Part shown: positions 1-64,000 of the stretch, piece by piece
Position numbering within the stretch: position 1 is the first letter of the stretch
Layout: every line of letters starts with the position of its first letter
DNA from: Cycas panzhihuaensis
Lineage: Eukaryota > Plantae > Cycadophyta
DNA length: 64,000 nt
Reading direction: 5' to 3'
Assembly (NCBI GenBank): GCA_023213395.1
Contig: CM041465.1
Span: forward strand, 45,453,741 to 45,517,740
The notes under the pieces: generated by a model
Databases searched by the model: none
What the model was told of the DNA's origin: nothing
What the model saw: the letters and a program-made list of their open reading frames with translations, nothing else
Position numbers and translations under genes: made by a program

Positions 1-2330
1 AGACATAAAGTATATTCATTCATAGATAGTTTCATTGGATATAATCAAGTTAGAATCATAGAATACCGGTTGAAGATGACCTTTATTATAGAGTGGGGGA
101 CTTTCGCATATACAATCATACCCTTTAGATTTATGAATGCATGGACCACCTTCTAAGGGATAATTCTGAATATTTTTTGACAAGTAATTGGTAAGTCAAT
201 TGAAGTATTTTTAGATGATTAGATAATTTATTCATTACTAAAGGATCATTTGGAAAATCTATGATTGATGTTAGAAATATGTTGAAAAAGTAAATTTTGC
301 TTGAACCTAGCAAAATGTATATTTATAGTTCCCTCGAATCTTTATTGGGACATATTATGACTAAGGAAGGACTATGAATAGATTCAAATATAGTAGAAAT
401 TATTTTAATTTTTTTTGCACTAAAGACAATGAAGCAGGTAAAGGTTTTTCTTGGTATGACAGGTTATTGCTATAAATTCATTAAGGGATACATATAGATT
501 ATAAACCCTCTAGATAATTTGCTCAGAAAGAAATAATTTGGTGATAGGAACTGTGGTAGCAATTAGTATTTAATTTATTAAAGAAAAAAATCATAAAAGC
601 TCCTATTTTGAGATTTCCAAATTGGGACTTCCCATTTCACATACATGTTAATACTTCATTGATTACAATTAGATGTGTCTTAACTAAACCAGGCAACATT
701 AACATGGATTTTCCCATTTATTTTACTAGTAGGAAATTAATGCATGCTGAACAAAACTATTCAATTACTAAAAGAGAAAACTTAGGCATGGTTTATGCTT
801 TAAAAAAATTTAGATATTATCTATTAGCCAACCCATTTATCTTCTATGTGGATCATTAGGCCTTAAAATATTTGATAAACAAGCCCATTTTGTAAGGTAA
901 TATGAGTAGATGGTTGATGCTATTTCAAGAGTTTAATTTCAATATTATTGTCAAGAAAGGAGAATAACATATTATACCTAATATACTATTGAGGGAACTA
1001 GATGGTAAACCAACTACATGAGTGCCAAATGATTTTCTTAATACTCAATTATTTTCTGCGGAGGCTATATCAAAATGTTACAAAGGGATTGCAGGGTACT
1101 TATCTACTGGCCAAATACCTAAAGGTTTAGAACGAGTGGAACGACAAAGTTTTATTCATAAAACTTTTCCCTTCCAATTGATATGAGGAATATTATATAA
1201 GCTTGACTAGATGGTGTGTTGAGATGATGCATACTAGAACATAAAGTACAAGGCATCCTACGAGAAGCTCATGAAGGAGTCATAGTTAAACATTAAGGCA
1301 TGGAACCCACAATTCAAAAAATTCTATTAACAAGTCTCTAATGGCTATTAATGTTTGAAGATATTGTGAAATAGATAAAGAGTTGTGACATCTACCAATT
1401 AGTGGGTAAACCCGACATGTGTCATGTTATACCCTTACATCTAATTCTAGCATAAGCACCCTTTGAGAAATGGGGATTAGATTTCGTTAGACTGATAAGT
1501 CATCCTATAAAGTGGGTGAATACTAGATACATATTAGTAGCTATTAATTTCTTTACAAAATAGACGAAAGCCTAAACCTCATACAATGTGATGCTATAAG
1601 TACCACAAAGTTTTTATATGAAAATATTATTATCCATTTTGGTTATCCCTTAAAATTAGTATTAGATTAGGGTAGTAGTTTTTTAAATAGTACGATAAAA
1701 CATTTAACTAATGAATTTATAATTTAGTATTATCAATCTTCTCCTTATTACCCTAGAGCTAATGGCCAGGTTGAGAATACTAATAAAATTTTGAAAATAA
1801 CTCTATCTAATATCTATAGTGAAGGAAGAATGGATTGGGTAAAATGATTACATTTTGTCCTTTAGGCAAACTAGATAACGATTAAACAACCATATAAGTA
1901 GACATCCTTTTAGTTGGTTTACAACTTAGAAGTGATACTTCCATTGGAATTCTAAGCAGAAAGCTTTTGGGTAGTCATCTAGTTATAAATAAATAAATAG
2001 GACTCATGGAATAAAATGATCATTGAGTTTCTAAATCTAGATGAAAGAAGAGTGCAAATATTATGGGAATTAAAGATCAAGAAACATCAACAAAAAACCT
2101 AGCATGATCAATACTTATAGTTACCATAATTTTATGAGGGTGACTTGGTGTTGATATACAATAGTAAATTTCAAACAAAACTAGGTAATTTGAAATTATA
2201 TTAGTTAGGGTCATATAAGGTAATTTACATCAATAAGAATAGGGAAATCCAACTTAGACAACTTGATGGCAAGATTCTTTTGAAGGTGGTAAATGGTAGT
2301 AGGTTGAGTCCATACACAGTGAGATTAAAA
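1..2330 (+). mobile_element. Degenerate Ty3/Gypsy pol (RT, RNase H, integrase), running off the 5' edge of the window
   Basis: Manual translation gives YSFIDSFIGYNQV..TFIIEWGTFAY (RT), EVFLDD (~205), ORF 608-859 FHIHVNTS..AEQNYSITKRENLGMVYALKKFRYYLL (RNase H), REAHEG..CDIYQ, APFEKWGLDFV (~1460), SPYYPRANGQVENTNK (~1740) and a GPY-like LGSYKV (~2205). RT-RH-INT order is Gypsy. Many stops. Confidence 0.93.
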
Positions 2331-2749
2331 GAAAAAAAATGATGAAAAACATATAGTGGTAATTGTTGTTATCATCAATAGGCAAACCCATGAGGAGATA
2401 GTTAAGGATGTGATAAACATTAAGGTCAAATAGCAATTGCCAAATCATTCAAATGCAGTCCCATGATGGGTATAATTAAGGTCGCAATCAATGAAATATT
2501 TGCCTCCTCATCAAAAGATGGACCCACAATGGAGTAATTAAGATGGTGCATGGCATCGAATCCTAAAAGGATATGGAAGTGACCATTATCAAAGAATGAA
2601 GTAATCATAATTTAAAAGGGTTGTCTTTCCATGATTATGACAAGACAAGAGAAGACGAGCAATTAAATGTGAGTTGTTACGGTAATTTCTTTAAATAAAA
2701 GTAACCATAATATTGCCAAAACTACAACCACAAGAGAACTAGTGCCATA

Positions 2750-3350
2750 ATGGCAATCACAGGATTAGAACAAATGACAGTTACATTTAGGGAATTTAAT
2801 AATGAATCAATCCAATGACAATGGCTAGAAATACAACCAAAAGATAAGTGTAGAAAGAGATTAACTATAGTAGGATTATACTAGTACATTTAGGTTGGTG
2901 TTCTTTCAAATGTATACAGTTTTTTTCCATTGCATGGGTCATGGGATTACCAAATTAGAGTCTAGATATTCTAAAGTACAAATAAATTTCTAAGGAGTAG
3001 GTGTCATATGAAATGGAAGCTAAAGAATCTACTGTCTCTAGCTAAGGAGTCAAAATTTTAGGGATAACATTCCCAAAAATATGATAGATAGTGCATTTCT
3101 TATTTACTAGAGTGGTACTTAGGCAAAAGAATTCCTATGTTCCAAGTCCCTTACACACTATGTTGATAAGGGTTATAGAGGAACAATAATTTAATTGGGC
3201 TATATTTGTTTCTACTATGATTTTGAAGAATGTAGAAGCAGTTAAAACTACTACCTAATTTATTTTATTTTTCTATCCTACCTTGTTGTAAGGATTATTA
3301 TTCTCATAATGCTCAAATATTCAATTTTGAGAGTTAGAAGAGGGATAACC
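2750..3350 (+). pseudogene. Possible decayed extra ORF downstream of Gypsy pol
   Basis: Protein-like fragments (MAITGLEQMTVTFREF..; FNWAIFVSTMILKNVEAVK) at the position where non-chromovirus Gypsy elements often carry an extra ORF. No family recognised. Confidence 0.3.
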
Positions 3351-4684
3351 CCTACTAGAAAAATGGATAGAGTTATTCGTGAGGGAGCATGGATAAGGCT
3401 CTTCACTGCTTAAATGATTATAAGAACATTCTATGTCTTGGCTTCGACAATAGTGGCAAGTTACTACTCCTTGGAAGTGCACCTCGGGGGGGTGGGGGGG
3501 GTTACCAAATGCAAGGAGATTAGGCCTATATAATCAATAATCATGGGGCTAAGGATCTTTAAAAGCAAGGGAAACAACTACCCAAAAAGGGCATCTGTAT
3601 GTTGAAACATAGGTTCAAGGACCCGTGAATGCACACAAACTTCCCCTATGGTGAGCACCTCTCAGATTCAAGATAAGCAAGGCAGGTTTCCTCTATTTGT
3701 TGAGTAGCCTCAAGGGACCCTTCTATCTTGGATGGCCAAGGAAGGAGGATTGAAATGGGGGGACACCTTTCCCAAGAAAGGGGAAAGAGAAGAGGTAGAC
3801 CCTAATGGAAGAAGAGGGTACCTACAACCAAGAAATGGGTAACTGGTAACAAAGTCACAAAGGGGAAGTAGAAGAGGACCAACTTCCAAAGGGAAGTGAG
3901 ATGAAGTGATGCCTTACCAAATAGGGAGAGGAGGACCTTAAGGAGGATGTCCTTAAGGTATCAACACCCTAAGCGAATGGATAGGTATGCAAGGGTTATG
4001 TAATGCATCTTTTATTTTGTTTTATGGTTAAACAGGTAGTGTTGTGAATTATTAATATGTCTAGTTTATATTTGAAAAAAGGAACAACAACTCTCTCTCT
4101 CTTTGCCTTTTATAAGTGTCAAAGGAAATAAGTAAGCAAGAATTGTAGATAGAGAATGCAAAGGTTAATACAAGCTACCCTGGTAATAAGCGGGAAAGAG
4201 GATAGGTTGGAGTACAACGACTCGCAACCTTTTGCACTCCAACACTAGCGGATATGAGAGTCAAGCGATGAGAATGGGGATGAAGATGCAACCAGTGGGA
4301 TCAATAGCTATGCATGCAAACTCACTATCCTTCCCCATATATAATCAAACCAAATAAGTAATGAACAATAAAAATGCAAAACTACTTTTTCTTTTGTTCT
4401 TTCTTTTCTTCCTTTAGGAGTAAGGGGGGGAAAGGAATGAGTGAGAAAAGAGAGTAAAAGGAATGCACCTAGAACCTAGACGATTGGTGTAGAGGCTCTT
4501 TTTCTTTCCACGCAATACACTTCTGTCCACCCAAAGTTCCTTTTCGCAATCAATGTTGCGAGAAGAACACTAGCGAGGCTTCCTTATCTTCTCCAAAGAT
4601 AAAGTACAGAAAGAACTAAAAGAAAAAAAAAGAGTTACTCATAATAAAATTTCAAAGCAATGTAATGATAGTGAGAGAAGTGTG

Positions 4685-4902
4685 TGTACCTATTATAAGG
4701 AACTTTGATCGCTCCAAAGAGGATGAAACCTGCACAACAAGCTACTTACCCTTTTCCAAAGGCACTAGACATACATGGGAGCAAGCATATATATATATAT
4801 GCTTGCTCCCATGTATGTCTAGTGCCTTTGGAAAAGGGTAAGTAGCTTGTTGTGCAGGTTTCATCCTCTTTGGAGCAATCAAAGGTCCTTATAACAGGTA
4901 CA
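4685..4902. repeat. 218-bp near-perfect palindrome (inverted repeat, no spacer) centred on (AT)7
   Basis: Base i pairs with 9587-i. The inner ~83 bp of each arm is perfect, with 3 mismatches in the outer part. An imperfect (TA)n tract follows at ~4903-4938. Confidence 0.97.
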
Positions 4903-6335
4903 TATCTATATCTATATATATATATATATACATATATATGCTTATCAAAAGAAACAAGGAAAGTGATCTCATGTAAATATCCTTAAAATAAGCACCATAT
5001 ACAATGTTAACTTCACCTATTATGCATGTAAAGTGTTCTAATGATTATAGGAAAAAGGGATAAAAGTAAGAAAGAAAGGTAGCCTCAGAATGGCTAATCC
5101 TCCAAATGGAATGTCTCCACATATCTAAGCACTCAAACCAGTGGATCAAGAAAGAATCTAAGTTCCTCTAATAGTAAAAAGGACAAAAAAATTTGTATAT
5201 GGAAAATGTTGCAAAAGGTAAAAATACTACAAATGTTACAAAAGTTGCAATATGTAACTTTTACAAGATTTATAAAAGTAGAGCTGAAACTATGTGAATC
5301 ACAAGGAGATGCTTCTAAAAACTAGATTTCACAAAGGCATGAAGGCTGGGTGCAAGCATAGTAAGATTGATTAAGAAGTGAGTCATGTATAAAAGAATTT
5401 CTAGGTAAAACAATATTACAAAATATAAGAGAATATATATGGGTTGTTTCAAGATGATAAAATAAAGAAGAATTCAAAGCCTATAATATTTTGGCTTTAG
5501 TAGGTGGAGAATTGAAGATATGTACATGGAAATATATAAATCTAAATAATAAGGTTACAACACTTTATTAGTGAAGTATTCTTTGAATAAGAGATGGATT
5601 GTAGTGATCCCAATCTATTAAGGAGAAGTTAATTTTATTATTATTATTAGTGAGTTGGTATTTTTAAATTAATATGAAGTTAATTTTTATTTTAAGAAGT
5701 TAGTATTTTATTATTAATATTATTATTGAATTTAGTTTTTTAATAGAGAACCATATTGGCACTTATAAATAAGGGATATCCTTATTTTATTATATAAGTT
5801 TTATTTTTAGATTAATCTTAATTTTATTTAGAACTTGGTGCCTAGGGTAATTTTGTGTATTTAGCTTTCCTTTTTATTTGAGGAAGTAGATCAAAATTAG
5901 GAACACATTCTTTATATACATAATAATATATTTAATAAAAGTTATAGTACATAAAAATGAAAAGATAAATTTAATTCTTTAGATTCTCTATAATTTAAGA
6001 ATTTATAAATTTATAAATGTACTTATAAATCTCATAGAAAGAAAAGAGAATAACTGGTATGCATGCCAAAGGTGTATGGTTAATCTATTATGATGTATAT
6101 GAGTTATGTAAATAGATGAATTACAAGTTTATTAATTCTTGTGTTCCTTTTATTTACAATTTATATATGCTACAATAGAAACCAAATTATATTTTAATAA
6201 ATATAGTGTGAATGATATAGAAGAAACCCTAAATATATGATAAAATTTACTATTTATTATCCTTCCTCCTATGGTAAGGATGGATAGTATTTCCTCTAGC
6301 AAGAATGTAAAGGAAGACTTAATAAGGCCCAAATA

Positions 6336-6480
6336 GCTCTGATACCAAATGTATTTTTTATAGGAAAAAAAAGTAGGCTCAAATAGCTCTGATACTAAAT
6401 GTAGGAAATAAAATGTAGCCCCAAGTAGCTTTAATACCAGATGAAGGAAAATAATGGAGCTAAACCAAGCTCTGATACCA
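6336..6480 (-). repeat. Tandem PBS/LTR-end array at the 3' LTR of element A (4 PBS copies)
   Basis: gctctgatacca-like 12-mers at 6336, 6386, 6428 and 6469 (reverse complement TGGTATCAGAGC, complementary to the tRNA-iMet 3' end), each adjacent to 2 nt + TG. Confidence 0.95.
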
Positions 6481-7149
6481 AATGAAGGAAATAATATGTA
6501 AAGAGAACATGACAGAACATGAATCTAATAATCAAAACTCAATAGATCAATGTAGCATGATAGTATAAACAATAATCATTATATATTCAATCCATTGTGA
6601 TAGAGAAAGCTTTACAAATTTCCCAATATAGGCAGTGTCTTAAGACATCAAGGTTGCACACCCCTCAATATTGATAATTTTGGGGGAGAAGGGAAACTCG
6701 TCAACCCCTAAAATTTAAATTATAATAAAATAATATAAAGTTAACTTAAAGTAGACTTAACTCAAATTAACATTAACTTACCTACACATGTTGAGAACCC
6801 ACATGTGTAAATTAAGAAAGATGAGGTGTGCTCCCTTGGTTGGAAGGTGGGAGTGGAGTGATGACTATTAAGTCTAACATTCTCCCCCTTAATGGTCATC
6901 ACGAACACTTGTATCTTCTCTTTGAACTTATAGAACTTGTACTTGAAAAAAATTTTAAAATATATCCTTTAACTTGATCTTTATCAACTCGCTTTATCCT
7001 TATAGCAACATGTGTCCTTCTATCATAAAGTGGTAAAAAAAATCTATAATTGAATGAAGCTTGATTTATACAAAAATGAATAGCTACAACTTTGACTTTA
7101 ACTTCTAGAAATTTAACTTTAACTATCATATCATTAGGTCTCTTTCTTG

Positions 7150-7240
7150 TCATATCATAAGATTCATTCTCTGATATGTCATAAGATTCTTTCTCTATCA
7201 TATCATAAGATTCATTCTCTGTCATATTATAAGATTCATT
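7150..7240 (-). repeat. ~21-bp tandem repeat x4 (ENESYD-like) in the 3' tail of element A
   Basis: ataagattc unit repeated; ORF 6899-7225 reads TENESYDMIEKESYDISENESYDM. One clear unit in element B (~23105). Confidence 0.85.
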
Positions 7241-7384
7241 CTCCCCCTCAAATAGAGGATCAAGTACTTGTGTAGCAAGTTGGTCCTATATTTGATCTGA
7301 ATCTCTATTGGTTTTGTCATTACAATTCATGTGTTCTATCACATATCTCACATGCTCATTAAAAACAACATCAAATACATTAAG

Positions 7385-7645
7385 AGTATCTCCCCAATAA
7401 GTGGAAATCAAAATATCCCAAATGGATTTAAAAGTAGTTAATTCATAAACTCTAGAAACAACATCATCATTTATAATGAAAAATAATAAACCTAAAACTT
7501 CATTATCTTTTCTAAAATTTTCTTTAATACTAAGATCATATTCATGTTACAAATATTTCTAAAGATTATGTTTAATAAAATAGTCTTGCATAGTCTTGTG
7601 CCATAGTGAAAAATTGTGCCCATTGAATATAGAAAATTATGTCAT
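7385..7645 (-). pseudogene. Copia gag N-terminal remnant (element A)
   Basis: IFNGHNFSLWHKTMQDYFIKHNL..KDNESLGLL..TTFKSIWDIL, matching the Copia gag start pattern (F.G.N...W; A/S..W..L). Confidence 0.8.
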
Positions 7646-10600
7646 TTTATCAAGAAAAACTTTAGTACATAAAAGGTATGCTTTTACCAAGTCAAAAGGT
7701 CAATAAACCAATGAATATATATGGTTTCAAATAAACTTTTTGAAGGAGATGTAATACCCTTTAAAAATGAATGAACTAAATGCAACCTTTATAGGTGCAA
7801 CAAGGAAATAAACATTTCAATAATGATAAATGCTTTCAATATATGTATGCCTTTGGAATAAACTTAGAAATATGATGAATATATATGTAGATTTGAATGT
7901 TCTTTAACTATACAAATCTGAAATAAACTTTGATGATAAAAAAAATCCTTAACCTTTTGATTTTCTTCAAATGAATGAATACAACCTTTACTGCAATAAA
8001 TCATTTGCCTTGATAATAATATATAATGATGAAACTAAAATGTATATGAATATTTTCAATTTGAAATATAACAAATATGAAGAAACGTTTAAACAAAAAA
8101 GTATTGTACTCCTTAAAAGAAAGATTTAAAGGATAACCTCAAGTTTAGCAGCTTCAAAGTTGTGCTAAATAGTATTAGAATAAGATAAAATTTTACCAGT
8201 ATGAAGATTAATAAAATATATATCCAATGGAACTAATCATTTTAAAAACACATTCCTACAAGTCAAATTTTGATGAATCAAAGGTACAAGCCTCTTTTTT
8301 AGGCTTAACAGGAGCACAAAGCTCAAAATAGTATAAAAATGCCAATAAAACATTTGTAGAAAGATGTAAAATGGTCACATAAAGTTTGGAGAGCTTCTTA
8401 ATATATTTTTAGCTAAAAAGTTTTTAAAAATATATATAAAAATATGTAAAAATGGAAGATTTAAGGTAATTAAGTACCTCTGCTTTAATGCTTTTCAAAA
8501 TCAGTAAAAACACTTCAAAACTTACAAAAAATAATGTCAGTTCAAAGGGGAATTAAATTCTAATACAAAATAAAAAAGTTATAGCAGAAATAGTAGCAAG
8601 TATCTTTATGGGAATATGTTTAACAAGTACTAAAAAATACTAAAGTGCCACTTTCAACGATTAAAATAATGATCAAAATAAATTCTAAAAATTAAAATAA
8701 ATAGTTGGTAATAAAGTTTGTTGAAAGTAGATCACTATAGAATAGATCCAAGTAGAAAATAATCTCCCAGTAGAAAAATATAATCAGTTGAAAAAGTGAT
8801 TTTATAAAAAAATTTAAAAATGTTTAAAAAATGACAGATTGATTTTAAATCAACTGAAACGAGGTCAAATAAGGTCCAAATGGGTCATATGTCTAGTCAA
8901 AATCGATCTACGAAAATTTTCTGACATAATGAAACTAGTTTCGTCAGAAACTGATGATCCAATGAGGAGTTACGATAAAAATTTGCTAGTAACCCTATGT
9001 AAAATAAAAAAATTTTAAAAAATAAAAGGAAAAAAAGGTTAAAAACTTATGTTGGCCCATTTTAAGTAATGTTAAGGGTCACGTGAGAATGATGGTGACC
9101 AGGGGCTAAGAGTTGTTAAGGGGGCTAGGGTTTGAAACCTAGAATCTAAATTTTATGCAATTTAATTTAATTTTTTTAAACTTTAAAAATTAAAATTAAA
9201 ATTAAAAAAAGTTTGAATTTTGTTTTAAGAATGGGCCACCGTGGACCTGCAAAATTGCCGTTGCACAGAGCTTCTGCTGCCTGCACCTCCTATCACGTGC
9301 CTTGCATGCGGAGCCATGGAACCAGTTGTCATCGCTACGTTGAGGAGAGTGCACATGCTAGAGAGGAACGATGCTTAGAGGGGAAGATATACCAAGTGAA
9401 TCACCAATGGGAGACGCACTTTGTAAGGCTCGGTCGAATTATATTGAATTGAATTGAACTATACTGGGGTGTCGTTAAGGCCAACTAGCCACCATTGCAG
9501 TAGTACTACAATCGATGGAACAAGTAATGTATACGTAGTGGAGTGCTAGATATGGAAATGATGACCTAGCCAGACGGAAACATTTGTAGTTAGTAAAATC
9601 AGGCCTAAACCATAGGAATGGAAGAGCCAAGACGATGATCTATGTGGTCTGGTATTGAGAATAGCACTCTGCACAAGGATCACCCTTTGATATGTTATGC
9701 AGAATCTGAATGATAGAGTCAGAACACTCTCCACTATGTTTAAATAATCGTTTCGATCAATAATATCAATCATGAGGATATCTATGTATACATAGATATG
9801 AAGGGAAGTGGTGGGGGACTGAAGGCTATCATGTATGGTAGCAATTTTGGGAGTATTTCAGTGTCAAAAATAGGCAGTTTTACATAGGATAGGCTAATAA
9901 ACAGAGAGTAGAGACTGTAACACAAAGAGCAATGCGCAGAGAGATTGGCAGTGCAGGATGGAGGGTCGTGCCTGAATGAAGTGAGATATACAAAGTAGGC
10001 AGTTTTGGCCAATGATGAGTGCTTTGTATGATCAACTTATTATACAAGGAATGCTTTATATTTTATTTCTAGATTTAAACAAATCTTGATATTTAAGAAG
10101 TATCAATGCAACATTTCAAAGTTATGTTGGCACTACTTTATTAAGGAAGAAATGAGCAAATGAAACTTTTGGTGTGCGGTTTAAAGATTCTGATCACTCA
10201 ATGGCTGTCAAGTTTGTACATTTGTTATTAAATCATATGGAGACTAATTTTTGGGTAAGATTATTTGAGCATGATGGTTTGGCCGATGAAACAGAGAATC
10301 TGATGATTAAGTTAAAGTTTTTTTTTCTTATAAGCTTCAACCTTTCTTAATACGCAATGGCCTATCAATACTTTTCATGCAGAGACCAGCTACTTATAAG
10401 AAGTTATTTTCTAGTATATTATTGTCAATTTTTTATATATGAATTTTCTATTTTTCTTCTCCCTTATTAAAGTATAGAGCTTCTACTATACAAGATTTTG
10501 TGCTTTTAGTTTGCTCATGTACACCGGTTATGTGCTTTATGCTTTCCCTTCAAAAGGATTTTATTTACACCATTTAAATGTCTTTCTACTTGGTTTCAAT

Positions 10601-11930
10601 CTACTTTGGGCTGTAAGCACATATATGTTCAATGCAATTTTTATCTTCTCAAGGAAGGAATGATGAGATAGTAACAACAAAGTGATTGCATATATTTATT
10701 GACTATTATAATGGTGAATGCACTATGAACAAGAAATATCAATTTCAGAAATATTCTACCAACAACAATAAACACAACTTGACAAAAATGAAACTTGATT
10801 TATATGGTTGTTTTTGTGTTACAATAAAACCATAATGAACCAAGAAATTTTTAAATATTTTGAAGAGAGTATATCAGAAAAAATGCATATGTACTTGTAT
10901 TTAAAATTTTTCAAAATATGTGAAGCAGATATATCACAGAAATGAGAAATATATGTTTTAGATATGAAAAAAATATGAGAAACCTGGTAAACAATTGTAG
11001 CAGACTTCTTCAAACTTTTAAATGCATTCTCTAGTAGACAAATCTATTGTATATACTTCTCCAGAAGACTGAATATTCCCCAAAAATTGTAGATCTATAA
11101 AAAACTTGAAGAAATGATCAAATATATGTTAAAAAAATATAGATCTAAACTAAATGTTATAGATCTGCAATAAATATACCAGAAAATATTGAAATAATTG
11201 TTAAAATAAGCATATATAAAATAAGACTTAATAAATATTATGGATTTTAAGCTAAATATTATAGATCATATGTAAGTATAGCATATCTAAAAAATATAAG
11301 GTAGAAAATGGTGAAATATTTAATAAAATAAGTAAATCTAAAAAATATGTGGCAAATCTGAAGAATATTTAGCAGATCTGAAGTAGACTATAGCAAATCT
11401 TGAAGAAAACTAATATGAATATTACATGTAGTTGAAAACCTTTATATATCTGAGAAAATATTAGATAAATAGACAGAAATATTCTTGAAAAATGCCAAAT
11501 ATATGATAAAAAATATAGATCTGAAGAAATATAACTTAAATTTAAAAAAACTCTTAAATAAATATTGTATGTAGCTAAAATTCTATGCAGATATAAAAAG
11601 ATATAAGATAAATAGATAAAATATGCTTGAATATTTGATAAAATATATAACTTATTGATAAAAAAAACTCTTGTAGAGTGATAAAACTTGATATTTTATT
11701 ATTTTCAGCTATACACCTACATAAATCTTGAGGAAATCTAAAATATCTTTGTTATAACATAAGTATATCTTCAAGAATAAATAGATCTATAATAAAAATA
11801 TAAGAATCTGCTGAAAAAACTTACAGAAAATAAATATTACAAATCTTTCTTGCTGTGAGTAAATCTACCTCAAGATGCTAATAAATCTTGTTACTCTTCT
11901 TCAAAAACTTCAACAGGCTAGCAATCGTCT

Positions 11931-12066
11931 GCTTTGATACCAAATGTAATAAAATAAAGTAGGCCCAAATAGCTCTGATACCAAATATAGGAAATAAAAT
12001 ATAGTTCCAAGTAGCTCTGATACTAGATGAAGGAAAATAATGGAGCTAAACCAAGCTTTGATACTA
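11931..12066 (-). repeat. Tandem PBS/LTR-end array at the 5' LTR of element A (3 internal copies plus the boundary PBS)
   Basis: PBS-like 12-mers at 11931, 11972, 12014 and 12055; spacing 41, 42, 41 bp. Confidence 0.95.
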
Positions 12067-14182
12067 AATGAAGGAAATAATATACAAGGAGAATAGGGCA
12101 TAACATGAATCCAATCATCAAAACTCAATAGATCAATGTAGCATGATAGCATAAACAAGAATCATTGTATATTCAATCCATTATGATAGAGAAAGCTTTA
12201 CAAATTTCCCAATATGGGCAATGTCTTAAGACACCAGGGTTGCACATCCCTCAATATTGATAATTTTAGGGGAGGAGGGAAACTCCTCAACCCCTGAAAT
12301 TTAAATTACAATAAAATAATATAAACTTAACTTAAAGTAAACTTAACTCAAATTAACATTAACTTACCTACACATGTTGAGAACCCACATGTGTAAATTG
12401 AGAAAGATGAGGTGTGCTCCGCTGGTTGGAAGGTGGGAGTGGAGTGATGACTAATAACTCCAACAATTTTCCTTTAGCATATATTGTTTTAAGAAGGCCT
12501 CATAAGAGGTAATATTAGATTAAAACATGAGTTTATTGTACGTTCTTAAGAATATCCTCTTAACAAAGTAATGGAAGTGTAGTTTATGAATAGTAGGATG
12601 CCTATGGTATCCTTATCATATGGGATCAACAAATGCATAGCTATAGTTATTTCTATTATTTAAAGATCCATAATAAAGGAATGAAATGAGAATTTTTATT
12701 GTGTGTAATAACCAAGAGTTAAGGTGTGATTTCCCTCTTGTATGATTATATCAATAATGAAGACTCTTTAGAGTAGTTTCTAAAACCACTTGAATGGGTT
12801 AGTCTACCTAATTTATGAGGAGTATATTTTTATTTCTATTAGGATGGACCTTATAAATGAATGTATCATTGAAGTTGGAACCTTTAAATATGATGATTGA
12901 TTATACACTTGTATACTTAATGCACCATAATTAATTAATAAAAAGTATCTCTTCAAAAGGTATTGATTACCTCTTTAAGTAAGAGAGTATCTAATGCACC
13001 TAAAAAGAGGATGTGTCTTGCCAAGGAGTAGTAGCTATTCATAACCTTATATGTCTAAAAATAGTCCTTAGACACCATTCCTATAATTGATATTTAGGAA
13101 TAACATCTTAGAGATCAGCATTGTATAGAATCAATGTGCACAACATGGTTCTAATCGAGGGCTAGGATAAATACATATAAGAATTCCTTATGGTGGGTTA
13201 CAATACCAAATGACTTCTCATTCCATACCTACTAATAATTTGTGCCTTTACCTATTGAATTATGACTCTTAACCATGTTGGGAAAGGTATGAATTATAAT
13301 AGTGCTAACATACTCAAATCGAATTGAGAAAGTTAGACGTTAGAAGTAGAAAACCACCATTATGTTTTCACAAAGCCAAATATTAATATAATGTCCTAAC
13401 TCATCGAGATAATTTCCACCCTAAAAAGAAGTTGCAATGTAACTAGCCTAGTGTAATAACTATTTATAATAAAAATACTTATAAAAGTGTATAAAATGAG
13501 AAATTATTAAGTTTCCAATTATAACAATTCATGATATAAGAACATAACAACCATTAGTTACTAATAGCAAATGCATCTAAATAAAAATTGAATACAATTC
13601 TCAAAAATACCTATGAAAGATGAAATAAAACATTAAAAGAAAAAAAAAGGAAGAGAGAGAATAATAGAAAGTGGGCTATATAGAAATGTTGCCCACACTT
13701 TTAAACTATATTTCATGAGACAAGATAAGGAATTTAAATGACAAATTCAAAGGCAAATTATTTTTATCAATATAAAGAATACCCCTTCCATGATAAGGGT
13801 AGTGTCTTATCATCATTAATAAACTATACCTATATGAATGGTTTTCAAATAAAAACACCTTAGTTTATTAGTTGATAAAATATGATACAATTAGGTATTA
13901 ATTCATCATTAAAGGATGAAAAAGTATATGGAAACATACCATTATATGTGTGTAAGGGGAAAATAATATTGCTAATATATATAAAAGAATGAATGAATAA
14001 TGGAGAAATATAGATAGGTTATAAGATAAAAATAACTATAACTTGAAAAAAAGAAAAATTCACTTATATTAGCCATGACTTTATATTCACTGATATGATT
14101 AGAAATGTAGTATACTCAGAAATGCTTACAAACAAAATTGTATATGACTCTTTTTATAATCAAATAAAGGTGCATATAAACA

Positions 14183-17100
14183 AGCATTTTGATATTAACA
14201 TGACCAAGTCATCAAAAGATAGGATAAGTTATTATTGATATATCTTTTAAAATATACATTAATAAATCATGCTTTCAAAATTATTTTTATAACAAGTATG
14301 TATCTCGAGAAAAAAGAATAATATAAATAAGCATTTTGAAATTAATATGATTAAACCATTAAATATATAATAAATTTATTTAAAAATTAACCATAGGATA
14401 TCATTTCTAGGAACAACAGAACAACATCATAATATTTCCATTATGGTCTTCGATAATCATTCATAACATATCTCACCTATTACATATATATATATATAGT
14501 CATATTGTAGGCATATGTGGGATCATTTGTCTCACTTACATTTAATAATCTTTGGCATTTTTATTGACCAATTAAACATGACCTTTAACTTATCCAATTA
14601 TATTTTAAGAGATAAATGTGAATTATATTCTAATACTCCCCCATAATGCATATTAGTTTGTATACCAAGATTTTTTCCATGTTAAAAGTACCTGGCTTTT
14701 GACAATGCTTTGGTGAGAATATTTGTAACTTGGTCTTCAATTTTATAATGCTGGATTAATTCTCTAATGTAATGATGTTTGATTTTAATATACTTTATTC
14801 TATTATGCATAATTAGATTCTTAGTCATTTGAAATGTACTTTAGTTATCATATAATATAATTGTTAGTTCTTATTGAGGTTGATGTAAATCTTCTAGATT
14901 TATTCTCATCCATGTTGTTACTTCAACTGCTTTGTACTTAGCTTCTATCATAGATCAAGAAATTATTGATTATTTCCTTTTGTTCTAGGCTATTAATACA
15001 AAATCAATATTGAATACATATATTGAAATAGATTTTTTATCTTTAATATCACCTGCCTAATTTATATATGAATAACTAAGTAGTCTAAATTCATCTAAAG
15101 AAATATACCACATCTATAGTTTAGTGTTACTTTAATATATCTTAGAATTCTCATTATTATATCCCAATGCTCTCTTTTAGGTTATGATATAAATCTTGAT
15201 GTTAAATTTACTACATACACTATGTTTGCTTAAGTATTCATCAAGTAAATTAAATTTCCTATCAATTGATGATATAAAGTAGAATTAACTAAAATAGAAT
15301 CTTCATTTTTACTTAACTTCAACCTAAATTCAATAAGAGTAGAGATTGACATACAACCACTCATGTTGAATTTATTCAAAATGTCCATAACATAGTTGTT
15401 TTATGACATGTAGATGATACTTTTAGTTTGCTAATTTCTCGTGATAGGAAAATAATATAGTTGTCCTAAATCTATCATTTTAAATTTTGAGTTCATGTCA
15501 TTTTTAAATTATTAGAACATTTCATCACTATTTATTATGTAGATGAGATCATCAACATAAAGAGAAATTATTAGAATTGGACTTTTTATTATCTTGACAT
15601 ATATATTTGAGTTTAATGGGCTTTTTTGAAATCCTTTAACCTAAAAATATTTACTAGTCTTAGAATACTAAGCTATTAAGGCTTATTTTAGTCCATGAAA
15701 AGCTTTCTTTAACTTACATACCAAGTGTTTATGTCCTTCAACTTCAAATCCTTAAGGTTGAATAACATAAATTTCTTCATCAATATATCTATTAAGAAAT
15801 GATGACTTAACATCCATTTGATAAATGGCCCAACTTTGATTAGTAGTTAAAGATAAGATACTTTTGATAGTATCCATTCTAGTAACAAGAGCAAAGGTTT
15901 CTTCATAGTTGATACCTTCTTGTTATGCATATCCCTTTGCTATAGTTCATGCTTTGTATTTGTTAATTTAGCTATCAACTTTATATTTTGTTTTGCATAC
16001 CCACTTTATACTAATCATTTCTTTATCATCAAGTAACTCTACTAAATCCCATGTTTCATTTATATAGAAAGAATCATATTCAACTTCCATTGCTTCAATC
16101 TATTTTTCATTTTCAACTTCTTCAAAAGAATAAGATTCATCATTTTGCATTCCTTGACTCATTAATACAAAATTAAATCTTACTTGAGATCTTATCAACA
16201 TTCTATTAGAATTTTTATTAAGATTTACTATAGGATTATGACTTTTAATATACCATTTTGGACCTATAATGTATTTTTGACTTAGGTTGGATGATGAACT
16301 TGAATTTAGAATAGATGAAGATGAAGTTTGAGGTGGTTCTATATTAGCTTCAACTATAACATGTTTTCTTTTATCTTATTCAAGTTTGAAGATCATATCT
16401 TTGCTCACAAAGAACTTCTTTATTATTGGATCAAATAGTCTATAGGCTTTTTGTTCACTTGAATATCCTATAAAAATTCATTTATCACTTTTGATTTTAG
16501 GGCATTAGTCCCTTTCACTGTTTAGAACTTGATCACTTATATTACTACATGTGATTGCCTATTGATTAGATGGGGGCTCCACAAACTTTAATAAAAAAAT
16601 ATAATTTGATTAAATTAAGTGAAAACTTTATAAAGAAAATATGCCAAAGTTGATATCACCCTACATGCATAAATTTTATTAATAGGTAATGAATTTCTAT
16701 GTGATTTGTAAATTGATGGACTGATGGCTATTTTCTCCTCTTCACAAACTAGTAGGGCGAGATCTCCATGTATTGGGTGAGCTTGTCGATCTTTTTAGCT
16801 TAGCAATGGCTCATGAGAGGATGTAGGGCAGATGGAGTAGATGGAAAGTATGTATAGGCAATAGATATTAATGGTGGGAATCTAGCTTAGATATTTATGC
16901 AACCACATAGTTGATCACAAATACATAGAGAATAATAACTTCATAAATGGAACAAACACATGGGCATTAGTGGATAGGAGTTATTTCATAGATAAAGGTC
17001 CTCACATAGGTTGGCTCTTCATGAGAGGACATTCACGAAGGTGAAGTTGATTCACTAACATCATAATGAATAGAGGGTGAGTTTGGTGGTGTTCCACATA

Positions 17101-18125
17101 GACAATGGCTCATAGGAGGAAGTACAACCTTAATGCAAAGACACATAAGTACAAGAGCAAAGGCTTAAATGTATAATAGGATGCACATAGTCTAAGGAGC
17201 ATAAGGCTTTTATATACAAGTAATTATATGGAGTAGGGGCATCATACAGATATAGACAAATTCCATATTAGGATGTAAATAGATAGTCATAGTGAGAGAG
17301 ACCAATATGTAAGGGTTTCCAAATAGATTTCATAGTCACACATGTTTCATAAATGAGGATGAAATCAAATGGGCTTAACCAAAATCAAAGTATAAACAAA
17401 CAAATTTTAAATGGGTTGAAACAGGGATAAATAACCAAAATAATGATTTTTGGTTATTTATGTGTATATTCAAAATAGATTCTAATGGGATGAAATAAGT
17501 TTACCATTTTCACAAATGGGTAATCTTATAGAATAACCAAATAGACTTTAAGTAATATTTTGGCAGACTTTTACCATTTAGTAGGCTATGGGACCCTTAA
17601 TGACTAACTTAGGCATAAATAATATATCATGAAATAATTAAACTATAAAAATGAATAAATTCTTGACTTATGGAATAGGCTTGAAATGACTCAAGGCAAC
17701 TGACACTCCTTAGTCAGATAGTACCTCACTATGTCTCCTTATTTTAGGTTCTCATATCTACCAATGCTCTGATAGCATGTTAGAAAATTAATCATAGGAT
17801 ATTATTACCCAAGAATAATACAACATCATAATATTTCTATTATGATCTTCAATAATTATTCATAATACATCTCACCTCTTACATGTATATATAGTCATGT
17901 TGTAGGCATATGTAGGATCATTTCCCTCACTTACATCCAATAATATTTTATTTTTATGTTGACTAATTAAACATGATATTTAAATTAGACAATTACATTT
18001 TAAGAGACAAATATGCCTTATATTCCAATAAGGTTGTTATTAAGATATCTTTTAAAATATATATTAATATGTAATGTCTTTAAAATTAATTTTACTCTAG
18101 GTATATACCTTTAAAAAAAGAATTT
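14183..18125 (+). repeat. ~148-bp tandem duplication whose second unit is split by the Copia at 14377-18030
   Basis: agcattttga.attaa.atga at ~14183 and ~14330. The continuation gatatatcttttaaaatatacattaat..aaaaaagaat recurs at 18040-18125. Confidence 0.75.
14377..18030 (-). mobile_element. Old, internally deleted Ty1/Copia element (RT-RNase H retained; gag and most of the integrase missing)
   Basis: LTRs ~14377-14635 and 17778-18030, PBS 17766-17777 (gctctgatagca), PPT 14636-14642, degenerate TSD aaatt/aggtt. Motifs YQMDVKSSFLN, SLYVDDLI and IFTKAL on the minus strand at 14650-16150. Confidence 0.9.
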
Positions 18126-20609
18126 AAATTAACTTTGACTACAAATCTTCTAATGTTATAAGTATTCTAAAAAAAAGAAAGAAAAACATATGTAATAATT
18201 ATACCAAGTAAGTATATTAAAGAGACCTAATAAACTAACTTACTTTTTAAATTGAGGGTTATTAATAACTAAGGACAATGATCTCTCCATAGTAGGTAGA
18301 GATATTATAAGAGTGAATTTTACCCATACAATAACCCTCAAATGATTAAAATCCTTATTGATTACATAAAAAAAAATTAAAATTATAAGGAAAAGTTAAG
18401 TGATAATGGTTAGGAGAAGAAGAGATGTTTTACACAATTATTAGGAAAGCCTCTTAAGTTAACTTCAAGTCATAAGGCAACCATGAAGAGTAATGTAAGA
18501 GATGGGTTTTTATTTGCCAATGAAGAAGTAAGCCCTTGAGATAAGACTTCCTCTCCTTGAAGCACTCTCTTATGTAATCATACAGAGACTAAGGCAAGGC
18601 ATCCTATTTGTTGGGTGTAATGTCATCACTCAACTCCCTCTTACCTACCAGGATTGTGCACCTCAATTTAGACATGTGATGCTCAACATGTCCAGGTAAG
18701 TTAAGGTAAGTTGAGTTAGTTTCATTTGAGTTAAGTTAGTATTATTTTATTATTAATTTGAATTCAGGGGTTGAGGAGTTTCCCTCCTCCCCCAAACTAT
18801 AAATGTTAAGGGGTGTACAACCCTGGTGTCTTTAGACACCACCTACTTTTGAGGAAGATTTGGAATACTCATTCTACTACAATGGATTGAACATCAAGGC
18901 TCTCATGGTTTTATGCTATTGTAATGGTGATACACTGATGTATTTGATGCAATCTTGATGCAGAGCTTAGTTTGGCTCATAGTTTACAAGCATATTTTCC
19001 TTCATTTTGGTATCAAAGCATTGTGGCTCCATATTTTTTCCATCATTTGGTATCAGAGCAGGCGATTGCTGACCTGCTGAAGTTTTGAGGAAAAGCAACA
19101 GGATCTATTGGCACTCTACAACAGATTTCTTTTACAAGCAATATATATTAACTAGATTAGTTTTCTGAAATTTTTAGCAAGTTCTATATATCATTTTCAG
19201 CAGATTTTGATTATTTTTGAGCTATATTTCTGGTTCAACAAATATTACTGAGATCTATTTTCAGATTTGTGGAGATCTACAAAGGATTTTCAATAGCAAA
19301 CTATATACTCTCAAGTTTATTCTTATATTTGAGTTATTTTACATTCGGATCTCTGATTTATCATATATTTTGACAACTTACAAGTTTTTTATCTACTTAT
19401 CGATATTTTTGCAGTTGTAAAAGAGCATCCGTTCCATATAAAAGTTATCAAGTTTTTTCAGAGATCTACAATTTATTACTTTAGATCTGCTATTTTTTAC
19501 TATAAATATGCTTATTTCAACAAGTTTTCAATATTTTACATTATATTTGTTCATATCTGTCATATTTTTTGCTATAGATCTGCTATACTAAGGCCAGATC
19601 TACAACATTTACATAATATTTTTGCGGATCTCTGGGTCTCACTTGGATCCGAGATTTTTCATCATTTGGTGATATTTTCTACAAGTTTTTCAATGATTTA
19701 TTATATTTTTCAATAGATTCACTCATTATTGGGTTATTTCTTATGGTATAACAAGTATATTCAGTGTTTTTTCACAAGATTTGTGCAGATTCATAAAAGC
19801 TTTTTCTAGCTACAAGCTATATTTCAATCTACAAAAGATAGCAATTGCATATCAGCAACTTTTGAGGCATTTTCAACCATTCGAAGAAGTATATGCAGCA
19901 GATCTATTTGTTGAAGAATACACTTGAACGTTTGAAGATCTCATGTGTAAGGGTTAACCTGCTACAAGTCTGCAAATTAGCTTACCAGGTTCTTTGAGAG
20001 TTCTTTTTTCAAATATATACATATATTTCATATATTTGATGCATTTTTTGTGGATATATTTACACATCTAGTTATTTTTTGTGAATATACTCAAAAAAAA
20101 AATTGGTTTATTTGGGATAACTGAGTAAGTGAACTGAATATACAAATATACATATATTTCCTATGTATTTGTTGTTACTTTCTTAATAAGCTTTGGAATC
20201 ATTTACTGTATTTATGTCCTCTCAGCATTCTCTGTTTGTGTGGTCTTCCATTTGTAGCATTCCTTTATCCGCATAATCTTTCGTGTTTGACTTGTTACGT
20301 TTTTCTTGTATACCTTGAGATCATATTAATCCTGCAAATATAGTTTCCCCTTTTGCAAATATATTTTCTCTTTTATTTGAGTTCTCTTTTGAGCTATCTT
20401 CCCATATTCACTTGTTTTTTTCAAGAAAAACCTTTGTAGACCCTCCTGAAACTTCCATCAATACTTCCGATCAAACATATTCAAAGCATACAACCCATGA
20501 TATAGTTCAGCTGTGTGAGACAAACCACCCTTATAGGGCATACCTATGTTTGATAATCTCTCCAACTAAATTCTTTACTTTGTAATCTGATAAACATATA
20601 AGCAGGTTT

Positions 20610-21245
20610 CATAACTTGCTCTCCGCGTCTCGGCTCTTTGTGGTCCTGCGTCACCTGTTAGCATTCGTTGCGTCCTGGCAGGTTGGGTCTCGACTTTCTG
20701 TGGCCCTGTGTCACCTATTGGCGTTCGTTGCATGCAGGTTGGGTCTGCGGGTCCTAGTTCGCCCCTCTGTCTCCCGTAGATCTGCGGGCTTATTGTCGCC
20801 GTCTTCCTGCGCCCTCCGCCTGATGCTCCGTCGCGATCCGTACCTCCATCGGCGCGCTGCCCCATTGTGCAGATCCCTCGCCGATCGCCGCGTCTCTGCT
20901 CCGTCGCCCTCGGCCTCAGCGTCGATCCGTACCTCCATTCGGTTGCATACGATATCCGCTTCGCCTCGATCAACCGTTATGCGGATCTCGCGGCTCCACG
21001 ATGCTCTCGCCTCGGTCAACCGTTGCGCAGATCCCTCGCAGCTCCGGCCGATCGCCGCGTCTCTCCGTGCCTCCATCGGCGCGCTCCCTCGGCGTCTCGG
21101 CCTCTGTACCTCCATCGGCGTCGCCCTCATATCCGTGCTCTCCTCTGCGTGCCCGTTCATTGCGTTGCCCGTATTGGGCGTTGGGCCGTCCTCGCTATCC
21201 GTGCAGCAGTCTCCCTTAGGACGTTGGGTTTCAAGAACGCAGCAG
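20610..21245. repeat. CpG-rich island made of shuffled short repeats inside element B
   Basis: A ~58-bp direct duplication at 20632-20750, and recurrent modules gatccgtacctccat, gcagatccctcgc, gccgatcgccgcgtctct, tcgcctcg.tcaaccgtt. Confidence 0.9.
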
Positions 21246-21457
21246 CGTTCATTTGTTTGTTGAGTTTTTTATTATTGCGTATACATATATATGTATATTA
21301 ATATATATACAGAGACTTTAGTCTTTTAGTTTTTTAAGTGCGCCCGACTTTGGGGCGATTTTATTATTGTTTTTTATATAGTGCAGGTCTCCCGCCTTTC
21401 TGCACTCTTACGGCAGCAGTTGTTTTCATTTCCTTTTTATATAGATTTTAAGTTTTA

Positions 21458-21493
<36 letters not shown>
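21458..21493. repeat. (AAT)n microsatellite, about 12 units
   Basis: Read directly from the sequence. Confidence 0.95.
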
Positions 21494-21501
<8 letters not shown>

Positions 21502-22696
21502 TTAATTATATACATTTTTTAAAATTTGAGTGTTTAAAGAGTTTAACGTATTTGACTGCTATTTCCTTGGTTTTATCTTGTTATCACGTGACCGTTTGCC
21601 ATTTCAAAAGAGTTATTTCATCTTTTATAAAAAATTTTATTTTTATTTTTTTAAATTTTTTTATTTTTATATAGGGTTATTGGCACTTTTTTGGCCATAA
21701 CTTCTTTTTGGCTCATCGGTTTCAGACGAAACCTGCGCCATCAGATCAGAAATTTTCCGTAGATTAATTTCGACTGGTCATAAGACCGATTTGGTGCCCA
21801 TTTGACCTTGTTTCACCCCTTTTAACATTGGACTTTCGAAATTTCAACAGTTTTTACATTTTTTGACAAAATCGGTTTTAGAACTGGCTGCTATTTATTG
21901 TTGGCAAACTGTTTTGTATCCAAATTTTTTCTATTGTGATCTACGTCATATAGACTCTAATACCCATCTTTTACTTTTATTTTTTGACTTCATTTTTACT
22001 AATATTTTAATCGTTAAAATAAGAAAATTAGTTGATTTTACTTGTTTCTTGAACATTCTCCATAAAGATACTTCTCACTTTTTTCACTATAATTTTTGCA
22101 ATTTTTATCAGATTTCATTTCCGTCAACTTCGTTGGGAAGCTGACTCATTTCTCTTCACTGTGATATATTTTTTCATATATTTTGACATATTTTGCTTAT
22201 ATTTCAAATCAGCTAAAGTTGAGTCATTTTATTGGCCTAAATCTACTTTTTTTTACACCTGTTTAATATATTCTTTCAAAATTTTCAATTGGCAAAATAT
22301 TAATTACTTTATCAATAATATTTGATCCCTTTTTCAGCTTTTCTAAGGATTAATTAGTACTTTTATACAATTTTTTGCCTACCCTGCTCCTGTTAGGCTC
22401 CATAAGGAGGTCCTTTTCTTAGCATCATTCAAAACGTGACTTATTGGTATCATTTTTCAAAACCGTCTATCTTATTGGATTCACATTTCAGCAATCTACA
22501 TATTGATAAATTTTTAAGCTATTCTGACCTCTTTCAATATAGTTTTCAATCTGTTAAAGTTGAGTATATATATACATCCTAACAAGCTTGTCTTCGTTCA
22601 AAATTTTAAAGAAAATTCTAGTTTATATCTCATTGTTTATTCAAGATTTCTACTTGATCTTATCATCATTTTCTTATTGATTAAATTACTTTCAAA

Positions 22697-22969
22697 ATTG
22701 CACAATTCCCCATTTTCAATGGCCATAACTATTCACTATGGTATGATACTCTACACACTTACTTTATTGAACGTAATCTTTTGAAGTATTTACAACATGA
22801 ATATGACCTTAGCCTTAAAGAAAATTTTAGGAAAGATAATGAAGTGTTAGGTTTATTATTTTGCACTATGACTGATGATGTCTTTTCATTGGTTTCTGAA
22901 TTTACAACATCTAAGTCTGTTTGGGATTTATTGATTTCCATTTATGGGGAGATATCCCATTGTATTTGA
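22697..22969 (+). pseudogene. Copia gag N-terminal remnant (element B), open for ~90 codons
   Basis: AQFPIFNGHNYSLWYDTLHTYFIERNLLKYLQ..KDNEVLGLLFCTMTDDVF..TSKSVWDLL, in frame with ORF 22781-22969. Confidence 0.82.
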
Positions 22970-24778
22970 TGAGACTTTTGATGAGCATGTGAGACAGGTG
23001 ACAGAACAGGTAGATCATAACGGCAACATCAATGAAGATTCAGATCAAATGCAGGACCACCTTGTTGCACTGATTTGATCCTCCATTTGAGGGGAGCATC
23101 ATGAAGACGAATCTTATGACATAACGAAGAATGAACACGGTGATATGACAACCGCTCAAAGCATAAAGAGTACAAAAGTTCAAGTCCAAATTACGCTTAT
23201 TCATCTACTTTTGCATCAAGTTTCATCTACCTATAGTCTTCCTACATCATTCTATAATAAAGAGATATATGTGACTATAAGGGTGAGAAGCATTGACAAA
23301 GATCAAGATTGGAATTTTAAAGTTTTTTCAAGTACCGTTCCACAAGTTCAAGGAAAAGATACAAGTGTTCGTCTTGACATTAAGGGGAGAATGTTGGGTG
23401 TAATGTCATCACTCAACTCCCTCTTACCTACCGATTGTGCACCTCAATTTAGACATGTGATGCTCAACATGTCCGTAAGTTAAGGTAAGTTGAGTTAGTT
23501 TCATTTGAGTTAAGTTAGTATTATTTTATTATTAATTTGAATTGGGGTTGAGGAGTTTCCTCCTCCCCAAACTATAAATGTTAAGGGTGTACAACCACGG
23601 TGTCTTTAGACACCACCTACTTTTGAGGAAGATTTGGAATACTCATTCTACTACAATGGATTGAACATCAAGGCTCTCATGGTTTTATGCTATTGTAATG
23701 GTGATACACTGATGTATTTGATGCAATACTGGTACAGAGCTTAGTTTGGCTCATAGTTTACAAGCATATTTTCCTTCATTTTGGTATCAAAGCATTGTGG
23801 CTCCATATTTTTTCCATCATTTACCATTGGAATATATAAATAGTGTTAGAATAATAATTTAAAAGGAAAAGAGATAGAAAGAGTCCATTTCTAAAGCTTC
23901 TCTAAAGATATTTCACCACACTCTAGTCTTAGGATAAGGAATTCAAATTCACTTAAAGAAAGACAAGTTACCCTTATGATTAAACTATTATTTTTATGCT
24001 TTATCACTATATTTATAAGTATGGAAGGATAATTAATACCAAAATTTCTTTGTTTTTCATTTAAATAAAGCTATTTTTTTAAAATAAAATTGTACTGGAT
24101 TATTATAAGAAACTTAGGATTGAAAAAGACATAAGACATATGGAGTTCGTAAAGACCTATTATAGTCATATGATTGATGATAGACTTGAACAACCCTACA
24201 TTTAGATATAAATGAAGAGTATAATGTGTATGAGGGCCTAAAACCTTCATACCCCTTAAACTACTAAAATTAGATGGAAGTTTTATCAAGAACAATCAAA
24301 TGAAGGCCTTTTGGCTCAACTAATTTTGTATGGACTTGCTCACAATGAAGGACATATATTTGATATGATAGAACCATACAATAATAATTACACCCAATAG
24401 AAACCATCTTTCCATTTCAAAAAATCATTTGAATGTACGAATAAATAGATTTTAAGAATAATAATCTTTAAAATATGATATCTTATGAATGCTTTAGTTA
24501 TCATAATTTAGTATTACATTTAATGGATTATAACATAAATGAATAAGCTAATAGACTTATAACCATATTTTAGTAAGAAGATTTAATAAGGAAATAATGA
24601 AATTTTAATAAGTATAGTGAATGATTATCTTTCATACATGTATTTGTTAATGAGTGAGCATGTTAAAGATGGGATACACATGAATTTAAGAAAGCTACTA
24701 TTGTGTAAATAGTATTTAAAACATCTAATATTATTAAATATCCCTTAGTAAGACTAACATTTTAAGGATGATTATAAT

Positions 24779-27700
24779 TGACAGGGGAGAAGTTTACCTG
24801 GTTTCAAACTAGGTTCGAGACTCATCAACACCCATAAAAAACAATCACTAAATAATCAAGCAAAAAGCACATAAATTCATCACAATGCTCCAATATCAAA
24901 TTTCTTATATTAACTCATGAATTTAAAGTATAAGACACAATAAAAGATTATATGAAAATCCTCACATAAAGAATAAAAGAGGCTATTACAAAATACATTA
25001 AGAATATTAAACATAAGATCATGCAAGGTGATAGTTGGCACCTTGCATGATTAAACAAACTTATAAAAATTATATATCGAGGATAAATCAACCTCCATAT
25101 ACTAAGGTTCACAACATTAAGTTGTGACTAAGCCTATTTATGATAAAGAAGCCCTCGATACAAACTATATACAAATGTTACATTAATATAATGAAATTGA
25201 TCTTTGATAAATTAATAAAGTCTATCATTAATTCTTTTATCACCCTCCCTTAATGATGAGTTCATTAAATTTGACACTAAGGCCAAGCTAAAACCTTTCA
25301 AATTTGTTGCAAGAGAGTGATTTTATGAAGATATCCATAATTTGATCTTTGATAGGCTTATAGATCAAATCTATCTCACCATCTTGTATATGTTTCCCAA
25401 TGAAGTGATGGTAAACCTTGATGTTTTTTATTCTAGTATGGAATATAATATTCTTGGTCAAATTAAAAACATTTTGATTATTATAAAACAATGATGTAGC
25501 TTATGTTTGACCAATTCCAAGTTTTTCAAGAATCTTCCTAAGCTAGATATCCTTAGTAGTTGCACTAATGCTGACTTTACACTCAGCTTCAATTAAATAT
25601 AGAGTGATATTAGGCTACTTTTTGTAGCACCATGGTACTGAATTAGAACCTAGGTTAAAATGGTAGCTTGAGGTTGATCTATCTCTTTACATCTATCAAT
25701 AAAGGTTGATCTATCTCTTTACACCTATCAATAAAGGATTTTCCACATGATAGTAATCACATCCAATCTAAATAGTACCCCAAAGATATTTTAGAATACT
25801 TATTACTTCTTTCTAATATGAAATCTTAGGTTGTATCATAAACCTAGAATAGATACCAATAGCATAGGTAGTACTAGGTCAAGTATAGGTGAGGTAAATT
25901 AATTTCTTTATAAATTGCCTATACAATGTAGGGTCTATAGGTTTTTTACACTCATCAATGTCTAATTTGAAACCTATCTCCCTAGGAGTTAACAATGGTT
26001 TATATTTATACATCTTAAATTTTTGAAGAATTTCCTTTGCATATTTTGACTATAAAAGGAAAATATGGCCTGACTCTTACTAGACTTTCATACCAAGAAA
26101 ATAATGGAGCAACTTGAGGTTAGTCATCTCAAAGCTACTATTAAGTTCTCCTTGGAGATGTGTAATACACTCTATGTCATTACTAATTATCAATAAATCA
26201 TCAATATAAAGTATAACTAAAGTGATCAATCCATTATGGATTTTGATATATAGATTTTCATTTGAAGACGAGTGAATGAGTCTACGCTTCTAAAAATATT
26301 CATTAATCTTTATATACTAAGTGCGAGGTGATTGCTTAAGGCTATATAATGCCTTTTTAAGTTTGCAGACTAGGTGTTCTTTTCCATGAACAACAAAGTT
26401 AAGAGGATAATTTATGTAAATTTTCTCTTGTAAGTCACCATTTAGAAAGGTGCTTTTAACATCCATCTGGTAAATAGGCTACTTGAATTGAGTTGTACGT
26501 GCCAAAATATGTATGATAGTGGTGATGTTAGCAACTAGTACAAATGTGTCATCATAATCAATACCTTTGACCTATCTAAAACCTTTAGTAACCAAACAAA
26601 TTTTATATCATTGAATAGAGTCATCTATATAAAATTTTATTTTATAAATCCATCTACAATCAATAGGTTGCTTTCCTTCAAATAGCTCAACAAGTTTCCA
26701 AGCATTATTTTATAGGATAAAATCCATTTCTTTAGTCATTATTACTTTCCATTTTAGATTTGCAATAACTTCCTCAAAAGTAGAGGGTTTAAAAGCTGAC
26801 AACACTTCTACCATTAAGGCAAAGTTAATGGATGACATGTATTTTAATTATCTCTTTATTTATTTTGGTGGTGAAGGAGTAGAAAAGATCGTTTGTATGT
26901 ACTATTTAAGTAACCACTTAGAAGTAGCCTCATCTTGAATATCCTTTGAAAGACTGATAGGAGTAGATGTAGATTTAGAGGCAGATGATGCAGACAATGA
27001 ACTAGGAGTATATATAGATGTAACAGGCATGTGTTCTACAAGAATATTTTATAAAGCAGGAGGAGTAATAGATGCTTTATTTGACTAATCATCAAAAAAT
27101 AAAATTTGTATGATATCCAAATCCTAGTTCTCTTATGAGAATATGACATCCTAAGATGTATGCATTCACTTGGTGGTGGGATCATATAATTTATACACTT
27201 TATAGCTAAGTTGATAACCAATAAAGATATATTTCTTACTCTTATCATCTAAATTTTTCCTCTATTCTTTCTATATGAGCATGTATATTATATAACCAAA
27301 AGTACACAAATATGAGACCATAGGTTTTTGAACTGATTAAACTTTTTCAAGAGTAATATTCAATAATGCCTTGGTTAGTCTTTTATTTGTGAGATATATT
27401 ACTATATGAAGGGCTTCAACCTAGAACTGAAGTCTCAAATTTTTGGTAGTAAACATGTCTTTAGCTTTACTAATCAAGATCCAATTCATTCACCTAATAA
27501 CTCCATTTTGCTAAAGAGTATATGGGATAGAAAAATGTTATTTGATGTCATTATCCTTATAGAATTGGTGAACTCATTTGATATGTATGCACTTCCATTA
27601 TCATAATAAAGGGTTTTTAGTGGCATTATAGATTCAATTTTAGTGCCATGCTTAAACTCTTTAAATTTTTCAAAGGCTTTTGATATCTACTTCAAGAAAT

Positions 27701-30700
27701 ATACCAATATTTTTCTAGTGTTGTCGTTAATAAATGTGATAAAAAAGTGATAGCCTCTAAAGGATGCCTCAGATATGAGCCTATAGATGTTTAAATGTAC
27801 TAGGATAAAAAAGGCTCCTTAACACACCACACTCTTCCATCTAAACTAAAAAGAGCCTAATGATATTTTCCTCTAATATAAGCCTCACAAATATATTTAG
27901 TTTGCTTTATGTTTGGTATGGCATGCACCATATTTAATTTATAAAATAGATGAAGGCTATTTATATTCAAGTGACCTAGGCATTGATGCCATAATTGGTC
28001 TTTTAGAATTCTTGGAGAAACATATATATTTGAGGCAAATTAATCATTAGAATATAATGTTGAATCAAAATGATGGGAAGTTGAAGTTAAACTACTATAA
28101 GAATTAAATTTATATGGGTGGATCAATGGTCTGGTTATAATATCAAGCTTACAAAGTCCCTAATCTTTGTATCCTTAGGTAATTAGGTTGATATTCAGAT
28201 CTATAATAAGGAATTTTCTAAGATAGCTAAACAAAACATCAAAGTTTTATTTCTTTATCTAGATAACTAAAAGTAAGTTATGTGTCATACCAAGTATATA
28301 GAAAACATTGTTGAGGTGATGTGGAGTATCAAAAATTTTTAATGAGATAGGGACATTACCAATATTGGTAATCTCTAAAATGCCATCATCTCCAAAAATG
28401 ATAAATTAATCCTTAATTGCTCTTATATTAGTGAGGAGTTCTTCTAAACCAGTCATATATTGTGAGGCACCTAAATTGATCAACCAAGAAATTTTAAAAT
28501 GATGAGTTGATAAAGTAGAAAAGAAAAGATTTTGAGAGTCAGCCATATAGCCTCCTTAATTATATCTCTAATTATGATTCTAATTTTATTGGTTCCTCTA
28601 AGGAGCATTTTGATTTTATCTCCTTAATCCTTGGTAACTTAGCCAATTCTATCTCTATGGTGCCTAATAATTTCTATGTTTATAATTTTGATTACCTCAT
28701 ATAACAGGGTAATTCTAAAATTGTTGTTGCTAAAGGTCAACTCTCTTTTCTTATAGCCAGGTGCTATATATCTAGGTTTGTCACAATGGTAACAAATAAC
28801 CTAAGGATTATAAGATGGTTAAGGCTAATGTGGTTGATATCGCTATTGATTACACTATTGGTTTAAATTCAATAAACCAAATTGATGTGTCAACTATGGA
28901 TATTATGGTCTTCCTCTATATTAGGTTGTAAATGCTAGTGTGGAAGAGGAAGTACCTAAATTCCCTAAATAATTAAAATACATTCTTCCTAAAGTAATAG
29001 ACCCTCAAATATATTAAAATCAATGGTAGTAAGTTGATTTATGCATAATAAATTATATATGAGAGAGTTATAACTAGGTGGTAAAACATTAACAACGTAA
29101 GATACAAGGTCATTGTCCTCTAGAAACTAACCCATCATTGTCAACTAGTTCTTAATCACCTTGATTTAGGACAAATAAGCTACTATAGATCCTTCAAATA
29201 GAATGGAGTAAAGATAAGATTTGAGCATCACTACCATGGTATTGTCCTTCCTCTCATAGAGTGAACAAATGATGTTCTAAGCATTTGTAGAGGTAGGGAC
29301 AAGTTTAATATTATGGTCCATATTTTCCTCAAAGAATATATGTAAAAAAGAAAGGTTAACTTTGTCAAACTCTTAAAAGGAAACTATAGCATCAGGATTA
29401 GGAGGAATAAGGTTATCAAGATCATTAGAATTTTTAGTGAGAACTGTCTTAAGAATTTTTTAAGAAACATAAAGCTAAAGTTTGTTAATTATCAAAATGT
29501 TCTTGACTTGTTTCTTCCAAGCCAAGAAATTATCACTGTAAAATAGTTTAATGGTATTAGCTATAATTATCTGAAGTGCCATGATGTATAATATGTATCC
29601 TATCTACCTAGAAACATAATCTAATCTAGGATCTATGTCTCAATGTCTCCACTCTTAAACAACCCCTAGTAGTTAAGATAATTCTATCTCATGGTATACT
29701 TTCTCACAAGTGGTAGCTCAAGGACCTAATATACTCAAAGGTGCACAAGTACTATATAAGACTTGGTTGTACCTTCAATACTATTGACCTATCTATATCA
29801 GATTTATGGCCTAAATAATAGATCTCTATCTAAGGAAACACTTACAACTAAGGTGGTCATCCCTTTCAAGTCTATCTTGGTCTCCAAACTCTAAGGTTTT
29901 AGATATAAACACCTCGACCTACCACTAATTACATTTAATAGTTAATAGGCTTCTCTAATATCCAAAGAATTTAAGAAAGACCACTAGCATGTATAGAGTG
30001 GTAACTTCAGGGGTCCTAACCATTTCCCTTGCAAGGTTGGTAATTAGGTGGTTTAGCTAGGTATTTAGCTTTTTAATATTTTTGATTAATTTTAAAATAT
30101 TTTGTGATTAATAGATTCAATTTTATGTTTTAAGTAGAAAAATAGAAAAAGGCCTTTAAAAAACTAAAATACTACCTAAAATAGATTAAAAATATATCTT
30201 AAAAAGATAAAAAATAATAAAAAATGTAACTTTAGGTTATGGACCTTTATCAAATAAGGAATATTCTATGAATGTACTAATCTAAATAACCTAAAGTTTT
30301 TAAGCTTTATAAAAAAATAAATTAAGCAGTGAGAATTTAAAAAAATGGCACCATAATTTAGATACTAGAGGTCAGATCTCTTTGTAGAGGCAATGAAATC
30401 TCATTCAATCTTCTCCATTATAAAGATGACTCTACCAAGGTCAAAATAAATGGCTATATGATATGGTCTTACTAGTCCAACAATATGCAAGAATCATATG
30501 AAGCTAACAATAGTGTCCAAATCCTCAGATTAAAGTAGATCAATTAAATTGAAGTAAAAATTCTCTATTTACCTCTCTATTTTAGTCTTGAATCTTCTTT
30601 GAGTTGCCTCTGGATCTTTTACACCCTACTAAATGCCTATCTCATTAACATCTAAGAAGTATGATACAAAAAACAAATGTTTTTTATGCAGACATCAAGA

Positions 30701-31918
30701 TGAAAATAATATATAACTAGATGTCAAGAAGATACCACTATGTAGGTATGATAACACTAAAATAGAGGCCATGAAGGGAATCTATCATGCAAATGAGACT
30801 ATTTGAGAATTATAAAGATGCCACAATAGAAATATTTTAGGCTAATGTAAATGCCAATACAAAGATTATCATGATCAGGGCCAATTGGGTGGATCAGAGA
30901 GATCAAATGACGTGATAAAGGAAAAATAGATCTCCCATATAGCTACATTAAGATGACAAAGATAGCAAAGATTTGCACTATGGATCAAATACAACCATAA
31001 AGGAAAAAACCATGTAGAGATAATAGTCACAAAAAATGAGAACCACCACTAAATAAAGCAGAGTCATCATGCACACTGTCCCAAGATCCAAAGAGGAGGA
31101 TAAAAAATTCACACCAAGAATGCAACCATGGAGGCATAAGATTGAGAGGTGTGGATATAATGGAGGTTGTCATTTTATTTAACAGCTATAGTATAACCTA
31201 AATACATACATTAATAAATAATACATGAAAACCATAATATTTTAATATGCATGATCAATTAATAGCTTTCAAAAAGTAGACATATTTTCTTACTTATCTA
31301 TAAGGCAACATACCAGACTAGAAAAGCATTAAGATACAATCACAAGATTTACTTGCTTGATAGTTGAAATTACAAATAGTGTTATTGCATATTAAATGGT
31401 AATTATTGCCATAATAGAGGCTATAAAGACTGACTTGAATGCTAGTTGAATACATAGCTCTGATACCAAGAGAGAGGGGAGAAGTCTCCTTCATTTTAAC
31501 TTAGGTTTGAGACTCATCAACACCCACAAAAAATAATCATTGAATAATCAAATACAAAACACATGAATTCATCATAATGCTCCAATATCAAATTGTGTGT
31601 ATTAGCTCATGAATTCTAAGTATAAGACATAATAAAAGATTACATGAAAAAGTATCGCATAAAGAACAAAAGAGGTTGTTACAAAATACATTGAGAATAT
31701 TAAATGTAAGATCATGCAAGGTGACAGTTGGCATCTTTTATGATTAAACCAATTGAGGGCAAATCAACCCCCACGCACCTAGGTTCACAACATTAAGTTG
31801 TGACTAAACCCATTTATGATAAAGAAGCCCTCAATACAAACTTTATACAAATGATACATTAATATAAAACAATTGATCTTTGATGAATTAATGAAGTCTA
31901 TCATTAATTCTTCTATCA
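24779..31918 (-). mobile_element. Full-length decayed Ty1/Copia element
   Basis: LTRs 24779-25242 and ~31471-31918, PBS 31457-31468, PPT 25243-25254, TSD ataat/gtaat. gag-pol ~29583 to 25270 includes MALQII..DNFLAWKK, WLINLGASQ, YQMDVKSTFLNGDL, LYIDDLL, DIFIKSL. The leader is ~1.9 kb. Confidence 0.95.
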
Positions 31919-32229
31919 GTAATTTTAGAGGAAACACATGCAAATGTTAAATGATAATGATTCATAACTTAATGAGTTTTAATACATATGAAGAAATAAA
32001 AGACAATCCATGTATATATTTAATGCATGAGTTAAAAAAAAATTTATAATTTTAGTATTGTCATATATGATAGATTGAGAATTACTTTGCTATGAATATG
32101 TTTAGTAGGCCTAATGAAAAATGGATTAATAGTATTAATTATATACATGCAATAAGAAGGAGACATAGATTATACATATAGTTCTTTGAATTCTTCATAG
32201 AAGTATGTAAGTAGGGCAGTATTATACTT

Positions 32230-33500
32230 GACATCCTTTAGATACATAATAATGCATTTAATGAAAGTCATGGTATATAAAAAAGTAAATATAAATATTA
32301 TTGTTTATGTTATCCATGATTAAAGGTTTCATAAATGCACTTACAAATTTCATGGAAAGAAAAGAGAATTTATAGTATGCATGCTAAAGGTATATGGTTG
32401 ATCTATTATGATGCATATTTTTATGCAAATAGATAAGTTGCAAGTTTACTAATTCTCTCATCTTTATTTTAATTACAATCTATGTATGCCACAATATAAT
32501 CTAAATTACATTTTGATGAATATGGTGTGAATAATATGGTGAAACCCCTAAACATTAGATTAGACTTATTACTCATTATTTTCACTTGCATGGAAAGGAT
32601 GGATAATATTCCCTCTAGTAGGAATTATAGAGAAAGACTAGATTAGCTACAAGTATTTTCCATTTAGCACATGTTACTTTAAGAAGGCCTGATAAGAGGG
32701 AGTACTAGACCCAAAATTAAGTTTGTTATACCTTCTCACAAATATCTACTTGAAGAATACCTCTTAATGAGGTAGTGAAAAGATAGTTTATGAATACAAG
32801 GTTGCTTATGGCCTCATATATAGGATTGAGGATACCATAATTATAGTTATTTCTATGATTTAAAGAGCCATAATAAAGGAATAGAAAGAGAATTATCATT
32901 TTGTGGAATAACTAGGAAATAAGATGTGGTTTTCCTCTTATATGATGATATCAATGAGGAAGGCTTCTTAAAGTGGTTTCTAACACCACCATGATGGGTT
33001 AGGTTATGTGCATCATGAGGAGTGTATTTGCATGTTCGCTAGAATGAATCTTATGAATAAATATATCTTTAAGACTAAGACCTCAAACATCTTATATAAT
33101 TAGTCTACCATAATTAATTACTAAAAATGTTCCCCCTCAATAAGGGAGTGATTACCTATTTAAGTGGGGAGCTATCCAATATATATAAAAGAAGGAAGTG
33201 GCTTACCATAAAGCAATAGTTAGTAGTAGCACCTTATTTCTAAAAATGAGTATGAGGCATAATTCATATAATTAGTATATGAGAACTCCACCATGGAGAT
33301 GAGAATTATAGAGAATGGATGTGCATAAAATGGTTCTATCATGGGTCTAGAAGTAATGCATATAAGAATATTTTATGGTGGGTTATGGAACCAAATGACT
33401 TCTCAATTTTTACTTACTAACAAGTTGTACCTTCTCTTCTTGAATTGTTTAACAATTATCATTACCATTGTTATTATTATGACTCTTAATCATATTGGAG
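32230..33500 (+). repeat. Old dispersed repeat, copy 2 (uninterrupted counterpart of 5905-13285)
   Basis: Colinear similarity across the insertion point of element A; possible shared decayed reading frame. Confidence 0.85.
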
Positions 33501-36500
33501 AATTTGGGAACTATAATAGACTCTTAGTGATATTACCACTAATCCATAATGTTATTTAAAGTTATTTCATCATTATTATAATGATTGTTGAGATACTATG
33601 CCAATGTTAATATGACCTAAGGTTGAGTTGATAACCTAGATCCAAAAACCAATATTCTTGGGTTCTTTTCATGTCTCTTAGATCGAGGAAAAAATTTTCA
33701 AAGAGAGTTCCAACTAGTTGTGTAGTGAATACAAGATAATAGGATAACTTTTAATAATAAAAATTAGATATTGTTATTTCCATGTATTTTTATTAACTCT
33801 ATTTAATGTGTGTAGCCAGAAAATTACTTTGGATGGGAAAAAGTAAATCCTAGTCTATTTTAATTATTAATTTTTTTTCCCTATTCACTATTGTGTATTT
33901 TTTTGTTGTCATTTAAAAATTTACATAGGTGTAATTTTATAATGAATATGGATTCATTACATAGGTTAAAATCTAGAAATTTGTAAGTTCTTAACATCGA
34001 TAAATTACACACATTATTAAGTATAAAGTGGTTTCTTGTTAATTACATTAAAATTCAAAGTAACATGAAAATAAAGTAGGGTGTATCAATAAAAGGCTAG
34101 TATTCTCCATAATGTCTAGAAATTATGTAACAATTATGCATGTTTCATCTAATTAGTAATCCTACAAATATAAATAGACTATCCTCGCTGACAAAAAAAT
34201 AAAACCATAACATTTAACCTCCATAAATCTTGCACATCTAGGCATTTGTATGCATGTTACCTCCTAAATCCATTTGATCTCCATAATACCTATACATCTA
34301 TATGCATGCTTATATTCATTCTTGAAGCCAAGTAATTATAAATAAAAACAAGAAATAAGGAAAGGAAACCTCCAATGCCATTATGTTTAACATCACCACT
34401 GAATATTACTCTATAGGTGTTGCTCACATGCAAGAGAAAAAATGAATACTCATCAACCTTAAGGTTTAACTTCTATATATATTAATGTGTTTATCCATTT
34501 CAAACTCTCATTCATATACAAGCCTACAAACTATATTTAAATACAATGATAAATATGTATTATAATGATCAAACTCACCATTTGGATTCTTGTTGCTTGT
34601 ATGTAAGAGAAAGGGTAAAACCCCTACAATAAAATTATTAGTCATTTAATTTTACACATCAATTCAACTATCTAATGGAGGTAACTCCTTGAAGACTTAG
34701 TAGTTAGATGCCATTTATGATCAATAAGCCTATAATAGTGATGGGCCTCTAAAAGGGTCTTGTTTCCCATCCATTTTGTATCTAATTATATTTTACTTTT
34801 GATGTGAATAACCTCATATTAGTATGAAATACCTTAGATCAAATGTAATTATGGCATAATGGTTGGGCATGATGTAATGACCTTTTTTTGTATTATTTCA
34901 AGATGATTTATCAAATTTTAGAGTCCAAGTATGAATCATTAGTGTCATTATATATATACCTTCACCTAGTGATGAAGGTAGCTCTTATGTTTGCCTATTA
35001 GTAAAGGTAATAACTACCTTTATGTTGAAGTAAAGGTAAGGTCTATTTTTTTCAAGTGAGGTATTTTAGCTAATTGCCACCTAAACAAATATGTAATGGG
35101 ATGATTAGGTGTTAATTATTGGCTAGCTAAAGTCATAAATTATCTTAGGTTTGGCTAAATACTTGTATAAATACCATTTCTTCATATGAATGAAAGAATG
35201 GAGAAAAGGATTTATCTACCTCCAAGGATTAACTTATGACTTGGTCATGAACAGTCCCCCAAAGCTATTAATTTAGGAAAAGGGTGGTATGCTATATAAC
35301 TTATATGTGCCAACATATTATCATGAGTTTCCTCTATTAGAGTTGAATGTGTTTTGCATGTTTTTTATCTTGTCTAATTATCTATCTAGATAAAAGGAAC
35401 TGGTGATATAATTATAGGCCTTAGAGACACTTAAGGGCAATTTGATCATATAGATAATTAATTCACCCTTGTATTTGGAATCAATAATTATGAATGCATA
35501 TTATATTCTACCATTCAAAGTCTATGTTTTCTTGTTTAAAATGATAGTATTCCAAGAGTTTTTGTGCACACCTTAGAAAACACCAATCATTTTGGCACCA
35601 TTGTTGGGGAATGGTGACTAATTACTAAACTACTTAGGGTTAAATTATGCACTATTTTAAGACTAGGTTATGAGAGTAGGCCTCAATATCCCTTGCAATA
35701 ACTTATTACTATTGATAGAAATCAAGAGTAGTCTTAAGAGGAGATAAAAAGAAGTATGGCAAGCACTAAAGAAAAACTCACAATGGTGAAGGAGAAGAAG
35801 ATAATGGTTGGATAATTTCCCATTTCCCTATTAGAAGAAGAAGGTATAAGTAAGGTGAAGGGGATTCCCTAAACTTGCCATATTTTTATGGTAATCCTCA
35901 CAAGGACCTTAATACATTTTTGTTTGAATTCCAAGTCTTATGTAATAGCTACAATTACTTATTGGACACATAACAATTGAAGTTCTTTCCATATACATTG
36001 AAAGATGGGGCCTTGATATGGTTTATGAGTCTAGTTGGAGACCCAATTAAAACATGGGAATAAATGAAAATATTATATTTATAAAAACATTAAGAGTTCC
36101 TCCAAGATACAAATATGAAGGGCAAGATCTTGAAGATTTAACAGGGAGAGGAGGAATTCATAGGAAAATATGTTAAAAGGCTAGATTATCTATTGAGAAG
36201 ATCCCTAAATCATGGCCTTCCTTCTCAAATTCTCAAGATAATTTTCTTCGAAGGATTGGAACAATCTATACATATGCAAATGAGGATAATATTGGATATA
36301 TAAAATTTAGATGCAACACTTGAAGTAGTTAAAAATGCATATATAAGATATCATAAAGCCTTAATAAAATGGAGGAATGCAAATGTTGACTTTAAGTTAG
36401 ATGGAGCAAGTGAAATATATTTTTAGAAAGAAACTCTAGCAATATTAGAAGACATCAATAAAACATAATTAAATAATACTCTTGGGGATATAAAGCATGA

Positions 36501-37999
36501 TATTCTCTCATATATGGCAAAGAAGTTGATAACGTTGAAATTGCATAGAAAATAAGAGAGCTCTCAATATCGCATAGGAGAAGTAATAAGGAAAAATCAA
36601 GGACAAAAAGAATTTGGGACATTGGAATATGAAAAGGATGAGGAATCTATAGAAGCTTCTTTTATAAAGAATTAGTGATAAATGGCTAGGTAGAATCAAC
36701 CATCTACTTTTATGCCTAAGATTCTCATTTTCTTCTAATGGATTTATATAGGCCACAAGGATATGAAAATTCCTTTGGAAATCCCTAAATATATTAGTAT
36801 GTTAAACCATTTAGTGAACCATACTATGCACCTCTAACTTATGAGAAAAATATTCATATATAAAATTTTGTACTTTTTCCTTATATGCAAAATCCTATAT
36901 TTTTATCAAATGCTTAAATTTCATATTACATATCTTTATATATGCATGATCATATAATGTAAATGTTGTACCAACCCAAAGGTCAAAGAGTAAGCACATC
37001 ATAAACTTTACCTCCTTCTCATATAGTTCTAGCACCTTAGTTGACCTTGCCTATGTAAGCAATTATGAATCTTGGTGGGGTAAGGCCAAAAGGGCCTCAT
37101 GCTATATATATAGAAATAGTAAATGATTATAATGAACTATGTGTGTTTATTATACAATATCAAGGATAAATATGCCCATCTATATAGATAAATAAAATAA
37201 TAGACTTTGTAAGAATTTAGACTTGCTTAAGGAAGCAAACATGAGTAGAATTTAGAATGTAACTAGTATGGTAAAGAATTAAAGAAAATAGAGTTGATAT
37301 GATATAAAGGCAACTTTTCCTTATAAAATCGCCTTCAAACATTAGAGGAAATTAGAATTCCCTATGCCATGAGGATAAGTAAGGTAAGAAAAATCAAGTC
37401 CAATTAAATCAACATGATTTTGACTAAGAAAAATAAGTGCAATAGATACCTTTGTGTTAAAAACAATACCCAACTACTGTAAATATTAATGATTTATCTC
37501 TTTTTATTATTTTTCAGGTCGACGAATGTTCATTTCGAAGTCTTATGGATCTATATATATCCAAAGACATCCTTGTACTCTTATGCTTTTTAGATCAATG
37601 TAATTGATAGTTCGAAGGTGGGTTTTTTCCATTAGATACCATGTGTATTCTTTCTGAGATTGGTGTGCGGGTTTGATCTAGTTCTGCTCCCGATTTTAAC
37701 ATGGTATCAGAGCTCTAAGGTATACGCTATCGCCGAGTGAGCCGCATGGTATTCTGATCCAATTGCTGGTGGTTTAGGAGTTTGTTGTAGTGCAAATTAG
37801 TACATCCCGTTTGACATTCGAGTTCGAAGGATATTGGCCTGTGAGGTTGCTTCAGACGTCCCTTATGGTCTCATCTAAAGGTATTTTTCAGTCTTATTTT
37901 TCCTTTGCTTGCTTAATTGTCTTTGACATGTTGATTGCTCTCCATTTTGTATGCACTTGTCCTCCTTCTTATCTGTATACATTATAAACCCTAAGGCCA

Positions 38000-38290
38000 G
38001 TATACGCTGCTTGTTTGATGCATCTTTAAGTACGCATAATTACTACGTATACACTGCTTGTTTGATGCATCTTTAAGTATGTATAATCATTGTGTATACA
38101 CTACTTAAGTATGCATAATCACTATGTATATTCAATGATGTATTACTGTGCATAATCACTGCATATACTCTGTGTTTTCTCTTGTTTTAGTGCGCATATA
38201 TTCATCATTTTTAGTGCACATATATTCAACATTTTAGTGCGCATATATTCAGTGTTTTTTGCTGCGCATATATTTAGTGCATTCACGCAT
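38000..38290 (+). repeat. Minisatellites in the Copia 5' leader (~47-bp and ~23-bp units)
   Basis: tatac.ctgcttgtttgatgcatctttaagta x2 plus partial copies; tttagtgc.catatattca x3-4. Confidence 0.88.
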
Positions 38291-38942
38291 TTTTTATCGT
38301 GATCTGTTACTATTGTACTATATACTTTCTTGCATTCTTTTAGCTGTATATATTCAGTGTGTGTTTACTGCATTCATTTGTGCTCCTTTTCATTATTTCT
38401 CTATGTATTTACAACGCCTTTTTAGCTATTGTTTACTTTGGCATTTAGCGTGTATTTGTTGTGCTCTTTATTTTCATATTTAGGTATTCACAATTTTGGG
38501 TATATGTCATTTGTTTGCCTGAGTTTGCCAATACCTTTTTTAGTATGATGATCAAGGGAGTTCTGGGTTAATTCTTGATGATCGCCAATATCATTTGAGC
38601 CATACACAGAATTTAGTTTGGAGTTTTGGGGCAGTTAGGATTTATACAGATCACTATAATTAAATCAGACCATCCAAGATTAATGATACACATTATTGTA
38701 ACTTTAAATAATAGTGTATCATAACCATTCATTGATTTATTTATGAAGGCTACTTTAAGAGCTGTGTTAATTATTTCAGTTGGAGTTGAGCATTCTGGCA
38801 CTTAAGGTGACATAATTGGATTGATTTAAGATTATTTTTTATATCAGACTTTTGAAATTATTTTTTTAGATTTTAAGGTGCTTGGTTGGAAGGGAGTTTA
38901 AATTAGTTGAATCTCTGAGTCATATTATCATTTGATTTGATC

Positions 38943-41900
38943 ATGGACAAGCTTGCACCATTAGTTACATTTAATGGAAACAATTTTAATGAGTGGAAAG
39001 CACACATGGAACTCGTTTTAATGGTAAATCAATTATGGGGAATCACTAAGTCACCCTTGTTAAGCTTGCCCTTGGATGAAAAAGTGTGTGTACGTATTGA
39101 AGAGAGATAGTTTATAGCTGTTGGGTTACTTAAACTGTCTTTGGCTCCCGATCAAAGGGCTTTAGTGCACAATCTTGAAACTCTGAATGAAATATGGACC
39201 AAGCTGTGTGAGACTTTTGAGAAAAAGAAGACAAATCGTTGGGTTGCCCTCATGATGGAATTATTGAGTGCAAAAGTTAAAGATGAAAATAACATTAGTG
39301 CATTCTTAAACAAGATCACTCATTTGAGAAATAAGTTGGATGAATTGAAATCAAACTCAATAGATGATGCCTTGTTGTTTACCATTATTATGTCAAAGTT
39401 GCCAGCTACATTTGCCACCTTTCAGATAGTTTATAGGAGTGATGGAGCCATGGAAGGTGAGTCTTTTGAGTCCTTAAAAATTTTAATCTTAGCTGAAGAT
39501 GCCAAATTGAAGTATCATGGGATGCTTAGTGGTTCAGTTTCAAATCAGGCCTTGATAATGAAGACAGAGAAGAAAGATTTATTCCATGAAAATAAGTCTA
39601 CATAGAAGATTGGTGAGACCTCTCCTGAAAAGAAGAAGTTAGTGGGAAGGTGTAACTACTGCAAGAAAGATGGTCACAGGGAAAGAAACTATTGGATCAA
39701 GAAACGGGACAAGTGCAAGGTAAGCCAAGATGATAAAGGGAAAAGTGTTGTAGCACATTGTATTTGGGTATCTACAATGTCATCTGAAAAGAAAGATTAT
39801 TGGATCCTAAACTCAGGTGCTCAAAAACACATCACCCATCAAAAGCATATTTTTGAAGCCTTACATTCAAGTTCAATTGATGCTAATGTGATTCTTGGAG
39901 ATGCCAGTGTTTTGCCTGTAGAAGGTATTGGAACCGTTTCACTTGCAGGTGGAAAGTTTGATGGTGTTTATTATGTACCTCAAATGAAGTTTAACCTTCT
40001 CTCAACCTAGGAAATCTGCAACCCAAGTATGAAAATAGAGCTCTACAATGATAAATGCTTAGTTAGAGATCCAAAGAAACACTTCTCTATTGTTGTTACT
40101 GGGAAAGTACAAGATAACTTTTGGGTGTTTGAGTCCTTTAAAACCCAGCAGGATCCTTATATTTTCATTGCTAGTGCTGATGATGTGAGTAAGTTGTGGC
40201 ATGAAAGATTGGGCCATCTAAACTATGGTAGCATCAATTTAATGAACTGATTGAAGATGGTAATTGGTTTGCCTTATATTCAATGTTCAAAGGGTGCTTG
40301 TGAAGGATGTATATATGGAAAACATCATCGTTATCCTTTTGTTAGAGATAATGCATGGGGGGCAAAAGAGAAACTTGAACTTGTTCATACTGATCCGATG
40401 GGTCCATTATCAAGTCCTATTTCTGGAGCTCGCTATGTACTAGTGTTTGTAGATGATTTCAGTAGAAAAACCTAGGTTTTCTTTTTGAAGAATAAGTCTG
40501 ATGTATTTGATAGATTTTATGAATGGAAAACTTGTGTTGAAAATGAATGTGGTTTGAAGATCAAGAAATTAAGAAGTGATAATGGAAAGGAGTATGATAA
40601 CAATGCCTTTCATCAGCTCTGTCTTGCCAATGGTATTAAGTGGGAATTTACTATTCCATATACCCCACAACAAAATGGTGTAGTAGAAAGGAAAAATCAT
40701 ACCATAATGGAAATGGTGAGATGCATGATGCATGGTAAGAATTTGCCTCCCAAATTTTGGGCAGAAGCTGTGGCGACAACAGTTCATATTTTGAATAGGG
40801 TACCTACTTCTGCTATTCGTGGCATTATCCCCAAAGAATGTTGGACTGGTCAGAAACCTTCCATTAATTATTTTAAGGTATTTAGGTGCATTTCCTATGC
40901 ACACATCCCAGATGAAAATCAAAAGAAATTGGATCCCAAGAGTTTAAAGTGTATTTTTGTGGGGTACTCATTTAAGTGTAAAGCTTATAGACTTTGGGAT
41001 CCGCGAGGGGGGGAAATCTTGATTAGTTGGGATGTTAAGTTTGACGAGTCTCTGACATATCGTGTTGATAGATCATCTGAAGATGTATTTTATCCTCCAC
41101 TTCCACCTTTTTCGAGTCATGATTCTACAGATTTATAGGTACACGAGTCTGTCCCGCAGAATGTTTTTGAAGTTGCACCAAGTGGAAGTGATATTAAGGA
41201 CCCATCATAGATTGAAATATGGTCTACACCTCGTGTTCCATTGTGGGCAAAAAGAACCATTGAAGACTCAGGAGTGACAATTGAGAATTTAGAAGATGGT
41301 CAAAGGACAAGGAGTCAACATGCCAGTTAAGCCTTAGTGATGAACACCAGTGACTTCATCTCGTTTGACGAAGCGAAGGAAGATCTGCGATGGAAAGCTG
41401 CAATGGAGGAAGAATTTGGTTCTCTTATGAAGAACCATACATGGGATTTAGTTCATCTTCCTCCCTCAAAGAACCTGGTTGGTTGCAAGTGGGTCTACAA
41501 GGTAAAGTATCACTCCAATGGTGAAGTAGACAAGTATAAAGCTAGACTTGTAGCTCAAGGTTTTAAACAAAAAGAAGGGATCGATTATGAAGAGACTTTT
41601 GCACTAGTCTCTAAGATTTCAATGGTCCATTTGATCCTTGCTTTAGTAGCTACCTTTAGTTGGGTGTTACATCAAATAGACATAAAGTCCACCTTTCTTC
41701 ATGGAGATTTGAAGGAGGAAATTTACATGGCCCAACCTCTAGGGTTCGTGAAGAAAGGATAGGAGCATTTAGTATGTCGATTAAAGAAATCTCTTTATGG
41801 CCTAAAACAAGCACCACGTGCTTGGTATGAGAAGATTAATGCTAGATTAAAAGCTAATGGTTTTGTAACAACAGATTATGAACCAAGTCTTTATATTAGA

Positions 41901-42890
41901 AAGAAAGGATCTTCGATTGTTCTTGTTGTTTTGTATGTGGATGACCTTATCATTACAGGAAATTATAGCAGGACAATTACAGATACAAAGACCTTTTTGG
42001 GTCATAATTTCGATATGATAGATCTTGGTCCTCTCTATCATTTTCTGGGCATCGAGATTAGGTAGATGAAAGATTGCATCATTATGTTACAGACAAGGTA
42101 TGCGCAATCCCTTCTTGAGAAATTCGGATTGAAGGATTGCAAACTAGCTAAAACACCATGTGTGAAAGGCACATAGCTTCAGAAGAACATGGATAAACCA
42201 GCTATAGATGGGACGTTGTATCAGCAATTAGTAGGAAGTTTGATTTATCTTACTCATACTAGACCTGATATTTCCTATGATGTTGGATTAGTGTCTTGCT
42301 TTATGCAAAATCCCCAAGAGCCACATTTGAATGTAGCCAAGAGGATTTTGAAGTATGTTAAGGGTACACTTAATCTTGGCCTTAAATACCTTCGTGGTGG
42401 AAAGGCAAAATTGTATGGATATACAGATACCGATTGGGGTGGAGATGCTAAAGACCGAAAATCAACTACAGGATATATTTTTGGCATAGAAAACGGATTT
42501 GTCTCTTGGTAATCCAAAAAGCAATCTACTGTGGCATTGTCATCTACAGAAGCAGAGAACCAAAGTTTAAGTGTTGGTGCAAGGGAAGTTGTATGGTTGT
42601 AAGGACTTTTGGAGACACTTAGTGTATCATCTAGCACTCCAGTTATTCATTGTGATAATTAAAGTGTTATTTGACTTTCAAAGAATCTAGAGTTTCACAC
42701 ACGTATAAAGCACATAGAAATCTAGCACCACTACATCCATGAGTTGATCAGATCGAGGAAGATGTAGGTTGAATATTATCCAAGTGAGGAGCAACTTGCT
42801 GATGTGTTCACCAAGGCTCTTACTAAAGATTAGTTTTTGAAGATTCATGCACATTTGGGACTTAGTCTTGAAGGAGAATCAATGTTTTAA
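38943..42890 (+). pseudogene. Copia gag-pol polyprotein pseudogene (gag, zinc knuckle, protease, integrase, RT, RNase H)
   Basis: ORFs 39141, 39642, 40029, 40251, 40485, 41337 and 42189 are all in one frame. Motifs CNYCKKDGH, WILNSGA, LWHERLGH, LRSDNGKEY, PQQNGVVERK, YKARLVAQG, LYVDDL, GYTDTDWGGD, QLADVFTKAL. Confidence 0.97.
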
Positions 42891-45336
42891 GATAAAGGTT
42901 AGACACTTCATTATGTTGAAGATCAATATTTATATTAAGGGGGGATGTTAAAAATAATACCCGACTAATGTAAATATTAATTATTTATCTTTTTTAATTA
43001 TTTTTCAGGCTGACGGATGTTCATTTTAGGGTCATATAGATCTATATATATCCAAAGACATCATTGTACTCTTATGCTTTTTGGATCAATGTAATCGATA
43101 GTTCGAAGGTGGGTTTTTCCCACTGGATACCATGTGTATTCTTTCTAAGATTGGTGTGCATGTTTGATCTGGTTCTAGTTCTACTCCTGATTTTAACACT
43201 TTGCTTATCAACAAAAGTAAGGTACCTTCACCTGTAGGTGAAGGCAACCTTATATATATAATCCTAATAAGTAAAGAACAATACTAACCATTAGTCAATT
43301 AGTATAGAAAATACATTCCTTTCTAGCAAGGCTTCAGTAATATAAGGATGAAGAAAGCAACATTCCCTTTGATTTTAGGCAACAAGTTGAGTATAACTTT
43401 GTGAAGATACTACTATTGCAAGCAATAAAAGACATGTTAATATATGTCAAACAAGTTCTTAATTTATGTAAAAAATTAAAGAGTAAGAAATTTCAAGAAC
43501 CAGAATACATCAAATTAATGGGTTTAATTATAGATATGATCCATGGTAAGAAGATCACAGAGTATAAAGATCCTAGAAGTCTAGAAGTAGACGTCTCTAT
43601 GTGTAGTATAAAATTAAGAAAAGTTTTAGTGGACTTAGGTGCAAGAATCAATATGATGACCTTTTATAACAATGTTATGATTATGAATTAATGGAATGTA
43701 AGAAACACAAATGGTGTTGTGGATCATTGATAAGTAGGTGGTGAAACTTGAAGGTATCCTCATGTATGTTTGTAACTAGAATTTTATAGTACATTTTAAG
43801 GTGGTTAGACCAATGGGAGATGTAGAAGTATACTTTATCATTTTAGGGAGGCCTTGGTTAGCTACTATTAATGCCATGATTACTTATTGATCCAAAAAAC
43901 TGATGTTCATTAATGTGTAAGATTCAAAATTTTTGATACTATTCACACTTGCATAACCATCCATTAAAACATAGTTAGAAAAGTAGTTAGAATGGATTGA
44001 GTTAGACGAGGAAGATAACCTTAAAGGTTATTAGTTCCTCACTCATAATTCAAATGCAAATGATGATGTATATAAAAGTGTTGAAATTGGAATAGGTGAG
44101 TATATTAAGTAAAATAATTTCTCTCATGTGGAAAAATTAATAATAGGTTAGGATAAGGATAGTGTCACATTACATTCCCTGGATCATGAGGCATACATAG
44201 GAGAGTAGGATAAAAATAGTTAGTTTCTTTTTTTTTATAGTATTTCTTCAAAAGATTATTCTATATGCAATGATTACAAGAAATTGGCAACATGTATAAT
44301 GGAGCTGACCAATAACAAAGTTCTGCAAGTTGGGTCAATATACTCCAATAAAGAGCAAGATCACATGCATCAAGTATTAGAATAATACTTGAATATGTTT
44401 GCATGGACCTATGATGATTTAGAAGGAATAAGCCATAAGTTATGTTAGAATTAAATTTTAATTGAAGATAGTAGCCCATTTATTATGCTACCTTAAAAAG
44501 AAGACTCAATCTAATGATGCTCCTGATCATGATGGAAGAATTAGAAAATCTCTTAAATACTAGGCTTATTTACCCAATTTTTAATAGAAAGTGGGTATCA
44601 CCATTAGTGGTGCTCTTAAAGGAAAATGGAAAGTGGAGTATTAGTTGAATAAAGCTACTCAAAGGGATCATTTCCCAATACCTTTTATTGATTAAGTATT
44701 TAGCAAGTTGGTAAGATAAAAGTACTTCTCATTCCTAGATGAATTTTTAAGGTACAATTAGATTGTGTTTGAACCAAAGCACCATGGCAAGACAACATTC
44801 ACTTATCTATGAGGGACATATGCATATCAGGTATTACCCTTTAAATTGTATAATGCACATACCATATTTTAAAGGGATATCATATGGTTTTTTTTAGACC
44901 ATATCAATTATTTTATAGAGGTTTATATGGATGATTTCTTAGTTTATGTTAACACACTTGATGAGGCCTTATAAATATTAGAGAAAGTTCTCTTAAGATG
45001 TAGAGGGATTGATCTTTGCCTCAATAATGATAAGAGTATATTGATTATTTAGAAGGGTATAGTCCTCAATCACGTGATCTCAAAACAAGGGATTCAAGTT
45101 GATCCAGAAAAGATTCAAGTAATTGAGCAATTAAAGATACCCTAAAATCTTAAGAATATGTGAAATGTTTTCAAACATGCAGGTTATTATCATCATTTCA
45201 TATAACATCTTAACAAGATTTCATCCCCTCTACACAAACTGCTACAAAATAGTAGTGAATTACAATGGATAGAGGAATGCAATATTACATTTTAGATTTT
45301 AAATAAATAATTGATTGAAGCACTAGTGTTGTAGGG

Positions 45337-48300
45337 TATGAGAATTCATACATGCTTATGCTTGCCCTAATGCCATGTAAATTCCTGTAAGATCTTAGCA
45401 TCTCTTACATAATGAATACATCATACAATAGAAGAACAAACTTATAGAAGATATAGGTGTATATATGAAACCCTTTTAGGAATAAAAACCCACATATAAA
45501 ATATTGACAATCAATTAGAAATCACAATGGTTACAGTGTAGATCATCAAGTGATTGAAACATGGATAATTGGATATAACAAACAATGATTTAATGATTTT
45601 TTAAACCTTACTAAGGATCATTTTTTTATGATCTAAAGGGTATGTCTATCCAAGAGTTATGACTCTTCATTTTATATTATGATTCTTCATTGCATCCCAT
45701 CAAATATCAATACTTACATCTCTTTATATCTTGATTATTCATATCCATTTTAAATATTGATACTCAAACTTCTTCATATCTTGATTATTCTCATAACTAC
45801 ATGAAATATTAACTCCTACCATGTGTTAATCTTTGACCATGCTTGCTAACATCCTCTATTAATATAAATGTGGGATTTAAGACTCAACATATAATTGTAA
45901 ATCAATCTAGTATCATAGTCTAATAACTTTCAAGGCAAATGAGAGTTGATCTTATAGATTCATCCTCCCTTAAGGGCAAACATCATATAGACCTAATTCA
46001 ATGTAAATTCTTTTGAAATTATATTTAGTAAGTGGATTTATGAAAATTTGTTCATCACTTAGATAATATTCCACATTCAACTTCTCTGCTTTGGCCATCT
46101 CCCAAATGTAATGGTGATGTATCTCAATATGTTTTGTTTAAGCATAAAACTTAGGATTCTTCAATAATTGAATAGTACTTTGATTATCCATAATGATAGT
46201 ATGTTGCTTTAAATATCAAGAACATCCAATATTCCTTTCAACTACATTACTTCATGAGCACCTATTAAGAGTCCTTGGTACTTTATCTTAATAGAAGATA
46301 ATGCAATAGTATACTATTTCTTTAATTGCCATGGCATTGGTCCACCACCAATAGCAAACATATATCCTATAGTAGATTTTTTGTTATCATAGTTATAAAT
46401 CCAATCAACATATATATAACCTTCTAATTTTATATCACCTTCTCTTAGATACTCTAAACCAAGATTTTAAGAACCCTTCAAATATTTTAAAATACCTTTT
46501 ACCATAATCCAATGTGGCTCTTAAGGATTATGCATATATTGAGAGACCAACCCAATAACATAGGTAATATTGGGCCTCATATGAATCAAGAAGATTAGAC
46601 TTCCTACCAAACTTTTATATAACATCCCATTAACTATAGGATTTTCTATATCCTTCATAAATTTTGTGTCTTTTATATATGATATGATGTTTTCATTGGC
46701 TTGTAATATATAATCTTGAACTTTTTAAGCAATGATTTTGTATACTTCATTTGTGACACTAAAATTTTATGTTTTAGTTACCTTATTTTAATGCCAAAAA
46801 AGTAGTGGAGTAGCCCCATGTCAATCGTGCCAAAAAAAAATTATAAGTTCATTTCACCACCATAACCTCCCTGTGATGATTATTTGTAATGAATAAATCA
46901 TCAACATATAAAACAATAACCATGATTGATATCATAGTCTTCTTAACATACAAATTCAACTATAGATCTATCACAACAAATGCCTTTTCCTTTAAGGTCA
47001 TATTAGTATTTATAAAACACCCTTACAATGCTTTCTTTAGGCCATATAAAGATTTCTTTAAATAACATACATACTTTTCATGTCCTTCCTTAATGAAACC
47101 AAGAGATTGTACCACATCAATCTCCTCCTCCGTTTCTTCATTAAGGAATATAGACTTCACATTTATATGATGTGTCTCCTATCCAAATTTGGTTGTAGTT
47201 GAAATAATTATTTGACCATAGTTATCTTTGAGATAGGTGTAAATGTCTCATTATAATATATCTATTCTTTCTATTTAAAACCTTGGATAACAAGTTTGGA
47301 CTTAAACTTTTCCACCTTTCTATCAACTCAAAATTTTATTTTATACAACCATTTACATTCAACCAAGTTTTTCCCTAAAGGTAATGGAACTACATCCCAA
47401 GTTTTATTCTTCATTATAGAACTATACACCTCCTCTATTATAGCTTGCCATTGAGGATTCTTCTCTACCTCAATAAATAAATCTGGCTTATAGGAGTGAA
47501 TGGTGTTAACTATAAGAGCATGACTAACTTATTGACTTCTAGTTTTTTGTTCATTTGATAACTCTATAGTTACTTTAGACAATTTAATTATCTTCGTACC
47601 CATAATAGCCCCGAAGGTCCTAATGTTGTTATCTCCTCCTTTTATGACTATTATCCCTTGACATCTTTATCAATTCAGCTAACTTTATTCTAATCCTTAA
47701 ACTCAACATCTGTCCATAAATAACTTGGTAGTGATCGAAATTTTAGAATGTTCTCTGATGTGATACTTGCAGCATGATATATCATCAACTCATTGAACTT
47801 AGCATCCTAACTAACCTTAAGTTTTTTTAATTCTAGATCTCATGGTCAATAGCCTTTTCTCTAATTATAGTACCCTATGATGAAATATTTCTAACTCTTT
47901 TGATCCATATTCTTACCTTTATTGTTATGGATATGTGCATATGCAATACACCCAAAGACTTTGAAACAATTAATAGAAGGCTTTCAACTAGTCTTTTTTT
48001 TTTGGCATATTGGCATTGATTGCTTTAGTTGGTACCTAGTTCAACACATAAATAATCCTATACACCTTTCCATCTCCATCATGGTATGATTTTTTCACTC
48101 CACAACACCATTTTGTTATAGGGTGTATAGGATTATAAATTCCTCTCTAATACCATGTCTAGGATATAATTGATTAAAGGCATAATTATCATACTCCTTT
48201 CTATTATTACTCCTTAAAATATTTATCCTTTTATCACATTAATTTTTTACCCCAACTTTCCATTCTTAAAATTAATCAAATACTTCTCATTCATTCTTTA

Positions 48301-51300
48301 GAAAATACACCCAAGTTTTCTTATTATAATCATCCATAATGCCTGAGTGTACAAGTTATAACTTCTCCTTAACTCTATAGGCTTTTCTAAGAAAAAGGAT
48401 ATTTATGATGATTATCATACATGAAACCTTTACATATACCATTTGAATATAAGATATGTGGAAACCCTTCTACTATCTTCAACTTATTCATTAATGATAT
48501 ACTAGCATAATTAAGATGCCCTAGCCTTTCATGTCATAATTGGCCATTATTATCTACATTAGTAATGAAGTCATGTGATCAATTTAGATTCTTAAATTTT
48601 TCAAATACCAAAAGGTCATTCTTTGCTCTTCTAATTGCAATGATAACAAAACACTTCTTTAGATCCTTAATAAGGTATTTATCTTCATAAAACTCAATCT
48701 TCAAACTCTTTTTGTATATTCCTTAGGTTGATAGAAGATTTTCCTTCATCTTTAGAGCATAATACACTTAGTAAAAAAAAAAACCCTACAAAATTTATTG
48801 TTCTAACATCCTTAATAAGTATAACATAGTTATCACCAAGTATAATTTAAGAACCATAGGGTTCAACATTCCATGATGTGAACTTCTCTTTGGAGAAAGT
48901 TATATGCCATTATGCTTTAAGGATAAAGAATCCATTTATCCTTTAATGGCAAGGACCCTATCTTTACATAATGGACTTTAATATCCTTTCCCTTTACCTT
49001 GTGTATACATCCTACTTCATTTTATAATAGTTTGCCTCTTTATGGCCAACTCTCTTGTAGCAGTTATACATTCCATTAAACCTCTTCTTTTTCTTTAGTA
49101 CCTATTTTACTAAAGTATTATACTTTTACAGATCTTTCTCCTTCTAATTACCTCCCATCCTCTATTCTTTTATCACCAAGGCATGATTGAATTTATAACC
49201 TCAAAGCAACCATGATGCTTTAGCTTATCATCCTCATCCAAAATTAGGTATTTTAGGTAATCAAATTTTATTTACTCCATGATAGAATCTCTTGTATAGA
49301 TAGTTTGAAATATGGAAAGTATAGCTAGAAACTTCCATGTGATAAGACTTAATAATAACTCCTTATAAATAAATCCTAATTTAATTACCTTAAGTTTATT
49401 TCTCAAATCCATCACCTTGTTAAGGCAAGAATTGATATTGTTCTCATCTTTGATAGTAGCATTCAGTAACTCCATTAATAGAGAAATATGGTGATTTCAT
49501 TTTGTCATATCAAAGGTCTCTAATATATTTGGCCATATATCATTTGGTGATTCAAGGTTATGAATTTGTTCTCTCTAATATGGGGTAACAGATAAAGTCA
49601 ACAAACTAATTGCCATAAACTTCTTCTCTTGCAACCAATTTCTCTCCTTCTTATCTAAGGGAATAATGGTAATTAAATCCTTAATGATCAGCCATAATTG
49701 ATTCACCATCAAATGCAACTCCATATTGGTCTTCCATTCACTAAAGTTGTAAGCATAAAAAATCATAGTTGATAACTTCTCCATGGCAAAGTCTAAAGAT
49801 AATATGAGTGTAACTTCACCAATGAACACCTTTGTAGATCAAATTACTTTATAAAACATCTTAACATTGATGAATATGGCCCATACACTTGTCAAATATA
49901 TCCCCTACAACTTGTTCTGCATTAGTGACCTCTTTTCCTAATCCCACATGTTTAATGTGGCTTGAAATAGTTTAAACAAATAATAATTTTCTTAAAATCA
50001 ACTCAAAACTAATTAAATTACATCTTAAATGGCTTCCTCTTTTAAAATAATCTTCTACATAGTGCCCAATAGACATATATAATTATTTTAGCATGATATG
50101 GGTTATGCACCCTTTAATAGCCTAAAGTAATCTCTAGAATGATAAAAAATAGCTTAGTTTGACTTTAAATGGCTAACAACTTTTATGTTTTTTACTTCAA
50201 TGGTTAGCACACTTCATCATAGGGTATTTGCAAACATCAAAAAACATCTACACAACTCCATATACACATAACACTCTCCAAAGGCTAAAAAATAATGAAA
50301 AACTTTAATTATTCATTTATTTTCCTTTGTATCATGAAAGAACCATATAAAAACTACTACATTAGATGAGTAATGGTCTTGAATTGAAGTTTTGATTAAA
50401 AATCTAGTCAAAAGGTTGAGTTTTTAGGTAAAGAAAATAGACATAAACCTCTAAAGGGGTGTCACCTTTTACACATAACTATTGACCCCAATACACAAAA
50501 TAGAGGCTTGTTTTGATTAAATAACTTAGCATACAACTCAAATTCAAGGCTAAACACATTTTAGAGACCGTAAACTCAATTTATGTAAATCTAAATAAAG
50601 AAAAAATAAGAAGAAAAAAAAGGGATTCTTTATCATTTTGGTTGCAAATGGATATTACTACTTCCTATGATGCCCAACCCACCTTTTGGCCTATGAAATA
50701 CACCTAACTCCATTCAAAATCCTCTATAGTTTAGGTACAAATAATAAATAACTTTTGGCTCTAACAAACAAGCTCCCACATAATTCCAATGAGTGAAAAT
50801 AGCCTCTTAGTGATGAAAAAAATTGATAATCTTCAACCTCTTTCCAACAGATCAATTCCAAATTCCTTTGAAGGCTCGTAATTAGACAACCACTATTCTA
50901 CATAGTCCAAACATGGACTTTTATACAAATGTGAAGTTCTGATAGTGAAAAATCATAAAAAATGTATAGAAAATAGGCTCTATGTGGCTTATTTTCTCCA
51001 TGTAATTAATTATTTTTACTACTATTTTCTTATTCAAGTTGTTAGAAAATATCATAATCAATTTATTAGACTCTAATTATATTATAAAGCCTATCAGTGA
51101 ACCAATCTAGTTCTTTAATAACTCTACAATATTATGCATGATCATAAACAACTTTGATACCATGTGATAATTTGTATATGATCAAGTTTTCCCTAATGCT
51201 ATATGAGCTTTTGCTAAAACTTTGCATCTTTTACATAGCAAACACATCATCTAATGTAAGAGCAAACACATGGAAAATGCAGGTTTATGATTACTTAGAA

Positions 51301-51545
51301 ATGTTAATGGTTACATTATAGATTATTAGGCGATTAAAATTTGGATGATTGGATATAACTCACAATGATTTGATGAATTTTCAACCCTACTAAGGATCTT
51401 ATTTATATGACCCAAAGGGTACATCCAACCAAGAGCTACAAGTCTTCATCATGTCCTATGACTCTTCATCATTTCCTATTAAATCTTGATACTTACATCT
51501 CTTTATATTTTGATTCTTCATATCTTTTCTAATCTTGATATGCAT
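45337..51545 (-). mobile_element. Decayed Ty1/Copia inserted in the Gypsy RT; 5' LTR truncated
   Basis: 3' LTR 45337-45962, PPT 45963-45973, PBS 51151-51162, 5' LTR 51163 to ~51545. gag MEKLSTMIFYAYNFSEWKTNMELHLMVNQLW (~49784) is related to the 37455 element; VLYVDDL at ~46900. Confidence 0.92.
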
Positions 51546-53399
51546 GCCTCTTTTACATAACCATAGAAAAAGAATTCAATAAAAGGAGTTTAAGACAAGA
51601 GACTGATCTTTATTATTTGATTTACATATGATGATTTTCTAGGTGAGTTCTAAAGTAGATGGTTGGGACTATACAAAATCATCCAAGTGTTCAATAATAG
51701 AGTGGTAAGGTAGAATGCATTGAAAACCTAGTATAATAATGATTTATTGATGGATATTAACTAACGTTCTATCATAATCTAGTGTCCAAGAATGAGTTTA
51801 TCAATAGTTTGTAATAATAATCTAGCTTACAACTTATATAGTTATCGTCTTTATTTTTGTAGGAAATTGCCAATAGTTCAACCTCATATTTTTAAAAAAT
51901 GGAAAAGAAAAAAAATATAAAGAAAAATAAAAGAATGGTATAGGTGTAGATTATATAGAGGATAATTCCTCAATAGTTAGAATGAGTGTCATTTCTTGTT
52001 TTTACTCTTGGCAGAGTAGGATAGGAACATGATAATTTACCCATAGGTGCATCTAAAGGTAATTGTTAATAAAATTGGGCTACACAATAAAAACTATGTT
52101 GCATAAGTACACTATTATGATCTCTACTAAAATTATGAAATTCTTTCTTTTTCACAACATAAAAAGATATTTTGTTAAGATTACCTTTTGTTATGGAAGA
52201 AGGTAACTTATATGACATATGTAAGTCATATATAAAAGCAATAATCAAGATAGAGTTAATCAACAACCACCACTAAAGACAAATGAAGATATTTAGAAAT
52301 AAGTAAAATACTCCCTCCAAATAATTAAATGAACTTATTAAGCTAAAATTCAAAGATTTTAACTTTTATTAGAAAGATGAAGTTGATTTTAGCTAAAGAC
52401 TTTAGCTAGTTATTCCTAGCACTAGCCACAATATACATGGATAATGAAAGCACTGTTGATAAGTTAGCATACTAATTTAACACCCATAGGTGACACCTTT
52501 AGTAGGGGGAAGGTTGATGTTTTCATCATGAGTTGGCATGGCACCTTCATTATGAGAAGAGTGAGCAAGAAAGGTGATTAAATGATTTTGAGGTGGTTAC
52601 CCTCTTAAATTAAAGAGGGGAAGCCATGACTTTTTAATGATGATTTAGTAGGAGAAGGAGAGAGGGAAAGTTACCAAGTTGAACATAATTGATATAGAAG
52701 GGAAACATAGCAATTAAGGGAAGTAATGATGAATGCAAGTAGGTAATAATGTAGGTATTTGATAACAAAAGTGATATAGAGGAAAGTCAAATGTAGACAT
52801 AGAGGATGAAGAATAAGAGAATAAAGCATATAATATAAATACAATAGTATGGACATAAACATAACAACACAAAGTTAGTGACCTAGAGGAAAATTGAATA
52901 AAGTAATGTGAATGTGACAATGTAGAAACAAGAATAGAGGATACAACATAAACCACACAACACATAATGTATATTATATAGTGAGCATGGTAACACAGAG
53001 CAAGTTAGGGTAGTTGAAGAGAAGACAAAAGAAGAAGAGGTTCACATTAGAGAAAGGAAAATAAAATGGTTGAAAATCCCTTGAAATTTGGCCAAGAGAG
53101 AAACATGCAAACTTGGTTAAATAAGAAAAGGGAGGTGCACAAAATTAAATTAACCAAATGGGTCATAACAAAAGTCTCGCAATTAGGGGTAGAGTATAAG
53201 AAGAGAAAGTTATAGGACACCTCAGTTAGGTAGAAGAAGGTATCTATCTCATGGTGAAGATATGTTTTAAGGAGAGTCTTCCCATAAGATCAAAATCAAT
53301 TTCTCTTAGTAATGAGAGACTAAGATTATAGGGTATGCTTAACAAAGACCCATTATCAAAGCTATAAGTAAAAAACATGGAATTTTCCCCTTATGATAC

Positions 53400-53740
53400 T
53401 AGAGGCATCCATTTTATTAGCATGCCAATTAATGTTAATCCACTTATGTTAATATTAAATGTGGTTTAGTTATTGTTTAATAAAAAGATGTGAGTTTATA
53501 AAGGTGTATAACCTTTAAGGGTTAACACCACTTGGAGGATTATAAATATCCTAGAGTCCATTATATATTCATCTAATTAAGAATTAATATGATTTAGTGA
53601 TCTTTTGTGGCAGGGTTTCTACTCAAAAGGGTTTTCCCATATATATCTAGTGCATTAAGTTTCATGTGCTCTTTATTGTGCTCGCTATGTATGATCAAGA
53701 TCTTGTAGCTTAGAACATATACATGTATGTAGTTTTTTCA
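53400..53740 (+). repeat. Possible solo or fragmentary Copia-type LTR
   Basis: Contains gggtttctactcaaaagggttttccc, resembling the LTR motifs at ~45465-45492 and ~61245-61272 (opposite strand). No PBS or TSD seen. Confidence 0.35.
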
Positions 53741-53897
53741 TATGATGGGTGGATGTGATAAGATTGAAAGTTGTTAAGTAATACTAGTAGAGCCATGTTT
53801 TGTCAATTCTTATTCCATTCTAATAATCAAAAGAGTGATATAATAAGTAATAGTGGTTGAGGAAGTGAATTTCACCTATCAATAAGGATGTAGTATT

Positions 53898-56800
53898 ATT
53901 TTGGCAAAAATAAAATTGATCTAATTTATGAAATAGGATCTAAAATATCTTATAAATAACACTCAATAAAATATACTAAAGAATATTATACATATATTAA
54001 ATAAACATAATATGCTAAAGTAATAAGGGATTAAATTAATTAAATATCAATACTAAATTTGATAAAGTTTTAAATCTTATTAAAGATCATTACAATGGGT
54101 GAGGACATGGGCTTAATTTATAGAGGTCTCGATGTCACTCCCACTTACATTTGATTAGACCTCATGTTGGTCACATTTCATTGGTCTATTGTGAGGTAAG
54201 GTAGGTGAAGACTGTCAACTAGGATTAACAACATTAAGTTGAATTTGCATAAAGTACATTAGGAATAATAAGATATCATTATAATTTTAACATTCTCCTT
54301 TAATAATAGCTTCATTTATCTTAACGCTGAGATCATGCTAAAACCTTTCAAACTTTGATTTGCAAAGTGCTTTAGTGAAAATGTCTGTAACTTCATCTTT
54401 AATAGACTAATACACTAGATCAATTTGCTTTATTATTGTTATTGGAATCTTTGTTTTATAAATAAGCTCTTGAGCATCATTCTTTAGGATGGAATACATC
54501 TCTTTATCCATAATAACCTAATATGTTTGGTCTTTAACTATATTCTTGACAGTGGTAGGCTCAAGAGATTCAAGAACTTATGCCATTAATCCAAAGTTTG
54601 TGATTTTCCTTAGCTTGGATTCCCTTTTATGTGCTGCTGGAGGTGATGGGGCATCTTTCATGATTTGTAAGTACCACTTGTGTAGCTTTTTTATTCTTTC
54701 AACTTAATCCTCTTCAAGTGATAATGGTGGTATTGCAAATGTCGAAGGTGATTCAAATATAGATATAAGTAGAGAAAATGAAGAACTTAGAGTATACAAG
54801 GTAGATGTAGTTAAAGGGTACCTAATTATTACAAGAGGAACTTCTAAAGTAGCAACCTCATCATCTACTAGAAACCAAATTTATGATTAATCTAAGTCTT
54901 GATTGTCTTCTATAAATATGATATCCTAAGATATATAAACCTATCTCCCAATGGGGTCATATGCCTTATAAGTTATATATATGGGTACATAGCATATGAG
55001 AATGCAATTGAAGCTTTTATCATCAAGATTCATCCTATTTTCTTTTGGAATAAATTTATAGATTATACAACTAAATATTCAAGGGTATGAGATGGTAGGC
55101 CTTTCACCTAACTAAGCCTCCTTAGGTGTCATGTCTCTCACAGCTGAAGTTGAGCTCTAATTTATCAAGTATACCATAATGAAAATGGATTTAGCCCAAA
55201 ATGTATTAGCGAGGTTAATACTTTTAACCATTGCTTTAGTCTTATTCAATAATGTTTGGTTCATATACTCAGTAATACCATTTTTTGGGGTAGTGTATGG
55301 AGCTAAGAATTGATATTTGATACTATGTTCTCTATAAAAAATGTTAAACTAATTTGATATATATTCACCTCTATTATCAGATCTCAAGATCTTGATTATC
55401 ATATGGGACTCATTCTCCACTTCATCTTTGAAGTCTTTGAATTTATTGAAGGACTCAAATTTGTTCCTTAGAAAGTAAACCTAAAAATTTTAAGGGTAGT
55501 CATCAATGAAGGTGATGAAGTACAAGCTGCCATTAAGTGAAATAATCAACATGGGTCCATAGATATCTAAGTGAACCAAGCCTAATTATTTAGTTTCATA
55601 CCAAGATCTCTTAGAAGGAAAGGGTCTCATATTCCCTATGTTATTTGTTGACTATGTAAGCTTTACAAAAATATTTATTCTACTTAATCTTAAGTAACCC
55701 ATGTACCATTTAGAGTCTAAACATGAGATGGAGACTCTACATGTTTAGGTGGCTAAGGCATTGATGCCATAGTTGGTCCTTATTACATTTATATGAGAGG
55801 TCCTCCTGACTATAAGAATAATCACCTTATACTTCAATAGGAGGGTCTTCTAAAATAATTTGCTTTCCCTTATCAAGATGATGAGACTAAACTATGGAAT
55901 ATAAATCCTAAGTTTATTCAGTAAAGAGAGGGATGCTATCAAGTTTATATAAGCTACTATCTTCATGTCGTATAACTACTATTTGACTAGTTAAGTGGTA
56001 TGAAATAGTATATTTTCCTTAGCTAAATAGAACATTAAAATTCTACGTATTGATCTAGCTCATGAAGAGGAGATTATGATTCATGCCAGGAACATATATG
56101 ATATTTTTTATATGATGTCTAATGTCTAAATTCTTTACATCTATGGGAGCTTTCACAATTTTAGCCACATCATATGTAAGGTTATTACTAAATATGACTA
56201 TTTGTAACTTGGTAGGAATGGTGTCTTATAAAAGATTCTTAGTGCCAATCCCATGACATGTGGCACTAAAGTCTATTAACCAAGAATTATCTTCATGATG
56301 TGATGAAAGTGTGGTAAAGAATAGGTTCTAAGAGTTAGCTTGGGAATTGACCATATGGCCTCCTTATTAAAAATTCCTATTATTACCCTAATTTTAATTT
56401 CTAAGTTGATTTCTTTGTTATTATTATTAACTACCTTCTCCTTGGCCTATGTTTTGTCATTGATATGGTGCTCCTTATTGTCTAAATTGATTTGGCATAA
56501 GTTAAAGGTCATTTTATCTTTTCTCTAGGATGACATGCCCATGTTTTCCATAATATAAGTAGGTAACATTTTGTCTCCCCTACTAGTTTCTTGATTGGTA
56601 TGGCTATTAAGATGAACCAAACTATTGGGCTAGGGGATGCTATTGAGGTTGATTTCTCCCAAAATTTATAGTTGTAAATATGGGAGTAGTGTTAGGAAAG
56701 GATGTAACTCCTTGACGGTTTAGGATACCCTCTTTATCAAGCAACAATCCTTCTAAAGTATTGAAATTCATTATAGCAAAGTCATTAGATATATAGGATA

Positions 56801-57467
56801 TAAAACTATTATAATTAGTAAGAAAGACATTGACAACACTAAAAACAAGGTCATGATTAGAGGGAGGGGCACTAAGAGTATTTAGCTAGTTTCTAATAGA
56901 CTTCACTTCAGTCATATAAGATTGGATAGAACTAGCAAAAGGAGTGGTATACAAGCATGCTTTTAGCATGATGGAATGAGAGTCATCCTTCTTCTCATAA
57001 TGAGATCATATAGTATTCTATACTTAATGCAAGGAGTTAGTTATTTATATGTTTTAATCAATGTTATCCATCATGGCTAGTTAAAAGAAGGAAAGAGCTA
57101 TATTATCCTTAGCTCCAAAGGTGGCAAGGGCAATAGGGTCTGGAGGTATCACATTATTTAAATTGTTTAGATCTCAAGTAGGAATAGGTTTGGGTATGTC
57201 TCCTAATATATAAGCCTAAAAATCATACATAATGAGAAGGTGTTTGACTTATTTCTTCCAAGCTAAAAAAATTTCATTCCTTAATAGTTTGATTATGTTT
57301 GATATTAATATTTATGTTATTATTTTATGAACTAGCTACCTGATGGGTTGTTAAGCTAGAATTCTAGTGTTTTAGTATCTTCAAGATGCCCTTAGTTGAT
57401 ATTCTATCTAGTGGTGTCTATCCATAGATGGAAGTTCAAGGACTCGATATATATGTGTGTGTGTATT

Positions 57468-57520
<53 letters not shown>

Positions 57521-59117
57521 TGATACATGAGTAAGTTAAGCTCTATATACTTTAATATATGAGCATAGAAGGTCAATTGTCCCCCTCATACTATTTATCC
57601 TCCTATGTTGAATTTATGCTAAGTGACATATCTAGTGAAGGATAACCACTAAGGTACTTACCCCCTCTAGGTCTAGCCTAGACTATGAGCTCCATGGAAG
57701 CATTTAACACCTCAGTCCATCACTCAATATACCTTATAGTAAATTGCCCCCTAGCCTTTTTATCTAGGTGAATGCAACTCATGTGTGTAGGAGTGATAAC
57801 TTTAAGGGTCCTAACTATTCCCCTTATAGGATTGATAGTCTACTAATTCAATTTGAGAATTACCTTAATTAATGTTTTAACTTCTTTTTTTTTTTAATAT
57901 GGTCTTATTTAAAGATATGAATATTAAATTTTAATGATTAAAAGTATGAGATAAAGAATAAAAAATAAAAGCAACAAATAAATATAAAGAAAGGGTTTTA
58001 AGTGCTCAAGTAGGAAGGATCCACTACTAATAGGTAAAACGTAACCTTTCTCACATAGTAAGAGCACATACGACCATAAATCACCACACATATTAGCTTA
58101 GAAATCAAGTGAAAAATGCTTCTTAAATGATAAAAAAAAATTCTTTATAAAATAGAAGGATTAACTTTAATTTTAAATATTTAATAAATAATGGGTTAAA
58201 AAAACATAAACTATAGTCCATAATAATGGCATCCAAATTATGATTCCAAAAGTTTAGATGGAATCAATTTTTGATATTTGTATCAAAAGTTATATCCCTT
58301 TCAAGGAGGGTTTACTCTAGGGTTTTTTGTCTACAAAAGTACCCTCTCATAAAATGTTAATAACCTTTTACTCAAAGCTATGATTAAATTAAAACTACTT
58401 CCATTTAAAAGTATACAAAAAGACACATAGAATCTAAAAATCTTTAAGGTCATTTGGATACTTATAGTTAAAGTTATGGCCATTCAAAATTAAAGTAGCA
58501 AATTTTCCTTTAAGATTGGTGACAAAAAGTAAGCAAAAATTAAATCTATTGTAATATTTTCTTTATAGCCTCAAAATTTGTAGTGTGACCACTAAAAATT
58601 TATAGGATGAGTTAACTCATCTTAAATTTATCATTTCTTCTTGGAAATTTTTCTAATATACATCTTCAGACCCTGCTACCTACTTGCAAGATAAGTATAT
58701 ACAAGAGAAACTACTCAAATACCATTTTAAAAAATTAGAATTATTCTAATTTATGAAATGAGATTTAAAATCTCTCATAAACAACACTAAAAAAAATATT
58801 TTAAAGAACATCATGCACATATTAAATGAATACAATATGACAAAGTAATAAGGGATCAAATTAGTTAAAGTTTGATACAAAATTTGATAGAGTTTTGACT
58901 CTTATTAATAATTATTATAATGGGTGAGGACATGGCCTTAATTTATAAAAGTCTCATTGTCACTCCTACTTATATCTTATTGGACCTCATGTCAGTTATA
59001 TTTCATTAGTTTATTAGGAGGTAAAGTGGGTGAATACCCTTAACTAGGATTAATAATATTAAGTTGAATTTACATAAAATACATTAGGAAGAATAAGATT
59101 TCATTATAAATCTAATA
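53898..59117 (-). mobile_element. Decayed Ty1/Copia with most of RT deleted (relative of the 24779 element)
   Basis: LTRs ~53898-54292 and ~58726-59117, PPT 54293-54304, degenerate PBS ~58713-58724. gag (NFLAWKK ~57265) and integrase (ILRSDNRGEY) present; leader block 57790-57830 is similar to 29998-30040. Confidence 0.9.
57470..57515. repeat. (TA)n microsatellite
   Basis: Read directly from the sequence. Confidence 0.95.
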
Positions 59118-60224
59118 CGTTTAAGGTCAAAATTTAGATTTGGTCATATTTTAGATCAAATTGGACTTATTTTAGAGCCATTTGGAGCTAGTTGGATGTG
59201 TTGGGCACTTCCTAAAACTAGTTGGATAGACTTTATAGATGATCTAGTAGTGTTGGGTAGTGTTAGCCTTCATCTAATAACATTGAGCATTGATTAGAAG
59301 TCATTCAATATCACTGGGTGTCAAATGTATTATTTAACATCAGAAAATTATAATACATTACCTATGGATAAGATTGAATCTATGAATGGTAATTTTTTAT
59401 TCATAAGAAAGGTGTTGGAAAATCTTTGAAGCTATAAAAGATAGTTTTTATTGAGTATTAAAGTTGATGTTAAAGTCGGACGACTTTTATCCTCTTTAGA
59501 TAACCTATTTCCTTCATATAGAGCTATAGATAAAAGCATAAGGCTATAAAAATCATTTTAAGATATGAATACCATCTAGTTGCTGGATTTCTTAGATCAT
59601 TAAGCTAAAGATTATAATTCAAAAGATTATGGATGACTTGCACAGATTATGTCTCTTCACCAAAGGTTGACATACTTCATATGACATTTCTTGGAGCCAT
59701 CGCTTAGGAGATGTAACTATATTGATGTTATTAAAGTTTGTTAACCATAATTTATTATAAATATCAATTATTATGATTATTTTTAGTCACCTATTACTTT
59801 GAAAAAGTTGCATGACTTTTTGGATAACTACCAATCTTTGGAATATGACTTTTGGTATATTCTAATATTGATATTTATATTATTATCTTTTTTACACCAT
59901 TACATTACACTTTTCATGATGCATATTGGATGCTCGATGATATTTCTTAAGATTGGAGCCTATTTATGAATGTTCATCATAGATTAAGACTTATATACCA
60001 TGCACATTGTTGGTACATTATAATTCATATGTTTGAAGTTTTTTTAGGATTTATTTTTTTCAAGTGACTTTAGTAATCTTTAAAATAGTTAATAAAAGTT
60101 CTTGAGACCCAATGCCTTAGCATACATTATAGTAAATGAAGAGTAAGTACCTAAGTGGTTGCTTTACCCATAATACTATATATCAAAAGTTTAGTAAAAT
60201 ACAACTTGTGTTATCCTATTTCTC

Positions 60225-60850
60225 AAAGAGAGGATTATACCTCAAGTTATATTCAATGACAATAATTTTAGTGAGTGGAAGGCTAACATGGAGTTAATAC
60301 TAATAGTGAATCAACTTTGGAGAATCAATAAAGATAAGCTCTTTTCTATTCTATTAGATTCAAAAGAATGAACTTATTAAGAGGAAATGTTATTTATGGT
60401 TGTTGGGGTATTGAAACTATCTTTGGCATTAGATTAGAGAGCCATTATATATAACCTAGATAAACTAAATGAAATATAGATAAAGTTATACTAAGACATT
60501 TGCGTAAAAGAAGAGGAATTACTGTGTTAATTTAATGATGGAGATTCTAAATGCCACTATAGAAGATAAAAGTAACATAATCATCTACTTAAATAAAGTA
60601 AATAATTTAAGGAATAAGATAGAAGAGATTAAGATAAGGTCACTTGATGATGAGTTATTATTTACACTAGTTATGTCAAAACTACTAGTTGCATTTAGAC
60701 CCTTTCAGACCATCTATATAAAAGATGTGGTAATGGAAGGTGAGTCATTTAAGAAGATGAAAATTCTTATTCTATAAAAGGATGCCAAGTTGAAGAACTA
60801 TGGCCTTCTCAGATGTACCGATTTAAATCAAATCTTATTCATGAATGAAA
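60225..60850 (+). pseudogene. Copia gag fragment (third member of the 37455/45337 gag family), 3' truncated
   Basis: VIFNDNNFSEWKANMELILIVNQLW; ORF 60535-60777 aligns with ORF 39141-39605 (MMEILNATIED..MEGESF). Confidence 0.9.
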
Positions 60851-61189
60851 GGAGTGGATCTATCCTTTATTTCCATGCATTAAACACAAAGGAAAATATA
60901 GGAGCAAGAGAGACTTGAGAGAAAAAGAGCAGCTCTCATAAAATGGGGAGATAAGAATGAGCCTCCTCCATTGAGATTTTACTTTTATATTGAGAGAGGG
61001 AGCATTAGAGTTAGATGAAATGAAATTACACATAATGCATATGAAAGTGCATTTTATTTAAGTGATCTGATTTAAAGTTCAATTAAGATCCTTTTTAGGA
61101 GTAATCAACTAATGTAATGACCTTGTGACATTAACCCATTTTAGTCTCCCTCTAAATGATAAAGGTCATTTCATCCTATTTTATTCTAT

Positions 61190-64000
61190 CATATGAGGTC
61201 TTCATTTGAGCCTCTTATAAAGTAAACAACTATTACACTTTTGTGGGAAACCCTTGTAGGGAAGAAAACCCATGAACTTTCTAATCTACTAACCTAGCTC
61301 AGGAAACTCTTTAAATAAAGCCAAATAGCCAATCAGTACAATAAATTTTGTAGCTGAAATCTACTAAGTCTCCATATATCATTTAATCATCTCCCATGCC
61401 CTTTCAGGTTTTCACAAGTTTTAATTTTCTAAAATAGTATAACCCTTATCCTTTCACACCTATAAGGGGTTTTTATAAATGGGATAGAGCAGAGACTTAC
61501 TCTTATCATTCTACACCCACAAGGGATTTTCACAAATGAGATAAAGTATGATGGTCTTATTGGCATCTCCTTTAATCAAGTAGAGATGGAGGCCCTTAGG
61601 TTAAGTTATCTTTGAAACTATTTAAAACTTCACCCTATACAATGGTTTGGTGAAGATATCATCCACTTGATCTACTATGGGATAGTACTCCAATTGAATT
61701 ATGTCATCATAAACTAGTTCTCTAATCTTATGGACTTTAATACTTATATGTTTGGTATGATTGTGAAATACAAAATCTTTAGCTATTTAGATTGTAAACT
61801 AATTATCTACATGTAGGCTAGTAGAACTTATTTGGTTGACATTCAATATATTCAACAATTTTCTAAGCCATATCACCTTCTTTCTTATCTTAGAAGCAGT
61901 AATATATTTAGCTTCAGTAATTAAGTCTATAAGTATCTTCTATCATCTATATCTCTATGATATTAGTGTTATTCCAAGAAATGTTATATACCTAGACTTA
62001 GATCTTTATGTGTCTTTATTTCTGGCAAAGTTTGAGTCTGTGTATGCATAAAGTTTGAATTCTACATTGGGTTCGTACAATAGACCATATTTCTTAGTTA
62101 TCTTTAGGTACCTCAACACTCATACTATAGCTTGTCAGTGATTCTTCTTAGGATTTATCATGAACCTTGTAAGAATACTGACAGAGTGTGTAATATTTGG
62201 CTTTGTGTTAATAGTATAGATGAGACTACCTACAAGTTACCTATAGAGTATTACATCTACCTCCTTAGTGTTACTATTAGCTAAGAGTTTAATGTTAGGT
62301 TCTATAGGTATAGACACTATTCAAGCACCTTCCAACTGAAACTTTGTCAGAAGATCATTGATATATTTTTCTTGGGAGAGAAAGATTTTACCATTCGTTT
62401 GAGTTACTTCAATTCCCAAGTAATATTTCATCGACTCGAGGTATGATAATTTAAAAGTTTTAGCAAGGTCCTTCTTTAGCTAGCTGATTACCTATTTACT
62501 ATTCCCTATTATTAGCATATCATCCACAAAGATTAAGAGGTAAGTGACTTTATCATTTTGGTGCTTGATAAATAGTATTACATCAATATCTTAATAGTCA
62601 TAAACCTCATATCCAAGTTGCCTCATTCTTTTAGACAATTTGGTAAACCAAGCATGAAGGGCTTATTTTAGACTGTAAAAGGACTTTTTGAGCTTGCAAA
62701 CCTTATTCTCTAGACCAACAATCTCTTATCCTTCTAGCTAATGCATGTAAACTTCTTCTTTAAGGTCCCCATTAAGAAATAGATTCTTAACATCGAGTTG
62801 GTCAATTTTCCAACTCTATTAAGCAGCCAAGTAGGCTACTTGGTTATAGGAGTAAAGATTTTAGTGCAGTTGATGCCTTCCCTTTGCATAAATCCTTTTG
62901 CTACCAACCTTGCCTTATCTTTTTCTATTGTGTTATCTGATCTGTACTTGTTTTCTAAACACCCATTTATTTTTAACTGCCTCTCTTCTAAGTGGTAGAT
63001 CAACAAGCTACAATGTACCATTCTTGATAAGAGATTAGTACTCTTCATTCATGGCATTTCTCTAAACTACATGCTTTACATCTTCTTGGTATGTTAAAGG
63101 CTTATTATTAAGAGCAAGGTGCAGTTTTATTGGTTCAAGCTTAGTGGAAAGTGATTCATGCATCCTTACTCTATGGGCACTTCTAGTGCCTATTTTACCT
63201 ACCTCATATAGTCATATATCCTTGTGTATCTAGTAGGCTTCACAAAAACCTTGAGTTGGGAATGAGGTTTTCATTTTCACAACCCCTTGGTCTTTATTTT
63301 GATCATGAAAAGGATTGAGTTGGGAATGAGGTTTTTATTTTTATAACCCCTTGGTCTTTATTTTGATCATGAAAAGGATCATGTAAAATATTTGGCACAG
63401 AGGAAGTTGATGATGCTAGAGAAGATGGCCCAGCCACTAATGTTGGAGAAGGTGGTCCCTCTGCTATGGATTTTCCTTTGTTAACTTGGCTAATCTCAAA
63501 TAATAGTACTGGATTTATACACATTGGTTGGGAGTCATAGCTTGTATCCTTTGGGGTTCTATTATTAGATTCTAAGATTTTGAGCAACTGTTAAGCATTT
63601 CCCCCCTAAATTTTAGAATCTAGACATCAAATTTAGTAGTATTGTTAAATTAGTATGAAGGTATCTTGGAGTCAAGTCTGAGCAATTAATCTCCAGTCTC
63701 TATAAAATAACATCTTTAGTGATGATAATTTTACGTTGTGAAGGTAGAAAAACCTTGTACCTCTTTTTGTCCATAGAGTATCTAATAAAGATGCCTTTGA
63801 GGGCTCTATCCTAGAGCTTGTTTATGAGTTCCTCTAAAATGTGAGCATAACAAATATAGCCAAAAATTTTGAAGTGGGAGAGAGGGGATTTGTCCATACC
63901 ACATTTTATATAGAGAGAGACCAAGCTTAGAGGGACTAATAGTGTTGATACAATACACAATAGTCCAAATAGCTTTAACCCAAAGATTGACAAGAACAAT
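61190..64000 (-). mobile_element. 3' half of a decayed Ty1/Copia (integrase tail, RT, RNase H, 3' LTR)
   Basis: HFKIFGYICYAHI (63811-63999), KARLVAKGF (62836-63048), IFVDDML, QVDDIFTKP. PPT 61566-61576 abuts the LTR end at 61565; the left LTR boundary is uncertain. Confidence 0.9.
63251..63378. repeat. 64-bp tandem duplication in the integrase-RT linker
   Basis: ttgagttgggaatgagg..gatcatgaaaagga x2, about 3 mismatches. Confidence 0.93.

Follow-up and report, generated by a model that had tools for sequence, protein, structure and literature searches.

Two related non-autonomous LTR retrotransposons in the genome of Cycas panzhihuaensis have, inside both of their LTRs, a junction between LTR end and primer-binding site (PBS) that is repeated in tandem up to four times. 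The elements, A on the minus strand and B on the plus strand, lie in a 64,000-nt stretch of DNA that was analysed as a whole and is referred to here as the window. Both in theory and in annotation software, LTR elements are assumed to have a single PBS, located just outside the LTR. The class of element to which A and B belong is ordinary; the tandem array of LTR-end and PBS junctions appears to be undescribed, in that the literature searched gave no description of a natural array of this kind, an absence that is not in itself proof of novelty.

PBS arrays in the LTRs of elements A and B

The tRNA-iMet PBS 12-mer, TGGTATCAGAGC, occurs 12 times in the window with at most one mismatch, as compared to 0.17 occurrences expected by chance, and raising the tolerance to two mismatches brings in the units at 12055 and 6428. 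Tandem Repeats Finder describes 11931-12084 as a repeat of period 41 (3.7 copies) and 6362-6500 as a repeat of period 42 (3.3 copies), and a pattern demanding two adjacent units finds six matches in the window vs none in shuffled sequence. These counts bear out the PBS arrays noted in a preliminary description of this DNA, whose coordinates for elements A and B were also correct (Table 1). Each unit consists of an A/T-rich, LTR-like end (..CA) followed by 2-3 nt, the 12-mer, and a linker of 11-13 nt, and with all of these parts present in every unit, the earlier view of the units as complete junctions stands. The arrays, with a period of 40-42 nt, fill the final 90-150 nt of the A and B LTRs, a location that, going by the DNA sequence alone, would correspond to either U5 or R.

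The preliminary description had named absence of the arrays from raw reads as a sign of misassembly. Logan contigs from four differently labelled organisms instead bridge the array (e.g., 11975-12083, 11858-11986, and 11842-11978) and, because A and B are diverged and each has the array in its two LTRs, it is not an assembly artefact. More broadly, the arrays might not be a feature of single LTRs at all, and might stem from misassembly, from a tandem arrangement of LTRs and internal regions, or from opposite-strand Pol III units that resemble tRNAs. A PBS-like unit does follow A's 3' LTR, as in tandem-arranged elements such as the metagenomic locus L002 described below, and the plus strand of the array resembles a tRNA 3' end. 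We nevertheless consider this family of explanations barely credible, given the independent contigs from four organisms and the lack of anything leader-like past 6336. The same lack of leader homology past the unit at 6336 led us to reject a repeating LTR-internal-LTR-internal arrangement, and a tRNA gene, SINE, or Pol III unit was likewise rejected, as ARAGORN found no tRNA in the window and Rfam no tRNA match in 5500-24500.

Table 1. Features of elements A and B (positions in the window)
Feature	Positions	Strand	Remarks
Element A	6306-12465	-	non-autonomous LTR retrotransposon
A 5' LTR, 521 nt	11945..12465	-	TGTTGG at 12465 to ..ACA at 11945; from LTR pair alignment
A inner junction units u1-u3 of 5' LTR	11972..12084	-	12-mers at 12055-12066, 12014-12025, 11972-11983
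A working (outermost) PBS	11931..11942	-	one transition off the canonical 12-mer; leader follows
A internal region	6891..11930	-	non-coding; leader and last ~600 nt common to B, middle differs
A polypurine tract AAGGGGGAGAA	6880..6890	-	directly before 3' LTR
A 3' LTR, four full junction units	6306..6879	-	12-mers at 6469, 6428, 6386, 6336
Element B	18609-23819	+	non-autonomous LTR retrotransposon, same family as A
B 5' LTR, 437 nt	18609..19045	+	decayed unit 18956-18966 (11 nt); unit 19008-19019 with one mismatch
B working PBS	19048..19059	+	perfect 12-mer outside LTR; leader follows
B polypurine tract TTAAGGGGAGAA	23380..23391	+	
B 3' LTR, two inner units	23392..23819	+	units 23730-23740 (decayed) and 23782-23793; ends ..CCATCA

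Class and kinship of the elements

Both A and B have the hallmarks of LTR retrotransposons, namely paired direct repeats with TG..CA ends, an iMet PBS, and a polypurine tract, with the working 12-mer lying 2 nt past the LTR end in each (11931 in A, 19048 in B). The LTRs of A are 91.4% identical over 522 nt (blastn; ends TGTT..ACA) and those of B 96.6% identical over 439 nt (ends TGTT..TCA). Between the two elements, identity is 76-80% for the LTRs, 79% for the leader that follows the working PBS, and 78% for the ~600 nt that precede the polypurine tract. A and B are thus non-autonomous members of one family of ~5-6 kb without coding capacity: the internal region of A holds no open reading frame longer than 108 aa and no Pfam match, B has no reading frame longer than 215 aa and no Pfam family, and in both the internal region extends over several kilobases without gag or pol, as in LARD-like elements. 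The start of A's 5' LTR at 12465 is confirmed by loose contig ends at that position, which read as the reverse complement of a polypurine tract; depth of contigs aligned to this LTR drops to about zero past 12483.

Several narrower assignments were considered. TRIM elements are less than ~1 kb in total length with LTRs of 100-250 nt, and Cassandra elements additionally carry 5S rDNA in their LTRs. With total lengths of 5.2-6.2 kb, LTRs of 437-574 nt, and no Rfam 5S match, A and B belong to neither. For elements that lack coding domains and whose autonomous partner lies outside the window, membership in Ty1/copia is only suggested, by the combination of an iMet PBS with a short polypurine tract and a TGTT start.

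Inspection of the flanks of A and B gave no target-site duplication of 4-6 bp: for B there is none at the element ends, and for A no matching 5-mer is found under either candidate 3' end. A control element in the window, C, does have one (ATTAC/ATTAT). The lack of duplications weakens the case for A and B as intact single insertions, leaves the class assignment unaffected, and is in line with A and B being recombinants within a family of many copies; LARD-like elements are described, in passages of a sugar beet survey, as often losing their target-site duplications via recombination (PMC13570524). Just past the 3' end of A, positions 6010-6100 are 86% alike to 32328-32418 beside element C, which means that A lies in or beside another repeat, and this may account for its missing duplication.

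The two LTRs of A differ by a whole unit. Position 6350 in the 3' LTR is the homologue of the 5' LTR end, and the unit at 6336 occupies the place taken at the 5' end by the working PBS, making the 3' LTR one unit longer; a further LTR-end-like ..TTTACA is found at 6306, beyond the fourth unit. Three accounts fit this asymmetry equally well: in the second strand transfer, the end of the minus strand may have paired with an inner copy of the PBS; sequence between direct repeats may have been deleted afterwards; or A may be a recombinant of different elements.

Two further features of the region were observed. Between A and B lies an LTR element of ~3.9 kb on the minus strand (LTRs 14228-14635 and 17811-18132), whose single iMet-like PBS (17766-17777) is one mismatch off canonical and served as a control. 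The LTRs of B (18820-18866 and 23594-23640) give sub-threshold matches to the Rfam histone 3' UTR stem-loop, at 25.9 and 22.8 bits relative to a gathering score of 34. This stem-loop, GGTGTC-TTTA-GACACC, follows a TATAAAT box at a distance of ~30 nt and has a homologous hairpin in A near 12225-12245; it may mark the start of R, or be due to chance.

The working PBS lies outermost

In both A and B, the outermost PBS is the working site. Element B presents the clean case: both of its LTRs contain the two inner units (18956 and 19008 in the 5' LTR), and the site at 19048 lies outside; the 3' LTR has no PBS after its end, so that the perfect 12-mer occurs only after the 5' LTR. In A, a leader homologous to that of B follows 11931, which identifies this site as the working PBS and places the three upstream units inside the LTR. 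With a leader that begins right after the outermost PBS in each element and is 79% alike between them, we can affirm the earlier proposal that the inner units are part of both LTRs and that priming took place at the outermost site. Such an arrangement is expected from the standard mechanics of reverse transcription, in which initiation at a downstream PBS copies an upstream PBS into both LTRs. Considered as one claim, the anatomy of the arrays together with distal priming is in our judgment highly probable. Other elements with an iMet PBS in the window (17766, 31457, and 37702) have a single PBS each.

As both elements in the window used their outermost PBS, neither copy shows inner priming. 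Nothing suggests that the inner sites are hidden, since folding of the array RNA is no stronger than that of shuffled sequence (z-scores of +1.7 and +0.2), and RNA structure concealing the array was set aside on these scores. Engineered retroviral vectors with two PBSs reportedly initiate at both (Voronin & Pathak 2004, as cited in PMC3902901). In A and B, each inner unit forms a full junction of ..CA, 2 nt, and PBS, and its site is probably still usable for priming.

Unit types and conservation of the PBS

Comparison of the linkers separates the units into two types. Type I comprises the innermost unit of A (u1) and the decayed unit of B, with an identity of 0.77, and type II comprises units u2-u4 of A, which have identities of 0.69-0.92 to one another; the better-preserved unit of B is nearest to the type II cluster, weakly so (0.69). 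With two linker types common to A and B, the array must be older than the split between the elements. The preliminary description had called the linkers variable, and they do differ between units, but the sharing of two types by A and B means that they are not simply variable. To judge from the sequences, the extra units of A are duplications of type II in which neighbours are most alike, and this likeness of neighbouring units only suggests the polar, iterative addition of units that had been proposed. The inner units number three to four in A and two in B, one of them decayed, consistent with the proposal that copy number differs between relatives, a point on which contigs from the wider family (below) also bear.

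For the type I unit, agreement with the 3' end of tRNA-iMet reaches 17 of 19 nt. Past this point, the innermost linker agrees at 9 of 13 positions with what we take to be the complement of the tRNA T-arm, as compared to 3-5 for most other linkers and 7 for that of B's decayed unit, a likeness that we treat as no more than a lead. The likeness of type I units past 19 nt could reflect either an extended PBS or read-through into the primer at the time the first unit arose. The tRNA-iMet 3' end used here was checked over its first 19 nt against the small RNAs of PMC5846777, and also on a 16-nt caulimovirid PBS (bioRxiv 10.1101/2025.07.25.666790).

Between units in the window, identity is 88-92% for the 12-mer, 40-73% for the part that resembles the end of U5, and 18-61% for the linker, in keeping with the expectation that PBS positions would be more conserved than linkers. 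Within element A, 7 of 48 PBS positions differ between the 5' and 3' LTRs, all of them by transitions, relative to ~9% for the LTR overall. The PBS letters of A have therefore changed no more slowly than the LTR as a whole, and we see no constraint on them after insertion. Conservation of the inner sites is not general either, because those of B were imperfect already at insertion, one having the same transition in both LTRs and the other lacking one base.

These observations bear on the main rival account, in which the array is an inert minisatellite: one master copy fixed a single chance duplication, its inner PBSs are never used, and unit number changes by genomic slippage or unequal crossing-over. 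The decay of B's inner units, the pace of PBS change in A, which is equal to or above that of the whole LTR, and the priming of both copies in the window from the outermost site are all as this account would have it, and tandem repeats within LTRs are commonplace. Less easily reconciled with it is the persistence of the canonical 12-mer, with a correctly spaced CA, in the family majority in four organisms (see below), even as the flanks differ by 30-60%. We think this account somewhat unlikely.

The family in four organisms

Contigs of four organisms were aligned to 11700-12560 at a likeness of at least 80%. These contigs are short, and thousands of pieces were obtained per run, indicating an abundant family. 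At the four positions where the 12-mers of A's 5' copy depart from canonical, the canonical letter makes up 65-92% of the depth in each of the four organisms, and no further 12-mer position appears among the 40 best supported of 169 differences. The departure in A's working PBS is among the positions where most family contigs have the canonical letter. The preliminary description had proposed that PBS letters decaying as fast as the linkers would speak for a neutral duplication: after insertion, the PBSs of A decay as fast as the LTR around them, while across the family the canonical 12-mer is in the majority. That majority could also have come from a recent burst of one master copy.

Joints within contigs skip 41, 42, 87, or 128 nt, or jump backward over roughly one or two units. 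Each joint comes from a single contig at a depth of ~10, with a shorter side of 20-32 nt in a repetitive stretch, and some may be alignment effects; together, they are suggestive of copies with fewer or more units, the differences amounting to one to three units. Coming from four organisms, the joints would run against a unit number fixed across the family, which the preliminary description had listed as a mark of a one-off event, and, alongside the difference between A and B, they would extend the variation in copy number to other relatives. The 82-aa reading frame across the array was used as a query for further family copies and returned no candidates among predicted proteins.

On the U3 side (12222-12482), the initial ~250 nt of this LTR were recovered at 10-50 times the depth of the array part in all four organisms. 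The array-bearing LTR is accordingly a sublineage of a larger group, and the LTR looks chimeric, with an abundant U3 that is common to other LTR types, possibly including an autonomous partner.

The depth of U3 is also relevant to whether the array has been selected for a function, such as the capture of primer tRNA and borrowed reverse transcriptase, or the titration of small RNAs that target iMet PBSs. In favor of such a function, copies of the family are very numerous and lack coding capacity, the innermost unit has its 17 of 19 matches to the tRNA-iMet 3' end, and candidates for small RNAs acting at iMet PBSs are found among 3' tRNA fragments and in the miR1511/miR5139/miR8155 group. Plant small RNAs with the tRNA-iMet 3' end reportedly act on the PBS of LTR elements to silence them, according to passages in PMC9780303, citing Surbanovski 2016, and in PMC5846777. 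On the other hand, most LTRs with the same U3 lack the array, and additional target sites could equally increase silencing. The commoner unit type, moreover, matches the tRNA over the 12-mer only, and a match of 12 nt falls below the usual rules of small-RNA targeting in plants. A selected function of this kind seems to us quite improbable.

Tandem PBSs in other sequences

Scanning metagenomes for pairs of adjacent units returned seven loci (L001-L007), of which two, L002 and L006, are true cases of tandem PBSs. Locus L002 (Ga0307517_10010457; 457-508, ~5012, and ~8558) is a plant contig with three LTRs of another family and a PBS after each; its first LTR has the LTR-end and PBS junction duplicated once with a 40-nt period, in what is a tandem-arranged element. 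Locus L006 (Ga0316626_10424950; 1019-1112, minus strand) has five PBS-like units with a 21-nt period, the last of which is a perfect 12-mer; a leader and an open reading frame of 146 aa without a Pfam match come after it, and the contig stops within the array. The other five loci were rejected, four of them (L003, L004, L005, and L007) as an unrelated 42-nt satellite (TAGTATTAGAGC..CCGC) that fits the degenerate pattern, and L001 as a chance match to the two-unit pattern. Separately, a 7.5-kb caulimovirid (L008, IMGVR_UViG_2706795495_000001) with Peptidase_A3, RT, and coat domains starts with two perfect iMet PBS 12-mers 21 nt apart (positions 1-33), and tandem duplication of the PBS is thus also found in a pararetrovirus.

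Proposed origin and turnover of the arrays

The account that we favor for the arrays of A and B starts in their common ancestor, where a short stretch running from the LTR end through the PBS and into the bases just after it would have been duplicated in tandem. Priming at the outermost PBS would then copy all upstream sequence into minus-strand strong-stop DNA and, since this DNA would span everything upstream of that site, the inner junction units would join U5 and be inherited by both LTRs. From then on, the repeated 12-mers would offer several registers to strand transfers and copy-choice, allowing units to be gained or lost in each cycle, and unequal genomic recombination may contribute to changes in unit number as well. 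The outcome would be copies of differing unit number, along with A-like elements in which the 5' LTR has one unit fewer than the 3' LTR. Inner sites may be used occasionally, and as each use would rewrite the PBS from the tRNA, used sites would be expected to keep canonical 12-mers even as the other parts of the unit diverge. Change of unit number during reverse transcription and use of the inner sites are the parts of this account that we infer. As a whole chain, running from junction duplication through distal priming and register-shifting to occasional inner-site use, it falls for us just on the probable side.

A bolder version would have a self-extending, register-shifting LTR in which any unit may start reverse transcription and set the LTR end, with the array serving a non-coding parasite of another element's enzymes as a landing pad for primer tRNA, or soaking up small RNAs that silence elements at iMet PBSs. 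This we regard as unlikely.

Comparison with known systems and significance

In most respects, A and B resemble the non-autonomous LTR retrotransposons of plants known as LARDs, with which they share TG..CA LTRs, a TGGTATCAGAGC PBS, a polypurine tract, the absence of gag and pol, and a high copy number. They depart from described elements of this type, in which a single PBS lies directly past the 5' LTR, in carrying 2-4 complete LTR-end and PBS junctions per LTR. A census of 115 families in sugar beet covers PBS types, and its passages on PBSs and tandem repeats make no mention of PBS arrays (PMC13570524).

The closest analogue is found in engineered retroviral vectors with two PBSs, where there is also more than one PBS per genomic RNA (Voronin & Pathak 2004, cited in PMC3902901). 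Those vectors are laboratory constructs with the sites far apart, whereas the arrays of A and B, known here from DNA, are natural, heritable, and variable in number, and are made up of short units. Tandem repeats in LTRs and the arrays formed by Cassandra elements (PMC7215508) are similar in that the repetition is linked to LTRs and copy number shifts by recombination or template switching, but they consist of promoter or UTR motifs or of whole LTR-internal units, and the unit repeated in A and B is an LTR-end/PBS junction of 40-42 nt. Like the miR1511 family and 3' tRNA-iMet fragments, each unit has tRNA-iMet 3'-end sequence on its plus strand; unlike small RNAs that are directed at the PBS in trans, the array yielded neither a hairpin precursor nor small-RNA evidence.

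The arrays have practical consequences, as they will mislead both the calling of LTR boundaries and the dating of insertions by LTR divergence, with the LTRs of A differing by a whole unit. They would also offer several potential target sites per transcript to PBS-directed silencing, whether by tRNA fragments or by the miR1511 group, and they amount to a natural experiment in the choice of start site by reverse transcriptase, in strand transfer over repeated homology, and in the growth of LTRs. If the register-shifting reading is true, the family would provide a natural system in which the choice of primer site sets the length of the LTR.
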